DNA of 64,000 nt from Sphingobacteriia bacterium (GTDB lineage Bacteria > Bacteroidota > Bacteroidia > Chitinophagales > Chitinophagaceae), in the NCBI GenBank assembly GCA_031369485.1, contig JANMOT010000043.1, positions 1,595-65,594 of the forward strand. Reading direction: 5' to 3'. Shown piece after piece: positions 1-64,000 of the stretch. The notes beneath the pieces were generated by a model. That model saw only the letters and a program-made list of their open reading frames with translations, searched no databases and had not been told where the DNA came from. Within the stretch, counting starts at the first letter, position 1; every line of letters begins with the position of its first letter. The position numbers were made by a program, and so were the translations under genes.

Positions 1-894
1 AATTGTCCTATTTGCTTAGGCAAGCATATTTATCCTGTTTTAGATGCCCAAGACCATACTGTGAGTCAGTCAGTCTTTTCTATTTGGCATTGTAAGCACT
101 GTTTATTTCGTTTTACACAAGATATACCTAGTGTTGAAAATATTGGGGCTTATTATCAGTCCTCCAACTATATCTCTCACTCCAATACCAAAAAAGGCAT
201 TGTGAATAGATTATACCATTTGGTAAGAAACTATACATTGGGTAGCAAAGCGAGACTGGTACAGAAAGTAACAGGATTAGAAAAAGGAAATTTATTAGAT
301 ATAGGTGCAGGTACTGGCGCATTCGCCAATACCATGAAACAAAGGGGCTGGAAAGTAACTGCACTGGAACCAGATGCAATAGCAAGAAGCGAAGCCCACA
401 AAAATTATGGACTAGAACTGGAATTGCCAGCGCGTTTATTTGAGTTCAGTCCCAATAGTTTTGAAGCCATTACCATGTGGCATGTGATGGAGCATGTACA
501 CGATTTAGTAGCTTATTGGCGCCAGCTTAATAAGGTTATTTGTGACCAAGGGCGACTGATAATAGCAGTTCCCAATTATACGGCTGCTGATGCATCAGCT
601 TATGGAAAATATTGGGCTGCTTACGATGTTCCAAGACACTTGTATCATTTTTCACCCGCGGCAATGGAATTATTAGCAGACTTCAATGGGTTTAGGTTGG
701 TTGCCACCAAAGCAATGTGGTTTGATGCTTACTATGTGGCTATGTTGAGTGAGCAATACAAAAATGGGCGACCTCATTTAATCCGCGCTTTTTGGCAGGG
801 GTTCAAGTCTAACTACAATGCTATTTTCAATGCAAAAAAATGCAGCTCTGTCATTTATATTTTCGAGAAAAAATTGGTTACTGGCTTAATTTAA
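1..894 (+). CDS. class I SAM-dependent methyltransferase with N-terminal zinc ribbon (5' partial)
   Basis: Frame 1 is open from base 1 (NCPICLGKHIYPVLDAQDH precedes the GTG at 61), so the start lies outside the window. CxxC...CxxC N-terminus, SAM-binding motif LLDIGAGTGAF, stop at 892-894. Confidence 0.8.
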   Translation, partial: NCPICLGKHIYPVLDAQDHTVSQSVFSIWHCKHCLFRFTQDIPSVENIGAYYQSSNYISHSNTKKGIVNRLYHLVRNYTLGSKARLVQKVTGLEKGNLLDIGAGTGAFANTMKQRGWKVTALEPDAIARSEAHKNYGLELELPARLFEFSPNSFEAITMWHVMEHVHDLVAYWRQLNKVICDQGRLIIAVPNYTAADASAYGKYWAAYDVPRHLYHFSPAAMELLADFNGFRLVATKAMWFDAYYVAMLSEQYKNGRPHLIRAFWQGFKSNYNAIFNAKKCSSVIYIFEKKLVTGLI

Positions 895-1690
895 TTTCAA
901 AAAGGGTAGGCCATCTTTTACCAGTAATATAAATATGCTTAGTAGCAGGGTTGTAGGCAATTCCATTTAAAACATATCCTGCATCAATAGTACGTGGATC
1001 ATATATTGCACCTGCCTCTTTCAGCAGGTTTTTGAAATCAATTTTCCCCACCACAGATCCAGACAACGGATCAATTTTAAGTATATAGTCAGTCATGTAC
1101 TGATTGGCATAAATAAATCCTTCTATAAATTCTAGTTCATTTAAGCTGGATATATATCCATTATTGTCACTTACACCAATGGTCTTCTCAATTTTAAAAG
1201 TATTGGGATTTACCAAATAGAGGTTGCTGCCTCCCGTCGATATAATTAAACTACTTCCATTGTTGGTAATACCCCATCCCTCGTAAGGCCACTCAAATTC
1301 CTGTAATTTTTTAAAAGTCTTTAAGTCGTACACATGAACGAGATGGTTCGTCCAAGTTAGCTGGTAGATTTTATTGTTGAGTATGGTAATGCCTTCTCCA
1401 AATTCATTATCTGGAATGGCTAATTTTCTCAAAGCCTTTCCACTGTTGAGTGCTACTTCCAATAGTTTGCTTTCTTTCTCCATGCCCGTACTTTCATAGA
1501 GTTGGTTATTATGCCAAATCAATCCTTGTGTATAGGAGCTGGTATCATGCGGATACAGTTTTATAATACTGTAATTGATTGCGGCAGGAGAGGGCACAAT
1601 ATGGGCATCCATTTCAGGTTCTTCGCTGCTTTGTGGTTCACAACTGGCTAAGCAAAAAACAAGGAATAAAAGGGCGTATATTTTTCTCAT
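878..1690 (-). CDS. glutamine cyclotransferase (glutaminyl-peptide cyclotransferase-like) lipoprotein
   Basis: Lipoprotein-type signal LVFCLASC. Beta-propeller glutaminyl cyclase-like sequence (YPHDTSSYTQGLIWHNNQLYESTG). ATG at 1690 preferred to the TTG at 1696. Convergent 17-nt 3' overlap with the methyltransferase. Confidence 0.75.
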   Translation of the reverse strand: MRKIYALLFLVFCLASCEPQSSEEPEMDAHIVPSPAAINYSIIKLYPHDTSSYTQGLIWHNNQLYESTGMEKESKLLEVALNSGKALRKLAIPDNEFGEGITILNNKIYQLTWTNHLVHVYDLKTFKKLQEFEWPYEGWGITNNGSSLIISTGGSNLYLVNPNTFKIEKTIGVSDNNGYISSLNELEFIEGFIYANQYMTDYILKIDPLSGSVVGKIDFKNLLKEAGAIYDPRTIDAGYVLNGIAYNPATKHIYITGKRWPTLFEIKLSQ

Positions 1691-1737
1691 AATCAAATTG
1701 ACAGTTCTAAATTAGGTAGAATAGATTGAATGGAAAG

Positions 1738-2868
1738 TTAAATGGTTTGAAGTACGTTTTTGGCGACGGTCTCTGCCATTATTGGGGTGAGTGCTACGCC
1801 AATTCCATTGCATGCAATAGCTGCGGTAATATGTTCACTTGTTTGCTCACACAAAGGTTTTTTGTTTTTGGTGAAACCCATGATGCCACTCCAGCTTTGT
1901 TCAATTTCAATAGGAGTATTGGTAATAAAATGGGTTTGTAAAAAATGAAGCAGCGTATTTCTAATTTCATTGGAACCATTCAAATCGGTGGTTTGTTCTG
2001 CCATTAAATTGGTGTTGCGAGCACCACCCAATAAAATGCGGTTGCCGATATTTCGCCAGTAATAAAAGCCTTCATCAAAATGAAAAGTGCCCTTGGTAAG
2101 TAATCCATCAATGGGCTTGGTCATCACAATCTGCCCCCTTGCTGGCAATACACTTAATTCAGGGAAAAGTATTTGGCTAAACCCATTGGTACAGCCAATA
2201 ATATGCTTTGCTTTTAGCAATCCATTTAATTTGGTGTGTACACTTACCATTGATCCTTCTTCTAATTGGGTTACTTCTATGCCAAATAAAAATCGAACTC
2301 CATTTTGCAATGCTAGTTTGGTGAGTTCGGTCACCAACTTGCCGCTGTGGATACCTGCTTCTAAGGGATTGAATATTAGGGAATCAAAATTAGAAAGGCC
2401 CCAAGTATGCAAGGGCTCAGAGGCAAGTGAGAAACAAGCTGGAATGCCTATAATTGGTTGAAGCAATTGGTTGAATCTTTGAATATGATCAACAAGATGG
2501 GGTGCGGCAGTATGCGAGTTTAAAATGGCTTCATAGCCACCACATGCATCGTAATCAATGCAAGTTGGCGATAAATAATGTTTTATTTTTTCAATGCCTT
2601 TAAAACGTTGTTCTACCAGTTCAAGCATAGCGTTACTGCCCATTTCTGCTTCGTCTGCTAATAATTCGGTGAGGCTGCCGAAGCAAGCAAAACCAGCATT
2701 GCGGGTGGAAGCACCCCTAGGTATACTATGGCGTTCAAGAATGGTAATGGATAGGGAAGGAGCTGCTTTTTTTAATTCAAGTGCAGTCCACAAACCCATC
2801 AGCCCAGCTCCAATGATGATGATATCAACAGGAGCAAAATAGCTGTCATTTTCCCAGAAAGAATGCAT
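1738..2868 (-). CDS. FAD-dependent oxidoreductase (DAO family)
   Basis: N-terminal dinucleotide-binding motif DIIIIGAGLMGLWTALEL. Full-length 376-aa ORF. Confidence 0.75.
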   Translation of the reverse strand: MHSFWENDSYFAPVDIIIIGAGLMGLWTALELKKAAPSLSITILERHSIPRGASTRNAGFACFGSLTELLADEAEMGSNAMLELVEQRFKGIEKIKHYLSPTCIDYDACGGYEAILNSHTAAPHLVDHIQRFNQLLQPIIGIPACFSLASEPLHTWGLSNFDSLIFNPLEAGIHSGKLVTELTKLALQNGVRFLFGIEVTQLEEGSMVSVHTKLNGLLKAKHIIGCTNGFSQILFPELSVLPARGQIVMTKPIDGLLTKGTFHFDEGFYYWRNIGNRILLGGARNTNLMAEQTTDLNGSNEIRNTLLHFLQTHFITNTPIEIEQSWSGIMGFTKNKKPLCEQTSEHITAAIACNGIGVALTPIMAETVAKNVLQTI

Positions 2869-2904
2869 AAAAAAAGCATTAAAGTGAATAAGCGAGTTGA
2901 TGCT

Positions 2905-4008
2905 TTACACATTAAACCTAAAGTGCATGATGTCACCATCTTTTACCAAATATTCCTTTCCTTCAATCCGAAGTCGGCCATTATCGCGACAAGCAGCTTC
3001 GCTTTCGTATTTTACAAAGTCGTCGTATGCAATCACTTCAGCTTTGATAAAACCTTTTTCAAAATCGGTATGAATTACACTTGCAGCTTGTGGTGCTTTC
3101 CAACCTTTGTGAATAGTCCATGCACGAACTTCTTGTACTCCGGCGGTAAAATAAGTATCCAAATTCAATAGCTGGTAAGCAGTACGAATAAGTCTGTTTA
3201 GGGCAGGTTCGGTCATCTTATATTCTTCCATAAACATTTGCTTATCATCGGGTTGTTCCATCTCTGCAATCTGGGCTTCAATATTATTGCACATTACAAT
3301 TACTTCTGCGCCTTCGGCTGCTGCTATTTTTTTAAGAGCTTCTGAATATTTGTTGCCAGTATGCATATCTGCTTCGCCCACATTTGCAACATACAATACA
3401 GGCTTGTCTGTAAGCAAAAAAAGATCAGCGACTGCTGCTTTATCATCCTTACTCAAGCCGAGCGAATGAATGCTTTTTCCTGTGTCAAGATGGTTTTTAC
3501 AGCGTTGCAATATTTCGAATTCAGCTTTTGCTTTGGTATCAGAACCTACACGAGCCATTTTCTCTACCCTTTGCATTTTCTTCTCCACACTTTCTAAATC
3601 TTTCAACTGTAATTCGGTCTCAATAATTTCTTTGTCGCTAATAGGATTGATAGCACCTTCTTCCCTCAGTACATTCTCATCTTCAAAACAACGAATCACG
3701 TGTATGATGGCATCTACCTCACGAATATTACCCAAGAATTTATTGCCCAGTCCCTCACCTTTGCTTGCGCCTTTAACGAGGCCAGCAATATCTACAATTT
3801 CCATTTGGGTAGGGATGGTTTTATTGGGTTGAACCAATTGAGTTAGTTTATCTAACCTTTCATCAGGTACATCTACCAAGCCCACATTGGGCTCGATGGT
3901 ACAAAAACGGTAATTACTTGCCTGTGCTTTTGCACTATTGCTCACCGCATTAAAAAGGGTTGATTTTCCTACGTTTGGTAATCCTACTATGCCTGCTTGT
4001 AAAGCCAT
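2905..4008 (-). CDS. ychF: redox-regulated ATPase YchF
   Basis: MALQAGIVGLPNVGKSTLFNA P-loop. Length 367 aa. C-terminal TGS-like end (GDIMHFRFNV) typical of YchF/OLA1. Confidence 0.95.
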   Translation of the reverse strand: MALQAGIVGLPNVGKSTLFNAVSNSAKAQASNYRFCTIEPNVGLVDVPDERLDKLTQLVQPNKTIPTQMEIVDIAGLVKGASKGEGLGNKFLGNIREVDAIIHVIRCFEDENVLREEGAINPISDKEIIETELQLKDLESVEKKMQRVEKMARVGSDTKAKAEFEILQRCKNHLDTGKSIHSLGLSKDDKAAVADLFLLTDKPVLYVANVGEADMHTGNKYSEALKKIAAAEGAEVIVMCNNIEAQIAEMEQPDDKQMFMEEYKMTEPALNRLIRTAYQLLNLDTYFTAGVQEVRAWTIHKGWKAPQAASVIHTDFEKGFIKAEVIAYDDFVKYESEAACRDNGRLRIEGKEYLVKDGDIMHFRFNV

Positions 4009-4055
4009 TTTTTTGGTTTTGAGGCTGCGAAGGTAGTATTTCTTATCTTAGCTGC

Positions 4056-5315
4056 ATGGCACTCAATTATGTTTGGATCTTGTTTTTTTTAATCGGTCTC
4101 GTTATTGCGCTGTTTAAACTAATTGTATTTCAGGACTATGAAATATTTAAGAAGTTGGTGGAAGGCATTTTTGATGCCAGTAAAAGTTCTGTGATGGATA
4201 TTGCCCTTCCCTTAACTGGGGTAATGGTATTTTTTATGGGATTGATGAATATTGGCGAGAAAGCAGGAGCCATTAATTTTTTAGCTAGATTATTGAATCC
4301 ATTTATGAAGCGACTTTTTCCGGAAGTCCCTGATAAGCATCCTGCAATGGGGCAGATGGTGATGAATTTTAGTGCCAATATGTTGGGGCTCGACAATGCG
4401 GCAACCCCATTTGGACTAAAAGCTATGGAGAGTTTGCAAACCCTCAATCCCAATAAGGAGAGCGCCACCAATGCTCAGATCATGTTTCTTGTGTTGCATA
4501 CAAGTGGGCTCACCCTTATTCCGCTGTCTATTATTGCTTATAGAGCCGGGGCGGGCAGCACCAATCCTACCAGTGTATTTGTGCCATTGATGCTGGCCAC
4601 ATCGGTAGCTACCATTGCCAGCATTGTAATTACAGGTATGTATCAACGGTTGAAATTCGACCGAGTATTGATTACTTGGATTGGTGGAATTTCCTTGGTT
4701 ATTTTTTTATTTGCTTGGTTTATTCATTCGCTTCCTTCACAAAAAGACATTCCAGTACCCACTTTATTAACTAAGGAGACTTTCAGTAATGTGCTGGGTA
4801 ATATTATTTTATTTTTCATCATCTGTAGCTTTATTGTGGGAGGTTATGTGAAAAAAATTAATGTATTTGATGCATTTATAGAAGGTGCAAAACAGGGCTG
4901 GGATTTAATTGTAAAAATTATTCCCTATCTCGTAGGAATGTTGGTAGCAATAAGGGTATTTAGAGAGAGTGAGGCATTGGCAGCAATTATCAATGGCATC
5001 ACTTGGTGTTTTGGAGCAATTGGAGCCAGCAGTGAATTTGTACCTGCATTGCCAGTAGCCATTATGCGCCCATTTAGTGGGGGTGGATCGAGGGGACTTA
5101 TGTTAGATATTTTTAAAGTTCATGGTCCTGATGGTTTTATTGGTCAGTTGGCCAGCACATTCCAAGGCAGTGCTGATACTACTTTTTATATTATTGCGCT
5201 TTACTTTGGCAGCGTGGGTATTAAGAGAGTACGTTACGCCATTTGGGCGGGTATGTTGGCCGATTTAATTGGGGTGATTGCAGCAGTAGGTATTGCCTAT
5301 ATTTTTTTTAAATAA
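4056..5315 (+). CDS. nucleoside-recognition domain membrane protein (fused SpmA/SpmB-like)
   Basis: 419-aa polytopic membrane ORF. The N-terminus resembles SpmA (MALNYVWILFFLIGLVIA). Confidence 0.7.
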   Translation: MALNYVWILFFLIGLVIALFKLIVFQDYEIFKKLVEGIFDASKSSVMDIALPLTGVMVFFMGLMNIGEKAGAINFLARLLNPFMKRLFPEVPDKHPAMGQMVMNFSANMLGLDNAATPFGLKAMESLQTLNPNKESATNAQIMFLVLHTSGLTLIPLSIIAYRAGAGSTNPTSVFVPLMLATSVATIASIVITGMYQRLKFDRVLITWIGGISLVIFLFAWFIHSLPSQKDIPVPTLLTKETFSNVLGNIILFFIICSFIVGGYVKKINVFDAFIEGAKQGWDLIVKIIPYLVGMLVAIRVFRESEALAAIINGITWCFGAIGASSEFVPALPVAIMRPFSGGGSRGLMLDIFKVHGPDGFIGQLASTFQGSADTTFYIIALYFGSVGIKRVRYAIWAGMLADLIGVIAAVGIAYIFFK

Positions 5316-5339
5316 GCTTCACAGCTATTATTCAAGGCC

Positions 5340-5750
5340 TTATTTGGCTTCACTCATTGCCATTACCATATCCCACTCTTCAGCGGTTACGGGTTGAACT
5401 GAAAGTCTACCAAGCCTTACCAATGCCATATTGGCCAATTGTTTTTCTGCTTTAACCATGGCGAGAGATACGGGCTTTTTTAGTTTTTTAACGGGCTTAA
5501 AGTCCACCACTACCCACGCTGCTTCGGTGGTAGTAGGATCTTGGTAAAATTCTTTTACCACTTTGGCAATACCTACTATTTCCATACCCTCATTGCTATG
5601 GTACCAGAAAGCGAGATCCCCTTTTTTCATGGCTTTTAAATGGTTGCGAGCTAGATAATTTCTTACGCCATCCCAGAAAGTTTGTTTGTCTTTTTCAAAT
5701 TGATCCCAACTGTATTTAAAAGGTTCAGATTTAATTAACCAGTAGTTCAT
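5340..5750 (-). CDS. EVE (PUA-like) domain protein
   Basis: MNYWLIKSEPFKYSWDQF start and 136-aa size are typical of stand-alone EVE domain proteins. Confidence 0.7.
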   Translation of the reverse strand: MNYWLIKSEPFKYSWDQFEKDKQTFWDGVRNYLARNHLKAMKKGDLAFWYHSNEGMEIVGIAKVVKEFYQDPTTTEAAWVVVDFKPVKKLKKPVSLAMVKAEKQLANMALVRLGRLSVQPVTAEEWDMVMAMSEAK

Positions 5751-5781
5751 ATTTAATTATTTAAAATTGAAGCGTCAGCTT

Positions 5782-7074
5782 CTAAAAATTGTTGAATTTA
5801 ATTCCTTCCTGTTCCAGTATTTCCAAAACGGGATGGTAGATTTCTTTTACAATTGGAATATGCAATCCCCGAAGGGTAATTTTATTTTCCAGTAATAGGG
5901 TTGCAGCAATGCCCAATGGCAGTCCCACAGTTTTGGCCATGGCCGTATTGCGTTCATCATCGCCTTTAACAATCAAGCTGGTCTTTTCTATTTTTGATGC
6001 TCCATCTAATTTGAATTTAATTTCATGCAACATAACAACCAGATCTTTATCCCCCGGTTCTAGCTTCCATTTATTTTCTAATAATTGCTGAAACGCAGCA
6101 GAAATGGGTTGAATGCCTTTATTTATGAGTTGATGGTCACTTAGTCCCAGCCAGTCGAATTGGTATTTCAATAGATCCGATTGCAGCAATACTTCTTTTT
6201 GTTGCAATTGGCGTTCTATCATATTGGCATAGCTGGTTTTATTGGTGTCAATTAAGTCATCATCATTTGTTAGTCCCGCTTCTACTACTTTCTGCCAGCC
6301 CTTGCAAAAATCGGGGTACCTAAATGTAGCCCTCATAAAAGTAGCAGCAGATTCCAATCCATAAATAGGGATATAAGAGAGTGAATCGCGATTTGGGTAA
6401 TAAGCCAATTCTCCAACCCCTTCAATTTCTAAGGAAGAACAGTCTTTGAAAATAGCATTGTAATCTTTTTCAACTACTTGATAATTCTCCTTATAAATGG
6501 CACCAGCTTTGCCAGCTGTAACTATATTTCTAGGGTTCCAAGTGATTTTATATTGCCAAGGATTGGTATTGAATTCAGGTGCAATTAAACCGCCGCAAAA
6601 CGACTTAAATGAAGCAATAGAGCCGCCTTTTTCGTGAATTTCATCAATAAGCTGCATGGCACTCATATGGTCGATGCCAGGATCGAGCCCCATTTCTCCC
6701 AAAAACAGCAGGCCAGCATCGGCAATATCTTTAGCGAGGGACTGAATGGGTTGGTCAAGGTAAGACGCAGTGAGCAAGTGTTTGCGCAGCATTAGGCAAT
6801 CTTTGGCCACCAAAAAATGTAGGGCAGGAGGTAGGAGGGATATTACCACATCGGCAGTTTGAATTAGGGTACTGCGGGCATTATCGTCTTCAATTTCCAG
6901 TGCAACAGCGGTTAAATGTGGTGCGGTAGTTGTTTTCGAAAGGATATTGGACAAGTCCAAATCAGCGATGGTAAAATGCCATTGTTTTTCAAGGGTGGTT
7001 TTGGCCAAATATTGTATTAATACGGTCGCGGATTTACCAGCACCGAAAAGCAAAATACGAGGGACTTTCTCCAT
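5782..7074 (-). CDS. saccharopine dehydrogenase family protein
   Basis: Rossmann start ILLFGAGKSATVLIQYL. 430 aa with GEMGLDPGIDHM-type motif. Confidence 0.75.
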   Translation of the reverse strand: MEKVPRILLFGAGKSATVLIQYLAKTTLEKQWHFTIADLDLSNILSKTTTAPHLTAVALEIEDDNARSTLIQTADVVISLLPPALHFLVAKDCLMLRKHLLTASYLDQPIQSLAKDIADAGLLFLGEMGLDPGIDHMSAMQLIDEIHEKGGSIASFKSFCGGLIAPEFNTNPWQYKITWNPRNIVTAGKAGAIYKENYQVVEKDYNAIFKDCSSLEIEGVGELAYYPNRDSLSYIPIYGLESAATFMRATFRYPDFCKGWQKVVEAGLTNDDDLIDTNKTSYANMIERQLQQKEVLLQSDLLKYQFDWLGLSDHQLINKGIQPISAAFQQLLENKWKLEPGDKDLVVMLHEIKFKLDGASKIEKTSLIVKGDDERNTAMAKTVGLPLGIAATLLLENKITLRGLHIPIVKEIYHPVLEILEQEGIKFNNF

Positions 7075-7271
7075 AATAAAAATAAATATAGTACAATTGA
7101 AATCTATCCATGGAAATCAATCTTTTAGAAGGGGTATTTTATGTGGATAAGTGCCTCTAAAAAACAACCTTTTTTAGCGATTTTAACCCTTGAAAAAGCT
7201 ATCTTCGCAGACCTATATATCGGAAGCTATTTTGCGCCCGATAAAAGGGCTAAATCTGAACAAAAAGATAC

Positions 7272-9932
7272 ATGGAAGAAAATCAATTGCCAGAACAAAC
7301 CAGCGATAATGATCGCATCATACAGGTAAATATAGAGGAACAGATGAAGACCGCATATATTGACTATTCTATGTCGGTTATTGTGGGTCGTGCCTTACCC
7401 GATGTACGTGATGGGTTTAAGCCAGTACACCGCAGGGTGTTGTATGCTATGAGTGAGTTGGGCAATAGCAGCAATAAGCCATTTAAAAAGTCGGCACGTA
7501 TTGTTGGGGAAGTAATGGGTAAATACCATCCTCATGGAGATAGTGCTATTTATGATACATTGGTGCGTATGGCGCAGGAGTGGACTATGCGTTATACCTT
7601 GGTAGATCGGCAAGGTAATTTTGGAAACCAAGATGGGGATCCGCCAGCAGCTATGCGTTATACAGAAGCTCGTCTTCAGCGTATTGCAGAAGCCATGTTG
7701 GATGATATTGAGAAAGATACGGTGAATTTCCAGTTGAATTTTGATGACTCATTGGAAGAGCCAACCGTACTTCCTACTCGTATACCACAATTATTGGTAA
7801 ACGGTTCTTCGGGTATTGCAGTGGGTATGGCTACTAATATGATGCCACATAACTTGAGTGAAGTGATTGATGGTTGTGTTGCATATGTGGAAAACAGGGA
7901 GGTCACCATTGAAGAATTGATGAGCCATGTAAAAGCTCCAGATTTTCCGACTGGGGGTGTGATTTATGGAATGGAGGGCGTAAAACAAGCTTTGTTAACT
8001 GGTAGGGGTAAAGTGGTGGTTCGAGGTAAATGCAATGTAGAAACCAAGCCCAACGGTCGCGAAATGATTGTGATTACCGAAGTGCCTTATCAGGTGAGCC
8101 GCGATACCTTAACGGATCGGATAGGGCGATTGGCGATTGATAAAATTGTAGATGGAATTTCCGATGTGGGTAACCAAAGTAACAAAGATGGTACCCGTAT
8201 AGTGGTGGAACTGAAGAAAGATGCGGTTGCGCAGGTGGTGATTAACCAACTGTATAAGCATACCGAATTACAGACCAGTTATGGTATTAATAATGTTGCA
8301 TTGAGCAAGGGGCGTCCAAGAATTATGAACCTGCGTGATTTGGTGCGCGAGTTCATTGAATTTAGGATGGAAGTGGTGATCCGCCGTGCCAAATTTGAAT
8401 TGCGTAAGGCAGAAGAGCGGGCTCATATTTTAGAAGGATATTTGAAAGCATTGGATCACTTAGATGAAGTGATTGCGCTTATTCGTGCCAGCAGAACGCC
8501 TGATGAAGCCAAGGAGAGTTTGGTTAATAAAAGCAAGGAAGAAAAATGGTATCTTAACTCAGGTATGTTTTCTGAACTTACCAATGAACAGTATAGCCAG
8601 CAAGAAGGATTGTCGGAAATACAAGCAAAAGCTATTCTGGAATTGCGTTTACAGCGATTGACTGGAATGGAACGCGATAAAATTATTGAGGAATTTAATG
8701 GGTTGATTGAAACCATCAAAGGCTTGAAAGCTTTATTGGCAAGTGAAGACCTTCGATATGATCTCATTAAAAAAGAATTGCTGGAAGTAAAAGTGAAGTT
8801 TGGCGACGAGCGTAAAAGTGAAATTCAATACTTGGCAGATGAAATGCGTATTGAAGACCTGATAGAAGATGAAGACGTGGTAATTACCATATCACATTTA
8901 GGTTATATTAAAAGGACTTCTGCTACCGAATACCGCCAGCAGAAGCGTGGTGGAAGGGGTGCTGTTGGTTCTAAAACCCGTGAAGAAGATTATGTAGAGC
9001 ATTTGTTTATTGCCTCTACTCACGATACCATTATGTTTTTTACCGAAAAGGGAAGATGCTATTGGATGCGGGTTTACGAAATACCAGAAGGAGAGAAACA
9101 AAGCAAAGGAAGAGCCATTCAAAACCTGATTCAATTGCCTGGTGATGATAAGGTGAAAGCCATCATCAACGTGAAAAAAATTGATGATAAAGATTTCGTT
9201 CAGCAACACTATATAGTACTTTGTACCAAGCAGGGAATTATTAAAAAAACTTCATTAGAAGATTTTAGTAGACCAAGAGCCAATGGGGTGAATGCAATTA
9301 CCATTGTAGAGGGCGATGAGTTGTTAGAAGCGAGACTCACCAACGGTTCCAGCGAAATTATGATGGCGTTAAAAAGCGGTAGAGCCATTCGCTTTCCTGA
9401 AGTTAAAGTAAGGTCAACTGGTAGGGGTGCTATTGGGGTAGGTGGAATTGAAGTAGACGATAGTAAGGATGAAGTAGTAGGTATGATTTGTGTAAATAAG
9501 GAAGATCTTGAAAGAACCATATTGGTAGTAAGTGAAAAAGGATATGGTAAGCGAACAGCCATTGAAGATTACCGAATTACCAATAGGGGCGGCAAGGGTG
9601 TTAAAACCATTAATGTAACCGAGAAAACAGGAAATCTGGTAGGGATTTTGTATGTGAAAGAAACAGAGGATTTAATCATTACTTGTAAATCAGGAATCAC
9701 CATCAGAACAGGTATTCTAGCTATCCGTGAAGCGGGTAGGGCAACGCAGGGAGTGAAATTGATTCGACTGGATGATACGGATGAAATAGCAGCAATTTCT
9801 CAGATTGAGGACCAGACCGAAGATGAAAATCCGATAGCTGACATTGAAGCTGACACAACAGAATCAACCGATACCGATTCACCCAATACAACCGAAAATA
9901 CAACCGAAACAATAGAACCAAACAACGAATAA
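7272..9932 (+). CDS. gyrA: DNA gyrase subunit A
   Basis: Canonical GyrA N-terminus ([39 protein letters not shown]; active-site region [10 protein letters not shown]). C-terminal beta-pinwheel repeats and acidic tail. Confidence 0.97.
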
Positions 9933-9952
9933 AAACAATAAAAAATAAAGCC

Positions 9953-11320
9953 ATGAAACATTTTATTGCGGTATTACTGAGCATTTTCATCTTGAATATT
10001 GCTGTTGCACAAGATTACAAAAAAGTGCAGACCGTTTTATTACTTGAAAAAATTGAAGAAGCTAAAGTTGAAGTCGAGAAAGCACTTGCTGATCCTAAAA
10101 CAAAAGATAAAATAGAGGGCTGGTATTGGAAATCTAGAATTAATGCTGCCATCTACAAAAATGAAACATTGCGTGCAAAGTATCCAACCATTTTTGAAGA
10201 TGCCAATGCTGCATTTAAAAAGTACGTAGAACTAGATCCTAGTTATTCATTTGTAAAAGAAAAGGGAGCAGAAGGTTTTTTTGATATCTACTCAACTTCA
10301 TTTGGTAAAGGCATTGAAAGTTTTAAAACAAAGAACTGGCCAGATGCAACAAAGGCTTTTGAGTCAGCCGTTTATTATAGCGATTATATATTTAAAAATA
10401 AATGGTCCAGCTCTACTGCCATCTTTGATACTACTTCTATTCTTTATTGTGCTTATTCATTTCAAAATGCACAGAAAATGGATGAAGCTTCAAAATATTA
10501 TACTCGGCTAGCTGATCGCAAAGTAACAGGTGAGGGATTTGCAGATATTTATAAATTTCTAGTTGATCATTATACCAAATCAAAGAATAAGACTGCTTTT
10601 GAGAATTATCTCGCAATTGGTAAAGAAGTGTATCCTAAAGAAAATTGGGAAGATTTTGAGATTGAATACATTGATCAGAATTTTGACCTAGCCCAAAAAA
10701 CGGCTATTTATGATGAAAGAAATGCAGCTGGTACGCTTTCAGAAAATATGTATTTGCAATTTGGTGACGCTTTTGTAAACGCAAAACACAAAGAAGGGGT
10801 AGATAGTTCTTTACACGACAGCTATACCCAAAAAGCCATTGAGGCATTTAAAAAAGCGTACGGAAAAAATTCACAAAATGCACTGGCAGCTTATAATGCA
10901 GGCATCATTTATTACAACTACTTTAATTTGGATGATGATAAATTTGCCGAGAATATTAAAAAATTACAACAAATAAATGCCAACAAGCCTGTAGTGAAAG
11001 ATCCAAAGAAAAAAGCTGCTGCCGATGCAGAGCAAAAGGTGAAAGTTGATGCCATTAAATCAGCAAATGCAGTTGTAGAAAAAGCAGCAATTGAAAATGT
11101 AGATATAGCTATTGACTGGTTAACAAAGTCTTACCTAATTTTAAAAGACAAATCTCCCCGTTCTAATACCGAAAAAAGTGTAATTAATAAATCAGTGGAT
11201 TTTATTACCAACCTATATAATTATAAAATGGGTCGTGTTAGAGGTAAAGACCCCAAAGCTTTTGATTTATTAGAAGCCAAGTACAAGGAATTTGATGCTT
11301 TGCACGGTACTTTTAAGTAA
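9953..11320 (+). CDS. secreted helical-repeat (TPR-like) hypothetical protein
   Basis: Signal peptide MKHFIAVLLSIFILNIAVAQ. Lys/Ala-rich helical sequence. Starts 20 nt after gyrA on the same strand. Confidence 0.6.
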   Translation: MKHFIAVLLSIFILNIAVAQDYKKVQTVLLLEKIEEAKVEVEKALADPKTKDKIEGWYWKSRINAAIYKNETLRAKYPTIFEDANAAFKKYVELDPSYSFVKEKGAEGFFDIYSTSFGKGIESFKTKNWPDATKAFESAVYYSDYIFKNKWSSSTAIFDTTSILYCAYSFQNAQKMDEASKYYTRLADRKVTGEGFADIYKFLVDHYTKSKNKTAFENYLAIGKEVYPKENWEDFEIEYIDQNFDLAQKTAIYDERNAAGTLSENMYLQFGDAFVNAKHKEGVDSSLHDSYTQKAIEAFKKAYGKNSQNALAAYNAGIIYYNYFNLDDDKFAENIKKLQQINANKPVVKDPKKKAAADAEQKVKVDAIKSANAVVEKAAIENVDIAIDWLTKSYLILKDKSPRSNTEKSVINKSVDFITNLYNYKMGRVRGKDPKAFDLLEAKYKEFDALHGTFK

Positions 11321-11341
11321 TTCATATTTCTATCTATAACA

Positions 11342-12175
11342 ATGATACCATCTAGAAGAAGTTTTTTAAGAAAAGGTATTTATACCAGTGTTGCCATTTT
11401 TGCAGGGGGACAATTATTGTCGCAACAGAATTGGATGGATTCGGGTGATGGTATTATTTCAAAACCAAATCTACTCAGATTTCTGGTTGCATCAGATGGA
11501 CATTATGGTCAAGTTGGCACCAATTACCAACAAAACCTAGATGAGTTGATTGCCCATATAAAACGAGAGCATGCAATAGAGCCGCTCGATTGCTGTATTA
11601 TTAATGGGGATTTGGTACACGATGAAAAAAAATATATGCCTATTGTAAAGCAGCATTTAGACCAGTTACCAGTGCCATATTATGTAACCCAAGGCAATCA
11701 CGACCAAGTGAGTCCCGAAGAGTGGAAAACTATTTGGGGAACGCCCGTGAATCATACAGCGGTAATTCGCAACCAAGTTTTATTGATGGCGACTACCTCC
11801 AATGAAAAGGGTGAATATATATGTGCTGACTTGGATTGGTTAAAAACTGAATTGGATAAATATAAAAACCAGAGCGCCATTTATATATTCATTCATATTA
11901 CACCTGAAAAGTGGACGAGCTATGGAATTCAATGCGACCAGTTTCTACAATTGCTTACGGAATACAAAAACATTGTCGCTGTATTTAATGGACACGATCA
12001 TGACCAAGATCATTTTAAAATAAAAAATAATATTCCTTTTTTATTTGATGGACATTATGGAGGTAATTGGGGATTAGATTATCGTGGTTATCGAGTAGTG
12101 GCTTTTAAAGAGAACAGACAACTTCATACGTTTATGATGAATCCACACCTTAAATTGAATGAAGCTTATTTTTAG
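11342..12175 (+). CDS. Tat-signal metallophosphoesterase
   Basis: Twin-arginine motif SRRSFLRKG. Metallophosphoesterase motifs DGHYG, GDLVHD, GNHD, GHDHD. Confidence 0.8.
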   Translation: MIPSRRSFLRKGIYTSVAIFAGGQLLSQQNWMDSGDGIISKPNLLRFLVASDGHYGQVGTNYQQNLDELIAHIKREHAIEPLDCCIINGDLVHDEKKYMPIVKQHLDQLPVPYYVTQGNHDQVSPEEWKTIWGTPVNHTAVIRNQVLLMATTSNEKGEYICADLDWLKTELDKYKNQSAIYIFIHITPEKWTSYGIQCDQFLQLLTEYKNIVAVFNGHDHDQDHFKIKNNIPFLFDGHYGGNWGLDYRGYRVVAFKENRQLHTFMMNPHLKLNEAYF

Positions 12176-12242
12176 AAATAGACAGTACACTACTTAACAT
12201 AATATTAATTATAAGGTAAATAGTATATTAAAATTGACCATT

Positions 12243-12280
12243 CAAAAACTGCTGGTATAATTGCTACTATATACCAGCAG
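12243..12280 (-). terminator. intrinsic terminator downstream of serA (possibly bidirectional)
   Basis: Perfect 11-bp stem CTGCTGGTATA (12249-12259) / TATACCAGCAG (12270-12280) with a 10-nt loop. On the minus strand it is followed by TTTTTG. Lies 11 nt past the serA stop, between convergent genes. Confidence 0.6.
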
Positions 12281-12291
12281 TATAGGTTTGA

Positions 12292-13530
12292 TTAGTAAAG
12301 TATTCTAACCTTAATCGTTTCTTTTACGTCTCTCAATAATTCCAAAGCTTGCTTCGATAATTTCTTGTCAACATCCAGCACCACATAGCCAATTTCTTCA
12401 TTGGTCTTTAAATATTGCCCCAAAATATTGATATTGTTTTTAGACAATGCTGTATTTATTGCACTCAGCACACCTGGTACATTATGGTGTATATGTAAAA
12501 TTCTATGAGCGCCTTCAATGGGTGGCAAAGCAATGGCTGGAACTGTATGAGAACCATTTGTAATGCCTCGTTCTAAATATTGAAATAATTTTACGCTTAC
12601 ATCTTCCCCAATATTCTGTTGTGCTTCTTCGGTAGAGCCACCTATATGAGGTGTTAATAAAACATTAGATAAGCCTTGTAATGGGGTTTCAAAACGGTCG
12701 CCATTCTTTTCTGGCTCTACAGGAAATACATCAATAGCAGCTCCATTGAGTTGCTTTTCTGATAGTGCATTTGCCAATGCTTTTATATCAACTACTTCAC
12801 CACGTGCATAATTAATAAGAATGGCACCCTGTTTCATTTGTTTTATGGTGGCTTTATTCATCAGATTCTTAGTCTGCGCCGTTTCTGGTATATGCAAGGA
12901 AACGATATCAGCTTTACCCAATAACTCTTTCATATTTCGGGCAGAAACGGCATTGCCCAACGGAAGTTTGGTTTCGGTATCATAGAATATTACTTTCATT
13001 CCCAAAGCTTCAGCCAAAACACTTACCTGGGAGCCAATATTTCCATATCCAATTATTCCCAATGTTTTGCCCCTCAATTCATAACTGCCTTTGGCTTCTT
13101 TCATCCAAATACCTTGGTGTGCAGCCATATTTTTATCAACAATGCGACGAATCAACATCACACTCGCACCTATTACCAACTCTGCTACACTTCTGGTATT
13201 ACTGTATGGGGCATTAAAAACTACAATACCTTTTTGGGTGGCTGCTTTTAAATCAACCTGATTCACTCCAATGCAAAAACAACCAATTGCTTGTAATTTC
13301 AAAGCAGCATCCAGTACTTTTTTGGTGATTAATGTCTTGGAACGAATGCCAATAAGGTGTACATCCTTTATTTCTTTAATCAATTCTTCTTCACTCAATG
13401 CCCCACTCATTTTGCGCACATTAATATATCCATTTTGCTTGAAATGTTGTACTGCTTTGTCGCTTATATTTTCTAGAAAAAGAATATTGATCCGTTCTTT
13501 CGGATAACTGGTCATTACTTGCTTGCTCAT
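12292..13530 (-). CDS. serA: D-3-phosphoglycerate dehydrogenase (ACT-domain type)
   Basis: 412 aa. NAD-binding GIIGYGNIGSQV. 2-hydroxyacid dehydrogenase catalytic region (LLTPHIGGSTEEAQ). C-terminal ACT-like domain. Confidence 0.9.
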   Translation of the reverse strand: MSKQVMTSYPKERINILFLENISDKAVQHFKQNGYINVRKMSGALSEEELIKEIKDVHLIGIRSKTLITKKVLDAALKLQAIGCFCIGVNQVDLKAATQKGIVVFNAPYSNTRSVAELVIGASVMLIRRIVDKNMAAHQGIWMKEAKGSYELRGKTLGIIGYGNIGSQVSVLAEALGMKVIFYDTETKLPLGNAVSARNMKELLGKADIVSLHIPETAQTKNLMNKATIKQMKQGAILINYARGEVVDIKALANALSEKQLNGAAIDVFPVEPEKNGDRFETPLQGLSNVLLTPHIGGSTEEAQQNIGEDVSVKLFQYLERGITNGSHTVPAIALPPIEGAHRILHIHHNVPGVLSAINTALSKNNINILGQYLKTNEEIGYVVLDVDKKLSKQALELLRDVKETIKVRILY

Positions 13531-13654
13531 GGTTGCAATTTAATAATTTTTTGTATTAGAAGCTGTTTGAGTTCATTATTTGATTTGCCTCTACTATTTT
13601 TCTGATGCTATTGTGTTGATTTTTTACTTTTAAAAACATAGTTTTCCACCTAGG

Positions 13655-13685
13655 TTGGATGGAGTATGATCTAAGGGTATATTTG
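13655..13685 (+). promoter_or_regulatory. Bacteroidota-type promoter (-33 TTG, -7 TATATTTG)
   Basis: TATATTTG at 13678-13685 matches the TAnnTTTG consensus exactly. TTG at 13655-13657 gives a 20-nt spacer. The box lies inside the 5' extension of the track ORF, which supports the ATG at 13710. Confidence 0.4.
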
Positions 13686-13709
13686 CGTTTTTATCTGAGA
13701 AATATTTTA

Positions 13710-14924
13710 ATGTTGCGATTAATGATTATTCCAGTCTTGAGTCTTTTTTTACTGGCCTGTAGCGGCAATAGCCAATCTGTAGATACCGCTGTAATCAAAG
13801 CCCCTATTGTTTTTAACCAGTCGAGTGAAGTCGATAAAAATCATTACAAAGCAATCGTTCAACCCTTGTATGAGAAACAATTATTGCGGACTGGCTTTAA
13901 TGGAAGTATTCTGTTGGCAAAAAATGGGGAAATTATTTTTGAAGACTATCAAGGGCTTATTAATTTCAAAACAAAAGCGCCCATCACCTCCTCTTCTACT
14001 TTTCACTTGGCTTCTATTTCAAAGACTTTCACTGCAATGACCATCTTAAAATTAATGGAGCAAGGAAGGCTTAAATTAGACGACGACCTTACAAAATACC
14101 TGACCCATTTTCCATATTCCAATATCACCATCAAAAACTTATTATCGCATAGAACTGGGCTGCCCAAATACGATCTATTCATGTCTGCCAACCGTTCTTA
14201 TATTACCCGCATTAAGAATAGGCGTGGAAAATGGATTAAGCGCACGGTATATGTAAAAGATCCAATGAATATTACGGGACTAAGTACCAACCAAGACGTA
14301 CTTCGTTATTTGGTTGAAATTCGTCCCCCTGTTGAATCTATGCCCAATCGGAGATACAGTTATTGCAATACCAATTATGCTTTATTGGCTTTGGTAATTG
14401 AAAAAATTACTGGTCAATCTTATCCTAGGTATATGAAAGACAGTGTTTTTACGCCACTGGGCATGAAAGACACTTATGTTTTTAGCTTAAAAGACACTGC
14501 CAACTATATTCCATCTTATACCCCAGGTAAAATTCCTTTCGGGTTAGAAAAGTTGGATTGTATTTATGGTGATAAAAATATTTACAGCAACGTGCGCGAT
14601 TTGCTTCAATGGGATCGTGCCTTATACCAAGGAACTTATATCAGTAATACCACTCAATTTATGGCCTACCAACCACTGAGTAATGAAACAAAGGGGAAGA
14701 GAAATTATGGACTGGGATGGCATTTATACGTGGATTCTCCCAATCCTACCATTGTTTACCACAATGGATGGTGGCACGGCAATAACACTGTTTTTAGGCG
14801 ATTGATTGGAGATACTGCTACTGTTATTATATTAGGGAATAAATTCAACAGCAATATCTGGTCTGCAGGAAAACTAAGCTCAGTTTTTACGGGTACTAAC
14901 GATACAAAACTACTTGACGAATAA
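13710..14924 (+). CDS. serine hydrolase, beta-lactamase (class C-related) family lipoprotein
   Basis: From the ATG at 13710 the sequence reads MLRLMIIPVLSLFLLACSG (lipobox). SxxK motif (ASISKTFTA) and YxN-type motif (YCNTNY). Confidence 0.8.
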   Translation: MLRLMIIPVLSLFLLACSGNSQSVDTAVIKAPIVFNQSSEVDKNHYKAIVQPLYEKQLLRTGFNGSILLAKNGEIIFEDYQGLINFKTKAPITSSSTFHLASISKTFTAMTILKLMEQGRLKLDDDLTKYLTHFPYSNITIKNLLSHRTGLPKYDLFMSANRSYITRIKNRRGKWIKRTVYVKDPMNITGLSTNQDVLRYLVEIRPPVESMPNRRYSYCNTNYALLALVIEKITGQSYPRYMKDSVFTPLGMKDTYVFSLKDTANYIPSYTPGKIPFGLEKLDCIYGDKNIYSNVRDLLQWDRALYQGTYISNTTQFMAYQPLSNETKGKRNYGLGWHLYVDSPNPTIVYHNGWWHGNNTVFRRLIGDTATVIILGNKFNSNIWSAGKLSSVFTGTNDTKLLDE

Positions 14925-15016
14925 TAAATTAGCTTAGATTGCGTTTTAATCACACAAAGGGTTTTCTCCCTATTTTTGCCATCTAGAAATAAATAAACAT
15001 CTGACACATTTTGCTT

Positions 15017-17260
15017 ATGAACAATCTACTGTTTTATGCCGTTCCGGCGATGGGTATTGTAGGTTTACTCTACACCCTAATTAAGTTCAACTGGGTTTCC
15101 AAACAGGATGCCGGTAATGAAAGAATGAAAGAAATCAGCACTTATATTGCTGAAGGTGCAATGGCTTTCTTAAAAGCTGAGTGGAAAATACTCGGCTATT
15201 TTGTGGTTATTGTCGCCATTTTATTGGGCTTTATGGCCAATACCAATGAATCTAGCCACTGGAGTATTGCCATTGCTTTTGTAATTGGTGCTGTTTTCAG
15301 TGCTACTGCTGGTTACATCGGTATGAAAGTAGCTACCAAGGCAAACGTGCGTACTGCCCAAGCGGCCAAAATTAGTCTAGCCAAGGCTTTGAACGTTTCC
15401 TTTACGGGCGGTTCTGTAATGGGATTGGGCGTATCGGGTCTCGCTGTATTGGGTCTTGGTGGTTTATTTTTAATCATCAAACATTATTTTTCTCCCGACG
15501 GTGATGCGGAAGGAATGTTGCGTACCATTGAAGTGCTAACCGGATTTTCTCTGGGTGCTGAAAGCATTGCTTTATTTGCACGTGTAGGTGGTGGTATTTA
15601 TACAAAAGCTGCCGATGTAGGTGCCGATTTAGTTGGTAAAGTTGAAGCAGGTATCCCTGAAGATGATCCTCGTAACCCAGCTACTATTGCTGATAATGTA
15701 GGCGATAACGTAGGTGATGTAGCTGGTATGGGAGCTGATTTATTTGGTTCTTATGTGGCTACTGTATTGGCAACCATGGTATTGGGTCAAGAAGTAACGG
15801 GACCAAACGGTGCTAAACTGATAGATATGTTTGGCGGGTTATCTCCTATCCTTTTGCCTATGTTGATTGCAGGTATCGGTATTATACTATCCATAATTGG
15901 TACTTTGTTTGTAAGAATTAGCGACAATGCTGGTATGAATACCGCCACGGTTCAGCGGGCGCTGAATATGGGGAACTATGGCTCAATGGTTCTTACAGCT
16001 ATTGCCTGTTATTTTTTAGTGAATTGTATTCTGCCTGAAACCATGACTTTACGAGGTGCTGAATTTACCAGAAATGGAGTAATTGGAGCCATTGCAGTGG
16101 GATTGATTGTGGGCACTTTAATGAGTATTATTACTGAATATTATACTGCCATGGGTAAACGCCCAGTAATGAGTATTATTAGGCAATCCAGTACTGGTCA
16201 CGCTACCAATATTATTGGTGGATTGGCAGTGGGTATGGAAAGTACTTTTCTTCCTATTCTTGTTTTGGCAGCCGGAATTTACGGATCATTCTGGTGTGCT
16301 GGATTATATGGGGTAGCTATTGCTGCAGCAGGTATGATGGCCACTACAGCTATGCAATTGGCGATTGATGCTTTTGGACCTATTGCGGATAATGCGGGTG
16401 GGATTGCTGAAATGAGTGAGCTCCCTGCTGAAGTACGTGAAAAGACAGATATTTTAGATGCAGTAGGTAATACTACTGCTGCAAGTGGTAAAGGTTTTGC
16501 CATTGCTTCTGCTGCCTTAACTGCCTTGGCTTTGTTTGCAGCATTTGTGGGTATTGCAATGCCCGATAACCAGCATATTGATATTTATAAAGCCGATGTA
16601 TTGGCTGCTTTATTTGTTGGCGGAATGATTCCTTTCATCTTCTCTTCCCTGGCCATTAGGGCTGTGGGTGAAGCAGCTATGAGTATGGTGGAAGAAGTTC
16701 GTCGCCAGTTCAGAACCATCCCTGGTATTATGGAAGGTACTGGTAAACCAGAATACGATAAATGTGTAGCAATTTCTACAGAAGCTTCTTTAAAGAAAAT
16801 GATGTTGCCCGGCGCCATCACCATTATTTCTCCATTATTGATTGGTTTTTTAATGGGACCTGAAGCATTGGGTGGATTTCTTGCAGGTGCTACCGTAAGT
16901 GGTGTATTGATGGGTATTTTTCAGAACAACGCTGGTGGTGCTTGGGATAATGCCAAGAAATCATTTGAGAAAGGAGTAGAGATCAATGGTGAAATGTATT
17001 ACAAGAAATCAGAACCACATAAAGCTTCTGTAACTGGTGATACTGTGGGTGATCCTTTTAAAGATACATCTGGTCCTTCTATGAATATTTTAATTAAACT
17101 AATGTCTATTGTTTCATTGGTAATTGCTCCTACCCTTGCTACCATTCATAAAGCTAAAAGCGCGGAAAGTAAGATAGAGAAAAAAGTAGAAGTGAGTATC
17201 ATCAACAGCGGTAAAGACAGCAGCAAAATGGCGGTTTCTTATACTGCTTTTAAAAACTAA
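15017..17260 (+). CDS. hppA: membrane-bound pyrophosphate-energised pump (H+/Na+-PPase)
   Basis: Hallmark motifs [20 protein letters not shown] and DNVGDNVGD. About 16 TM segments. ATG at 15017 preferred to the TTG at 15011. A TATTTTTG -7-type box lies at 14971-14978. Confidence 0.93.
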
Positions 17261-17272
17261 CTTTTTACTTAT

Positions 17273-17318
17273 TGCATAAAAAAAAACTCCTGATGAAAAT
17301 CGGGAGTTTTTTTATGCA
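17273..17318. terminator. bidirectional intrinsic terminator between hppA and the DUF3276 gene
   Basis: Long palindrome TGCATAAAAAAAAACTCC...GGAGTTTTTTTATGCA. The GC-containing core stem (CTCCTGA/TCGGGAG) is flanked by an A-run and a T-run, so it can terminate both convergent genes. Confidence 0.7.
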
Positions 17319-17337
17319 ATAAATCTTTAGCAATCAA

Positions 17338-17787
17338 TTACCACTTATCTACTTCTTCGGTAGCAGTATCGTTTACAATTGGTGTATCCGTTGTTTCAGC
17401 TATTACTGGTGTAGGTGTATGTATTGCTTCGGGTGTTTCTTCTATTATATCACTGGCTGCAACTTCAGCAACTACTGGCGTTAAGCGGGTATATGATTCG
17501 CCATTTTCACCTTCTGCTTCTGGGTATTCATGGTTAAAAGCATCAAAGTCAAAGTCGGGCATTAATTCTGTCTTCACATGATCAATTGCTTCACCAAGGG
17601 CTTTGATGAACTTATTAAAGTCCTCTTTATACAAAAAAATCTTGTGTCTATCGTAACCATTGTTATCAAAACGCTTTCTGCTTTCGGTGATGGTAAGATA
17701 GTAGTCATTACCACGTGTGGCTCTCACATCAAAAAAGTAAGTTCTTCTCTTTCCAGCTCGGATGCGTGTGCTGTAAACGCTGTCCAT
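17338..17787 (-). CDS. PUR-alpha-like DUF3276 nucleic-acid-binding protein
   Basis: STRIRAGKRRTYFFDVRATRGNDYYLTITESRKRF matches the DUF3276/Pur-alpha-like repeat as I recall it. Acidic Thr/Glu-rich tail. ATG at 17787 preferred, with an alternative GTG at 17814. Confidence 0.75.
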   Translation of the reverse strand: MDSVYSTRIRAGKRRTYFFDVRATRGNDYYLTITESRKRFDNNGYDRHKIFLYKEDFNKFIKALGEAIDHVKTELMPDFDFDAFNHEYPEAEGENGESYTRLTPVVAEVAASDIIEETPEAIHTPTPVIAETTDTPIVNDTATEEVDKW

Positions 17788-17850
17788 TTTCTTGTCGTTA
17801 TTCTCGTACTCCACAGTTAATTTATTTGGTTAACGGTTTGTTAATGATTA

Positions 17851-17880
17851 CAAATATAGGGATGTTTCGGAAATCGCAAA
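17851..17880 (-). promoter_or_regulatory. Bacteroidota-type promoter for the DUF3276 gene
   Basis: On the minus strand, TATATTTG (plus-strand CAAATATA, 17851-17858) and TTTG (plus-strand CAAA, 17877-17880) are separated by 18 nt. Confidence 0.45.
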
Positions 17881-17931
17881 ATAAAGCTATTGTATACAGA
17901 AATTGTTTAGCGGGTTTAAGGGTTGATCTGG

Positions 17932-19752
17932 TTATTTATCTTCCTGCGTTTGTAATTGGTAAAGTGTTGCATAGTAGCCATTTAATTGAAGGAGCGACTC
18001 ATGGGTACCTTGTTCAGCTATTTTTCCATCTTCAAGTACAATGATTTGATCGAATCGAAATCCTGAAAGAATTCTATGGGTAATTATCAGTGCAGTTTTT
18101 TGTTGTAAGTATTCGTATAAGTTACTAATAATGGTCTTTTCCGTTTTTGCATCAACGGCACTTAGGCAATCGTCGAAAATTACAATTTCAGGATTTTTAA
18201 TGAGAGAACGGGCAATGGAAATACGCTGTTTTTGTCCCCCACTCAATGTTACTCCACGCTCTCCTATTAGTGTTTCATAGCTTTTGTTGAAACCCAATAT
18301 TTCTTGGTGAATGCTGGCAAATATTGCTGCTTTTTGTACGGTCTCCATGCTGGTAGAAGGAGCTACACCAAAACGAATATTGTTGGCCACTGTATCACTA
18401 AAGAGGAATACATCTTGTTGAACATAGCTTATTTGGCTCCGCAGATGCTGTAAATTAAACTGGTTCAACGCTTTTCCACCAATAGTGATGCTCCCTTTAT
18501 CTGGTTCATAAAATCGCAGCAACAGTTGTGCAAGGGTAGATTTACCACTTCCTGTTTTGCCTAGTATAAGTATTTTTTCTCCTTTTTTAATGGCTAAATT
18601 CAATTGCTGTATGGCTTTGATACCAGTATTGGAATAAGTAAAACTCACGTTATTGAATAGAATTTCCCCACTCACTTTTTCAGAATCTGGGTTGTGGTTA
18701 TGGTTGCGAATATTGGGGACAGTTTCTAAAAATTCGTTCAATCGTTTCTGTGAAGCGGCTGCTCTTTGAATCATACTGGCCGTCCACCCAATTGCACTTA
18801 CAGGAAAAGTGAGCATATTTATATAGATCACAAATTCAACAATAGTGCCTACTTTGGAAGGATCTTCTAGGGCTTGCATGCCACCCATGAAAATGGTTAC
18901 TAGGGTACTGATTCCAATCATTAATGCCATACTTGGAAAATAAAATGCTTCTACTTTGGCCAAACCAATTGCCTGTTGCTTGTATGCTTCGCTGTTTTTT
19001 TCGAAGAAACCCAGCATGGCTTTTTCTTGAACAAAAGATTTAATTACACGAATACCTGAATAAGATTCTTGTGCATTGGTAGTAAGGTCAGAAAGATGCC
19101 CTTGAATGGCTTCACTTTTTTTGTTGATGATGCTATTTACCCAATAGATGGTAATGGCCAGCAGTGGCAATGGAGCTAATACGTAGAGGGTAAGTTGAAC
19201 ATCTTTTCTAAGCATATTAACAATGCAGAAACCAATTAGTGTGGTTAGATTAATGAGGTACATGATGGCGGGGCCGGTGTACATTCTAACGCGACTAACG
19301 TCTTCCGACATCCGGTTCATGAGGTCGCCCGTACTATGTGTTTTATAAAAACTACTATCCAGTTGCTGGTAATGTTGAAAAATCTGATTTTTCTGATCAA
19401 ACTCAATGTGGCGGCTCATTACAATAATGGTTTGCCGCATAAAAAATAGGAGAATACCTCTTATAATGGCAATAAATAAGATGGTCAAGCTACAGATAGC
19501 AACCAGCCAGCCAAAACTGAATTCAAAGCTGTTGATGAGGGATATAAATCCATTTACTACGGAATCGTGTGCATCGTATTTGGGGGATGCTTTAGTTCCA
19601 GGTAATTTTTGCTGTACAAGGTTAATTACATATCCAGTAATTTGAGGAGCCAGCACGGCAAAATAGTTGGAGGCGACCACAAAAAATATTCCGATAAAAA
19701 AACGCTTACGGTATTTCCAGAAAAAATGATTGAGGGATGCTAATTGTTTCAA
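17932..19752 (-). CDS. ABC exporter, fused permease/ATP-binding protein (MsbA-like)
   Basis: Six-TM N-terminal half. Walker A GKTGSGKST, signature LSGGQKQR, Walker B IVIFDD. A TATATTTG box on the minus strand (plus 19770-19777) lies 17 nt upstream of the start. Confidence 0.9.
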   Translation of the reverse strand: MKQLASLNHFFWKYRKRFFIGIFFVVASNYFAVLAPQITGYVINLVQQKLPGTKASPKYDAHDSVVNGFISLINSFEFSFGWLVAICSLTILFIAIIRGILLFFMRQTIIVMSRHIEFDQKNQIFQHYQQLDSSFYKTHSTGDLMNRMSEDVSRVRMYTGPAIMYLINLTTLIGFCIVNMLRKDVQLTLYVLAPLPLLAITIYWVNSIINKKSEAIQGHLSDLTTNAQESYSGIRVIKSFVQEKAMLGFFEKNSEAYKQQAIGLAKVEAFYFPSMALMIGISTLVTIFMGGMQALEDPSKVGTIVEFVIYINMLTFPVSAIGWTASMIQRAAASQKRLNEFLETVPNIRNHNHNPDSEKVSGEILFNNVSFTYSNTGIKAIQQLNLAIKKGEKILILGKTGSGKSTLAQLLLRFYEPDKGSITIGGKALNQFNLQHLRSQISYVQQDVFLFSDTVANNIRFGVAPSTSMETVQKAAIFASIHQEILGFNKSYETLIGERGVTLSGGQKQRISIARSLIKNPEIVIFDDCLSAVDAKTEKTIISNLYEYLQQKTALIITHRILSGFRFDQIIVLEDGKIAEQGTHESLLQLNGYYATLYQLQTQEDK

Positions 19753-19866
19753 ATCGATGGGTTGGGCAGCAAATATACAAGATAATATTCTTGGGCTATG
19801 CTTGCTTAAATAGGCTTATATTACCGCATTAAAAAAAATTACCAATGGCTAATATAAACCATATCT

Positions 19867-20181
19867 ATGCAAAATATTTTTTGGCAAGGATATTCTAATG
19901 AAGATAGGCATCATGCAATTCCTAAAATTCAGCGTATTATTTCAAAATTTGGAGATATTGTGGATATTACCATTTTTTCAGATATTTCACTAAGCATGAA
20001 AATTGATATAGAAGAATCTAAGATTCAAGTACTTTATGATGAATTAAAAACACTAATGGGGATGAATGCTTTTGAATGTCCAACCTCAAATTCAAAAAAA
20101 GAAAGAGTTATTTTTTTAAATACTACTTTTAATAAGGGGACAGGAAATTTAACAAATATAACACCTGCCTTTCCTGGCTAA
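19867..20181 (+). CDS. hypothetical small protein
   Basis: 104-aa ORF with an ATG start in an otherwise unoccupied interval. I recognise no motif. Confidence 0.4.
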   Translation: MQNIFWQGYSNEDRHHAIPKIQRIISKFGDIVDITIFSDISLSMKIDIEESKIQVLYDELKTLMGMNAFECPTSNSKKERVIFLNTTFNKGTGNLTNITPAFPG

Positions 20182-20238
20182 AAAAAATTGTCAATTGTAA
20201 TTTTTCCATCTGATGGGGCTATTCTTTGGGTTGATTTT

Positions 20239-20445
20239 TTATCCCTTTGAATATTCCAAAATATCAGCAGGCTGGCAGTCCAGTACTTTACAAATAGTAT
20301 CTAGCGTACTAAAACGAATGGCTTTTGCTTTGCCTGTTTTTAATATGGAAAGATTAGAGAGCGTGATTCCTACCCTTTCTGAAAGTTCGTTCAGCGACAT
20401 TTTTCTTCTTGCCATCATCACGTCTAAGTTTACAATTATGGGCAT
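20239..20445 (-). CDS. XRE-family HTH transcriptional regulator (YozG-like)
   Basis: MPIIVNLDVMMARRKMSLNELSERVGITLSNLSILKTGKAKAIRFSTL is the short YozG-type HTH. The start abuts the stop of the upstream DUF2975 gene. Confidence 0.85.
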   Translation of the reverse strand: MPIIVNLDVMMARRKMSLNELSERVGITLSNLSILKTGKAKAIRFSTLDTICKVLDCQPADILEYSKG

Positions 20446-20447
20446 AT

Positions 20448-21002
20448 TTATACAGTTAATTCGTGTTCAGATTGTATTTCAATTCCACTTTTAATTATTT
20501 GGGCTATTACAAAAAGCGATACACTCATAAAGAGCCAGATCTCTGCTCCTGCCAAATGTAAATTTTGTAGTGCAGGCATTTCTATACCTTTCTTCATAAT
20601 CCATTCAATATAGTTTGCTCCCCATAGTGTGAAGAAACTAATTCCTAAAGCTAAATATCCTAAATTAAGAATAAAGCGTCTTAGGTCAATACTAAAGGGC
20701 TTCGATAAATCTAGTTTTCTACTGTAAAGATATTTTACTATCACGTAAAATAGACAAGCTTTCAGAACAACCACAATATTGATAAGTGTGGTTGCTACAA
20801 AAAAATATCCTTGGTCAAATTGGTAGAGACTTGACAAATCCAAATGATTCCAAAAATATTTGGCACCAATTGGGTTCAATACCAATGTATAAAAACTATT
20901 GAATAAAAAGCCCCCGGCTTCAATACAAACACCAATGAAAATAATCCACGACAGCACGTTTAATATTTTCAAAATTTGTTGTGAGCTGATTTTGATTTGC
21001 AT
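20448..21002 (-). CDS. DUF2975-like membrane protein
   Basis: Four-TM protein starting MQIKISSQQILKILNVLSWIIFIG at the ATG at 21002. The longer track ORF (to 21164) would swallow its own promoter box. Confidence 0.7.
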   Translation of the reverse strand: MQIKISSQQILKILNVLSWIIFIGVCIEAGGFLFNSFYTLVLNPIGAKYFWNHLDLSSLYQFDQGYFFVATTLINIVVVLKACLFYVIVKYLYSRKLDLSKPFSIDLRRFILNLGYLALGISFFTLWGANYIEWIMKKGIEMPALQNLHLAGAEIWLFMSVSLFVIAQIIKSGIEIQSEHELTV

Positions 21003-21024
21003 AAATATAATTTTAAATATACAG

Positions 21025-21055
21025 CAAATATAAATAAATATTTGTTGATAAACAA
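21025..21055 (-). promoter_or_regulatory. Bacteroidota-type promoter for the DUF2975-HTH operon
   Basis: Minus-strand TATATTTG (plus CAAATATA, 21025-21032) lies 22 nt upstream of the ATG at 21002. Minus-strand TTG (plus CAA, 21053-21055) lies 20 nt further upstream. Confidence 0.45.
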
Positions 21056-21198
21056 TAAAAATTAATTCTCTATTGAAAACACTAACTTTTACAAAACTGG
21101 AAACCAGTTTAAAGCAATTAAAATGTAAAAAGTGGAAATTTCGGTTAGAAAGTAATAGGATCAATCATTCTTTCAACCAAACAGCTTATTTTCGGTTT

Positions 21199-21900
21199 AT
21201 GCTCGCATCACTCGTAATTGTTAGGTATCCTCGTTGGTTGGGTTGGGTAGGATTTTTGTCAATGGCCGTTTTTAGATTTCCGCTTTGGCTAAACTCCTCC
21301 ATCTCTTTTTGGAAATTAATGGGCTGTGGCAAAAACGGCAGCTTCGATAAAACACCCGATTGGCGGCAATGGGCTTTACTTATTGTTCATCCCTCTAAAA
21401 AAAACAATCCTGACCAACCCCTGATTCCCCTATTTATTTCTCGTTGGTGGAACTTATTCGGTTGCGAAAAATGGACGCTTTTACTTGAACCCATTGAAGG
21501 TCACGGACATTGGGATGGAAAACTTGCTTTTGGGGAATTACCCAAACAATCTGACTACTCGGGGCCAATTGGCGTATTAACCAGAGCCACCATTCGCATC
21601 AGCAAACTGGGTAGGTTTTGGAGTCACGTTGACCGTATTGCGCAGCAAATGGCTGGCGCTGAAGGATTTATTTGTTCTGTAGGGATTGGTGAAATGCCAT
21701 TTATTAAACAAGCTACTTTTAGTATATGGACGGGCAAAGAGGCCATGAAACAATTTGCTTATAAAATGAAGGATCATGCCGATGTTGTGCGAAAAACACA
21801 CCAAGAAAAATGGTATAGTGAAGATATGTTTGTTCGATTCCGCCCCATCTCCTCAACCGGCTCTTTGAACGGGAAACTACCATTTAAAATAATTTCGTAG
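21199..21900 (+). CDS. CrtA (spheroidene monooxygenase)-like protein
   Basis: From the ATG at 21199: MLASLVIVRYPRWLGWVGFLSMAVFRFPLWLNSSISFWKLMGCGKNGSFD. This mirrors the N-terminal pattern of CrtA-family proteins (FxKLxGxGxxxxF...W). Confidence 0.55.
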   Translation: MLASLVIVRYPRWLGWVGFLSMAVFRFPLWLNSSISFWKLMGCGKNGSFDKTPDWRQWALLIVHPSKKNNPDQPLIPLFISRWWNLFGCEKWTLLLEPIEGHGHWDGKLAFGELPKQSDYSGPIGVLTRATIRISKLGRFWSHVDRIAQQMAGAEGFICSVGIGEMPFIKQATFSIWTGKEAMKQFAYKMKDHADVVRKTHQEKWYSEDMFVRFRPISSTGSLNGKLPFKIIS

Positions 21901-22111
21901 TTTGCAGCCTCCAATGAATCATTGTACTACCATATCTTTCCTTACTGCACACTTCGCATGGATGTACCGCGGGCTCAACTCTATGCCCGATCATTGAGTA
22001 CTTATCCTACTATTTTAAGTATTAAGATTCAATTGCTATTGCTCAATCGTTGCCAAAACATTGTTCAATTGTAATATTGGTAATTCCCCATTCAACCCAC
22101 AACAAATAAAT

Positions 22112-23545
22112 ATGCAACTCAGCGTTCATTCTGAAATAGGTACCCTTAAAAGTCTACTCGTACACAGTCCCGACAGCGGCCTTGGTAAAGTGGTGCCTTC
22201 CAAAGCTCAGGACTGGCTATTCGAAGATATTGTTCACTTAGATACCATCCGAAAAGATGAATACGACTATTATACCAAAATCTTGCTCTACTTTCTAGAT
22301 CCAGAAAAGATAAAAGGCAAACTGCATAAAATTGATGAAGCATCTGCTAGGCGTAGTTTTTACAAACCCGACCATGCAGATTTTCATCGCTCCGATAAAG
22401 TAATTGAACTACAATGGTTGCTGGCAGAAATTCTGGAAGATCATGATATTCGATCTAAATTGGTGGCATCTGTTTGCGCTATTGAAGGTTGTACCTACCA
22501 TACCCAAAATGAATTGCTGCAATATATACCAACAGAACTGGCCAAAACATTTATATCAGGCACTTCAAAAACTGCTGAATTATTATTTGCGCCCATCCCT
22601 AACTTTATTTTTACAAGGGATATCGGCATCACCATTAAAGACCATGTATTACTGAATAAACCAGCTAAAAAAGCAAGAACCAGAGAAGCTTTGCTGGCTA
22701 GGTATATTTTCTTTAACCATTCTTTTTTTAAAGGGTATTGTAATAATATTATTGAGCTGAGCGACTCCAACCATAGTTTTTTATTACCCAAAGAAGACGA
22801 TGACAGAAAAATAACCCTCGAAGGTGGTGATATTATGGTGGTGAGTGATAAACATATTTTAATAGGCGTAAGCGAAAGAACTTCCTCTGAAGCAGCCGTA
22901 AAAATTACCAATACACTTTTTGAAAAAGGCTTGATGGATAAAGCTACCATTGTTAAAATTCCAAAGAAAAGAGATTATATGCATATCGATACTGTTTTTA
23001 CGCAAGTGAAAAGAGATGTATGGGTTATGCTGGGAAATTTCTCGCGAAAAGCGGTAAAATATGAAGACCAAAATTCAGTAGAAAGATTGCTGGAAATAAA
23101 AAAAGAAGAGAAAATAAAAATACTTCAATTCCACCGCAAGAGTCCCGATAACCCCATTAGCTTTGAAAGCTTAGAAGATCTATTGGTTGACATCAGTAAG
23201 AACGACCTACACTGTGAACACGAAGTGAAATTTATTTTCTCTGGCAACAATGAATTCCCTTACAGTGTAAGAGAACAGTGGACTGATTCTTGTAATTTAT
23301 TGGCACTTAAAGAAGGCGTTGTACTTGGCTACGATAGAAATGACAAGACCATTGAAGCTTTTAAAAACGCAGGCTTTAATATTATTGGGGTGAAAGAATT
23401 ATTAATAGCATTGGAAGCTGGAACCATGCATGTGGATACGTTAACGGATACTTTTATCTTAATGCCTTCTGCTGAACTCTCCAGGGCCAGAGGTGGATTC
23501 CATTGTATGAGTATGCCATTATGGAGGGATTCAATTGATTCATAA
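22112..23545 (+). CDS. arginine deiminase family protein
   Basis: MQLSVHSEIGTLKSLLVHSPD start. C-terminal catalytic-Cys motif GGFHCMSMPL. ATG at 22112 preferred over the TTG at 22061. Confidence 0.75.
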   Translation: MQLSVHSEIGTLKSLLVHSPDSGLGKVVPSKAQDWLFEDIVHLDTIRKDEYDYYTKILLYFLDPEKIKGKLHKIDEASARRSFYKPDHADFHRSDKVIELQWLLAEILEDHDIRSKLVASVCAIEGCTYHTQNELLQYIPTELAKTFISGTSKTAELLFAPIPNFIFTRDIGITIKDHVLLNKPAKKARTREALLARYIFFNHSFFKGYCNNIIELSDSNHSFLLPKEDDDRKITLEGGDIMVVSDKHILIGVSERTSSEAAVKITNTLFEKGLMDKATIVKIPKKRDYMHIDTVFTQVKRDVWVMLGNFSRKAVKYEDQNSVERLLEIKKEEKIKILQFHRKSPDNPISFESLEDLLVDISKNDLHCEHEVKFIFSGNNEFPYSVREQWTDSCNLLALKEGVVLGYDRNDKTIEAFKNAGFNIIGVKELLIALEAGTMHVDTLTDTFILMPSAELSRARGGFHCMSMPLWRDSIDS

Positions 23546-23555
23546 AATAAATGCA

Positions 23556-24467
23556 ATGCAACACAGTTCACACTTGTTAATGATACAGCCGATTCAGTTT
23601 AATTTTAATGCTGAAACTGCTGTAAACAATAGTTTTCAAACCAATTCCAACGATGATTTGGTTTCAGAAAAAGCGAGACAAGAGTTCGAAGATTTTATTG
23701 GTGTATTAAGCGCGCATGGTATAGATATTACCGTAGTAGCAGATACACCCTACCCTTATACTCCTGATTCTATTTTTCCAAATAATTGGATCTCTTTTCA
23801 CAGCGACGGAACTGTATGCCTATACCCCATGTTTGCGGTGAATAGAAGAATGGAGCGCAAGCAGTCTGTTCTAAATGCTATTGAAGAAAAGTTTTCGATC
23901 TTACAGAAAATAGATTTTACGCATTTTGAAGAAAAAAATGTTTTTCTAGAAGGTACAGGTAGTATGGTACTGGATCGTGATCATAAAATTGCATACGCTT
24001 GCCTATCACCCCGAACGGATTTGAGTGTGTTAAATGAATTTTGTAAAAAAATGGATTATCAACCCATTGCATTCCATGCGGTGGACAGTACTAATAAAGC
24101 AATTTACCATACCAATGTAATGCTATGTGTGGCAGATGAATATATGGTGATTTGCTTAGATGCTATTTCCAATTTGGCAGAACAAAAAATGGTGACTGAA
24201 AGCATTGAAAAGACGGGCAAAAAAATAATTCCTATTAGTCTAGCTCAGATGAATTGTTTTGCAGGAAATATGTTGCAAGTGCATAATAATAAGGGCAATA
24301 AATTTTTGGTGATGTCGTCTCAGGCATTTCATTCACTCAACAAAATACAGGTGAATGAAATAGAACAATTTAATCCCATCATTCATTCAGATTTAACAAC
24401 CATTGAAACCAATGGAGGCGGAAGCGCTAGGTGTATGATGGCAGAAGTATTTTTACCCTTAAAGTGA
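23556..24467 (+). CDS. amidinotransferase-fold protein, CtlX-like (arginine deiminase-related)
   Basis: C-terminal GGGSARCMMAEVFL catalytic-Cys motif of the guanidino-group-modifying superfamily. About 300 aa. Starts 8 nt after the stop of the preceding gene (23543-23545). Confidence 0.7.
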   Translation: MQHSSHLLMIQPIQFNFNAETAVNNSFQTNSNDDLVSEKARQEFEDFIGVLSAHGIDITVVADTPYPYTPDSIFPNNWISFHSDGTVCLYPMFAVNRRMERKQSVLNAIEEKFSILQKIDFTHFEEKNVFLEGTGSMVLDRDHKIAYACLSPRTDLSVLNEFCKKMDYQPIAFHAVDSTNKAIYHTNVMLCVADEYMVICLDAISNLAEQKMVTESIEKTGKKIIPISLAQMNCFAGNMLQVHNNKGNKFLVMSSQAFHSLNKIQVNEIEQFNPIIHSDLTTIETNGGGSARCMMAEVFLPLK

Positions 24468-25349
24468 TTTTTTAAAACTAAGCTTTACCCCTTCTTCAAA
24501 TAATAGGGGTTGATAGTTTAGTAATTGCCTTGCTTTATCAATTAAAAGTCCCGAACGTTTTGCTCGTTGAACAGGTTCAGGAAAACTAAGGCTGTCTACC
24601 TTAGTGATAAGCGCAGCATCAAGCTGTAATATCTCTGCTACTTGAATAGCCATGGCATAAGGAGATAAAATTTCGGATCCAGCCAAGTGAAAAATTTCAT
24701 GCTTTTTCTGGACTATAATCTGTTCTATTCCCTTGCAAATATCAATCATATAAGTGGGTGTTCTGAACTGATCATCCACTACTTTTATGGATTTACCTGC
24801 AGCCAAATTTTGTTGTACCCATTGTATAAAACTTGGTCGCATCCCTTCCCAATAAGATCCATAGATAAATACTGGTCGCACAATACCAAATGAAAAAGCA
24901 AAAGTTTTCACAAATTCTTCCGCCATTAACTTACTCTTTCCGTAAAAATTGAGTGGTTGTGGTATTGCATCTTCGGCATGAGGTCCATTTTCACCAAAAA
25001 TAAAATCAGTCGATATATAAATAAAAAGCACCCCATGCTTATTGGCTGCATCAACAAGGTATTGGGTGGCCGTTACGTTGTGCAATATACATGCGTCCCT
25101 ATTTTGTTCACATTCATCCGGTTTACTCATGGCTGCATTGTGAATAATGATATCTGGTTTTATTTGATCTACCATCCTATTTACCGAACTAACGTTTGTT
25201 AGTTCAATTGACTGGTAAAAAATATTTTTATGGAACGGAATTCTAGATTCATTTCTAGAAACTGCATATACCTCAAACCCTTTATCAGCAAAGAATAGGG
25301 CAGCATGTTGACCAAGAAATCCATTTGCACCTGTCAATATTATTTTCAT
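24459..25349 (-). CDS. NAD(P)-dependent SDR, RmlD (dTDP-4-dehydrorhamnose reductase)-like
   Basis: MKIILTGANGFLGQH Rossmann start. YxxxK (YGKSK). 296 aa. Confidence 0.75.
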   Translation of the reverse strand: MKIILTGANGFLGQHAALFFADKGFEVYAVSRNESRIPFHKNIFYQSIELTNVSSVNRMVDQIKPDIIIHNAAMSKPDECEQNRDACILHNVTATQYLVDAANKHGVLFIYISTDFIFGENGPHAEDAIPQPLNFYGKSKLMAEEFVKTFAFSFGIVRPVFIYGSYWEGMRPSFIQWVQQNLAAGKSIKVVDDQFRTPTYMIDICKGIEQIIVQKKHEIFHLAGSEILSPYAMAIQVAEILQLDAALITKVDSLSFPEPVQRAKRSGLLIDKARQLLNYQPLLFEEGVKLSFKKSL

Positions 25350-25486
25350 AATACAATGCTACAAAAAATACCATATAATGTTCCAATGGTCATTTCCTTT
25401 CAAATCCGTATTTTTGGGACTCCGTGTATACAATACACATTTATTGAATGGGCGATTTTTCGCTGTATTAAAGAGATTATTTTATC

Positions 25487-26470
25487 ATGGGTAGTAAAAA
25501 AGTAACAAAAATTGGAGTGCTTACATCTGGAGGCGATGCGCCAGGCATGAATGCAGCTATAAGGGCAGTGGTGAGAACGGGTAATTATTATGGGTTAGAA
25601 GTATTTGGTATAATGAGGGGTTATAGCGGTATGATTGATGATGAAATTAATCTGATGACCTCTCGCTCAGTTGCCAATATCATTCAGCGAGGTGGAACCA
25701 TTTTAAAAACAGCAAGAAGCAAAGAATTTTTTGAACCAGAAGGTAGAAAACTGGCTTATAAAAACCTTACGAAACGAGGTATAAATGGTTTGGTAATCAT
25801 TGGCGGTGATGGTAGTTTTAAAGGAGCACAAAAATTCAGCAATGAATTTGATATTCCCTGTATTGGTTTGCCAGGCACCATTGATAAAGACATTGCGGGA
25901 AGTGATTTTACCATTGGTTTTGATACCGCTGTAAATACAGCTATTGAAGCGATTGATAAAATCAGAGATACCGCAGATGCTCACGACCGCTTATTTATTG
26001 TAGAAGTAATGGGTAGAGATGCTGGTTATATTGCTTTGCACAGTGGTATTGCTACTGGTGCAGAAAATATCTTGATCCCAGAAACCGAGACTGATATTGA
26101 AGCCCTAATTGCCTCTTTATCGGAGCAAGAAAAACGTAGGAAATTAGTGAATTTGGTAGTTGTAGCCGAAGGTGATAAGTTTGGCGCTACTGAAATTGCT
26201 TCAATTATTAAAAAGCGCCTCCCCAATGCAGATACACGTGTTTGTATTTTAGGGCATATTCAAAGAGGTGGATCACCAAGTTGCCTGGACCGCCTAATTG
26301 CCAGCAGAATGGGCTTTCATGCAGTAGAATGCTTAATGAATGGAACACACAATGTAATGGTAGGGATATTGAATAATCAATTACACTATACCCCACTTGA
26401 TCTTGCAATAAAAGCCAAACAAAAAATTTCAGAAGACTGGTTGAGAATCGTTAAAATTCTCGCCAGCTAA
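25487..26470 (+). CDS. pfkA: ATP-dependent 6-phosphofructokinase
   Basis: GVLTSGGDAPGMNAAIRAVVR, IGGDGSF, PGTIDKDI, MGR motifs. Confidence 0.95.
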   Translation: MGSKKVTKIGVLTSGGDAPGMNAAIRAVVRTGNYYGLEVFGIMRGYSGMIDDEINLMTSRSVANIIQRGGTILKTARSKEFFEPEGRKLAYKNLTKRGINGLVIIGGDGSFKGAQKFSNEFDIPCIGLPGTIDKDIAGSDFTIGFDTAVNTAIEAIDKIRDTADAHDRLFIVEVMGRDAGYIALHSGIATGAENILIPETETDIEALIASLSEQEKRRKLVNLVVVAEGDKFGATEIASIIKKRLPNADTRVCILGHIQRGGSPSCLDRLIASRMGFHAVECLMNGTHNVMVGILNNQLHYTPLDLAIKAKQKISEDWLRIVKILAS

Positions 26471-26494
26471 CCCCCTAAAATTAATCATACCAAG

Positions 26495-27985
26495 ATGTCA
26501 AAAAATTTAGAAAAGTACCTGTACAAGAACATGGACAAAGTTGCGGGCGTTCAACACGTGATGCATAGAACAAAAATTGTGGCCACAGTTGGTCCCGCCT
26601 GTGATACCTACGATAAATTACTAGACCTTGTGAAAGCAGGTGTGAATGTATTTCGTTTGAATTTCTCGCATGGCAATCATGAGGATAAACTGGCGATTAT
26701 TGAACATATTCGCAATATCAATTTAACCCAACCTTACAATATCTCTATATTGGCTGACTTACAAGGGCCTAAACTTAGGGTGGGTGATATTGCCAACAAT
26801 GCCCTTCAATTAGATATTGATGATATACTCACTTTTACCAATGAAAAATGTGTGGGTACCAAAGAAAAAATTTACGTTTCTTACCCCAACCTTGCTGGAG
26901 ATGTAGTTTTGGGTAATATTATTTTGATTGACGATGGTAAAATTGAAGTAAGAGTAGTTGGCATTGAGAAAAATGGTGATGTTAAGGTAAGGGTAACTTT
27001 GGGTGGTATTTTATCCTCTAAAAAAGGACTCAACTTACCTGATACTAAAATATCATTGCCTGCATTAACTGAAAAAGATTTGATTGATCTGGAATTCATT
27101 ATTGAACAAAAGTGCGACTGGGTAGCGCTTAGCTTTGTAAGAAGCGTTAAGGATATTGTTATACTCAGAAGTAAATTGGATGAGAAAAATAGCAAGACCA
27201 AAATCATTGCTAAAATAGAAAAGCCAGAAGCATTGGTGAATATTCGCGATATTATTGTAGAAAGTGATGCCATCATGGTTGCCCGAGGTGATTTGGGTGT
27301 TGAATTGCCAGTAGAACAGATTCCGTTGATTCAAAAAGAACTGATTCGCAAGTGTATCCACAGAGCAAAACCTGTAATTGTTGCTACACAAATGATGGAG
27401 AGTATGATTGATCGTGTAAAGCCCAACCGAAGTGAAATTACTGATGTGGCCAACGCTGTTTTGGAAGGTGCCGATGCCGTAATGCTTAGTGGTGAAACCG
27501 CTGCTGGTAACCACCCTACTTTGGTTGTTGAAACCATGCGAAAAATTATTGCAGAAGTTGAAAAGAAAGAATACCGCTATAACCGTTCCGAAGATTTAAA
27601 ACCCCAGCCTCACTCCCCTTCTTTTCACAGTGATGCCATGTGTTACAACGCTTGTAAAATTGCCGAAGATGTTGAAGCAAGTGCATTAATTGGAATGACC
27701 CAAAGTGGTTATACCGCATTTATGCTCAGCAGTTACAGACCTTCTTCACCCTTGTTTATTTTTACAAAAGAAAAAACATTGGTGAACCAGTTAAGCCTAA
27801 GCTGGGGAGTACGTGCATTCCATTACTCGGAAGAAGAAAGTATTGATGATATAGTAAAAGACCAGATTGATATCTTAAAAGAAAGAGGTTTTGTGCAAGT
27901 GGGTGATGTTGTGGTGAATACAGGTAGTACCCCAATCGACCTTCACCTACCCACTAACCTGATAAAGCTTACTAAGGTAGATTAG
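26495..27985 (+). CDS. pyk: pyruvate kinase
   Basis: TKIVATVGPA, FRLNFSHG, MVARGDLGVE, VATQMMESM motifs. An alternative internal ATG near 26561 is possible. Confidence 0.95.
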   Translation: MSKNLEKYLYKNMDKVAGVQHVMHRTKIVATVGPACDTYDKLLDLVKAGVNVFRLNFSHGNHEDKLAIIEHIRNINLTQPYNISILADLQGPKLRVGDIANNALQLDIDDILTFTNEKCVGTKEKIYVSYPNLAGDVVLGNIILIDDGKIEVRVVGIEKNGDVKVRVTLGGILSSKKGLNLPDTKISLPALTEKDLIDLEFIIEQKCDWVALSFVRSVKDIVILRSKLDEKNSKTKIIAKIEKPEALVNIRDIIVESDAIMVARGDLGVELPVEQIPLIQKELIRKCIHRAKPVIVATQMMESMIDRVKPNRSEITDVANAVLEGADAVMLSGETAAGNHPTLVVETMRKIIAEVEKKEYRYNRSEDLKPQPHSPSFHSDAMCYNACKIAEDVEASALIGMTQSGYTAFMLSSYRPSSPLFIFTKEKTLVNQLSLSWGVRAFHYSEEESIDDIVKDQIDILKERGFVQVGDVVVNTGSTPIDLHLPTNLIKLTKVD

Positions 27986-28005
27986 TTTAAACCAAGACCT
28001 AAATT

Positions 28006-28038
28006 AAAAAAGATTCCTCCACAAGAGGAATCTTTTTT
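28006..28038 (+). terminator. intrinsic terminator after pyk
   Basis: AAAAAAGATTCCTC-cacaa-GAGGAATCTTTTTT: an 8-bp GC-containing stem extended by A/T pairs, followed by a T-run. Confidence 0.75.
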
Positions 28039-28105
28039 AATTTGAGGATTCTTTTAACACCAAGAAACTATTGAAATGGTTTAGTTTCTAATAAACCTGA
28101 GTCGC

Positions 28106-29698
28106 ATGAAAAAAATAATTTTTGCCTTTTGTTTACTTTCTTTTTTAATTGCAGGTGCACAGCAAAACGAAATCATTCCAAGACCAGATTCTTGCATCAT
28201 TGGAAAAGGTTTTTTTTCAATCAATCAGAAAACTAAAATTGTTTTATTGGGTACTGGCTTAGAAAAATCAGCCCTATTTCTACAAGATTACCTCCAAAAA
28301 ATGTATAATATTCAATTACCCATTACGCACGGAGGAAAAATGGCAGGAAATATTGTACTGAATTACCACAAAATAGCGACTTCCATACCTGGCGCTTACC
28401 AAATGGAAATAACTGATCGTAAAGTAAATATTGGCGGGGATAATGCTTCTGGCGTCTTTTATGGCATACAATCACTTATTCAACTTCTTCCCTATAGCAA
28501 AAATAAAGCATTAGACATTCCGCAACTATCACTAAAAGACCAACCACGATTTGCTTATAGAGGGTTGCATTTAGACGTTGGTAGGCATTTTTTCTCTGTC
28601 GACTTCATCAAACGTTACATTGATTTTATTGCCCTGCACAAAATGAATATTTTTCACTGGCACTTAACAGAGGACCAAGGCTGGAGAATTGAAATTAAAA
28701 AATACCCCAAACTAACATCTGTGGGTGCCTACCGAAATGGAACAATCACTGGTCGCTATTATGGCACGGGTAATACAAATACGCATTACGGCGGCTATTA
28801 TACCCAAACTCAAATAAAAGAGATTGTGCAATATGCCAAGGATAGATTTGTTGAAATTATTCCAGAAATTGAATTGCCCGGTCACGCTTCAGCTGCCATT
28901 GCAGCTTATCCTGAACTAAGTTGTTTTCCCAGCGAGTACACCAAATATCCTGCTCAAACTGTTTGGAATGGCCCCAAGGAAGGCAAGCAGGTGCAGCAGA
29001 CTTGGGGGATATTTGAAGATGTTTTTGTGCCTAGTGAAAATACATTCAAATTTTTAGAAAATGTATTCAATGAAGTAATTGCATTATTCCCCTCAAAATA
29101 TATTCATATTGGCGGTGACGAATGCCCCAAAGAGTCTTGGAAAAGATCTGAATTTTGCCAACAACTGATTAAAGAAAAAGGATTGAAAGACGAACACGGT
29201 TTACAAAGTTATTTTATTCAACGAGTAGAAAAATTTCTAAACAGCAAGGGCAAACAAATTATTGGTTGGGATGAAATATTAGAAGGTGGTCTCGCCCCCA
29301 ATGCAACCGTAATGAGCTGGAGGGGTGAAAAAGGAGGCATTGAAGCTGCTAAACAAAAACATGCGGTAATTATGACACCTGGTGAGTGGATGTATTTTGA
29401 CCATAAGCAGACTAAAAACGAGGATTCCATTACCATTGGTGGATATACTACCATTCAAAAAGTGTATAGTTATGAGCCAATCCCCAAGGGTTTGAGTGCC
29501 GATGAAGAAAAAAAAGTACTAGGTGCACAAGCAAATATGTGGACTGAATACATGACCAATAGTGCCAAAGTTGAGTATATGCTCTTCCCAAGAATAAGTG
29601 CATTGAGTGAAGTGTTATGGAGTAAAAAAGAAAATAGGAATTGGGTGGATTTTGAAAAGCGCTTACAAAATCAGTTTAAGCGATACGATTGGCTGTGA
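28106..29698 (+). CDS. beta-N-acetylhexosaminidase (GH20)
   Basis: Signal peptide. GH20 motifs HWHLTEDQGWR and IHIGGDE. Confidence 0.9.
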   Translation: MKKIIFAFCLLSFLIAGAQQNEIIPRPDSCIIGKGFFSINQKTKIVLLGTGLEKSALFLQDYLQKMYNIQLPITHGGKMAGNIVLNYHKIATSIPGAYQMEITDRKVNIGGDNASGVFYGIQSLIQLLPYSKNKALDIPQLSLKDQPRFAYRGLHLDVGRHFFSVDFIKRYIDFIALHKMNIFHWHLTEDQGWRIEIKKYPKLTSVGAYRNGTITGRYYGTGNTNTHYGGYYTQTQIKEIVQYAKDRFVEIIPEIELPGHASAAIAAYPELSCFPSEYTKYPAQTVWNGPKEGKQVQQTWGIFEDVFVPSENTFKFLENVFNEVIALFPSKYIHIGGDECPKESWKRSEFCQQLIKEKGLKDEHGLQSYFIQRVEKFLNSKGKQIIGWDEILEGGLAPNATVMSWRGEKGGIEAAKQKHAVIMTPGEWMYFDHKQTKNEDSITIGGYTTIQKVYSYEPIPKGLSADEEKKVLGAQANMWTEYMTNSAKVEYMLFPRISALSEVLWSKKENRNWVDFEKRLQNQFKRYDWL

Positions 29699-29764
29699 AT
29701 AAATTACAGCAAAGCTTATTTCGATCCAATTAATGGTTCAACCTTACCTCAATAATTTCGGCCA

Positions 29765-29798
29765 AAACCCGCAAAAAAATGCATTTATTTGCGGGTTT
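29765..29798 (+). terminator. strong hairpin downstream of the hexosaminidase gene (terminator-like)
   Basis: Perfect 11-bp stem AAACCCGCAAA (29765-29775) / TTTGCGGGTTT (29788-29798). Only a short T-run follows, so terminator function is uncertain. Confidence 0.45.
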
Positions 29799-29844
29799 AC
29801 GAGTAATTAATATTGTAATATGATAAGTTCAAGTTATTTTAGCG

Positions 29845-31761
29845 ATGCAAAACAGTTTAACTATGGTGGATTCATTTGAAAAAATAGAAGTTAAAATTTA
29901 TTCTTCGGCAAAAACAGGTGCTGCATTTGTGGCAAAAGAGATTGCTGCATTAATAAAGGAAAAAGAACAGAAAGGAGAACACTGTGTATTGGGTTTAGCA
30001 ACAGGATCTACTCCTATTAATTTATATTCAGAACTGGTTAGAATGCATCGGGAGGAAGGTCTCAGTTTTAAAAACGTAATCAGCTTTAACTTAGATGAAT
30101 ATTATCCGATAGATAAAACAGCCTATCAAAGCTACTGGAGTTTTATGCATCGGCATTTATTTAATCACGTTGATATTAACCCAGTTAATATTCATTTACC
30201 CAATGGTAATGCGCCAAAGGAAGATATGAAAAAGTATTGTGAGTCCTACGAAAAAGCAATTGAAGCTACTGGTGGCATTGATTTGCAAGTATTGGGGATT
30301 GGACAAAATGGACATATTGGTTTTAATGAACCTGGATCGAGTATACTTTCTAAAACAAGATTGGTAAACTTAGAGAACAGTACTCGATTGGCAAATTCCT
30401 ACGAGTTTGAAAATATTTCTAAAGTGCCGCGGCTGGCTGTCACCATGGGTATTAGCACCATTCTAAAAGCAAAACGAATTGTTTTAATGGCATGGGGTAA
30501 CAAAGCAGGCATCGTTGCCAAGTCGGTAGAACACAATATAACCGAGACTGTTCCTGCCAGCATACTTCAGCAACACAACGATTGTTTATTTGTGGTTGAT
30601 GAGTTGGCTTCTGTTGAGCTTACACGCATAAAATCGCCTTGGCTTACTGGAGATTGTGTATGGACAAATGCTATGATTAAAAGAGCGGTTGTCTATTTGG
30701 CATTAAAATTAGAAAAATCTGTTTTAAGTCTCACCGCTGCAGATTATACTGAAAACGGATTATCAGATTTATTGGTAGAAAAAGGCGAAGCCTATGAAAT
30801 CAATCTGCAAGTATTTTATATGCTTAGAGATTCATTAACAGGATGGCCAGGAGGCAAACCCAATGCAGTTATTCCGGCACACCCCGAAAGAAGTGAGCCC
30901 TACCCAAAAAAATGCGTCATCTTCTCTCCACATCCAGATGACGATATCATTAGTATGGGTGGTACATTTATGCGATTGCACGATCAGGGTCACGAAGTGC
31001 ATGTGGCTTATCAAACCAGTGGAAATATTGCAGTTACTGATGAATTTGTCACTCGATTTATTGATTTTGCAGTAGGATTTGAAGAACTCTTTGGAATGGA
31101 CAACAGTAAGAGTAAGGAACAGTTACTCACCGCACAAACATTTATTGCTACCAAAAAGAAAGACCAGATGGATACGAAAGAAATTCGTTCTATTAAAGGT
31201 TTAATCAGAAGAGGGGAAGCAAAAGCAACCTGTAGGTATGTGGGCTTAACAGAAGATCGTTGCCACTTTATGAATATGCCTTTTTACGAAACAGGTGCCA
31301 TAGAAAAAAAGCCGCTGGGCGAAGAAGACATCATACTAACAATGGAATTGCTTCAGCGTTTAAAGCCTCATCAAATATTTTGCGCAGGAGATTTAGCGGA
31401 TCCACATGGTACGCATAGGGTTTGCTTAGAAGCGGTGTTTGAAGCACTGAAGCGATTAAAAGCTGCTGATGAGCCTTGGATAAAAGATTGTTGGGTATGG
31501 TTGTACAAAGGCGCATGGCAAGAATGGGATATTGCAGAAATTGAAATGGCCATACCAATGAGTCCCGATCAGGTAAAGAAAAAACGCTTCGGAATTTTTA
31601 TTCACCAATCACAAAAAGATATGGTTCCTTTTCAAGGGTCGGATAACCGAGAGTTTTGGCAACGAGCAGAAGATCGCAATGGCAATACAGCTAATTTGTA
31701 TGCTGCATTGGGAATGACTAAATATGCTGCAATGGAAGCATTTGTACGATGGCATTTCTAG
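29845..31761 (+). CDS. nagB: long-form glucosamine-6-phosphate deaminase (NagB domain fused to LmbE/PIG-L-like deacetylase domain)
   Basis: N-terminal NagB pattern (LGLATGSTP, GIGQNGHIGFNEPGS). The C-terminal half carries the LmbE-type motif FSPHPDDDIISMGG. Confidence 0.85.
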   Translation: MQNSLTMVDSFEKIEVKIYSSAKTGAAFVAKEIAALIKEKEQKGEHCVLGLATGSTPINLYSELVRMHREEGLSFKNVISFNLDEYYPIDKTAYQSYWSFMHRHLFNHVDINPVNIHLPNGNAPKEDMKKYCESYEKAIEATGGIDLQVLGIGQNGHIGFNEPGSSILSKTRLVNLENSTRLANSYEFENISKVPRLAVTMGISTILKAKRIVLMAWGNKAGIVAKSVEHNITETVPASILQQHNDCLFVVDELASVELTRIKSPWLTGDCVWTNAMIKRAVVYLALKLEKSVLSLTAADYTENGLSDLLVEKGEAYEINLQVFYMLRDSLTGWPGGKPNAVIPAHPERSEPYPKKCVIFSPHPDDDIISMGGTFMRLHDQGHEVHVAYQTSGNIAVTDEFVTRFIDFAVGFEELFGMDNSKSKEQLLTAQTFIATKKKDQMDTKEIRSIKGLIRRGEAKATCRYVGLTEDRCHFMNMPFYETGAIEKKPLGEEDIILTMELLQRLKPHQIFCAGDLADPHGTHRVCLEAVFEALKRLKAADEPWIKDCWVWLYKGAWQEWDIAEIEMAIPMSPDQVKKKRFGIFIHQSQKDMVPFQGSDNREFWQRAEDRNGNTANLYAALGMTKYAAMEAFVRWHF

Positions 31762-31776
31762 TTGTACTATTGCAAT

Positions 31777-32409
31777 ATGAATGAAGCATTGGCTACTTCC
31801 TGGGAAAAGCATTTGAAAAATAAAGATTTCAAGCTTAAACTACTGATAGGATTATCATTACTAATCCTACTTATTCCTGCATTGCCTGTTTTCTTTGATT
31901 ATATTGAACAAAGAAAGGGTGTGGTATTGAATGATCTGTTGCTAAATCGCCTCCCTGCTTGGAATGTTTCTATCCCCACTTTTATTATTATTTGGATACT
32001 GGTTGTATTCACACTTTACCGTTGTGTACAAAACCCAGCAATATTTCTACTTTTATTGTGGAGTTATCTTTTTTTAACTATGGGCAGAATCATCAGTCTC
32101 CTCTTAGTACCACTTGATCCTCCGCAACAAATCATTGAACTGAAAGATCCGTTGAGTAACCTATTTTATGGAAGTAAATTTATTACTAAAGATTTATTTT
32201 TCTCTGGCCATACTGCTACCCTATTCACCATGTACCTCTGCTTGCAAAAAAAATCAGATCGGCTTTTTTTATTAGTTGGATCCATTGTTATTGCTTTACT
32301 AGTACTTATTCAACATGTGCATTATACCATGGATGTAATAGCCGCGTTTATATTCTCTTATATATTTTTTAAATTGGGTAAACGGATAACAGAACTGCGG
32401 TTTAGCTGA
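31777..32409 (+). CDS. PAP2_C / sphingomyelin-synthase-like phospholipid head-group transferase
   Basis: Polytopic membrane protein with the SMS-family motifs D-x3-SGHT (KDLFFSGHTA) and HYTxDV (HVHYTMDVIAA). ATG at 31777 preferred over the TTG at 31762. Confidence 0.65.
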   Translation: MNEALATSWEKHLKNKDFKLKLLIGLSLLILLIPALPVFFDYIEQRKGVVLNDLLLNRLPAWNVSIPTFIIIWILVVFTLYRCVQNPAIFLLLLWSYLFLTMGRIISLLLVPLDPPQQIIELKDPLSNLFYGSKFITKDLFFSGHTATLFTMYLCLQKKSDRLFLLVGSIVIALLVLIQHVHYTMDVIAAFIFSYIFFKLGKRITELRFS

Positions 32410-33322
32410 TACTAATAATTATATTATCTACCAATTTTTTAAACCACTTACTGTTCTTAATCATCCATTGAAAAAGAAATATTCCAGTAATGCCACAAAT
32501 AATTCCTGCTAATACATCTAATATATAATGGTGACTTGTATACACCGCTGCAAACCAAATGCCCAATATATTAATAGCAAATACATAGTTCCATTTACCC
32601 ATTTTAAACTTTATGCCATAGTACAATACAATCAGCGGGTAGGAAGCATGTAAGGACGGCATAGCTGCAAAAACATTTGAACTTTTTTCGTATAGATGCT
32701 TGAAAATAGTAGTATTAAAATAAGCATCAAAACGAGCAAGACCCGCAGCATTTCCGGGCGTGCCAGCAATAAAATCAAACCCATACTGTTGTACATACCA
32801 AGGCGGTGCAGCGGGATATATATAATAAACGATAAAACCCATACAATTTACCAAAAGAAAACTGAGTGAAAAATAAAAAAAATGCTGGCGGTTCTTAAAA
32901 AATAAATAAGCAGCAAAAACGAGGGGTACTGGCATCCAGCTCAGGTAAAAAAAACCAGTAAATATATCCAGTAAATTATTATGCTTGTTCAGCCAATATT
33001 CATTTGGTGTAACAATTTGGTCATTAATATGAATACCAAATAATTGTTTTTCAGCATGATATAACTGTTCTATATGAACCGTATTGTATAAATAATTTGG
33101 GAATGCCTTCATATAATCAAATAAAATCCAGAAGACAATAAAAACAGAAAATCCTAAAATAAATTTCCTTGTAATGGGAGAGGAAAAATAACAACCCAAA
33201 AAAATCAGTACTAAAACAAGCTGTTCTTGTTTGTATCCGATTAGCCAATCTGAAAGCAGCAAGTAACCAACACCAATTAGCAGTACAACGGAAATGTTTT
33301 TATAGTTTAAGGAAGCTGACAT
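32402..33322 (-). CDS. AUR1-like PAP2 protein, probable inositol phosphorylceramide synthase
   Basis: Motifs AMPSLHASYP and TSHHYILDVLAG resemble the AUR1/IPC-synthase (PAP2_3) catalytic motifs. It is the last gene of the inositol-lipid operon. Confidence 0.65.
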   Translation of the reverse strand: MSASLNYKNISVVLLIGVGYLLLSDWLIGYKQEQLVLVLIFLGCYFSSPITRKFILGFSVFIVFWILFDYMKAFPNYLYNTVHIEQLYHAEKQLFGIHINDQIVTPNEYWLNKHNNLLDIFTGFFYLSWMPVPLVFAAYLFFKNRQHFFYFSLSFLLVNCMGFIVYYIYPAAPPWYVQQYGFDFIAGTPGNAAGLARFDAYFNTTIFKHLYEKSSNVFAAMPSLHASYPLIVLYYGIKFKMGKWNYVFAINILGIWFAAVYTSHHYILDVLAGIICGITGIFLFQWMIKNSKWFKKLVDNIIISIS

Positions 33323-33329
33323 TAAAATG

Positions 33330-33944
33330 CTACGGTTTAAATCTTTCTACAATGGGTTTACCTGTTGCCAACTCTGTTCCTTTTAATTCTATATATACAA
33401 TATTGGGCTTGAATAATGAACCACCAGCATCAACACGAATAAATACCCTATTTAGAATTGCATTTTTTTTATTAATTAATGTAAATATTCGATAGCTTGA
33501 TTCTGTGGGCAATTTGCGTAAGACAAGTTCATGTTTTTTATAGGCAACCAGCCGAATGCTAAAACTTCCATCCTTATTTTTATCTGACATAGTACCATAA
33601 GCAAATGTCCGCTGTATTACATTCAACTCTTTGCGCATTCCTCCTTCTGAATAACGAATCCAGAAAACCTTGATCGGATTTGAATCATCTAAAACACCTT
33701 TTGAATTGGTATTCAAAGCGTAAACAATTGTATTGGTATTGGTTGTACGTTGCAAATAAAACAACTGATTGGCAATATTTGAAGGTATTGGAAATGTATC
33801 CTGTGGATCTAAAAACAAGGGAGAAATATATTTACTCTCAGCAGCATTGCTGGTGAAAATTATTACTATTAATCCTACAAAAAATAAGAGCAGCACCAAA
33901 ATAGGTCTCAAAAGAGCGTAAAAACGAATCAACAAATATTGCAT
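33330..33944 (-). CDS. DUF4833-like protein (N-terminal membrane anchor)
   Basis: 204-aa ORF with one N-terminal TM helix. Conserved-looking LFYLQRTTNTNTIVYA and VFWIRYSEGG segments. The family assignment is from memory. Sits 7 nt upstream of the AUR1-like gene. Confidence 0.6.
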   Translation of the reverse strand: MQYLLIRFYALLRPILVLLLFFVGLIVIIFTSNAAESKYISPLFLDPQDTFPIPSNIANQLFYLQRTTNTNTIVYALNTNSKGVLDDSNPIKVFWIRYSEGGMRKELNVIQRTFAYGTMSDKNKDGSFSIRLVAYKKHELVLRKLPTESSYRIFTLINKKNAILNRVFIRVDAGGSLFKPNIVYIELKGTELATGKPIVERFKP

Positions 33945-33955
33945 TGATAAATTAA

Positions 33956-34693
33956 TTAATAATTGGAAAGTCGATCTTTTTGATCCAGCACCACTTTTGC
34001 ATTTGCCAACCTTTTAAAAGCAGTAAAATTAGTAAGCACTGCCATTAATGAAATAGGGATGGTAAAAATTGAAATGGTTTCAAATACTTGTATACTTGTT
34101 CCAGGTAAATATATTTTATAATCGCTCCCAATAAAATAAGCAGTAATACCGCATAGTACACCAGAAACACCAATGGTAATAACTCGCTCAGGCCTTTGCA
34201 TTAGTCCATCCTTACAAGCAACTCCCAGCCCTTCTGCCCTTGCCCTTGTATAGCTTACCATCATAGATCCAATTAACGCAATAAATGCAAACAGCGAACT
34301 GTAAAAATAGTGGTGAGCAATCAGGTAATAACAAATGCCTAGAAATAAAATTAATTCACTGTATCTATCCAGCACTGAGTCAAATAAAGCACCAAAAGAA
34401 GAGCTCATTTTACCCAATCTTGCCACTTGTCCATCCAGCATATCAAATACACCTGCAAACAAAACCAATGCACCAGCCCAACCAATATAACTGAGTTCAC
34501 CTCGATGGCCTTTTTCTGCACCTTCAATAAAAATAATTGTTACCAATATATTCAATATCAATCCAATTAGAGTTACTGCATTGGGAGTGAGTCCCATCCA
34601 AATTAGAGACTTTACCAATGGATTAATTACCCAATAAATTGCATGTTGAATTTTATCTCTTATACTGTTTTTATCGTTATTTTTTGGATGCAT
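33956..34693 (-). CDS. CDP-alcohol phosphatidyltransferase (probable phosphatidylinositol-phosphate synthase)
   Basis: Complete D-x2-DG-x2-AR-x8-G-x3-D-x3-D motif (DMLDGQVARLGKMSSSFGALFDSVLDRYSE). Operon context with inositol-3-phosphate synthase. Confidence 0.8.
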   Translation of the reverse strand: MHPKNNDKNSIRDKIQHAIYWVINPLVKSLIWMGLTPNAVTLIGLILNILVTIIFIEGAEKGHRGELSYIGWAGALVLFAGVFDMLDGQVARLGKMSSSFGALFDSVLDRYSELILFLGICYYLIAHHYFYSSLFAFIALIGSMMVSYTRARAEGLGVACKDGLMQRPERVITIGVSGVLCGITAYFIGSDYKIYLPGTSIQVFETISIFTIPISLMAVLTNFTAFKRLANAKVVLDQKDRLSNY

Positions 34694-34696
34694 ATA

Positions 34697-37264
34697 TTAG
34701 AAATCAAATCTAAATCTGGTTCTGATACCCAAGGGTGATACTTCAGGATGATTGGTATAGGTAAATCTTCTTACCAGATCTACCCGAAGTATTTTAAATA
34801 TATTTTCTATCCCAACACTACCCTCCATATAAGGAATTGTTTTATCTAATGCAAAAGTAGTGGTTATATTATTGGTTTTTGGATACTGAAAAAGGGCAGG
34901 ATTTAGGTTGGGATTATTTTCATCTCTAACGCCACCATACAATATTTTAAATGAAGCCACTTCTCTAAGTTTCAATTTTTTTAGCAATGGGATTCGATTA
35001 AAGGCAATCCCCATAAAGTGATGTACCCAAGTAAAAGATGCATACCTATCACTTACAAATTCTAAAAAATTCATGAGGTTGTAGGAATTGAGCTGATACG
35101 CAAAAGTTTGGTTAGCCCGGTGAATGGTGAGCAAGGGAAAAGGCAGTTGTCCAAAAACATATCCCGATTCCATGGTTGCATCTGCGTAACCAAGTCGCGA
35201 TAAATAAAATCTTTTTTCAGCACGTAAATCAAACCGATGATAATTGTATTCTCCACCTAATAATCCCGATACTCCGGCAGCATAATTAAGTGTAAAAATA
35301 GGATACTTATTAAAAATAGGTATGCGATACACTTTACCTTGGTAAAACTGCTCTTTGGGTGCCCATCGGAAAGACGCATTTAATTCCGTAGTAGTAATAC
35401 CGGGAACCTGAACTGGAATATTATTTTGAATTTTAGTATACGCTAGAATTCCAGCGGGTTGTTGATTCCAATTTCGAATACCTACAGAATATGAAACCCT
35501 GTTTTTAAACTCTTTTACAAATTCAAACTGGTAGCTTTTATTATACAACCACCGTTCATTATTACCCCGTTTAAAGGAGAGTAAAAAATTATCTTCTTGC
35601 ACAAATTCCAAATCCTGACCGGGAATTTTGGTGTCGTTTTGTGCACTAAGTCGAATATAATTTAATGGGAAGGTATAAATTGATTTATTGTTTAATGAAT
35701 AAGTAGCGCTTAAAAAGTATTTCCATCTTTCGTCTTTAAATCCGTAAGCACCATAGGTTTCAAAATAAATTCTTTTACTTAATGAAGGGGTAGTTCTACC
35801 ACCAAAGCGGAGCCGAAAACCTTCCACTGGATTAAAACTGTAAAATGCATTTACAGGCCCAATTTCAAAAGGCCCCACTGAACCATATCCTGCAAAAAGC
35901 AGTGTTACCATGGCCATGGTTCTGCGAAAAGAAGGCATTTTTTCTAGGCTATCAATATTACTGTATACTTTGGCTTCACTGGAAGATAGTTGCTCGTGTC
36001 TTTTGCTTACCCAAAAGCTATCAGATAATTTTTCATTGTTGTTTGTACGCACAATTGACTCGCCTAAATAAAAACTATCAGGTCGAGATTGGTTGATGGT
36101 GAAATTTTTATAAGAGACTGTTCTTTCCCCAAAAAATCCGCCACTAGATTTACTTTTACTCAATCCCATATCTGCCATCAAATTGCTCTTAATTAAGTGA
36201 TAGCGCTTATCGGTTCCTTTCTCAAAGTCTAAGTCAACATGTAATTCTTTTATCCAATTGATATTTGCATTTTTACTTAAGAACATATTTATTTTCTGAA
36301 TACCGTAGTTGCCATCTAGTGTGATATACATGGTGCCTCTGAACAATAAGTCATTGGTATTTCGGGGCGTAAAATACATTTTAACCAACTTAACGCCATC
36401 ATTATCGGTAATGGTATCTCGTATATAATACATGTAAAAATTGGGAGCAGAATTGGCAATGGGACTTAAAAATTGATACGCAAAAATGGGAATATCATTG
36501 TCATAAATATTTACATTTTCGTAAAGCCTTTTCAATAAAGTACTTAAGCCATCATTATCCACATAACTACCAAAATTCACTTTCTTTTCTCCTATTATAA
36601 TCGATTTTTTATTTTCAGGAGACTTTCGCAGGTATTGCCTGGAGAGGTTTTCCTCTAAATAGATGGGGAGTAAACTTTTTCCTTCAATTTTGGAAGTATC
36701 TCTGTTTTCAAAAAGAAAATTATATTTTTTCAATAGTTTACTATTGGTTAGTTTATCAGATGCATTACTAAGTGCAGCCTGAATTTTTTCATATTGCTCA
36801 AACTCCACATAATCGTAACTACTGGTTTTATTCTCTTCCCTATGTTCAATCACCCTCCTGATTAATTCAACTGCAGGATTATTTCGATTGGTATATTTAG
36901 CGCGCTTATTGGTGGTAACGGTAACATTGCTGGTTAAAGCGGGGTCTAACCCCATTTCAATATTTAATAATTGTTCTTTTCCTTTGGGTACTATAAATTG
37001 CAAGGATCTATATCCGATAAAACTAACCATTACCCTTGTACTACCCGATGAAGTTTTAATTTCAAATTGACCAAGGCTATCCGTAGCAATTCCTCTCCCT
37101 CCTTTAAAATAAACGCTGGCACCTGTAATAGGTTTGCGGGATACAGAATCTACCACTACCCCTTTTACCACAGTTACTTGTGCGGTAACTTTTGTGAGTA
37201 AGATGATTAACACAAATAAAACCAGTCCAACTCTTCCACCTTTCATTCCATTCATACACTTCAA
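34697..37264 (-). CDS. CarboxypepD_reg-like + DUF5686 outer-membrane protein
   Basis: Signal peptide. N-terminal carboxypeptidase-regulatory-like fold (VKGVVVDSVSRKPITGASVYFKG). Beta-rich 855-aa body ending in the aromatic C-terminus RFRFDF typical of OM beta-barrels. Confidence 0.7.
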   Translation of the reverse strand: MKCMNGMKGGRVGLVLFVLIILLTKVTAQVTVVKGVVVDSVSRKPITGASVYFKGGRGIATDSLGQFEIKTSSGSTRVMVSFIGYRSLQFIVPKGKEQLLNIEMGLDPALTSNVTVTTNKRAKYTNRNNPAVELIRRVIEHREENKTSSYDYVEFEQYEKIQAALSNASDKLTNSKLLKKYNFLFENRDTSKIEGKSLLPIYLEENLSRQYLRKSPENKKSIIIGEKKVNFGSYVDNDGLSTLLKRLYENVNIYDNDIPIFAYQFLSPIANSAPNFYMYYIRDTITDNDGVKLVKMYFTPRNTNDLLFRGTMYITLDGNYGIQKINMFLSKNANINWIKELHVDLDFEKGTDKRYHLIKSNLMADMGLSKSKSSGGFFGERTVSYKNFTINQSRPDSFYLGESIVRTNNNEKLSDSFWVSKRHEQLSSSEAKVYSNIDSLEKMPSFRRTMAMVTLLFAGYGSVGPFEIGPVNAFYSFNPVEGFRLRFGGRTTPSLSKRIYFETYGAYGFKDERWKYFLSATYSLNNKSIYTFPLNYIRLSAQNDTKIPGQDLEFVQEDNFLLSFKRGNNERWLYNKSYQFEFVKEFKNRVSYSVGIRNWNQQPAGILAYTKIQNNIPVQVPGITTTELNASFRWAPKEQFYQGKVYRIPIFNKYPIFTLNYAAGVSGLLGGEYNYHRFDLRAEKRFYLSRLGYADATMESGYVFGQLPFPLLTIHRANQTFAYQLNSYNLMNFLEFVSDRYASFTWVHHFMGIAFNRIPLLKKLKLREVASFKILYGGVRDENNPNLNPALFQYPKTNNITTTFALDKTIPYMEGSVGIENIFKILRVDLVRRFTYTNHPEVSPLGIRTRFRFDF

Positions 37265-37642
37265 TTATTTAAATACGTATTTTTCTTGTAAGAAATAGTT
37301 ATAGGATATTCCTACTATTATTGATACAAATACTTTTGAAAAAAAATAGTTCAGATCCAATACCTTAACCATGAATGCAAAACCAAAAAAATTCAAGGCG
37401 AAATTACCCATCCATACTAAAACATACCTGAATACTTGTTTTATTAATATTCCATTACTTGCGTTAAATACCCAATGCCTTCCAATTATAAAGTTAAGAA
37501 TACCACCAGTAATTGTTCCAGACGCTCCTGCAAATAGAGCAGGTATTTTTAATAATTCTACCAACACAACCGTGGTAGTAAAATCAACGGATGATGCAAT
37601 TAATGAAGAAGCCTGTGCTTTTAAAAAAATTGATTTTACCAT
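37265..37642 (-). CDS. GtrA-family membrane protein
   Basis: 125 aa, four TM segments. Ends with the GtrA-like sequence NYFLQEKYVFK. Its stop abuts the start of the DUF5686 gene. Confidence 0.75.
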   Translation of the reverse strand: MVKSIFLKAQASSLIASSVDFTTTVVLVELLKIPALFAGASGTITGGILNFIIGRHWVFNASNGILIKQVFRYVLVWMGNFALNFFGFAFMVKVLDLNYFFSKVFVSIIVGISYNYFLQEKYVFK

Positions 37643-38085
37643 AGCTTTAGATAAATAATTACTTGCAAAATAATATTGGCATAAATACCTGCCAATACAT
37701 CATCTGCCATCACACCCCACCCACCAGGCAATTGTTCTAGCCGGTTAATATATAACGGTTTTAAAATATCGAATACCCTAAAGAGTATTAATCCCATCAT
37801 TATATTTTCAATAGAGATTGGTATCAATAAAAGCGTTACAAACATTCCTGCCACTTCATCTATTACTACCCTACTATTGTCTTTACCCCAAATAGATTCA
37901 ACTTGATTGCCACCCCATACACCATAAGCAGTTATAAAAGCAGTCATCATTAATGTATAGAGTGGAGGCCAAAATCTACTCATTAAAAACCAAATTAAGC
38001 AAGCCAATATTGCAGCTATAGTACCACCTCCTTTTCGGATATATCCGATTCCAAATACACTGGTTATGATTTTATGAAACTGCAT
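37636..38085 (-). CDS. pgpA: PgpA-family phosphatase (probable phosphatidylinositol-phosphate phosphatase)
   Basis: GIGYIRKGGGTIAA, VIDEVAGM and RVFDILKP motifs of phosphatidylglycerophosphatase A. Overlaps the GtrA start by 7 nt. Confidence 0.8.
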   Translation of the reverse strand: MQFHKIITSVFGIGYIRKGGGTIAAILACLIWFLMSRFWPPLYTLMMTAFITAYGVWGGNQVESIWGKDNSRVVIDEVAGMFVTLLLIPISIENIMMGLILFRVFDILKPLYINRLEQLPGGWGVMADDVLAGIYANIILQVIIYLKLW

Positions 38086-39410
38086 TATAAATATTGGGCT
38101 TCGTCCTCATAATAATCCAATCCCAGATGGGTAATCAAGTCTTCCCCCATCATATGCCTCAGCGTATTCTGTAATTTAATAAGCTGTTTGAATATATCGT
38201 GTTCGGGGCGAAGTTCTGGTGCAGTTTGTGGCGATTTAAAATAAAACGACAACCATTCTTGAATACCACTCATGCCAGCTCTTTTTGCCAAGTCCATAAA
38301 TAAAGCAAGATCTAATACAATAGGTGCGGCAAGGATGGAATCGCGACAAAGAAAGTTTATTTTAATCTGCATTCCATAGCCCAGCCAACCAAATATGTCA
38401 ATATTATCCCAGCTCTCTTTATTATCACCATGAGGGGGATAGTAATTGATTCTCACTTTATGGTAAATATCGCCATAAAGATCTGGACTCATTTCAGGTT
38501 GAAAAATATCTTCTAGTACACTTAATTTAGAAACTTCTTTTGTTTTAAAATTATCGGGATCATCCAATACCAGCCCATCTCTATTTCCTAAAATATTGGT
38601 AGAGAACCAACCCTTAACACCCAAAGCCCTTGCTTGTAAACCAGGAGCTAATATTGTTTTCATAAGGGTTTGACCGGTCTTAAAATCCTTTCCTGCTATA
38701 GGAGTTCCAGTGGTTTTAGCAAGGCTTTCTAATGCGGGAATGTCTACCGAAAGATTGGGGGCTCCATTTGCAAAAGGAATTCCCATTTTAACCGCTGCAT
38801 AAGCATAGATCATGCTTGGAGCAATAGCTGGATCATTCTGCCTTAGCCCTTCTTCAAAAGCTTCAATGGTTTCATGAACCGCAGATACTTCAATGTATTT
38901 TTCGGTAGAGCCACACCAAATAATAACGAGACGACTGCAACCATTGTTTTTTTGAAACAATTCCATGTCCCTTATTAGTTCCATTGCCAGTTCCATTTTA
39001 GTAGCTGCGGCTTTAATATTTGTACCTGTTATATTTTTTATATACGACCCATCAAAAACCGCTTTCATGGGTTTAATTAATTCCAGTTCAGGTTTTAGGG
39101 CATGTAATAAAACTGGTTCTAACACTTTGGAATTCATGGCAGCCTCAAAAACATTGTCGGTATAAATATCCCATCCACCAAAAACAATATCGGTTAACCC
39201 AGCAAGTGGAACAAAGTCTTTGATTAACGGATACCTATTCTCAGTCCGTTTACCCAGCCTGATATTACCCATTTGAGTAAGTGCTCCAATTGGCTTAGAC
39301 AATCCTTTGTTGATGGCAATAACCCCAGCAATCATTGTTGTAGCTACGGCACCAAGGCCAGGAATCAAAATTCCTAATTTACCTTCTGCTGGAGCGATAT
39401 TTTTTTTCAT
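38085..39410 (-). CDS. inositol-3-phosphate synthase (MIPS)
   Basis: 441 aa. NAD-binding start GILIPGLGAVATTMIAG. Overall MIPS-like sequence. Stop overlaps the pgpA start (TAATG). Confidence 0.9.
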   Translation of the reverse strand: MKKNIAPAEGKLGILIPGLGAVATTMIAGVIAINKGLSKPIGALTQMGNIRLGKRTENRYPLIKDFVPLAGLTDIVFGGWDIYTDNVFEAAMNSKVLEPVLLHALKPELELIKPMKAVFDGSYIKNITGTNIKAAATKMELAMELIRDMELFQKNNGCSRLVIIWCGSTEKYIEVSAVHETIEAFEEGLRQNDPAIAPSMIYAYAAVKMGIPFANGAPNLSVDIPALESLAKTTGTPIAGKDFKTGQTLMKTILAPGLQARALGVKGWFSTNILGNRDGLVLDDPDNFKTKEVSKLSVLEDIFQPEMSPDLYGDIYHKVRINYYPPHGDNKESWDNIDIFGWLGYGMQIKINFLCRDSILAAPIVLDLALFMDLAKRAGMSGIQEWLSFYFKSPQTAPELRPEHDIFKQLIKLQNTLRHMMGEDLITHLGLDYYEDEAQYL

Positions 39411-39465
39411 ATATATTTATTTAAAAGAAATGAATATTAAATGCAGGTGTATATTTTAAATACAG

Positions 39466-40104
39466 TTATTGAAATGTAGCTTGTTTTTTGGTTTTTAATC
39501 CGTTGACCATAAGGCTGGAAATTGCTGCTATCCGATGTTCTAGTACCGCTTGATTCTCTGTAAGTAACTCTCGCTCAATACCCCTGATACTGCCTACTAT
39601 AACCAAGGTAAGAATGTCCATTTCTTGGGCCAGTACAGGATTAAATTCGCCTTGCTGAATCCCAAACTCAAGAATTGATTCAATTAATGCTTTTTCTTGC
39701 TGGGCATATTCACTAAATAAGCTTTTGCTACAAGTGGGCTGTTCCATTAAATCACCGCATACCAATCTGTATAAGTTGAGCATATTGCCAAGAACGGTAA
39801 TTCTGGTGACAGCAAATGTTTTTAATTTTTCTTCGGCTGTAATGGCTGCATTAACGGCAATTTTTGTCTTCTCGAATACCTCTTTCAGCTCTTTCTGAAG
39901 TACTTCAGCAAATATTTCCTCCTTACTTTCATAGTAATAGTAAAGGGTGCTCTTGCCTTTACCCAACGATTTGGCAATATCTTCCATAGTGGTCTTTTTT
40001 AGACCAAATGCCTGAAATAGCTTTTGCGCTGCGCGGATAATATCTTCTTTGAAAATTTCTTCTTTCACTATAAACTTTTGGACTAAATTCGTTTTGTAGT
40101 CCAA
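39466..40104 (-). CDS. TetR/AcrR family transcriptional regulator
   Basis: N-terminal HTH IIRAAQKLFQAFGLKKTTMEDIAKSLGKGKSTLYYYY. The only in-frame start is the TTG at 40104. Lies 55 nt upstream of MIPS on the same strand. Confidence 0.85.
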   Translation of the reverse strand: MDYKTNLVQKFIVKEEIFKEDIIRAAQKLFQAFGLKKTTMEDIAKSLGKGKSTLYYYYESKEEIFAEVLQKELKEVFEKTKIAVNAAITAEEKLKTFAVTRITVLGNMLNLYRLVCGDLMEQPTCSKSLFSEYAQQEKALIESILEFGIQQGEFNPVLAQEMDILTLVIVGSIRGIERELLTENQAVLEHRIAAISSLMVNGLKTKKQATFQ

Positions 40105-40135
40105 AATTAATGTATTTTTGATGTTTCACATTAAT
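40078..40135. promoter_or_regulatory. two 8-bp perfect inverted repeats at and just upstream of the TetR start (candidate operators)
   Basis: TTGGACTA (40078-40085) / TAGTCCAA (40097-40104) spans the TTG start. ATTAATGT (40106-40113) / ACATTAAT (40128-40135) lies immediately upstream. Function not shown. Confidence 0.25.
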
Positions 40136-40320
40136 AATCAGCAAAAAGACGATAAAAATTTCTAAAAAAAATTGATTTAAGTTAAGAATTGCTGTAAAAA
40201 CAAATATTAATTGCTTCTTTTACACGAGTGGAAAGAATTTACACAAAAAATATGTTTATTTCGTTTAAGATTTGATAATAGTATTTTAATAGTAATTTTA
40301 CACAAAAGCGGGAATTAAGG

Positions 40321-41133
40321 ATGAAAAAATGGGAAAGTAGATTTACACTAGGAAATTCAATTACGCCAGAGCAGCTTGATTTTTTCAATGAGCAAGGCGT
40401 AATTATTTTTCGCAATTTTATCAGTCCAGAACTTGTGCAGGAGTATATCAGTGAAATTTTTCGAATTGAAACCCTTTGGCTGGAAGAAAAAAGGGAGAAA
40501 GTAAATGGAATTCCAATCAAATTTGGCAAGACAGAAAGTGGCGATACCATGATCCAGCGGTTCTGTTTCAGTTCGCAATTCAGCAATGCTCTAAGCCATC
40601 TACTTAATGATGAAAGACTAAATGCACTAACCTCCTTATTACATCCGTATGAAGGGCGTATTGGGGAGAATGAAAAAGATGGCTTGGTAATTAATAACTA
40701 TATCAACACTGCCAACAGCGCGTTTACTCAAATGGGATGGCATACTGATAGCCCGAGAGATTTGTTTCTTGGACAAAAAATAATGCCGATGTTGAATGTT
40801 GGCATTCACCTAGATACTTGTTTATTTGAGAATGGGGGGTTGCGTGTAATTCCCGGAACGCATAAACAAAGTATTTTCAAATTGCTCTTTGGAAAAAAAT
40901 ATTTTATTGACAATTCCGACGACCAGCGTGAAGTTGGATTTGATATACATTCTGGTGATTTAACCGTACACGATGGGCGAACTTGGCATAGAGTAAAACA
41001 ATCCCCTTTAATGGGAGAAGCCAGTAGAAGAAGGGTCATGTATATTCCAATTGTTACGGGTAAATACAAACCAAAATCTGCCAATAGCAAAACACCGCTT
41101 TACCAACGATTGGCGTCTAGAGTACCCAAATAG
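40321..41133 (+). CDS. phytanoyl-CoA dioxygenase (PhyH) family Fe(II)/2-oxoglutarate oxygenase
   Basis: HxD facial-triad motif (GWHTDSP), a distal His (TVHDGRTWHRV) and a PhyH-like N-terminus. Confidence 0.8.
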   Translation: MKKWESRFTLGNSITPEQLDFFNEQGVIIFRNFISPELVQEYISEIFRIETLWLEEKREKVNGIPIKFGKTESGDTMIQRFCFSSQFSNALSHLLNDERLNALTSLLHPYEGRIGENEKDGLVINNYINTANSAFTQMGWHTDSPRDLFLGQKIMPMLNVGIHLDTCLFENGGLRVIPGTHKQSIFKLLFGKKYFIDNSDDQREVGFDIHSGDLTVHDGRTWHRVKQSPLMGEASRRRVMYIPIVTGKYKPKSANSKTPLYQRLASRVPK

Positions 41134-41163
41134 CAGAGCGTCTATATTTATAAAAATCAATAT

Positions 41164-41943
41164 ATGCAATACGCATTAATTACTGGCGCCAGCAAAGGAA
41201 TTGGCAAAGCCATGGCGGCTGAAATGGCGAAAAGAGGTTACGGGGTATTGTTGATTGCGCGAAGCGAATTGTTATTGCAGCAAAATTGTGTTGAACTGAA
41301 TGAACTGTACAAAGTACCTACACAGTTTTTAGCCATTGATTTAACAGATCCTAGCGCACCGCAAGCTATTTTTGATTGGTGCATCAACAACCAGTATAAA
41401 ATATCCGTTTTAATAAATAATGCTGGATATGGACTGAATGGATCATTGGAAGACTACCCACTCTACAACCATTTACAGATGATGCAACTAAATATGAACG
41501 CAGTTGTTGCTCTTTGTTACCTGTTTTTGCCAGAGTTAATAAAACAACAAGCTGCATATATAGGAAATATATCCAGTACGGCTGCCTATCAGTCAGTCCC
41601 AGGATTGAATATATACGCTGCAACAAAAACTTTTGTCCGCAGTTTTAGTCGCGGCCTTGCTTATGAACTCAGGAATACTGGTGTAAAAGTCTGCTGTATT
41701 TGTCCCGGCACTACCGATACTGACTTTGCCCATCATGCAAATATTACAAATGAGAAAGCCATTAAGATGGCTGCCAAGTTCAATATGAACCCAGCAGATG
41801 TGGCCAAACAAGCAGTTGAAGGGATTTTGGCTGGGAAAAAAGAAGTAGTACCTGGAGCTACCAATAAAATACTTAAATACCTATCGAATATAGTACCTGA
41901 TAGCATTTTAGAGCAATCTGCAGCAGGAATTTACGGCATCTGA
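41164..41943 (+). CDS. SDR-family oxidoreductase
   Basis: TGASKGIGKAMA cofactor motif, NNAG, and catalytic YxxxK (YAATK). Confidence 0.9.
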   Translation: MQYALITGASKGIGKAMAAEMAKRGYGVLLIARSELLLQQNCVELNELYKVPTQFLAIDLTDPSAPQAIFDWCINNQYKISVLINNAGYGLNGSLEDYPLYNHLQMMQLNMNAVVALCYLFLPELIKQQAAYIGNISSTAAYQSVPGLNIYAATKTFVRSFSRGLAYELRNTGVKVCCICPGTTDTDFAHHANITNEKAIKMAAKFNMNPADVAKQAVEGILAGKKEVVPGATNKILKYLSNIVPDSILEQSAAGIYGI

Positions 41944-41963
41944 TATTTAATAGCACTCAATAT

Positions 41964-41994
41964 TTTGAGAATAAACAGGATTGTAATATATTTG
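41964..41994 (+). promoter_or_regulatory. Bacteroidota-type promoter for tRNA-Arg
   Basis: -33 TTTG (41964-41967) and -7 TATATTTG (41987-41994), an exact TAnnTTTG match, with a 19-nt spacer. The tRNA starts 19 nt downstream. Confidence 0.5.
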
Positions 41995-42012
41995 CAGCCC
42001 CGTAGGGGAAAT

Positions 42013-42089
42013 GGCTGCGTAGCTCAACTGAATAGAGCATCTGACTACGGATCAGAAGGTTTTAGGTTTGAATCCTAACGCGGTCACCA
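42013..42089 (+). tRNA. tRNA-Arg (anticodon ACG), CCA encoded
   Basis: Hand-folded cloverleaf. Acceptor GGCTGCG/CGCGGTC (two G-U pairs). D arm GCTC-AACTGAATA-GAGC. Anticodon arm TCTGA-CTACGGA-TCAGA. Variable loop AGGTT. T arm TTAGG-TTTGAAT-CCTAA. Discriminator A followed by CCA. Confidence 0.9.
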
Positions 42090-42098
42090 CACAGGACT

Positions 42099-42129
42099 GA
42101 GCAGCATTTTTGCTGCTCTTTTCTTTTTT
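42099..42129 (+). terminator. intrinsic terminator after tRNA-Arg
   Basis: 8-bp stem GAGCAGCA/TGCTGCTC with a TTTT loop, followed by TTTTCTTTTTT. Confidence 0.8.
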
Positions 42130-42130
42130 A

Positions 42131-42549
42131 CAATCGCTGAAACCATTGCCACCATTGCATAGCAGGTCAAGTACCTCACTCGGCTGCATGGTTTGAAAAG
42201 TATTGTTATTATAAACCAGTTTTTCAGGGAATATCAAACCAAGCATTTTCTGCCGATTTTCTATGTTAGCAGCCCGGTAATATTGGTCCATATTACTCTG
42301 TAGGGATAAACCATACCGATAGTATTCCTGAAATCCGCTTTCAGCGGCTTTCAGTTCCGCAATCTGGCTTCTCAGTTCAGTACACTCTCTTGACAGACTT
42401 TCCTTTATTCGTTTATATTTGATGAAGAAATTGTTTTTAATAACCTTAACCAACAAGCTGTCAAAACAATGCGTAAGGTTAAGGCAGATATAAGTAAGAT
42501 TATTTTGATGATGAAGGCTTACTGCTTCAAGCGAAAAGAAGTAGAGCAA
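42131..42549 (-). pseudogene. C-terminal remnant of a large serine recombinase
   Basis: The segment KYKRIKESL...RSQIAELK...YYRYGLSLQSNMDQYYRAANIENRQKMLGLIFPEKLVYNNNTFQTMQPSEVLDLL resembles the C-terminal tail of Bacteroidota recombinase-family proteins. The resolvase catalytic and recombinase domains are absent. The track ORF runs on through the terminator and tRNA, which cannot be coding. Confidence 0.55.
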
Positions 42550-42550
42550 T

Positions 42551-42558
42551 TAATTTTG
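42551..42558 (+). promoter_or_regulatory. -7-type box upstream of the nuclease gene pair
   Basis: TAATTTTG matches TAnnTTTG and lies 22 nt upstream of the ATG at 42581. No clear -33 element. Confidence 0.3.
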
Positions 42559-42580
42559 AACAAGCTAAAAGAAAACGAGA

Positions 42581-43003
42581 ATGGCCAAAGCAAAGAAAGA
42601 AGTTAGTGTTAGAAAATCAGGATACAACACAGGAACGGCAAGTGAGTTTTTAGTACTGAGCAATCTTTACAGGTTAGGAGTAAATGCTTTTATTAGCTTG
42701 GGTAATAAAAAAAGTATTGACCTTATTATCAAAGCAAAAAATGGTTCATCTCTATCGGTTGATGTAAAGTCAGTGCAGGGATATAGTTCCATTGTGGTTA
42801 ATAATGTGAAGGCAGCAGCAAATCATTTCATTGTGGTGGTAGTGTATAGAAACAAGTTTGCTGACCCAACGGTATTACCTGATTTCTACATTATCCCTTC
42901 TGATAATGTTGCTGGCCTGTCGGAGAACTATAAGGGTCAGTTGAGGCTTTTAAAGGGCAGCATTGTCAGCTATCAAGACAAATGGAAGCCCTTACAGTTA
43001 TAA
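42581..43003 (+). CDS. small PD-(D/E)xK nuclease-fold protein (PDDEXK_5-like)
   Basis: GTASEFLVLSNLYRLGVNAFISLGNKKSIDLIIKAKNGSSLSVDVKS gives the E ... D ... (D/E)xK order, with a core beta-strand pattern like small group-I-intron-type endonucleases. The assignment rests on motifs only. Confidence 0.55.
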   Translation: MAKAKKEVSVRKSGYNTGTASEFLVLSNLYRLGVNAFISLGNKKSIDLIIKAKNGSSLSVDVKSVQGYSSIVVNNVKAAANHFIVVVVYRNKFADPTVLPDFYIIPSDNVAGLSENYKGQLRLLKGSIVSYQDKWKPLQL

Positions 43004-43019
43004 TTAAGATTGTAAATAA

Positions 43020-43691
43020 ATGAGTGCAACCATAGCAAAAGCAAAGGATATTTTAACAGGCAGAATTTTTCATATAGATAATGTTGATAAAACTATAAAG
43101 GCAGAATTTGAATGTTGTGAATGCAAGCAAAAACTATCACCGGTTAAAACAGAAGTAAGGGGCAAAGACTGGCATTTCAGACATCTGCAAACTACTGATA
43201 TAGCAAAATGCAGAAGTACAGCCTTACATGATTTTGCAGTACAGATATTAATGGAAAATGCAGCTATCTCAATTTCAAAGAAATTGCAAATAGCTTACAG
43301 TGACCCAAGAAAGGAAATTACTGTTTTTGGCAAGCGGTCGGATGTAACAGTTAAATATGAAAATGAAGATGTACACTTTGAGGTTTTTGTAACCCATGAT
43401 TTGGACAATGAAAAGATTGGTATTTACAAAGACAATAAAGTAAAATGTGTGAGAATTGATTTGAGTGAACCGGTGTTGTTAACGGCATCCCCGGAGAAAA
43501 TTAAAGAGGCGGTTCTAAATCAGTATAAAAACAAAACGGTTGTTTATTGGCAGGATGAAATAGTAAAGCCTCACGAATCAAATGAGCCGGATTTTGGATT
43601 TAAACATTTACTATTATTAGCAGGGGCATTTATCGGGTTAAGGTTTCTTTACAATCGTTTCTTTAAGCCAAAAAGACGAAATTTGCGGTAG
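43020..43691 (+). CDS. CoiA-like nuclease-family protein with C-terminal membrane anchor
   Basis: FECCECKQKL...DWHFRH (Cys pair plus HFxH), then RSDVTV...VHFEVFV, as in the CoiA-like family. C-terminal hydrophobic helix HLLLLAGAFIGLRFLY and basic tail KPKRRNLR. Starts 16 nt after the preceding gene. Confidence 0.5.
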   Translation: MSATIAKAKDILTGRIFHIDNVDKTIKAEFECCECKQKLSPVKTEVRGKDWHFRHLQTTDIAKCRSTALHDFAVQILMENAAISISKKLQIAYSDPRKEITVFGKRSDVTVKYENEDVHFEVFVTHDLDNEKIGIYKDNKVKCVRIDLSEPVLLTASPEKIKEAVLNQYKNKTVVYWQDEIVKPHESNEPDFGFKHLLLLAGAFIGLRFLYNRFFKPKRRNLR

Positions 43692-44120
43692 TTGTTAAAT
43701 ATAAATAGATATGTCCAGTCTTTACATAGATGAAAGTTACCACTTGGAACATGATGGGAAGCCTGTTATGTGTATTGGCTGGAATAAAGGGCAAAAAACC
43801 CCCACTTCGTAAGTGAGGAACGCAACTTTAGGCATTGCGGTTGAGTGGACAAGCCACCTACCAGTGCCTTTACTCTTTGAGTAATGCATCACAAATATAT
43901 GGGTTGTTTTGAGAAAACGAAGTCAATTCCGCAATCTAAATAGTTTTTTGTATAATCCGGTGAAGCTGACCACCAATCCGGCTATTGTGACCTAAAAACA
44001 ATTTTAGATAGAATAATGAACCCTGCATCCCATGCCACGGGGGAAACTATGTATGCAAAAGAATTAGTTGTAAGTTGCTAAAAATTATCATCCAAAAGCT
44101 GTTTTAACGTATCTAAATCG

Positions 44121-44196
44121 TTATCAATTATTTGTATTTACTTAGGTATTCGAATTTGCAATATTTACTTTTTCAAGTATTGATTATCAATTATTT
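44121..44196 (+). repeat. paired direct repeats upstream of the HipA-like kinase gene
   Basis: The 13-mer TTATCAATTATTT occurs at 44121-44133 and 44184-44196. The 9-mer TATTTACTT occurs at 44135-44143 and 44162-44170. The order is A-B ... B-A, and the block ends 75 nt before the ATG at 44271. Confidence 0.6.
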
Positions 44197-44270
44197 AAAC
44201 CACCTGAGTAGTTACAAAGAATTAAAAACATTTTTAGATGCTAAAAAAACAGCAGCATAATTATTAATAA

Positions 44271-45080
44271 ATGATAAAAAACGTACAATCCATAGAGCAG
44301 GTAGAAAAGGTATTTGATACAGGCGATAAGCCCATATTAATACACTGTACCGACTTGGAATTTTATGTAAGCAAATACAACAGCACAGCAGGTACGGCAA
44401 ACTTATTGTTTAGAGAATTTATGACTTCATCCTTTTTAAAAATTTGGGGTTTACAAGTACCCGATTTTGCAATTGTTGCTTTACAACCACATCATAACCC
44501 TGCAAATGGCAGGTATATAAACAATGCCATGCCCTGCTTTGGTTCTATGTACAATAATGAATACAGGGAGTTAGATGCTTTTATAAACGAAGTTTCGCCA
44601 GCACAACGGCAAAGATTTAATACCACTTTCGATTTATTAAAAATAACCCTGTTTGATTATTGGGTTTCCAACGAAGATAGAAACCACAATAATTATAATT
44701 TGATGCTTAAAATGGAAGATAAGAGCTATAAATTTGTACCAATAGACGGTGGAGCCGTATTTCACACAGGCAATCAAAATAGGGAAAATTATACACTTTC
44801 CATAGAAGAAAGCCTTATTTCCAGCCCATTATTTCAAAACCTCATCATTGCAGAAACCAGTTTTAACGCCGAAATAATAGCAAATCTTAAAGAAATCTAC
44901 TACTTTTGCATTCAGAGTTGTAAGTCTCAATTACAAAATATAATTAACGATGTTCCAGAAGAGTGGCAAATAAACAAACCAGCAGAAGCAATAAATTTAG
45001 ATGTTTTTCTATTTAACACTAATTGGATAGAAGAATGTTGGACAACTTTTTTAGAGCATTTACACAACTCAGGCATTTAA
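44271..45080 (+). CDS. HipA-like serine/threonine kinase family protein
   Basis: Catalytic-loop-like DYWVSNEDRNHNNYNLM, followed by FVPIDGG (DxG) and N-lobe LEFYVSKY. 269 aa. Confidence 0.7.
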   Translation: MIKNVQSIEQVEKVFDTGDKPILIHCTDLEFYVSKYNSTAGTANLLFREFMTSSFLKIWGLQVPDFAIVALQPHHNPANGRYINNAMPCFGSMYNNEYRELDAFINEVSPAQRQRFNTTFDLLKITLFDYWVSNEDRNHNNYNLMLKMEDKSYKFVPIDGGAVFHTGNQNRENYTLSIEESLISSPLFQNLIIAETSFNAEIIANLKEIYYFCIQSCKSQLQNIINDVPEEWQINKPAEAINLDVFLFNTNWIEECWTTFLEHLHNSGI

Positions 45081-45082
45081 TA

Positions 45083-45913
45083 ATGACAACTCAATATAGT
45101 ATATTATCGGTTTTAATACGACCAGAAATACAGGAAAAAATCACTATTGGTTTTTTGCTAATAAATGGTAACGAGGTATTTTTTGATTACTCTAAGCACA
45201 AATTAGGAGTAGCCAAAAATCTATTATCAGCCAATGCCTATAATTCATTAAAAGATGCCATTCACAATATTAACGCTACAGCCAATAATTATAAACATAA
45301 TACAACAAGCGATACACCCAGTAAAATAAATTCTTTTTCTGTAACATACATTGAATACCTAAGCAGATATAACAATAATATTTTATCTTTTACTGCTTTA
45401 AAATCTATTGAAGTATCAGCCAATTTAGAAGTATTTACAAAGCTGTTTCATAAGTTTATTGATAATACAATTGCACCAGTAAAGAAAACTTTCGTTTCCG
45501 AAATTCAGAAATTTAAAAAAGAAAAGAAGGTTGAATTATCTAAGCATTTTAATATTGATAAGAAAATAACACCCAACGAAATCGAAGGCCTTATTGTTCC
45601 TGTATCAGTTACTTTAATTGGTCAAAATGAAGTTCCCGCATTTGTACAAACTTTAGATTTAGAACGTAGTACATCTTATTTAATAAAAGACATTTCGGAA
45701 ATACTTTTTTTACAAAAAGCATTTGTTAGTACCCATTTACAAAGTGTGGCAATGGCTATTACAAACGAACCTAATAAAAATAAGTACCCAGAGCAACATG
45801 ATATTTGGGAGCAACTACGCAATACTAAAGACATTTTGCATTACGATATTAGCGATGCAGATGCAGTAATAGAATATGCCGTTGAGCATAATGTTCATCC
45901 ATTCATAAAGTAA
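45083..45913 (+). CDS. DUF3037-like protein
   Basis: The ATG at 45083 lies 2 nt after the kinase stop. The N-terminus YSILSVLIRPEIQEKITIGFLLINGNEVFF matches my recollection of the DUF3037 opening (YSVLRYVPD...GEFVNVGVVL). The track's longer start (45023) would overlap the kinase gene by 58 nt. Confidence 0.65.
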   Translation: MTTQYSILSVLIRPEIQEKITIGFLLINGNEVFFDYSKHKLGVAKNLLSANAYNSLKDAIHNINATANNYKHNTTSDTPSKINSFSVTYIEYLSRYNNNILSFTALKSIEVSANLEVFTKLFHKFIDNTIAPVKKTFVSEIQKFKKEKKVELSKHFNIDKKITPNEIEGLIVPVSVTLIGQNEVPAFVQTLDLERSTSYLIKDISEILFLQKAFVSTHLQSVAMAITNEPNKNKYPEQHDIWEQLRNTKDILHYDISDADAVIEYAVEHNVHPFIK

Positions 45914-46030
45914 CGTTTACCCAATCCACCGCATAGAATACTGCTTATGTAAAAAAATCATACAAAGATTACAAGGTTGGTATTGTATACCGTTAGACTT
46001 GCATACCCTGCAACAACCATTTATTGCATA

Positions 46031-48427
46031 TTACTCCAATAATTTTACCATCCTTATCATCTTACCTTCTGAATTTATACCTTCTACTACCACTTGTAAT
46101 TTTTTAGATACATCGTTATTGTAAAACTCAATTTTATAACGAGGCGATTTTTTATTCGTCAGTATATACGGATTCCAATACAAAGTAGACCTTGAATCTA
46201 GGTCATAGCTTATACTCCCCTTTTCATATATAGGATTGTAAAATTCTTTAAATCTTGAATAACCGCCCAAAAAAGTACTCTCCATGCCTTTTACATTTTG
46301 GTTGCCCTTACTATTACCCTCCCCTCCTTTTTTGGTATAAATTACAATGGCACCTCCACCGCCGCCACCGCCACTTCCAAAAAAAGGAGGTCTAAAAACT
46401 TTCACATATGCTATATCATTAATTGGAAGCGATGAAACCATAGAAACATCAGATCGCATTTCATTCAAATACAAATCAGGTGCCTGACCCCTCCAATTTA
46501 AAGTTGCTGATGCTCCCATCCCATTAATTTGCAAGCCAGCAACCCTACCTTGTAAATAAGTTAATATATCCATGGCCGCTATGGCTCCATCGGTCAAATC
46601 AAAACTATAACCATCACCTCTCGAAAACAATCCACTGGCATAAGTCTCATCCAATATTTCAGTCTTACTCTTTGTTTTAGCTCTCACAATTACTTCAGAT
46701 AAAGTTGTAGAAGCAATCAACTTTCTGAGTCGCTCTTGCTCAGACAAAAAATAATTCAGTTTTACAATAGAGAGACTATCTACACCCGCCCATACTGATG
46801 GTAGTATAGGATAATTGTATTTTGCACTTGGCTCTTTTCTCAACAAACCATTGTCTACTTTTACTTGTGCGCCGCTGGTTAGTTTAGACTTACTATTGAA
46901 ATTATAATATACTTTAACTGTATCGTAAAAAAATAGTCCTGACTGTTCAAAACTTCCATCTGGATTTACACTAGCAAAAACCATATTTTTACTGCTGTCT
47001 TTTGCTGCTAAAATAAAATTCAGTTGCAGATCACCTGCATTCTTTGCTCCAAACACATTTCCCTTAAGCGATAAATAGCCTTGCTCTGGCATATACTTTA
47101 GTTGGGGACCAATACCTGCTCTTAATTTTTCCCAATTGAACTTACGCCAACCATTGGTCATCATCACCAAATCTAATCGACTGGTAATGCTATCGGCGTC
47201 ACTGGTAAAATAATAAGCAGGGTTGTGAATATATCCTCGCAATTCATTACTCAATAAAAAATCTGAAAGAATAGTATGTTGATCTTTTGAAACGATACTA
47301 GCATCGGTAATGGAAACTGACATATTGGTCATGGCTGTGTCTGCCACCACAATTTCCAAAGAATTTTTTGCTCTTTTATCAAGACTTGTATAAATAGGAT
47401 TCACTTTTGCGTTGAATTCGTGCAAGTGATTGTTTACAAAAACAATTCGCTCTGCAACTGGTATCCAATCGGCGGTGAACAAAGAAAACTGAACGATTCC
47501 AGTAGGAAGTTCATCAATTGGAATCTCCGCACGCTGGAAGGTTTTTTCAGCCATGTTAACCGACACTTTATACAATATTTGTTGATTCATATGAACCAAT
47601 AAATTCATCTGCTTAAAAGATTCATTCACTTCTGCCGATCGCTCAATCATTAGAAATGCTTTTTCATTATTGGTTCTCACCGTTAATACAGCTCCTATTT
47701 TCTCTACGCCAGGAATTGGTGTTGTTCCTTTTACCCCAAATTCATCCGTCCAGTTTACCTGATACTGCAAACCTGGTATGGGTTTTAATAATATTATACC
47801 CATACCATCATGTACAGTTTTCAAGCTGTCTATAATGGTATTTTTATTGTCTACTAAATATCCTTTTATTTTAACTGGTAGTCCCGATTTATTAATCGCT
47901 TTAAATGCAATTCTAGATGCGCTTCCCGCTACCAACTTACCTCCTTCTGGAAAAAGCACCAATTGGGTAGGATCCTGAACTTTTTTATTCATAAAGATCC
48001 CCCGATTAATCGGAATATTTCTTTGATAAATAAAGGCGTCTTCATCATTCAGCATCCATCGGGTAAACGCTTTTACATGAAGAAAAGAACCACTGTAGCT
48101 GGACGGTATTTCAAAACTGCCTTTTGCGGTGGATTGGAATAAAGGCGCAACGGTTTGCTTTATCAATGCTCCCGTAGAATCGTACCACTCAACATATAAA
48201 TTTTTACTGAGGGGGCTCAATTCATTCACCGCAAGTAGGTATACTTTATACCAAACCGTATCTCCAATATTATACCTAGATCGATCAAAATGAATATGTA
48301 TTTTCTCTTTGGGGAAACCCTCGGCATAAGCCGTTATCATTGAATCTATTTGCTGGGCTTTACCAAAGCGAGTAATCAAGCAAAATAAAATCAAGAAAAA
48401 AAAATGAAAAGAGGATTTCATCGGCAC
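46031..48427 (-). CDS. secreted MG2/macroglobulin-like repeat protein with C-terminal TonB-receptor Plug-like domain
   Basis: Signal peptide. KIHIHFDRSRYNIGDTVWYKVYLL (MG2-like). C-terminal LQGRVAGLQING...VKVFRPPFFGSGGGGGGGAIVIYTKKG resembles a Plug domain. No beta-barrel follows. Confidence 0.55.
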   Translation of the reverse strand: MPMKSSFHFFFLILFCLITRFGKAQQIDSMITAYAEGFPKEKIHIHFDRSRYNIGDTVWYKVYLLAVNELSPLSKNLYVEWYDSTGALIKQTVAPLFQSTAKGSFEIPSSYSGSFLHVKAFTRWMLNDEDAFIYQRNIPINRGIFMNKKVQDPTQLVLFPEGGKLVAGSASRIAFKAINKSGLPVKIKGYLVDNKNTIIDSLKTVHDGMGIILLKPIPGLQYQVNWTDEFGVKGTTPIPGVEKIGAVLTVRTNNEKAFLMIERSAEVNESFKQMNLLVHMNQQILYKVSVNMAEKTFQRAEIPIDELPTGIVQFSLFTADWIPVAERIVFVNNHLHEFNAKVNPIYTSLDKRAKNSLEIVVADTAMTNMSVSITDASIVSKDQHTILSDFLLSNELRGYIHNPAYYFTSDADSITSRLDLVMMTNGWRKFNWEKLRAGIGPQLKYMPEQGYLSLKGNVFGAKNAGDLQLNFILAAKDSSKNMVFASVNPDGSFEQSGLFFYDTVKVYYNFNSKSKLTSGAQVKVDNGLLRKEPSAKYNYPILPSVWAGVDSLSIVKLNYFLSEQERLRKLIASTTLSEVIVRAKTKSKTEILDETYASGLFSRGDGYSFDLTDGAIAAMDILTYLQGRVAGLQINGMGASATLNWRGQAPDLYLNEMRSDVSMVSSLPINDIAYVKVFRPPFFGSGGGGGGGAIVIYTKKGGEGNSKGNQNVKGMESTFLGGYSRFKEFYNPIYEKGSISYDLDSRSTLYWNPYILTNKKSPRYKIEFYNNDVSKKLQVVVEGINSEGKMIRMVKLLE

Positions 48428-48565
48428 TTATAATTTGGCTGTAAGATACCTTCAATCAGTCAACCAAAAAAGTCCCTATTCAAACTCATTGTAAAAAATT
48501 TATAAAAAACAAATGTTTAACGGGTCAAATAACCTTGCATGCATGAACTGCCGTAATTTTAACCC

Positions 48566-49039
48566 ATGAGAATGCTGTTTATTTCTGTTGGCAAAGCACA
48601 TGAAAGCTATATTAAAGAAGGGTTGGCCGATTTTACCCAGCGCATAAATAAGTATTATAAAGTAGATTGGCAAATAATTCCACCTCCCAAGAACGCTGCA
48701 AATATGGCGGCTCTCGACTTAAAAAAGGCAGAAGCAGAAAGCATTTTAGGGGTGATACAAAAAGACGATTTTCTGGTATTGCTAGATGAGCGCGGGAAAC
48801 AGCTGAGTTCACCTCAACTGGCTGATTTTTTACAGAAAAGAGCAAATGATAGTACCAAACAAATTGTATTTCTGATTGGAGGCGCATTTGGGGTGAATTT
48901 GAGTATTGTTGAGCGAGCCAATATGAGTTGGAGTTTATCCGATCTGGTTTTTCCTCATATGCTGGTTCGGCTTATTTTGGCAGAACAGATTTACAGGGCT
49001 TGTACTATATTACGAAACGAAAAATACCACCACCAATGA
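48566..49039 (+). CDS. rlmH: 23S rRNA (pseudouridine1915-N3)-methyltransferase RlmH
   Basis: SPOUT-type sequence: ISVGK start, LDERGKQLSS, IGGAFG, and a HQ terminus. Confidence 0.9.
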   Translation: MRMLFISVGKAHESYIKEGLADFTQRINKYYKVDWQIIPPPKNAANMAALDLKKAEAESILGVIQKDDFLVLLDERGKQLSSPQLADFLQKRANDSTKQIVFLIGGAFGVNLSIVERANMSWSLSDLVFPHMLVRLILAEQIYRACTILRNEKYHHQ

Positions 49040-49674
49040 TAACCATAACCCTCTGCATCATCATCCTCACTTGTGTTATTTCTTTCACTGCTTTCTCAAA
49101 TCAAAAAGTGATGGAAGACCTTATTTTTTATCCCCCTGCAATTACCAATAGAAATCAGTGGTACCGATTTTTTAGTTGCGGCCTTATTCATGCTGATATC
49201 ATGCACCTTGTTTTTAATATGTACTCTTTTTACCTTTTCGGTGATATGGTAGAACGTGCATTTATACAGCTTTTTGGCGATAAAGGTAAAATTTTATACA
49301 TCTTACTTTATGGGCTGGCATTGGCTATAAGCCTATTCCCCACTTACTTTGCACACCAGAACGATTATCATTATAGAAGTCTAGGAGCTTCGGGGGCAGT
49401 ATCGGCTATTATTTTTGCAGGTATTTTTCTTTTTCCAACCTTAGGGATGGGAATTTTTCCGATTCCGTTTCATATTCCAGGATTTATTTTCGGCCCACTT
49501 TACCTGATACTATCTGCCTATCTTGCCAAAAAAGGTCAAGGCAATATCAACCATTCTGCCCATATTTGGGGAGCTGTATTTGGGATTGTATTTGTAATAA
49601 TCACAACAGCTTTTCTTAGCAAATTTAACGCATTGGCAAGTTTTATAAATGAAATTTTGGGCTATCTGCGATAA
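49036..49674 (+). CDS. rhomboid family intramembrane serine protease
   Basis: The ATG at 49036 overlaps the rlmH stop (ATGA). Six TM segments. Motifs HADIMHLVFNM, GASGAVSAI (catalytic Ser) and HIWGAVFG (catalytic His). Confidence 0.8.
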   Translation: MITITLCIIILTCVISFTAFSNQKVMEDLIFYPPAITNRNQWYRFFSCGLIHADIMHLVFNMYSFYLFGDMVERAFIQLFGDKGKILYILLYGLALAISLFPTYFAHQNDYHYRSLGASGAVSAIIFAGIFLFPTLGMGIFPIPFHIPGFIFGPLYLILSAYLAKKGQGNINHSAHIWGAVFGIVFVIITTAFLSKFNALASFINEILGYLR

Positions 49675-51005
49675 CTTATTTCAAGCATGGGCTGATGGGG
49701 TGATGTATATTTAAATCTATTGTCAATTCTATGTCCCAACAAAGCAATAATTTTTTTATCCATTTCCAATACCCATACTTTTTCTTTATCAATTTTACTC
49801 AACTTAGCATCAATCAGAAACTTAGAGACTTTTTTCTTCTTGGTCATCCCTAGAGGATAAAAATAATCGCCCGCCTTCCATTTACGCAATATTAAAGGGA
49901 ACTGAATTTTAGAGAATTCTACATACTCACAAAAAAATGTAGATAAAGGTTCAGCCGATGCTTTTGGTACTAATTCAAGTACTCCATCTTCAAATACAGT
50001 AGTACCAATAGATTCTATAAGTATATGCGTGGCTTCTGTTGTTTGCAAGGGCGCAATAATCATCCACAAGCGGTTCTTAATAATGCGGTGCGTAGCAGAC
50101 ACCATACTACTTCCATTAGCAGAATCCAGTAGTTTAATCACTTCATTGGTTTGAGCAGCACTGAATCCGAAAGTCTTTATAATCTCCCAACTAATGGTGT
50201 GAAGCGGGATGTTTTTTTTCCATTTTAAAACTGGAATATGAAATTCGTTTGCTTTTGGTTCTACCAATTTTTTTATATGTATTGCCACAGCTTGATGGTA
50301 TAAATCTGCCACTTCCTTAAAGCGATAAATATTGTGCGTAATATTTTCTTTCACCTTCGGAAACACTTGTTGCAATTGAGGAATCAGCTCATTTCTAAAA
50401 TAATTACGGGTATAATCGCTTTTAAGATTTGAGGAATCGGTAACATAATCAATACCCTGCTCTAAAGCATACGCTTCTATTATTTCTCTTGAGAAAGGAA
50501 GCAGTGGTCGAAGAATTTTTTTATCAGCATAAAATGCAGGTATCCCTTTCAATCCATCAATGCCAGTACCTCTAAAAAAGTGCATCATCACGGTTTCTAT
50601 ATTATCATTTGCATGGTGAGCAGTGGCTATAAAACGGTTGGAAGAAACTTCGTTGTCATTTATAAGTTCTTCAAACCAATTATACCGAATTATTCTTGCC
50701 GCCTCCTGAATAGATAATTTATGGTGACTGGAATAATATTGAGTGTCCATTTTTTTTATAACCACCTTTATCTGAAGTTGAGCGGCTAAGGATTGTACAA
50801 AAGCTTCATCTCGATCGCTCTCCGCTGCTCGCAATTGAAAGTTTACATGCGCCAATACAATGGGAATATTTAATTCATGCAGCAAATGAATAAGCACGGT
50901 ACTATCTGCGCCTCCACTTGCTGCAACAATAATGGTATAATCGGTTGATATGATTGGTGCAAATACTTGCTGCCAGTGTGTTTTAAACGGTCCCTTCAAA
51001 TTCAT
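49662..51005 (-). CDS. tilS: tRNA(Ile)-lysidine synthase
   Basis: PP-loop VAASGGADSTVL. 447 aa. Convergent 13-nt overlap with the rhomboid gene. Confidence 0.9.
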   Translation of the reverse strand: MNLKGPFKTHWQQVFAPIISTDYTIIVAASGGADSTVLIHLLHELNIPIVLAHVNFQLRAAESDRDEAFVQSLAAQLQIKVVIKKMDTQYYSSHHKLSIQEAARIIRYNWFEELINDNEVSSNRFIATAHHANDNIETVMMHFFRGTGIDGLKGIPAFYADKKILRPLLPFSREIIEAYALEQGIDYVTDSSNLKSDYTRNYFRNELIPQLQQVFPKVKENITHNIYRFKEVADLYHQAVAIHIKKLVEPKANEFHIPVLKWKKNIPLHTISWEIIKTFGFSAAQTNEVIKLLDSANGSSMVSATHRIIKNRLWMIIAPLQTTEATHILIESIGTTVFEDGVLELVPKASAEPLSTFFCEYVEFSKIQFPLILRKWKAGDYFYPLGMTKKKKVSKFLIDAKLSKIDKEKVWVLEMDKKIIALLGHRIDNRFKYTSPHQPMLEISYRR

Positions 51006-51034
51006 ATAGCAAAGATAACTAAACTCAGATAAGC

Positions 51035-51385
51035 TTATTTTGCCCTGAATACAAAAGAAGCGCTAAGCGCAGCAAGACCACTTACCAGTCCTCCCACAAT
51101 TCCCGTTACTAAAACTAAAAGCATATAAGACCCTCCCAAGGGTAGAATCTGAGCCACTTTGGTTGAAAGTAAATGTTGATTGGCAATATCTTTATACAAA
51201 GCCAATCCAATCCACAATACCAATAACCCAGCAAAACCGCCTAGAAAGGATTTACTAGGTGATTGCTGAATGGCCAAAGCCACAACAAAAGAGCTGATTA
51301 CAAAACACCACCAAGGCAATTGCGTAAATAATCCAAACACAAAGGCAAGTAATGCAGTAAGTATAATTGAGGCAACTAATTTCAT
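51035..51385 (-). CDS. small integral membrane protein, function unknown
   Basis: 116 aa with four hydrophobic segments. Co-directional and tightly spaced between the acylase gene and tilS. Confidence 0.5.
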   Translation of the reverse strand: MKLVASIILTALLAFVFGLFTQLPWWCFVISSFVVALAIQQSPSKSFLGGFAGLLVLWIGLALYKDIANQHLLSTKVAQILPLGGSYMLLVLVTGIVGGLVSGLAALSASFVFRAK

Positions 51386-51404
51386 AATGATAGTTTTATA
51401 AGTG

Positions 51405-53873
51405 CTAAGCTTTGGTAAATGAGATCAACCATTTTACCCTTTTATTGGTTGGCGCGTCTTTCAGGTTCATGAATAGTAAACGGTAATATTTTCCTTCGGC
51501 CCAGCTATTCACAAAATCATCATAATATTTTGAACCTGGATTACCGCTTTGTCCCCCTGGATATACCCCATAAGCTTCTATTTCGTCTGTTAAGTGCACT
51601 ACCATTCTCCAACTAGGCCCATGCGTTTGTGTTGTGGCATTTATAGCATGTTCACTGCCGCCAATGGGTAAATGCAACCTACTCAATTGAGGTATTTTTA
51701 GCAGGTGCGATACTTTGGTATCTTTAAAATTGCCCCAACTTAGTTTAGATGCTTGTTCGGCCTTTAATAATACTGGCGTAGCTTTTCTAATGGCTGCTAG
51801 CACTGCATCGGCAAGGGTTTCTTTTTGATTTTTAGTGCTGATATTATCTGCAAAAATATAGTTGCTGTCTCTTTGCATACTTTCTAAAAGGGTAATTTCA
51901 TCTGGCCATCCAATCGGCAGTTTTGAACCAGCAAATTCATCACCCCAAACCACGGTTTCAAGGCTGTCCCACACTTCATTAAAAACAGTAGCTCCTTTTT
52001 CGTCTATATCATTAATAAGATTCCAGTTTTTCATTAAGTCTATATATTTCTTTTCATCTGGATTCAGCTTTGATTCAACCAAATATTTCAATAGTATTGG
52101 CCTTGCCATTTCTGCAAAAACATTGTAATTATCCATTTGCAAACGCTGCATATCAATAGGCTTAATCTGTTGCATAGCTGCCAGTTTACGATTAATGATT
52201 AGTCCTCTATATACAGGAAAATTGCTGGCTGCCCCCAAATAATATGGATAGGTTTCATCGGTAGCTTTTTGATTGGCACTGCTCACAAATCCTCTTGCTG
52301 GATTTTTTATCATGGGGTTTTCTTCTGTCGGAATATAACCCTGCCAAGCATAACTACTGTCCATTCCAGGTAAAATAAAATCGCCCTGCTGTTTCCATCG
52401 AGCCACAAAACTAGATTGTTGTTTAATAGCAATATCTCCTGATTTAGAGGCAAAGGCAAAGTTCTGTCCCGGTGATTTCCAAAGTGAAATAGCATTCAGG
52501 TAATCGTTGTAATTATTGGCGTGATTTAACTGGTAAATAGTAGGGAAGCTACTGCTCGGATCGTGAGCCGTCCACTTCAACGCCAATATTTTACCCGCCG
52601 TACTATTGTTTTTATAGTGATGATCGTACATAACGGGCCCAAAAACGGTGAGTGCAATATGCTCTACCTGATCTTGCTTGCCTTTTACTTTAATTCGTTC
52701 AACCCTTTGCGCTGCCTTCACCCATGCCCCATTGTACCAATATTCTTGCAGGGTAGTATCTCTAAACTTCATATCATAAAAGTCCAGCACGTCTCTACCT
52801 GCATTGGTTACACCCCAAGCAATACTATCATTAAACCCAATTACTACTGCAGGAGAACCTGGGAAGCTGGCGCCATAAGTTTGATGGGTAGGCGTTGAAA
52901 TCTGCACTTCATACCAAAGCGATGGAAGATTTAAACCTAAATGAGGGTCATTGCAAAGAATGGGGCGACCAGAAGCGGTTTTACTACCAGCAACTGCCCA
53001 GTTATTGCTGCCATTGCTTTTGTCGGGCACAATTGGGGGTATTGTGGTGCTTTCAGGACCTGATTTTTTAAGGTATGTTGAATCAATATCTAATGGAGTT
53101 TTTGGTATTGTAGAAGCGGTTGTAAAAGCAGTGCCACGAGGTATAATGGGATCCAATGAATCTTGCACATTGGTGTATAATTTATCAAAATCATCGTACC
53201 CGAAATAGTTTCTTGCATTGGTCATTTGCAAGTCGGTTGCCACTCCCCTGCCTGTTAAATCAAAAGCCATAAACATTTGAAATAAATAGGTTTTATGCGC
53301 AGTCCAGGCTTCGGGTTTATAATCGAGTAATTTGTATTCGAAAGGAATTTCTTCTGGCTTAAGTGATTTAATATAAGCGTTCACGCCTTTTGCATATGCA
53401 TCAATTGCGGTTTTCATTGCTGGATGATTGGCAGCAACAAATGCTTCTGAACGCTCAGCGCCATATACCATGCCCAGTCGCCTAAAATATTGGTCGGTGC
53501 TTACTCTATCTTCTCCAACAATTTCACTTAACCTACCCCCTGCTACATGGGTTTGAAATTCCATCTGCCATAACCGAAATTTCGCGTGCAGGTATCCTTG
53601 AACATAATATGCATCGTTGTCATCATCGGCATAAATATGAGGCACAAGCCGATCATCAATATATACTTCAACTTTACCCTCCAAACCCTCCAATTTTATA
53701 TCATCATTATAGTTTTGGTTTACTGACTCTGCATTTTGCCAAAAACCATGTTGAGGAGAAAGAAAATAACCGAGACGGGGTGTTTTACCAGTCCCTATTT
53801 TATGCTGGCTGTTTAACACAATTACCAATCCTACGGTACAAATGGCTGAAAGCATGAATGGAACAATTCTCAT
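51405..53873 (-). CDS. penicillin acylase family Ntn-hydrolase (possible acyl-homoserine-lactone/beta-lactam acylase)
   Basis: 822 aa. Autoprocessing-site pattern GSNNWAVAGSKTASGRPILCNDPHL with the nucleophile Ser. Confidence 0.85.
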   Translation of the reverse strand: MRIVPFMLSAICTVGLVIVLNSQHKIGTGKTPRLGYFLSPQHGFWQNAESVNQNYNDDIKLEGLEGKVEVYIDDRLVPHIYADDDNDAYYVQGYLHAKFRLWQMEFQTHVAGGRLSEIVGEDRVSTDQYFRRLGMVYGAERSEAFVAANHPAMKTAIDAYAKGVNAYIKSLKPEEIPFEYKLLDYKPEAWTAHKTYLFQMFMAFDLTGRGVATDLQMTNARNYFGYDDFDKLYTNVQDSLDPIIPRGTAFTTASTIPKTPLDIDSTYLKKSGPESTTIPPIVPDKSNGSNNWAVAGSKTASGRPILCNDPHLGLNLPSLWYEVQISTPTHQTYGASFPGSPAVVIGFNDSIAWGVTNAGRDVLDFYDMKFRDTTLQEYWYNGAWVKAAQRVERIKVKGKQDQVEHIALTVFGPVMYDHHYKNNSTAGKILALKWTAHDPSSSFPTIYQLNHANNYNDYLNAISLWKSPGQNFAFASKSGDIAIKQQSSFVARWKQQGDFILPGMDSSYAWQGYIPTEENPMIKNPARGFVSSANQKATDETYPYYLGAASNFPVYRGLIINRKLAAMQQIKPIDMQRLQMDNYNVFAEMARPILLKYLVESKLNPDEKKYIDLMKNWNLINDIDEKGATVFNEVWDSLETVVWGDEFAGSKLPIGWPDEITLLESMQRDSNYIFADNISTKNQKETLADAVLAAIRKATPVLLKAEQASKLSWGNFKDTKVSHLLKIPQLSRLHLPIGGSEHAINATTQTHGPSWRMVVHLTDEIEAYGVYPGGQSGNPGSKYYDDFVNSWAEGKYYRLLFMNLKDAPTNKRVKWLISFTKA

Positions 53874-53937
53874 AGCAGGTATTTAATAAATGAAAATACG
53901 CTTTTAAGTTTATAAAAAGAAGTGAAGTGAATGCTGC

Positions 53938-55269
53938 TTATTTTAATTCTGCGGCTGCAACTGTACTTATCTCTTTGTCTGCTACTTGTTTTTTAATCAG
54001 TTCTGCCGCCTCAAAAAAAGGCTTTATTTTAAGTGCTTGGTTAGCATCTCTCCAAGCAAGCGCAGTTCCTAAAGGCTGGTTCACGAGTAAGAATACTTTA
54101 GCGCGCAATACCAACAGGTCAATATTTTTAGGCTCAAGCCGGAGTGCATTATTCGCCCATTCCAATGCTGTTATTAAATCTTTCTGTTGATTTATTTTCT
54201 CTTCTATTAATAATTTATATTCAGCAACAGAACGGTGCCGTTTAGGAAGTTCAAACTGATGTTGGTATTGACTATCGTAAGCACGATCAGATACAGATAT
54301 TTGTTTTCTGGAGGCAATTGCACTATCCATTTTTTGCTGTTGTTCAGTATCCACACCATGCTGTTTTACAAGATCTTGATAAAACACAATTGTTTCATCA
54401 TAATAGGCAGGTATCTGTGTAAGCATAGCATGAAGTTGAACCACCATCAAATCTTTGTTATTTGGGTAGCATTTTAATCCATTCTGCGCCTCAATAAATG
54501 CATCAAAATAATCGGCTTTTTTGAATTGTTTTTTTGCAGCTTCTAGTTTTTGATGCAAAGGCAGCTTACAGTTATTCTTATAAATTCGGTCGTATGTAAT
54601 ATAATACCAATGGTTGCGGAGTTCAGGCTTTAGGCGAACAGCCTCTTTAAAGTCGAGCTTGGCTTCCTTTAAAATATTGAGTTCTGTAAAGCAGACACCC
54701 CTATTAAAATAGGCATCGGCTTCATCCTTTCCCTCTTCAATTACAAAACTCATATCCTCTACACAGGCTTTGTATTCCTTAGCCATTTTTGCAGCGACTC
54801 CTCTTTCATACCGAAGTTCTTTTTTATAAATTTCTGAAGGCTGTGCCTTGAAAAATTCATTAAAAGATTCAAAGGACTCTTTGCCCAACCCTGCTTTTAT
54901 TTCCAATCGCGCCAAATAGTAATAAAGCTGTGGATCATTATAGCCAACCAGTTGGGCTTGATCAAAATCAAAAACAGCTCTTTCGTAGAGACCTATATTT
55001 TCGAATCCACGGGCACGGATATAGAGTGCCTTCCCATTATTGGGCTCATATAGAAGAATCTGATTAAGGTTGGCAATAGATGCCGCATAATCATTTTGAT
55101 CCATAGCATTGTTCAGATCCTGTTTATATTTTCTCAGGTATTGCTGTACAAGGGTATAAATAGATTTCTCTTTTTCCAACTCATTCTGGGGTGAAGACTG
55201 AGCAGTGGCAATAACAGCAATACAAGAAAAACAGACCATCTGTAGTAAGATATATCTTAGTTTATTCAT
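53938..55269 (-). CDS. TPR repeat protein (secreted)
   Basis: Signal peptide and multiple TPR-like repeats (ALYIRARGFENIGLYERAVFDFDQA and similar). Confidence 0.7.
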   Translation of the reverse strand: MNKLRYILLQMVCFSCIAVIATAQSSPQNELEKEKSIYTLVQQYLRKYKQDLNNAMDQNDYAASIANLNQILLYEPNNGKALYIRARGFENIGLYERAVFDFDQAQLVGYNDPQLYYYLARLEIKAGLGKESFESFNEFFKAQPSEIYKKELRYERGVAAKMAKEYKACVEDMSFVIEEGKDEADAYFNRGVCFTELNILKEAKLDFKEAVRLKPELRNHWYYITYDRIYKNNCKLPLHQKLEAAKKQFKKADYFDAFIEAQNGLKCYPNNKDLMVVQLHAMLTQIPAYYDETIVFYQDLVKQHGVDTEQQQKMDSAIASRKQISVSDRAYDSQYQHQFELPKRHRSVAEYKLLIEEKINQQKDLITALEWANNALRLEPKNIDLLVLRAKVFLLVNQPLGTALAWRDANQALKIKPFFEAAELIKKQVADKEISTVAAAELK

Positions 55270-55288
55270 GTTAATCTAAAGCAATATA

Positions 55289-56596
55289 TTATTTTGCTTC
55301 CAAAATGAGAAATTTTTTGCCTTTAATTTTTTCTGGCTGAACCAATTTTAATAAACCAGCGAGTTTATTTTTCTTTACGGCCACAAAAGAATTGTGGTCT
55401 TTTACTACAATCAATCCGAGCTCTTCTTTGGTGAGTTTTCCCTTCTGCATAAAAAGACCTACAATGTCTACTTTATTTAATTTCTCTTTTTTTCCTGCAT
55501 TTATATATACTGTCGCCCAGTTAGAAGCACTGGGTTTAGGGGCATTGGCTAACAAATTCATTTCAATAGGATCTGCATCTAAATACTTGGGCAACTGTTC
55601 TTCATCATGTAAAATCAGGTAAATATGCCCACTTGCATGCATTCTTGCAGTCCTTCCATTGCGATGGGTAAACTCCGGCATTGTTACTGGTAAGTGGTAG
55701 TGAATGATATGTTCAATGTCAGGAATATCCAATCCCCTTGCAGCAAGATCCGTAGCTATCAAGTATTTAGCAGTTCCATTCCTGAATTTGATCAGTGCCT
55801 GCTCGCGTTGCATTTGTTCCATGCCACCGTGAAAAGTAGTATTTGGAATGCCTTTTTCTGCCAACAAAGTCCCCGTTCTTTCTACTGCTTCTCGGTGGTT
55901 ACAAAATATAAAAGCTTGTTTATTATCTAGGTTACACAATAATTGGTAAAGGGTTTCAACTTTATCTTTTTCGGCAGATCTTACCAAGTAATAGTCCAGC
56001 GCTACCGATGATTCATTGTGCTGTAAAAAATTCAATATTTCTTTTTCTTCTGGTTCTACAAAAGCGGGGATGGCAATAGATGCGGTTGCGGACACAAATA
56101 ATTTTTGTACCGTAGGCTTTAATACACGAGTAATATATTCCATATCGGCTTCAAAGCCGAGTGCCAATGATTTATCAAATTCATCAAAAACAAAAATATG
56201 AATGCTTTTAGCGTCAAAAGTTCTTCGCTTGAGGTGATCAGCAATTCTACCCGGTGTGCCTACCATAATTGCAGGGGGCTCTACGAGACTATTAATTTCT
56301 TCTTGCATATCATGCCCACCATAAGCACAAATAATTTTATAGCCCGTGGACATTTTTTTCCATACCTGTTCTATCTGTATGGCCAGCTCCCTAGATGGTG
56401 TTAATATCAATACTTGTACTTGTTTAGATTTGGGATTTAGGTTTTCGAGTAAAGGCAATAAAAAAGCAAGCGTTTTACCAGAGCCCGTGGGTGATAATAG
56501 CAATACGTGTTTGTGTTGCACAATCGCTTCCCTTGCTGCAAGCTGCATACTGTTCAATGCAGTGATGCCGATTTTATTTAATATAGTCTGGTTCAT
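55289..56596 (-). CDS. DEAD-box-type RNA helicase with DbpA-like C-terminal RNA-binding domain
   Basis: Motifs SPTGSGKT, PSRELA, TPGR, DEFD (motif II variant), SAT, ARGLDI, HRNGRTAR. The C-terminal roughly 70 aa resemble the DbpA RBD. Confidence 0.85.
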   Translation of the reverse strand: MNQTILNKIGITALNSMQLAAREAIVQHKHVLLLSPTGSGKTLAFLLPLLENLNPKSKQVQVLILTPSRELAIQIEQVWKKMSTGYKIICAYGGHDMQEEINSLVEPPAIMVGTPGRIADHLKRRTFDAKSIHIFVFDEFDKSLALGFEADMEYITRVLKPTVQKLFVSATASIAIPAFVEPEEKEILNFLQHNESSVALDYYLVRSAEKDKVETLYQLLCNLDNKQAFIFCNHREAVERTGTLLAEKGIPNTTFHGGMEQMQREQALIKFRNGTAKYLIATDLAARGLDIPDIEHIIHYHLPVTMPEFTHRNGRTARMHASGHIYLILHDEEQLPKYLDADPIEMNLLANAPKPSASNWATVYINAGKKEKLNKVDIVGLFMQKGKLTKEELGLIVVKDHNSFVAVKKNKLAGLLKLVQPEKIKGKKFLILEAK

Positions 56597-56651
56597 AATT
56601 TAATAAATAGCGAATACAGGAAGCGCTGGTGATGGTGGTTCAAAAAAAATC

Positions 56652-57185
56652 TCAATATTTTAGTACGGTATATCCCTTAGCCGAATAATTGGTAATGGTA
56701 GTAATGGCAGAGATAGTAGGTAAAATTTCTGGTATTATATCCTTCAAGTCAACCTTTCTTTTAAACATGGTTTGTCCGCATACAAATAACTCAACCCCCG
56801 CTTCTTTCAAAGCAGTAAAAATAGGAAGGTTTGGATTGCTTACTCCAAATTTTTGTTTATAGGCTTCATCATTAAGTATGGTCATTATTGCAGGACCGTG
56901 AATAATAACTGCCAGTTTTATTTTTTCTTTTGAAACACCCGCCAATGCATGCAGGTTGATGATTCGGGCAATATTATCGATTGACTCATTAATTTCCCAA
57001 CAAGGAGACCCATTGAGTGATACTATATCAACCAATATTTTATAAGTAGATTTTGAACCTGTATTTGCAACTGCAAACGGCACTTCAAATACAGTCCCGT
57101 ATTTACTAATTACAGGATTTACTGGGGTTTGTGCTGCTGCTATTTCTGATAATAATATGCCTGTAATAATCATTATTCTAATCAT
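56652..57185 (-). CDS. DsrE/DsrF-like family protein with signal peptide
   Basis: N-terminal signal MIRIMIITGILLSEIAAAQ. DsrE-like core (KLAVIIHGPAI...ELFVCGQTM). Confidence 0.55.
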   Translation of the reverse strand: MIRIMIITGILLSEIAAAQTPVNPVISKYGTVFEVPFAVANTGSKSTYKILVDIVSLNGSPCWEINESIDNIARIINLHALAGVSKEKIKLAVIIHGPAIMTILNDEAYKQKFGVSNPNLPIFTALKEAGVELFVCGQTMFKRKVDLKDIIPEILPTISAITTITNYSAKGYTVLKY

Positions 57186-57219
57186 AATCCCATACTATTT
57201 AAGTGGATGAAAGGTACAG

Positions 57220-59487
57220 CTATTTACCAAACTTTTTTTTCAGTGCCTGTAAGGCATCGTTTACATTCATATTGCTTAGGTCTGCTGGCTGATCATTGGC
57301 TCTTTTTGAAGCATTGAAATTGGAGGATGAAGAACGCTTGGCTGCATTGATATTGACTGCATTTGTGGGTGTTGTAGTCTCGGTCTGTTTAATTGACAAT
57401 GCAATGCGCTTCCGAACCAAATCTATTTCCAATACTTTTACCAGTACTTTTTGGCCCAGCTTTAGAACCTCACTCGGATCACTGATATATTTATTGGCAA
57501 TTTCACTTACATGCACCAGTCCATCCTGCTTCACCCCTATATCAATAAAAGCTCCAAAACGGGTAAGATTGGTCACCATTCCCGGAAGCACTAGCCCAAC
57601 GGTTACTTCTTCCATTTTATAAATATTTGCGTACTCAAACTGTTCCAATTCACTGCGAGGATCAAGACCTGGCTTCTGTAACTCTTTCACAATATCATTC
57701 AATGCCAATATTCCAATTTGATCGGTTGTATATTTTTTGGTGTCAATCAATTTCAACAAATTTTCATTCCCAATTAATGCGGTTACGCTGGATTGAACAT
57801 CAGCAGCCATTTTTTCTACAATGGCATAAGCTTCGGGGTGAACAGCACTTGCATCCAGTGGATGTGTTGAAGCAGGAATGCGTAAGAATCCTGCGCACTG
57901 TTCATAAGCTTTAGCGCCCAAACGAGGCACTTTCAACAATTCATTGCGAGAAGAAAATCTCCCTAATTCTTTTCTATGCTTAATGATATTCTCTGCAACC
58001 GACTCATTAATTCCGCTTACATAACTGAGTAATTGCTTACTGGCGGTATTGAGATTTACCCCGACTGTATTTACGCAGCTCACAACGGTTTGATCTAGTT
58101 TTTCTTTCAGCCTAAATTGATTTACATCGTGTTGGTACTGCCCTACCCCAATACTTTTGGGATCAATTTTAACCAACTCAGCCAAAGGATCCATCAACCT
58201 TCTTCCAATACTAACAGAGCCACGCACGGTAATATCGTAATCGGGAAATTCTGCCCTCGCTATTTCAGATGCAGAATATACGGATGCGCCATCTTCATTC
58301 ACCAAAAAAACTGGTAATCCCAGGTTCATCTTTTTTATAAACTGTTCGGTTTCTCTGCCCGCAGTTCCATCTCCAATTGCAAATACTTGAATACCGTATT
58401 GTTTTACCAGCTCTTTAATTTTGTATTCGCTGTCGTAGAGTCGATTTGCTTCATGAACAAAAATTAAATCGGTCTTTAAAAGCTCACCATTCTCGTCAAG
58501 GCAAACCACTTTGCAGCCAGTTCTGTAACCGGGATCAATGGCCAGCACTTTCTTACTACCCAGTGGGGCGCTCAATAGCAACTGTCGTAAATTTTCGGCA
58601 AATACATTAATAGCGTCCTCATCGGCTTTTTGCTTTAGTGCTGTTCTGCACTCTGTTTCTAAACTCGGTTGTAACATTCTACGGTAGGCGTCTTTAATGG
58701 CTTTGCGCAGTTGATCTGAAGCGGGACTCATTCCCTTTATATATGCTTCTTCAATAGCATACAAAGCATCTTCTTCAGTGGGCGCAATATTCATCCGCAA
58801 AAACCCTTCTAAAAAACCACGGAGTATGGCCAGAATCCGATGCGATGGAATTTTATGAATGGGTTCTGAGAAATCAAAATAGTCCTTGTATTTAATGGCT
58901 TCCGTTTCTTTATCCGTCAGTACTTTACTTTGCAAATTGGCTTGATCCTCAAAAATCTTGCGCAGCTTAGCACGTATAGCTGCATTTTCATTTACATTTT
59001 CTGCAATAATATCTCTTGCACCTTGCAGTGCTTCTTCTATGGTAGTTATTTTTTCATTGAAATATTTTGCAGCTTCTGCTTCAACAGAGCCAATACCTTG
59101 CTCCAAAAGAAAGTTGGCAAGCGGCTCTAATCCATGCTCTCTTGCTACCACTGCCTTGGTTTTACGCTTTACTTTATAAGGCAAATAAATATCTTCCAGT
59201 TCCAGTAAAGTGCTTGCTGCATTAATTCTTGCCTGTAATTGTTCCGTCATTTTACCTTGTTCAACAATGGTCTTCTCAATAAAAACCTTTCTTTCGGTAA
59301 ATGCTTGAATTATTTTCTGTTCATCTTGTATCTGTTGTATCTGAACCTCGTCTAAATTGCCCGTACTATCTTTGCGATAACGAGCAATAAAAGGGATGGT
59401 AGATCCTTCCAGCAAAAGGGTTAATACGATTTCTATTTGGGCAACACGAATGCCAAGCTTAGCAGCAATGATTGGGGCAAAAGACAT
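57220..59487 (-). CDS. tex: Tex-like transcription accessory protein (S1 domain)
   Basis: N-terminus IVLTLLLEGSTIPFIARYRK. YqgF/HhH region. C-terminal S1 domain (GMVTNLTRFGAFIDIG...GLVHVSE). The ATG at 59487 avoids overlap with the upstream gene. Confidence 0.9.
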   Translation of the reverse strand: MSFAPIIAAKLGIRVAQIEIVLTLLLEGSTIPFIARYRKDSTGNLDEVQIQQIQDEQKIIQAFTERKVFIEKTIVEQGKMTEQLQARINAASTLLELEDIYLPYKVKRKTKAVVAREHGLEPLANFLLEQGIGSVEAEAAKYFNEKITTIEEALQGARDIIAENVNENAAIRAKLRKIFEDQANLQSKVLTDKETEAIKYKDYFDFSEPIHKIPSHRILAILRGFLEGFLRMNIAPTEEDALYAIEEAYIKGMSPASDQLRKAIKDAYRRMLQPSLETECRTALKQKADEDAINVFAENLRQLLLSAPLGSKKVLAIDPGYRTGCKVVCLDENGELLKTDLIFVHEANRLYDSEYKIKELVKQYGIQVFAIGDGTAGRETEQFIKKMNLGLPVFLVNEDGASVYSASEIARAEFPDYDITVRGSVSIGRRLMDPLAELVKIDPKSIGVGQYQHDVNQFRLKEKLDQTVVSCVNTVGVNLNTASKQLLSYVSGINESVAENIIKHRKELGRFSSRNELLKVPRLGAKAYEQCAGFLRIPASTHPLDASAVHPEAYAIVEKMAADVQSSVTALIGNENLLKLIDTKKYTTDQIGILALNDIVKELQKPGLDPRSELEQFEYANIYKMEEVTVGLVLPGMVTNLTRFGAFIDIGVKQDGLVHVSEIANKYISDPSEVLKLGQKVLVKVLEIDLVRKRIALSIKQTETTTPTNAVNINAAKRSSSSNFNASKRANDQPADLSNMNVNDALQALKKKFGK

Positions 59488-59500
59488 ATATCTATTCAAT

Positions 59501-60847
59501 TTAAGGGCTGCGAAAGTAGCTAATTCTAACAATCTTAGCAGGATAGCGTTCGGTATATTTTCGAATCATTCCCTTAATCACTTCATTCTCGGCATAGGGA
59601 GTCACCTCCAATTTGAGTGATTCAAAATGATCTGGGTGCAGTGGTTCTTCCGAAAATTGGGTATCCACTTCCCCCATACCTATGAATTTTCCTTTTTCAA
59701 CCAGGATTGCCGTCTTTTTTTCACAAATAATAAAGCTTTCTTTTTCTGCGGCAATAAAAGCCAAAGCTTGTTTTACTTGACGATTGTAGTGCTCTATTTC
59801 GGGCAATTCATCGGGTATAGATTTATCTAAAAAGCAGAGTGATGGATGCAATTCAAATGACTTCACCAGTCGCCATAACTCACGATGAGCATCTACCAAC
59901 AAGGAAAAAGCAACAATGGGCTGGGTTTGCTTATGTTTTTTATCTATTGCCAGTCTCAAATATCCACGAGCATCTTCAAAAGCATAAATACCCCAATTTT
60001 GCTCATATCTTTTCTGACTTTTATTGTAGGCAGGCCAGAGTCGCTTTATTTCAATACTCTCAAAAATAGAAGCAATAAATTCAGTGGGGCAGTCAACGTG
60101 ACTAATGGTATAGATTTCGCGAATAAAATCTTGCCGTTTACGGCTGGTATCGAGTCCCGAAAAATGACTCACCACCCTTTTTTTCAGATTCTTAGCTTTT
60201 CCTACATAAACCACTTTGCCTTTATTGTTGTGAAAGTAGTATACGCCAGGCGTGGCGGGTAATTGGTTGATAAAATGTTTAGGCAAATTAGCGGGAAGTA
60301 AATATTCTTTATGTTCTTTTTGCAGCATTTCTTTGATAAGAATACCTCCATTGTTTTTTAAGACCAAATCAAGCACTTCGGCGGTTGCCAATGCATCTCC
60401 ACCGGCACGGTGGCGGTTATATATGGGTATATTAAGCTGGCGGCAGAGATGCCCCAGGCCGTATTTGGGGAAACCCGGAAAAGCCTTGCGGCTAAGTCTT
60501 ATGGTACAAAGTTTAAGTGTTTGTAAATCAAACCCACTTTGTTGAAGATGGTGTTTTACAAAGCTAAAATCGAAATTTACATTATGGGCAACGAATACCC
60601 TATTACTGAGTAATTGAAAGATTTTAGGGGCAATATCGGCAAAGGAAGGCGCAGCCATTACCATTGCATTGGTAATACCAGTCATGCCTACAATAAAAGG
60701 AGGAATTGGCTGGAAGGGGTTAACCAAGCTTTCAAAGCGACCTTCTATTTCCGTTCCATTGTGAAGTACAATGGCAATTTCGGTTATTCCGTGTTGCTGT
60801 GGGAAACCACCTGTTGTTTCTATATCTACTACCGCAAAGCGCATCAT
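59501..60847 (-). CDS. DnaQ-like 3'-5' exonuclease fused to a GIY-YIG (UvrC/Cho N-terminal-like) nuclease domain
   Basis: Exo I FAVVDIETTG, Exo II VAHNVNFDFSF, Exo III HRAGGDALAT. This is followed by GVYYFHNNKGKVVYVGKAKNLKKRVVSHF (GIY-YIG). Confidence 0.8.
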   Translation of the reverse strand: MMRFAVVDIETTGGFPQQHGITEIAIVLHNGTEIEGRFESLVNPFQPIPPFIVGMTGITNAMVMAAPSFADIAPKIFQLLSNRVFVAHNVNFDFSFVKHHLQQSGFDLQTLKLCTIRLSRKAFPGFPKYGLGHLCRQLNIPIYNRHRAGGDALATAEVLDLVLKNNGGILIKEMLQKEHKEYLLPANLPKHFINQLPATPGVYYFHNNKGKVVYVGKAKNLKKRVVSHFSGLDTSRKRQDFIREIYTISHVDCPTEFIASIFESIEIKRLWPAYNKSQKRYEQNWGIYAFEDARGYLRLAIDKKHKQTQPIVAFSLLVDAHRELWRLVKSFELHPSLCFLDKSIPDELPEIEHYNRQVKQALAFIAAEKESFIICEKKTAILVEKGKFIGMGEVDTQFSEEPLHPDHFESLKLEVTPYAENEVIKGMIRKYTERYPAKIVRISYFRSP

Positions 60848-61228
60848 TTTAATAAATTACTACAGTAAATATCATTTATATTATTTATCTTGTAAAGGTT
60901 CGATTGTTCTGCCTATTTAGGGTGCTTTAAAGTGCCTCTAAAATAGGGTAATAAGCGAATATATAACCTTATTTTCCACCTAAATCCCCCGATTGGTATG
61001 GAACAAACTAAAAATCATTTCACTTTAAGTGAAAATATGAGAAATGCTGCTATTGTAGCTGTTTTATTCTTTTTTATTGCGCTGCTTTCTTACTTGGAAT
61101 GGCGTGGAGTTAAATTATTCTAAAAGAAATTATAATAAATGTAATATTTACGGCTACTTTACAACTAATAGTCAAAAAACTACTCCTAAGGGTGTAACAT
61201 TTTTTTTCAACCTACGTTATTGTATTGT

Positions 61229-61495
61229 ATGCAAAACACAATCAACCTACAAAACCACTACATCATTTTCCGTATTTTGATGGTCGTATTTTTTGCTTTT
61301 AATATTTCTGCTTGTGATACGCCCGAAAAAGCGGCCAAGATTTTACGAAAAAAAGTACAGGAAAAAGCCACACAAATTTGCTTGTCCCATAAAATAAATG
61401 TGGATCAGGAACTGGAAAAATTGGAATGTATTATAGCCGCACCATCTTTATCGGAGTCCATTTCTGAAAAAACCGAGCTTATTTCTAGCTGGTAA
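61229..61495 (+). CDS. small hypothetical lipoprotein
   Basis: From the ATG at 61229: MQNTINLQNHYIIFRILMVVFFAFNISAC, a lipobox-like sequence. 88 aa. No recognisable family. Confidence 0.45.
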   Translation: MQNTINLQNHYIIFRILMVVFFAFNISACDTPEKAAKILRKKVQEKATQICLSHKINVDQELEKLECIIAAPSLSESISEKTELISSW

Positions 61496-61555
61496 TACTG
61501 CATCCATACTCTATCATAAATTATAAGCTTTTATTTATTGCTCCTTCCTATTCCT

Positions 61556-61563
61556 TAAATTTG
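61556..61563 (+). promoter_or_regulatory. -7-type box upstream of valS
   Basis: TAAATTTG matches TAnnTTTG and lies 31 nt upstream of the ATG at 61595. The -33 element is unclear. Confidence 0.3.
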
Positions 61564-61594
61564 CTGCTTTATCAATAAAGCCAAACAGCCTATT

Positions 61595-64000
61595 ATGGGC
61601 AACAAAATGGAACTGAGCAAGAACTATATCCCCAACGAAATAGAATCTAAGTGGTACGAATATTGGATTGAAAAAGACTATTTCTCTAGTAAACCTGATG
61701 GTCGCGAATCATATACCGTAGTTATTCCCCCACCTAATGTAACTGGAATTTTACATATGGGTCATTGCCTCAATAATACCATTCAAGATATTCTTGTGCG
61801 ACGTGCGCGCATGCAAGGAAAAAATGCTTGTTGGGTTCCGGGCACTGATCACGCTTCTATTGCAACAGAAGCCAAAGTAGTAGGTATGTTGCGAGAAAGA
61901 GGCATTACCAAATCGTCGTTAACCAGAAGCGAATTTCTAGAGTATGCTTGGGAATGGAAAGAAAAATATGGCGGAATTATTTTGCAACAACTGAGGAAAA
62001 TAGGTTGCAGTCTCGACTGGAATCGTACTTCTTTTACCATGGATCCTGACTATTATAATTCGGTGATGAATGTATTTATAGACCTGTATAAGAAGGGACA
62101 TATTTACCGCGGTAAGCGGATGATAAATTGGGATGTAAAAGCAAAAACGGCGCTGAGTGATGAGGAAGTTATTTACAAAGAAGTACAGAGTAAGCTCTAT
62201 TATATAAAATATTTTTTAGAAGAAGAGCTACCGTCTACCGTCTCTTATATCACCATCGCCACGGTGCGACCAGAAACAATATTGGGCGATGCGGCTATCT
62301 GCGTAAACCCCAACGATGAGCGCTACAAACACTTGCATGGTAAATACGCATATGTGCCGTTGATCAACCGGAAAATAAAAATTATTCCCGATGAATATGT
62401 AACGCTTGATTTTGGCACAGGCGCATTAAAAGTAACACCAGCACATGATATGAACGATTACCAGTTGGGGCAGAAATACAACTTGGAAATTATTGATACC
62501 ATGAATGATGATGGAACCATGAGTGAAGCAGCAACTGGCTATGCGGGCATAGATCGCTTTGAAGTGAGAAAGAAAATTGTGGTAGATTTAGAAGCGGCAG
62601 GGCATATTGAAAAGATAGAAGAATATCAGAATCAGATAGGTTTCAGCGAAAGAACAGATGCGGTTGTTGAGCCGAGACTTAGCCTACAATGGTGGGTAAG
62701 TATGAAGCAATTAGCTGCACCAGCTTTATCGGCGGTAATGGAGGATGAAATTCATTTTCACCCAGCCAAATTCAAGAATTTGTACCGTCATTGGATGGAA
62801 AATATTAAAGATTGGTGCATCAGCCGACAGCTTTGGTGGGGACATCAAATACCTGCTTGGTATGCCCCTGATGGATCATTTGCAGTAGCCAAAACAGCAG
62901 CAGAAGCATTGGTGTTACTGCAAGAACAATACCCTGATTTAGCTATTCAGTTGAACGATTTAAAACAAGATGAAGATTGCCTAGATACTTGGTTTTCTAG
63001 CTGGCTATGGCCATTTGAAGTGTTCAAAGGATTGTCGCATCCTGGCAATAAAGAAGCAGCCTACTACTACCCTACTAGCACATTGGTAACGGCACCAGAG
63101 ATTATTTTTTTCTGGGTGGCAAGAATGATAATGGCAGGTTATGAGTACCAACAAGCCAAACCATTCAACGATGTTTATTTCACAGGCATTGTGAGGGATA
63201 AATTGGGCAGGAAAATGAGTAAGAGTTTGGGCAATTCACCTGACTTGCTCGGATTAATAGATCAATATGGTGCAGATGCCGTTCGATTTGGCATTTTGAT
63301 AGCATCCCCCGCTGGTAATGATATTTTATTTGATGAATCAGCTTTAGAACAGGGAAGGAATTTCAATAATAAACTTTGGAATGCGTTGAAGTTGGTGAAA
63401 ATGTGGGAAGCAAGACAGTCGCTAGGTGATAAACAGCTGACCGCAGTAACTGGCGAAGCTGATTTTGCTATTGATTGGTTTGAGAACCGACTTAATGAAG
63501 CGGTTGCAGAAGTAGAGGCACAGATGGTTCAATTTAAACTAAGTGAAGCCCTTAAAACCATTTATTCCCTTATATGGGATGATTTCTGTAGTTGGTATTT
63601 AGAGTGGGTAAAGCCAGGTTTTGAGCAGCCAGTTGATGCAGTAGTTTACCAAAAGACCATTCACTTTTTTGAAAAGTTGATGGAATTATTGCACCCGATC
63701 ATGCCATTTATTACCGAAGAAATTTATCACCTACTCGGTAATCAGCAGGACGATCTTTGTGTGAAGCAACAACAAAAAACAGTGCCGAGCAATGCAACAA
63801 TATTAGCAGCAGGTGCTTTATTAAAAACCGTAATTAGCGCATTACGAGACGCAAGAAATAAGCAGCAATTAAAACCAAAAGAAAGCATTGTACTTCATAT
63901 ACAAACTGCCCATCAAGCAAACTATAAAGCCATAGAAAGTATTTTAATAAAGCAAGTAAATGCAACAGAAATAAAGTACACTGATGCAGCTATTGCCAAT
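61595..64000 (+). CDS. valS: valine--tRNA ligase (3' partial, runs off window)
   Basis: Absent from the ORF track because no stop is reached. Starts MGNKMELSKNYIPNEIESKWYEYW. HIGH-type motif PPPNVTGILHMGH. KMSKS at 63212-63226. Frame stays open for 802 codons to base 64000. Confidence 0.95.
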   Translation, partial: MGNKMELSKNYIPNEIESKWYEYWIEKDYFSSKPDGRESYTVVIPPPNVTGILHMGHCLNNTIQDILVRRARMQGKNACWVPGTDHASIATEAKVVGMLRERGITKSSLTRSEFLEYAWEWKEKYGGIILQQLRKIGCSLDWNRTSFTMDPDYYNSVMNVFIDLYKKGHIYRGKRMINWDVKAKTALSDEEVIYKEVQSKLYYIKYFLEEELPSTVSYITIATVRPETILGDAAICVNPNDERYKHLHGKYAYVPLINRKIKIIPDEYVTLDFGTGALKVTPAHDMNDYQLGQKYNLEIIDTMNDDGTMSEAATGYAGIDRFEVRKKIVVDLEAAGHIEKIEEYQNQIGFSERTDAVVEPRLSLQWWVSMKQLAAPALSAVMEDEIHFHPAKFKNLYRHWMENIKDWCISRQLWWGHQIPAWYAPDGSFAVAKTAAEALVLLQEQYPDLAIQLNDLKQDEDCLDTWFSSWLWPFEVFKGLSHPGNKEAAYYYPTSTLVTAPEIIFFWVARMIMAGYEYQQAKPFNDVYFTGIVRDKLGRKMSKSLGNSPDLLGLIDQYGADAVRFGILIASPAGNDILFDESALEQGRNFNNKLWNALKLVKMWEARQSLGDKQLTAVTGEADFAIDWFENRLNEAVAEVEAQMVQFKLSEALKTIYSLIWDDFCSWYLEWVKPGFEQPVDAVVYQKTIHFFEKLMELLHPIMPFITEEIYHLLGNQQDDLCVKQQQKTVPSNATILAAGALLKTVISALRDARNKQQLKPKESIVLHIQTAHQANYKAIESILIKQVNATEIKYTDAAIAN

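Follow-up and report, generated by a model that had tools for sequence, protein, structure and literature searches.

Two neighbouring predicted nuclease genes, one with a predicted membrane anchor, in an eroded defence island of a Chitinophagaceae-like genome

The window, by which we mean the whole 64,000-nucleotide stretch of DNA that was analysed, contains what is left of an eroded defence island next to a tRNA-Arg gene of a Chitinophagaceae-like (Bacteroidota) genome. Two genes of this island, ORF A and ORF B, are intact and, by comparison with their relatives, under purifying selection. Both encode proteins with a predicted nuclease-type fold and conserved putative catalytic residues, and ORF B ends in a predicted membrane anchor. 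The reading that we favour, with a probability of roughly 0.55, is that they are two independent single-gene defence-island nuclease cassettes lying side by side, with ORF B presumably working at the membrane in the manner of SNIPE. An earlier note on this locus had described the two reading frames, the 16-nt gap that separates them on the same strand (43004–43019) and a series of sequence motifs, all of which were found as described. The coordinates of the features are summarized in Table 1.

Table 1. Features of the locus in the window (all on the forward strand)
Feature	Coordinates	Strand	Basis or remark
tRNA-Arg (ACG), left edge of low-GC island	42013–42089	+	ARAGORN; Rfam 60.2 bits
3' remnant (last 55–61 codons) of the 198/204-aa gene found ahead of ORF A in relatives	42421–42603	+	tblastn
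TAATTTTG, Bacteroidota -7-like box, possible internal promoter	42551–42558	+	22 nt before ORF A ATG
ORF A, predicted minimal PD-(D/E)xK endonuclease, 140 aa	42581–43003	+	ORF list, AF2, Foldseek
ORF A putative catalytic residues	E22 42644–42646; D47 42719–42721; D61 42761–42763; K63 42767–42769	+	
ORF B, 223 aa	43020–43691	+	ORF list
ORF B residues 1–60, CoiA_N/DUF7830-type zinc ribbon (C32, C35, H52, H55)	43020–43199	+	family HMM matches
ORF B residues 61–176, PD-(D/E)xK-like core	43200–43547	+	AF2, conservation, Foldseek, BFVD
ORF B residues 194–223, hydrophobic helix 194–215 and basic tail, predicted membrane anchor	43599–43688	+	
DUF3800 gene remnant (first 26 codons); the gene follows ORF B in L041	43711–43788	+	tblastn

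The island and its truncated neighbours

Between positions ~42200 and ~46100 the GC content drops from ~0.39–0.41 to 0.29–0.36. The tRNA was the only match in an Rfam scan. No att-like copy of the tRNA 3' end could be identified; the sole bracketing repeat is a 15-nt pair that may be due to chance. A 165-aa ORF on the minus strand (42052–42549) was considered as a recombinase remnant, an assignment that family and plasmid matches did not support since none was obtained; it overlaps the tRNA and runs antisense to the remnant gene upstream of ORF A, and is probably spurious.

Truncated genes were identified on both sides of the pair. The upstream remnant is 95% identical to residues 138–198 of the 198-aa protein of L003 and 85% identical to residues 150–204 of the 204-aa protein of L038 (tblastn), and DNA similarity to L003 and L038–L040 begins at 42420/42421, the truncation point of the block. 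Downstream, the DUF3800 remnant is 77% identical to residues 1–26 of the corresponding L041 protein (L041_233DUF3800; tblastn), and window positions 43777–43930 align with L041 sequence located beyond the 167-aa gene of that locus, so that a deletion is implied. The alternative considered in the earlier note, that the two genes are cargo left behind by a decayed element, is thus borne out for their surroundings but not for the genes themselves, which are intact and gave dN/dS values of 0.09–0.13 (ORF A) and 0.16–0.28 (ORF B) against relatives that included A-only and B-only loci.

The -7-like box which had been noticed ahead of the pair has been retained in L001, L003 and L038, and in relatives it sits within the coding sequence of the upstream gene. 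As a bare pattern it is uninformative, because the window contains 66 copies of TANNTTTG, fewer than the ~94 expected by chance. ORF A, ORF B and this promoter-like box have been kept after at least two upstream truncations, one at 42421 in the window and another at ~42534 in L001.

Predicted folds and conserved residues

The strings ASEF (E22), SIDLII (D47) and SVDVKS (D61-V-K63) give ORF A a D-x13-DVK layout, and these four residues are invariant in all 26 homologues aligned, with identities down to 38%. An alpha-beta-beta-beta-alpha-beta core is present in the AF2 model (pLDDT 84.5) and in its Foldseek alignments, with E in helix 1, D in strand 2 and (D/E)-x-K in strand 3, which is the arrangement of PD-(D/E)xK enzymes. 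Foldseek likened the model to PD-(D/E)xK nucleases with E about 1e-4: Hjc, I-Ssp6803I and NhoI (E 8e-5 to 8e-4, TM 0.5–0.6) were, together with the SPARDA nuclease, the best matches at probability 1.00, and PvuII and EcoRV were also recovered, the whole set standing at probability 0.9–1.0. The archaeal Holliday junction resolvase Hjc, the homing endonuclease I-Ssp6803I (Pfam PDDEXK_5) and the Type IV enzyme NhoI are, like ORF A, single-domain PD-(D/E)xK proteins of ~120–155 aa in which the order of strands and helices and the places of E, D and D/E-x-K are alike, although identity to ORF A is just 10–22%. Unlike Hjc (archaeal recombination) and I-Ssp6803I (intron), ORF A is set in a bacterial defence island. 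It did not reach the Pfam PDDEXK_5 threshold (13.9 bits vs a cut-off of 26.1, E 0.057), gave only a marginal PDC-S01 match with PADLOC, and resembles phage protein families to which no function is assigned (phrog_29029, E 4.6e-8), with zero matches in phage genome records or plasmid records. Together, these data suggest that ORF A encodes a small DNA endonuclease with a PD-(D/E)xK structure of the kind seen in Hjc, I-Ssp6803I and NhoI and, by analogy, that it is probably homodimeric.

ORF B carries a Cys pair (C32/C35) and WHFRH (51–55), followed by RSDVTV (106–111) and HFEVFV (119–124), and it terminates in the hydrophobic stretch HLLLLAGAFIGLRFLY and the basic sequence KPKRRNLR. Its AF2 model (pLDDT 87) shows an alpha-beta-beta-beta-alpha-beta core and a helix at 194–215. 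Among 60 diverse members of the family (identity down to 22%) C32, C35, H55, H70, E99, D108 and E121 show no variation and K132 almost none; H70 is located in helix 1, E99, D108 and H119/E121 in strands and K132 in helix 2. The E+2 position is occupied by F/Y/V (E-V-F), neither Lys nor Gln, and K132 in the following helix may substitute for the residue missing there. PDB matches of the model were nearly all PD-(D/E)xK nucleases but weak (Foldseek, best E 0.012, TM 0.2–0.26), and BFVD matches ranged from E 3e-7 to 1.5e-4, one "Competence protein" being found at E 1.5e-4. Searches of PDB profiles with the alignments of both families returned de novo designed repeat proteins only and were discarded as spurious; an NCBIfam search returned nothing for either protein, and hhalign detected no relationship between ORF A and ORF B. 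Given the residues that stay invariant across homologues, the motifs of both ORFs go beyond chance. The nuclease fold that had been proposed from these motifs was upheld by the model, the structure comparison and the alignment for ORF A, and is probable on the same grounds for ORF B.

The C-terminal anchor predicted earlier for ORF B was recovered across the subfamily, 56 of the 60 members having a 17-residue hydrophobic stretch in the last quarter and a K/R-rich tail. On the basis of the model and of this conservation, ORF B would be a membrane-anchored nuclease made up of a zinc ribbon and a PD-(D/E)xK core with a putative His-Glu-Asp-Glu(-Lys) site. The family comprises 4108 clusters at 50% identity, mostly proteins of ~220 aa. 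It is missing from PADLOC 2.0, in which ORF B had no match, and its Pfam coverage is limited to N-terminal domains of unknown function. ORF B copies were absent from phage genome records, and plasmid records contained only 10 distant matches (24–30% identity).

The earlier note had called ORF B CoiA-like. CoiA is a cytosolic zinc-finger PD-(D/E)xK ssDNA endonuclease of Bacillota, other phyla using YraN (bioRxiv 10.1101/2024.02.06.579203). The likeness was found in the N-terminal Cys2-His2 zinc ribbon and in the motif order of the atypical PD-(D/E)xK domain that follows it (predicted in ORF B), where both proteins place an Asp on strand 2 and a Glu on strand 3. DUF7830 was matched by 27/27 members of the ORF B family and CoiA_N (PF25164) by 20/27 of these and by 36 of the 60 diverse members (best E 3.2e-9), some relatives exceeding the cut-off; ORF B of the window by itself matched DUF7830 only, at 22 bits and under the cut-off of 27.5. 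CoiA itself (COG4469) consists of CoiA_N, CoiA_nuc (PF06054) and CoiA_C. PF06054 gave zero matches in the 27 + 60 + 10 family members searched and none among the 120 listed homologues of an Acinetobacter relative, so that ORF B is CoiA-like in layout only. Its nuclease motif also differs (E-V-F in place of the E-x-Q of CoiA), and in place of CoiA_C there is a linker that leads into the hydrophobic helix and basic tail of the predicted anchor. The settings differ as well, being mobile defence islands of Bacteroidota for ORF B and the competence regulon of Bacillota for CoiA. Longer relatives of ORF B (L020, L021, P0303 and others) and the Acinetobacter branch annotated by NCBI as "CoiA family" were examined as bridges to the CoiA nuclease, and all were without PF06054. 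The Acinetobacter "competence protein CoiA family protein" (e.g. WP_067731786.1) shows homology to ORF B from the zinc ribbon through the entire nuclease core (residues 4–181; hhalign probability 100, E 1e-44), whereas its C-terminus is a soluble domain of ~100 aa where ORF B has the hydrophobic helix and basic tail. PD-lambda-4B, an experimentally validated defence protein, likewise begins with a region that HHpred matched to the zinc ribbon of CoiA (positions 1–63 of CoiA; Vassallo et al. 2022). It belongs, unlike ORF B, to a two-gene system with an AAA ATPase, and ORF B gave no PADLOC match to it.

Pairing, genomic context and rival explanations

As noticed earlier, no methyltransferase, ATPase or helicase gene lies beside the pair in the window, but the islands of close relatives do carry such genes. 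Relatives of ORF B neighbour Septu PtuA/PtuB, MmeI-like R-M and DUF3800 genes, a Type III-like Res with an integrase, Type ISP, AAA_15 with DUF3696, and also GmrSD, TIR and PIN-TPR-GreABC. A distant relative, a plasmid-borne member of the Acinetobacter family, adjoins McrBC. ORF A relatives were found with HsdR, an AAA_15 ATPase, MmeI-like R-M, AbiEii, ApeA and HigB; one A context, L032 (Chitinophaga cymbidii), has no defence genes. For both families known defence genes recur within ~5–10 kb in independent contexts, which by guilt by association agrees with the placement of these folds in defence systems by the earlier note.

The same note had proposed that the two genes may form a self-contained nuclease module. 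A true two-gene defence or exclusion system, for example a soluble nuclease with a membrane-bound sensor or partner, would account for the common strand and the 16-nt gap, for the retention of the pair in the window, L001, L003 and L038–L040, and for the purifying selection on both genes. The persistence of the pair and of TAATTTTG after two different upstream truncations would also fit some shared function. Against this, all instances of the pair share 88–93% DNA identity and form one shallow lineage, which points to a single origin. Relatives of B at 75–77% identity (L041, L002) are already without A, and a relative of A at 84% identity (P0079, L022) is without B. When 35 loci were searched with profile HMMs (L040 was added afterwards), the A family was detected only in L001, L003 and L038–L039, as part of the pair, and in five A-only contexts, and no B-family gene was detected near A in L022–L025 and L032–L035. 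Co-occurrence of the two families was therefore not seen across diverged lineages. Moreover, DNA similarity stops at the borders of single genes, at 43014–43684 between the window and L002 and at 42581–42993 between the window and L022, breakpoints that indicate a shuffling of single-gene cassettes. By these sequence comparisons A and B are not an obligate two-gene system, being paired in one lineage only and each alone elsewhere, and we regard a dedicated two-gene module as unlikely. Within that lineage the shared unit in fact has three genes: L003 and L038, with unrelated flanks, have in common exactly a 1.65-kb block made of the 198/204-aa gene, A and B. This could mean that a three-gene cassette was broken in the window by the loss of ~140 codons of its first gene, whose retained end corresponds to the last 55–61 codons and which overlaps the start of ORF A in relatives, leaving A and B as decaying remains. 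We consider this somewhat less likely again, as A and B are intact with dN/dS well below 1, each occurs elsewhere without the 198/204-aa gene, L001 seems to miss most of that gene too, and the 204-aa protein had no family match hinting at a role.

The single-gene borders could also be left by selfish, homing-type free-standing endonuclease genes that settle at the 3' ends of other genes without benefit to the host. ORF A and ORF B do occur as single-gene insertions, with junctions of 0–4 nt, behind unrelated genes (HsdR, AAA_15, a DUF4276 gene, a Type III Res fragment), and the ORF A model matches I-Ssp6803I (E 1e-4, 20–22% identity) and, at the sequence level, the phage families already mentioned. 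Such an origin of either or both genes is improbable in our view: neither occurs in the phage records, plasmids have no A and few, distant B matches, intron or intein contexts are lacking, a membrane anchor would be unexpected in a homing enzyme and the island context fits defence genes. Least probable of all, and very improbable, is that ORF B stands in for CoiA in Bacteroidota, with a housekeeping role in recombination as a resolvase of transformation D-loops. The zinc ribbon of CoiA_N type, the order of the D (beta-2) and E (beta-3) motifs and the label "CoiA-like" that UniRef and NCBI give to relatives would agree with it. The missing PF06054 match and CoiA_C domain, the predicted anchor set against a cytosolic CoiA, the confinement of CoiA to Bacillota and the movement of the gene among variable islands, with close relatives in different places, all speak against it.

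A candidate membrane-bound nuclease family

The favoured reading, that of two independent island cassettes, assigns each protein a putative role of its own. ORF A is attached elsewhere to the 3' side of varied restriction or ATPase operons and would therefore most likely be an accessory DNA-cutting effector. In ORF B the zinc ribbon may bind nucleic acids, and an acidic flexible linker followed by the C-terminal helix and basic tail would hold the protein at the inner membrane. Its catalytic domain is presumed to face the cytoplasm, whereas the positive-inside rule applied to the acidic linker and basic tail predicts the opposite topology. The tether would keep the nuclease off the chromosome, so that it would cut DNA entering through the membrane by phage injection, conjugation or transformation. 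Given the ssDNA endonuclease activity of CoiA, one possible substrate would be ssDNA brought in by conjugation or transformation.

Such spatial discrimination between self and non-self has been shown experimentally for SNIPE (PD-lambda-1), a nuclease bound to the membrane that cleaves phage DNA while it is being injected and whose tether prevents self-cleavage (PMC13190303). SNIPE and ORF B both join a membrane anchor (predicted in ORF B), a DNA-binding module and a nuclease domain in one protein, and both occur in defence contexts. They differ in their parts: SNIPE is anchored by a TM at its N-terminus and combines DUF4041 with a GIY-YIG nuclease domain, whereas the predicted anchor of ORF B is C-terminal and its other parts are a zinc ribbon and a predicted PD-(D/E)xK core. 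The SNIPE domains (GIY-YIG, DUF4041) had no PADLOC or Pfam match in ORF B, and the two show no sequence relationship. ORF B would thus be at most a functional analogue of SNIPE.

Taken together, the models and alignments describe the ORF B family as a large, unstudied group of predicted nucleases with a predicted membrane anchor, and the locus illustrates that neighbouring nuclease genes of an island need not be one system. We tentatively raise the possibility that the family constitutes another class of membrane-tethered immune nucleases beside that of SNIPE, with an independent evolutionary origin. Its members would attack foreign DNA during passage across the membrane and would distinguish self from non-self by location, sequence and modification playing no part. 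Location-based recognition by a membrane-tethered nuclease was demonstrated only in 2026, for SNIPE, and the ORF B family differs from SNIPE in its predicted fold and has its predicted anchor at the other terminus. Should the family act likewise, the strategy would have arisen more than once and would be common in Bacteroidota, and the family would offer a compact new tool for studies of DNA entry.

A predicted nuclease gene pair in an eroded island

Both open reading frames proposed in the earlier note, together with the motifs quoted for them, were recovered in the window: ORF A, encoding a small PD-(D/E)xK protein, and ORF B, encoding a CoiA-like protein with a predicted membrane anchor. 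They lie on the same strand, separated by 16 nt. The box TAATTTTG is found 22 nt 5' of the A start; as a bare pattern it was not above chance within the window (66 matches against ~94 expected). The A/B block is located just 3' of a tRNA-Arg gene marking the left edge of a low-GC island, in a lower-GC stretch (~42200-46100), and no repeat of the tRNA-Arg 3' end was found downstream.

Features of the window and modelled domains of protein B
Feature	Position	Strand	Size or remark
tRNA-Arg (ACG)	42013-42089		left edge of low-GC island
15-nt direct repeat, copies	42351-42365 and 43923-43937		TCAGTTCCGCAATCT / TCAATTCCGCAATCT
Upstream box	42551-42558		TAATTTTG
ORF A	42581-43003	+	140 aa
ORF B	43020-43691	+	223 aa
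DUF3800 gene remnant	43711-43788		26 codons, after B
HipA_2-type kinase gene and the 296-aa ORF after it	44271-45913		kinase 269 aa
B zinc ribbon	residues 1-60		model
B nuclease core	from residue 61		model; helix 61-79 (H70), strands with E99, D108 and H119/E121, helix with K132, fourth strand
B acidic linker	residues 177-193		model; disordered
B C-terminal helix	residues 194-215		model

Sequence comparison with relative loci carrying A- and/or B-family genes shows erosion of the block at both ends. Similarity begins abruptly at 42420/42421, inside a 204-aa gene of which the last 55-61 codons are left in the window. On the other side, the sequence after the DUF3800 remnant (the two together within 43711-43930) lies in one relative, L041, beyond two further genes that are deleted in the window, an offset that implies a deletion of ~1.1 kb relative to L041. 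The 15-nt direct repeat that brackets the remnant-A-B-remnant stretch may be due to chance. ORFs A and B themselves are intact, with dN/dS values against relatives of 0.09-0.13 and 0.16-0.28 respectively, which indicates that selection maintains both.

The same island carries a HipA_2-type kinase gene (Pfam HipA_2, E 2.8e-16; PADLOC candidate PDC-M66A, E 6e-8; phrog_3162, E 1e-21). It is directly followed by a 296-aa ORF that gave no family match, and the two probably form a two-gene kinase system.

Adjacency of A and B and their neighbours in relatives

Genome and metagenome collections were scanned and yielded 21 loci with a B relative, A being also present only in L001 (85% protein identity) and L003 (81%). 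When every ORF of 35 loci was searched with profile HMMs for the two families, the picture was the same: an A-family gene was absent near B in L002, L004-L021 and L026-L031, and a B-family gene was absent near A in L022-L025 and L032-L035. According to gene calls, L041 also has a B relative without A. Look-ups of further close relatives revealed the pair in L038-L040. As every instance of the pair is 88-93% identical to the window at the DNA level, the adjacency appears to have arisen once. Obligate pairing, and with it the self-contained module suggested earlier, is therefore not supported, since the pair is confined to this single lineage and each gene occurs alone elsewhere.

The boundaries of similarity point in the same direction. 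Between the window and L002, DNA similarity spans only B (43014-43684), and between the window and L022 only A (42581-42993), while a 1.65-kb block made of A, B and the preceding 198/204-aa gene is exactly common to L003 and L038, with unrelated flanks. Elsewhere, A lies directly 3' of HsdR or AAA_15 ATPase genes, with a 4-nt overlap, or 3' of a gene for a 634-aa protein; B overlaps by 4 nt with a preceding Type III Res fragment or 95-aa gene, or starts 0-3 nt after a DUF4276 gene or one of 431 aa. A 633/634-aa protein family, with a sub-threshold NERD match and homology judged from near-identical N-terminal sequences, is encoded 5' of A in L022 (1413-3317) and 3' of B in L009 (6705-8606), which suggests that the islands draw on a common pool of cassettes that are being shuffled. 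A and B are thus best described, from these arrangements, as single-gene cassettes shuffled within islands.

In L003 (9561-10664), which is a MAG, A has an altered C-terminus with DVK changed to DAK, and B gave two overlapping tblastn segments in different frames. Both genes look frameshifted, through either decay or long-read assembly error.

The defence setting put forward earlier is supported by known defence genes beside A and B relatives. B relatives adjoin Septu PtuA/PtuB, an MmeI-like R-M enzyme and DUF3800; a Type III-like helicase-nuclease and an integrase; a Type ISP enzyme and PLD nucleases; and GmrSD, a TIR protein and a PIN-TPR-GreABC component. A distant soluble B relative adjoins McrBC. 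A relatives adjoin Type I and MmeI-like R-M genes, AbiEii, ApeA and HigB.

A 1685-aa ORF was observed directly beside the B-family gene in L009 (787-5844, - strand) and L019 (931-5988, + strand); the B proteins of these loci share only 56% and 33% identity with that of the window. The N-terminal sequences of the two ORFs look alike and the L019 protein matches Pfam AAA (E 1.4e-5); this ORF could be a recurrent partner of B. Directly upstream of its B-family gene, L016 (3026-5974) encodes a 471-aa protein with a TIR domain and a protein of 509 aa without a Pfam match, a pair that looks like a candidate short-Argonaute (SPARTA-type) system.

Predicted folds and active sites

A search over 5.8 billion proteins gave 108 relatives of A, mostly of 130-142 aa. 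Across 26 aligned sequences with identities as low as 38%, E22, D47, D61 and K63 do not vary; they correspond to the predicted E...D...(D/E)xK set of PD-(D/E)xK nucleases. In the AlphaFold2 model (pLDDT 84.5), E22 lies on helix 1, D47 where the 48-51 strand begins and D61-V-K63 within the 57-65 strand. The top Foldseek matches in the PDB were archaeal Hjc resolvases, the homing endonuclease I-Ssp6803I and the methyl-dependent enzyme NhoI (E 8e-5 to 8e-4, TM 0.5-0.6), with the SPARDA nuclease domain, PvuII and EcoRV ranking lower; Pfam PDDEXK_5 stayed sub-threshold (13.9 bits against a cut-off of 26.1). The fold matches and the invariant residues agree with the earlier assignment, and A is predicted to be a real minimal PD-(D/E)xK endonuclease, ordinary for its kind.

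For B, 72 relatives of 205-260 aa were obtained in a first search. When 1.84 billion cluster representatives were searched exhaustively with a profile, 4108 matched at E up to 1e-3 and 1294 at E up to 1e-10; among the best 150 of the 4108, most are 205-260 aa long and aligned over their full length. Across 60 diverse members with identities as low as 22%, C32, C35, H55, H70, E99, D108 and E121 are invariant, and K132 nearly so. The model (pLDDT 87, pTM 0.76) predicts a core in the order alpha-beta-beta-beta-alpha-beta, as in PD-(D/E)xK enzymes. PDB matches were weak (best E 0.012), although almost all were PD-(D/E)xK nucleases (VC1899, Can2, Bax1, SfsA, RecU, Cas4, McrC and the influenza PA endonuclease), and the model and the invariant residues are consistent with a PD-(D/E)xK-like fold. 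Predicted viral structures matched up to E 3e-7, one of them, at E 1.5e-4, being named 'Competence protein'. The residue at E121+2 is hydrophobic in the family, neither Lys nor Gln. The conserved order H...E...D...E...K may resemble the His-containing variant found in cap-snatching endonucleases.

The CoiA-like label is supported for the N-terminal ribbon and the motif order, but not for a PF06054-type nuclease domain. Pfam CoiA_N matched the N-terminal domain in 20/27 and 36/60 B-family members and DUF7830 in 27/27, whereas the CoiA nuclease model PF06054 matched none of the members tested, none of the longer soluble relatives, and none among the 120 matches listed for an Acinetobacter protein annotated at NCBI as 'competence protein CoiA family protein'. 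Such Acinetobacter proteins share clear homology with residues 4-181 of B (hhalign probability 100, E 1e-44) and, unlike B, end in a soluble domain. CoiA itself is described as a cytosolic ssDNA endonuclease that combines a small zinc finger (C2H2) with an atypical PD-(D/E)xK site, formed in S. pneumoniae by D95 and E105, and has an extended C-terminal region (bioRxiv 10.1101/2024.02.06.579203), whereas B has a predicted C-terminal membrane anchor; an earlier analysis gave CoiA a PD-ExQ site (PMC1189080). Membership of B in the CoiA family is therefore not supported. The shared ribbon and core, the differing C-termini and the lack of PF06054 matches place B, as judged by homology, in a broader set of zinc-ribbon nucleases that have CoiA_N in common and whose C-termini are interchangeable.

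A predicted membrane anchor and its possible role

The membrane tether ascribed to B recurs as a predicted feature across most of the family. In 56/60 members, hydrophobicity over 17 residues peaks in the final quarter of the protein, and the tail beyond this stretch has 2-10 Lys/Arg with hardly any acidic residues; the feature is kept, its sequence is not. The absence of an N-terminal signal sequence from B favours a catalytic domain in the cytoplasm, but the acidic linker and strongly basic tail (window 43548-43688) are the opposite of what the positive-inside rule predicts if the N-terminal domain is cytoplasmic.

The earlier interpretation is partly supported, as regards the predicted nucleases, the predicted anchor and the defence context. 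A would be a DNA endonuclease of small size, probably a dimer, that serves restriction-type operons as an accessory effector and possibly cuts branched or modified DNA, by analogy with its structural neighbours. For B, we infer activity, substrate, topology and phenotype alike: the nuclease would be tethered to the inner membrane on its cytoplasmic side and contact nucleic acid through the zinc ribbon, and the tether may keep the enzyme off the chromosome and expose it to DNA entering the cell. The same tether logic has been shown for the membrane-bound anti-phage nuclease SNIPE (PD-lambda-1), which is toxic and nucleoid-bound without its transmembrane segment (PMC13190303); SNIPE, with an N-terminal TM, DUF4041 and a GIY-YIG nuclease, has no sequence relationship to B. 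A CoiA-type zinc ribbon is also carried by PD-lambda-4B, a validated defence protein (PMC9519451 supplement). Unlike the ordinary A, B appears to be a very widespread, uncharacterised variant of predicted membrane-bound nuclease and merits experiment.

Follow-up and report, generated by a model that had tools for sequence, protein, structure and literature searches.

The question raised by this locus is whether a HipA-like kinase gene and the gene directly behind it represent a defence system that had escaped description. In the 64,000-nucleotide stretch of DNA that was analysed (the window), a first-pass annotation had proposed that the two genes form a kinase-based two-gene conflict module with a DUF3037 protein as the possible antidote, and had presented the pair as its top candidate for an undescribed system, with no recognisable antitoxin partner. 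Our analysis indicates that the window pair is a divergent new member of a validated family and not an undescribed system, since members of this family in other bacteria have already been shown to provide toxin-antitoxin-like defence against phage.

The features of the locus are listed in Table 1. The letters at the junction of the two genes (ATT TAA TA ATG) were read directly and place the partner start 2 nt past the kinase stop codon, as originally reported. This arrangement suggests that kinase and partner are translationally coupled within one operon. The partner start (MTTQYSILS...) matches the start used in 37 homologues. A longer ORF for the partner, starting at TTG 45023, is not supported.

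Table 1. Coordinates (window numbering) of the kinase-partner locus and residues of the predicted kinase.
Feature	Position	Strand	Description
Non-coding spacer upstream of kinase	43692..44270	+	579 nt; presumably carries the operon promoter
Kinase gene	44271..45080	+	ATG start, 269 aa, HipA_2-type Ser/Thr kinase, predicted toxin/effector
Kinase key residues	K35; catalytic loop D129-N143, catalytic Asp D136; Mg-binding Asp D159		From alignment
Junction TAA-TA-ATG	45078..45085	+	Kinase stop (45078-45080), 2-nt spacer, partner start (45083); read directly
Partner gene	45083..45913	+	276 aa plus stop, two domains, predicted antitoxin/regulator
Partner N-terminal domain	45083..45466	+	Residues 1-128; divergent DUF3037 domain, likely kinase-neutralising module
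Partner C-terminal domain	45500..45910	+	Residues 140-276; conserved alpha/beta domain, pLDDT about 90

The product of the first gene matches the Pfam family PF20613 (HipA_2) with an E-value of 2.8e-16 and 59.9 bits (gathering cut-off 27) over residues 17-246 (model positions 11-220 of 240), and this domain is present in all 31 kinase homologues (31/31). None of the other HipA-family Pfam models, HipA_N and HipA_C included, matches the kinase at E <= 1. The kinase also matches PADLOC PDC-M66A (6e-8; relatives up to 9e-14) and the phage protein family phrog_3162 (E 1.2e-21). In tblastn searches with the kinase, phage records yielded nothing, and plasmids yielded one distant HipA-family kinase with an IS6 transposase in its partner position. 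In the alignment of 23 family members, K35 (YVSKY), D129, W131, N134, D136, R137, N141 and N143 (DYWVSNEDRNHNNYN) and D159 (PID) are invariant in 23/23, which bears out the catalytic-loop residues and the lysine named in the first-pass annotation. The 'DxG' element that had been read in FVPIDGG holds for its Asp, which is D159, but both glycines of PIDGG vary among the family members, so what is conserved is the Asp alone rather than a DxG motif. The AlphaFold2 model of the kinase (pLDDT 89, pTM 0.90) agrees with the kinase fold proposed earlier, as Foldseek matched it to PI4KII-alpha, CtkA, HipA and HipT-like kinases with a probability of 1.0 and E-values of 3e-6 to 2e-4. Based on these profile matches and the predicted structure, the first gene encodes a compact, catalytically complete Ser/Thr kinase with a HipA/PI3-4-kinase fold.

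Kinases of this type paired with a DUF3037 protein have been studied in two bacteria. The HipA-like/DUF3037 pair of E. coli (DS-6, renamed HipAD) defends against phage (PMC13092281), a publication which cites Brenes & Laub 2025 for the experimental validation of HipAD. Mutation of the catalytic Asp of DS-6A (D139A) abolished defence, and AlphaFold3 modelling of the DS-6 A:B complex gave an ipTM of 0.76-0.79 (PMC13092281). In Sphingobacterium daejeonense, removal of HipA from the Retron-Sda1 operon abolished defence and removal of DUF3037 was toxic, and the Sda1-linked HipA-like/DUF3037 pair defends stand-alone, without the retron (PMC12548924). In the tested homologues the kinase is thus needed for defence and loss of DUF3037 is toxic, which makes DUF3037 itself the recognisable antitoxin; given the work on DS-6 and Sda1, the earlier statement that DUF3037 has no assigned function no longer holds. 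The pair is also already listed in PADLOC as candidate PDC-M66 (PDLC04766, PDLC04767), with DS-6A (WP_000389051.1) belonging to PF20613/PDC-M66A and DS-6B (WP_000210934.1) to DUF3037/PDC-M66B. No HipA/DUF3037 system was found in the 'embedded defences' preprint of Payne et al. 2024.

The window partner could be linked to DUF3037 at profile level. Direct scans of the partner against Pfam, NCBIfam and PADLOC gave nothing usable, the window partner does not match Pfam DUF3037 (PF11236) even at E <= 1, and all 89 close partner homologues lack a Pfam annotation. However, 28 of 38 partner family members give sub-threshold PF11236 matches that span the entire model (best E 1.2e-4), and any other family is matched by at most 2 of the 38. 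With published DS-6B sequences, hhalign of the partner N-terminal domain against the DUF3037 domain of DS-6B gave 93.6% at E 2.1e-7, while the controls, reversed and column-shuffled, stayed at E >= 0.037, and the broad partner profile aligned with the DS-6B family at 90.7% and E 1.3e-6, colinear over 259 columns. A 38-sequence partner profile compared with DS-6B as a single sequence gave a weak match (24.5%, E 8e-4), and the link became convincing only with the 210-sequence profile and the DS-6B family alignment. When the N-domain alignment was used to search for homologues, short fragments from this family were all that came back, with zero PF11236-annotated proteins, and searching PDB sequences with the partner profile produced chance matches only. 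The AlphaFold2 model of the partner (pLDDT 83.9) shows two domains separated by a low-confidence linker at residues 131-136. Judged at profile level only, the N-terminal part of the partner is a divergent DUF3037 domain, remotely homologous to that of DS-6B. As the window partner has no Pfam DUF3037 match of its own, the first-pass annotation guessed a remote relationship correctly when it assigned the protein to DUF3037.

Comparison with the known systems defines the position of the window pair. Like the window pair, DS-6 is a two-gene operon with the kinase first and the partner second, and the proteins are of comparable length (249 + 275 aa, against 269 + 276 aa in the window), but DS-6 relatives overlap by 4 nt and the window genes are 2 nt apart. 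DS-6A aligns with the window kinase at 98.2% and E 5.5e-14 over 206 columns (hhalign), with D139 on D136, at an identity of about 22%; identity between the partners is that or less, and the hosts belong to different phyla (Pseudomonadota for DS-6, Bacteroidota for the window). The Retron-Sda1 pair shares with the window both the phylum and the gene order, HipA-like followed by DUF3037. The Sda1 operon differs in having an Xre-type HTH gene upstream and, downstream, a retron ncRNA with an RT, and no retron or Sda1-type HTH homologue was found near the window pair. A 47-residue N-terminal fragment of the Sda1 kinase did not match the profile of the window kinase family, so Sda1 may belong to another branch. 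Canonical HipBA and HipBST share with the window pair the toxin-antitoxin logic, the kinase fold and the catalytic-loop chemistry (Foldseek: Shewanella HipA 4pu5, HipT-like 7wcf/7vkc; weak profile matches). However, canonical HipA is about 440 aa long, whereas the 269-aa window kinase lacks the HipA N-terminal subdomain, and unlike HipBA and HipBST the window pair has neither an upstream HipB (Xre-type HTH) nor HipS. The gene for its putative antitoxin lies downstream of the kinase, and the fold of this protein is unrelated, as no HipS or HipA N-subdomain was present among the top 50 PDB matches. With respect to PADLOC, the window kinase matches PDC-M66A, but PDC-M66B is absent for the window partner (E <= 1) and for 10 diverse relatives (E <= 0.1), while DS-6B itself matches PDC-M66B at 3.8e-16. 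The clade therefore lies outside the current PDC-M66 model, and PADLOC would probably not call the window locus as PDC-M66.

The C-terminal domain sets the window partner apart from DS-6B. Its mean identity is 34%, a conservation equal to that of the rest of the protein, and across 210 sequences G180 and N182 are conserved in 100% and D192, E229, P230, H239 and W242 in 84-99%. A Pfam scan of 38 partner members gave no family for this domain. The C-terminus of DS-6B is DUF1829-like by HHpred, whereas that of the window partner is unclassified: DUF1829 was matched by none of the 38 partner members scanned at E <= 10, and hhalign of the two C-terminal domains detected no similarity (E 0.27). According to its authors, the C-terminus of Sda1 DUF3037 resembles the retron III-A1 DNA-binding protein, and the C-termini of DUF3037 proteins differ among the described systems (PMC12548924), so a DS-6B-like C-terminal domain is probably not defining for the family. 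Foldseek of the partner model against the PDB gave weak restriction-endonuclease-like matches (EcoO109I 4.7e-2; BsoBI probability 0.85), a search against BFVD gave likewise weak endonuclease/DUF2726 matches, and two-domain phage proteins match the partner model. A nuclease fold is not claimed for the partner, as no PDB match was significant (best E 0.047). The difference from DS-6B suggests that regulation or triggering may differ as well. Tentatively, the Bacteroidota clade could form a distinct HipA_2/DUF3037 subtype, missed by current models, in which the possibly nuclease-like C-terminal domain is a dedicated sensor, ligand-binding or enzymatic module and trigger and regulation are not shared with E. 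coli HipAD; we regard this as possible rather than likely.

To place the pair in its wider context, related loci were compared. The partner profile search identified 691 representative clusters (50% identity) at E <= 1e-3. Consistent with the tight pairing seen initially, the partner lies directly downstream of the kinase on the same strand in 58 of 60 related loci, with a gap of -4 to +8 nt in 40/53, and kinase and partner co-diverge (Mantel r 0.86, reached by 0/999 permutations). The flanks of the 60 loci are unrelated, the distribution is patchy, and no recurrent third gene or upstream gene was found across them. Among 131 neighbouring ORFs there are 4 HsdS and 4 type I MTases, and two loci (L010 and L018) carry the pair between hsdS and hsdR. 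Across Bacteroidota, kinase and partner are inherited together, while their surroundings vary and are sometimes R-M operons. In most related loci no recognisable defence gene lies next to the pair. A broken kinase next to an intact partner was found in 6 informative loci and an intact kinase with a lost DUF3037 N-terminal domain in 0, counts that come largely from MAGs, in which frameshifts can be assembly errors. Partners consisting of the N-terminal domain only adjoin intact kinases in two loci (L030 and L052), and Niastella carries an orphan N-domain-only gene without a kinase. We count the asymmetry in gene decay (6 vs 0 loci), together with the Niastella orphan, in favour of a toxin/antitoxin-like decay pattern. 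This asymmetry and the R-M-embedded copies bear only indirectly on the predicted toxicity of the kinase, its neutralisation by the partner and kinase-dependent phage defence.

The surroundings of the pair within the window are less informative than the R-M-embedded related loci, which provide better evidence from context. The spacer upstream of the kinase contains only ORFs of 51 aa or less and a 62-aa antisense ORF. None of these resembles an HTH protein, so no HTH/HipB-like gene is present there, and no HTH or HipS-like ORF was found in the flanks of the pair, as had been noted before. Two exact copies of TTATCAATTATTT are located in the spacer at 44121 and 44184. This 13-nt direct repeat was considered as an operator and rejected as not statistically significant. 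No TAnnTTTG-type (Bacteroidetes) -7 element was found upstream of the kinase. The module lies in a low-G+C islet (0.30-0.32 vs about 0.37-0.39) beside a tRNA-Arg gene, and no convincing att-type repeats in direct orientation, matching the 3' end of tRNA-Arg and able to delimit an island, were found. Of the defence-island setting that had been described, the tRNA-Arg gene and the low G+C content are real, but the neighbouring 'nuclease' ORFs have sub-threshold matches only and the 'recombinase remnant' has no family match, leaving a weak case for such an island.

Taken together, the two genes are probably a single operon for an anti-phage module that works like a toxin-antitoxin pair and belongs to the HipA_2 kinase/DUF3037 family (PDC-M66; DS-6/HipAD; Sda1-linked pair). 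The homology to DS-6, together with the deletion results for Sda1, supports the conflict module with DUF3037 as antidote that had been proposed. By analogy with the validated homologues, the DUF3037 protein would bind the kinase in uninfected cells and keep it inactive. Phage infection would free or activate the kinase, which would then phosphorylate an essential host (or phage) target, resulting in growth stop and aborted infection. Kinase targets have precedents in GltX for HipA and TrpS for HipT. The DUF3037 N-terminal domain may be the neutralising part, and the family-specific C-terminal domain might act as an accessory sensor or as a DNA-binding/autoregulatory module. For the window pair, toxicity, neutralisation and defence are predictions extrapolated from distant homologues (about 22% kinase identity, and that or less for the partner).

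A classical toxin-antitoxin pair for addiction or persistence, which stabilises the tRNA-Arg-adjacent island or induces stress dormancy and has no phage-defence role in the host, would follow the same biochemical logic as an anti-phage module. Such a role would be in line with the low-G+C islet by tRNA-Arg and with the majority of related loci lacking nearby defence genes, and canonical HipBA is known for persistence. It is unlikely, however, to be the sole function of the pair, given that both tested homologous systems protect against phage (PMC13092281, PMC12548924), that several loci carry the pair within type I R-M operons and that phage-family matches were obtained. Addiction or persistence and phage defence are not mutually exclusive roles.

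The roles of the two proteins could also be reversed, with the kinase as sensor or activator and the nuclease-like C-terminal domain of the partner as the effector that is switched on by phosphorylation. Deletion of DUF3037 in homologues caused toxicity and not a loss of activity (PMC12548924), an intact partner is commonly found beside a broken kinase, and the N-domain-only partners beside intact kinases indicate that the C-terminal domain is dispensable for coexistence with the kinase. These observations make reversed roles improbable, even though the domain is as conserved as the rest of the protein, its polar residues N182, D192, E229 and H239 are conserved in 84-100%, and the structures that match it best, though weakly, have restriction-endonuclease-like folds; apart from these matches not being significant, the conserved residues appear to lie off the canonical PD-(D/E)XK positions. 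Kinase-plus-partner operons can be regulatory, and the pair might accordingly be a non-conflict signalling pair consisting of a housekeeping kinase and its substrate or regulator, but the patchy distribution with unrelated flanks in 60 loci, the frequent pseudogenisation, the atypical G+C content, the R-M-embedded copies and the clear homology to validated defence systems make this very improbable.

As a probable anti-phage module, the locus opens no new category of system. It extends the recently validated anti-phage kinase system (HipAD/DS-6/PDC-M66) to a large divergent clade across Bacteroidota, and the distinctive trait of the window pair is the conserved partner C-terminal domain unlike that of DS-6B. 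As this clade is only half-detected by the present models of Pfam and PADLOC, the annotation of defence systems in Bacteroidota undercounts it. The occurrence of N-domain-only partners by intact kinases and of orphans by dead kinases, with no intact kinase lacking a DUF3037 domain, suggests a testable domain model in which the DUF3037 N-terminal domain would form the core of the antitoxin, with the C-terminal domain, which varies, as sensor or regulator.

The HipA_2-type kinase gene and the DUF3037-type gene downstream of it (the partner) are joined by the sequence ATT TAA TA ATG, which by direct reading places the kinase stop codon at 45078-45080 and the next ATG at 45083. A mechanical ORF list put the partner start at TTG 45023; this longer form is not supported, since 37 of 37 homologues start at the position of ATG 45083 (MxTQYSILS...). 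The ORF coordinates and 2-nt spacing of the first-pass annotation are therefore correct.

The kinase matches PF20613 (HipA_2, 'HipA-like kinase') with 59.9 bits (E 2.8e-16; gathering score 27), which bears out its proposed family, and PF20613 was present in all 31 kinase homologues found. It also matches phage family phrog_3162 (1.2e-21), the PADLOC model PDC-M66A (6e-8) and, more weakly, PDC-M03A. In an alignment of 23 sequences with identity down to 31%, K35 (in YVSKY), D159 (in PID) and D129, W131, N134, D136, R137, N141 and N143 of DYWVSNEDRNHNNYN are invariant, precisely the residues named in the first-pass annotation. The glycines following D159 vary, so the reading of PIDGG as a DxG motif is not retained and D159 is a conserved Mg-binding Asp. 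AlphaFold2 gave a confident model of the kinase (pLDDT 89, pTM 0.90). A Foldseek search with this model returned PI4KII-alpha, Helicobacter CtkA, Shewanella HipA and HipT-like kinases, each with probability 1.0, and a PDB sequence search with the kinase family profile gave weak matches to HipT(Lp) and HipA chains.

Scans of the partner protein against Pfam, NCBIfam and PADLOC gave no match. Precomputed Pfam domains were absent from 89 close relatives, only two of which have 'DUF3037 domain-containing' in their UniRef name. When 38 members of the partner family were scanned singly, 28 matched PF11236 (DUF3037) below threshold (best E 1.2e-4), and each other family was matched by at most two. 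Distant representatives span the whole 118-position PF11236 model with 15.7-17.3 bits vs a cut-off of 22.6. The AlphaFold2 model of the partner (pLDDT 83.9) consists of two domains, residues 1-125 (N-domain) and 140-276 (C-domain), with a low-confidence linker between them. Judged by these profile matches, the N-domain is a divergent DUF3037 domain. The earlier DUF3037 assignment thus holds at the family level, through the sub-threshold matches and the similarity to DS-6B described below, but not as a direct Pfam match.

Pairs of a HipA-like kinase and a DUF3037 protein are already in the literature (PMC12548924; PMC13092281), and the suggestion of an undescribed system is therefore dropped. 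In the Retron-Sda1 operon of Sphingobacterium daejeonense, deletion of HipA abolishes defence against Bas51, deletion of the DUF3037 gene is toxic, and the retron parts are dispensable for defence (PMC12548924). As the partner is of the DUF3037 type, the view that the kinase lacks a recognisable antitoxin is dropped too. The E. coli pair DS-6 (DS-6A kinase, DS-6B DUF3037 protein), renamed HipAD, has been validated; a catalytic mutant of its kinase loses defence and an A:B complex is predicted by AlphaFold3 with ipTM 0.76-0.79 (PMC13092281). The same paper cites Brenes & Laub 2025 for an independent finding of HipAD. Scored here with the sequences from the supplement of PMC13092281, DS-6A matches PF20613 (9.7e-77) and PDC-M66A (6e-15), and DS-6B matches DUF3037 (7.6e-24) and PDC-M66B (3.8e-16).

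In profile-profile comparison the window kinase family is a clear homologue of DS-6A (98.2%, E 5.5e-14, 206 columns), with D136 aligned on D139. A 38-sequence partner profile matched a single DS-6B sequence at 24.5% (E 8e-4), and a 210-sequence profile matched six DS-6B relatives at 90.7% (E 1.3e-6) over 259 colinear columns. The N-domains matched at 93.6% (E 2.1e-7; reversed and column-shuffled controls at E of at least 0.037), whereas similarity between the C-domains was not detected (E 0.27), which locates the signal in the N-terminal domains. The DUF3037 domain is thus common to the partner and DS-6B, whereas their C-terminal halves are not recognisable as a common domain. By these comparisons the pair belongs to the HipA_2/DUF3037 (PDC-M66, DS-6/HipAD) family, as a divergent representative from Bacteroidota. 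It is set apart by a partner that scores under the present DUF3037 and PDC-M66B model thresholds and by a conserved C-domain that does not resemble the DS-6B C-domain in sequence.

Scanning one genome per species by pattern and tblastn yielded 60 related loci, 59 of them from Bacteroidota (including Chitinophagaceae, Prolixibacteraceae, Sphingobacteriaceae, Capnocytophaga, Myroides and Saprospiraceae) and one from Azovibrio (L048). The adjacency seen in the window is conserved, with a partner homologue directly downstream of the kinase on the same strand in 58 of the 60; of the other two, L020 is interrupted by the end of its contig, and L059 carries only a truncated kinase remnant and ends soon after. 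Where the distance from kinase stop to partner start could be measured (53 loci), it is -4 to +8 nt in 40, and the pairwise divergences of kinase and partner are strongly correlated (Pearson r 0.86; not exceeded in any of 999 permutations). When the flanking ORFs from the 60 loci were compared all against all, no recurrent third gene emerged (largest cluster, three loci), and the HTH gene of the Sda1 operon has no homologue near any copy. The conserved unit is two genes, kinase and partner. The sole plasmid match, on Alisedimentitalea scapharcae plasmid NZ_CP123585.1 (L061, 4962-6398), encodes a 'HipA family kinase' of distant relationship (26% identity), with an IS6 transposase downstream instead of a DUF3037 gene.

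The C-domain of the partner is as conserved as the N-domain (mean identity 34% vs 35%). G180 and N182 are present in 100% of 210 sequences and D192, E229, P230, H239 and W242 in 84-99%. Foldseek against PDB gave no significant match for the partner model; the non-significant ones were mostly restriction-endonuclease-like (EcoO109I, 4.7e-2; BspD6I; BsoBI, probability 0.85), and we treat a nuclease-like fold of the C-domain as a lead only. A BFVD search returned three uncharacterised proteins from phages: two, of 261 and 287 aa, align with the entire model (E 8e-8 and 6e-7), and the third, of 125 aa, aligns over 132 columns (E 3.3e-6, TMt 0.72); weaker matches include endonucleases and DUF2726 proteins. 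The phage entries are A0A516KTX2, A0A516KZK0 and A0A6J5NRF1. By these structural matches, DUF3037-like proteins are phage-borne too, as prophage defence cargo or possibly anti-defence decoys.

Features around the pair in the window and in related loci
Feature	Location	Coordinates	Strand	Remarks
tRNA-Arg(ACG)	window	42013-42089	+	sole tRNA in window; 2.2 kb from pair segment
ORF overlapping tRNA 3' end	window	42052-42549	-	165 aa; weak coiled-coil-type matches only
Terminator-like hairpin	window	42099-42118		after tRNA-Arg(ACG)
First gene upstream of pair	window	42581-43003	+	140 aa; phrog_29029 4.6e-8; weak PDDEXK_5 0.057, sub-threshold
Second gene upstream of pair	window	43020-43691	+	223 aa; Cys-rich N-terminus; DUF7830 1.5e-4, below cut-off; C-terminal hydrophobic segment
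Kinase ORF	window	44271-45080	+	269 aa
Pair between hsdS and hsdR	L010	87-6174
Pair between hsdS and hsdR	L018	4895-11236
Pair after HerA-like gene, upstream of hsdR	L015	3331-11056
Pair after Eco57I/MmeI-type enzyme	L005	2688-7648

The defence context in the window itself is modest. Of the AT-rich, tRNA-proximal defence island proposed earlier, the tRNA-Arg and the low G+C remain: the 2-kb segment of the pair has the lowest G+C of the window (0.32 and 0.30 vs about 0.37-0.39). The neighbouring nuclease genes reduce to sub-threshold matches, and the minus-strand ORF across the tRNA 3' end, taken for a recombinase remnant, has no Pfam, NCBIfam or PHROG match. No att-like repeat delimiting an island was found in the window, nor any Rfam RNA near the pair besides the tRNA. 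The two genes between the tRNA and the kinase are separated by 16 nt, their starts share a 30-nt stretch with 70% identity, and together they may form a further small module of mobile or defence type. Exact copies of TTATCAATTATTT occur at only two places in the 64-kb window, 44121-44133 and 44184-44196, which are 63 nt apart and precede the start of the kinase gene by 75-150 nt. This repeat could be an operator for autoregulation, although a shuffle test was not significant (at least two matches at up to one mismatch in 24 of 100 shuffles). The proposed proximity to defence genes is clearer in related loci, though in a minority of them: the pair is embedded in or adjacent to restriction-modification genes in the four loci of the table, and the 131 nearest-neighbour ORFs from 39 loci include four type I specificity subunits and four type I methyltransferases.

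In related modules the gene most often broken is the kinase, and the partner stays intact. Both genes passed an automatic full-length test in 44 of 60 loci, and L054 also has a full-length partner. A frameshifted or truncated kinase beside an intact partner, away from contig ends, was found in six loci (L045, L048, L050, L056, L058, L060), and none of the 60 combines an intact kinase with loss of the DUF3037 N-domain; these numbers are small, many loci are MAGs and some of the broken copies may be assembly errors. The partner is damaged or short in four loci (L024, L030, L038, L052), in all of which the N-domain is a single open frame, and in L030 and L052 the partner consists of the N-domain alone while the kinase next to it is intact. 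Proteins of 130-170 aa made up of just the N-domain are common in the database (including P0269-P0279). An orphan N-domain-only gene with no adjoining kinase, and with a SLFN/AlbA_2-HATPase gene nearby, occurs in Niastella populi (LWBP01000210.1; L077, 4001-4423).

This asymmetry, with broken kinases beside intact partners but no intact kinase lacking the N-domain, is what a pair of toxin (kinase) and antitoxin (DUF3037 domain) predicts, and suggests that the C-domain is not needed for neutralisation. The mechanism put forward in the first-pass annotation agrees with the homologue experiments and the comparative data: the kinase would act as the toxin and the DUF3037 protein as its antidote, in a defence module of the Abi type.
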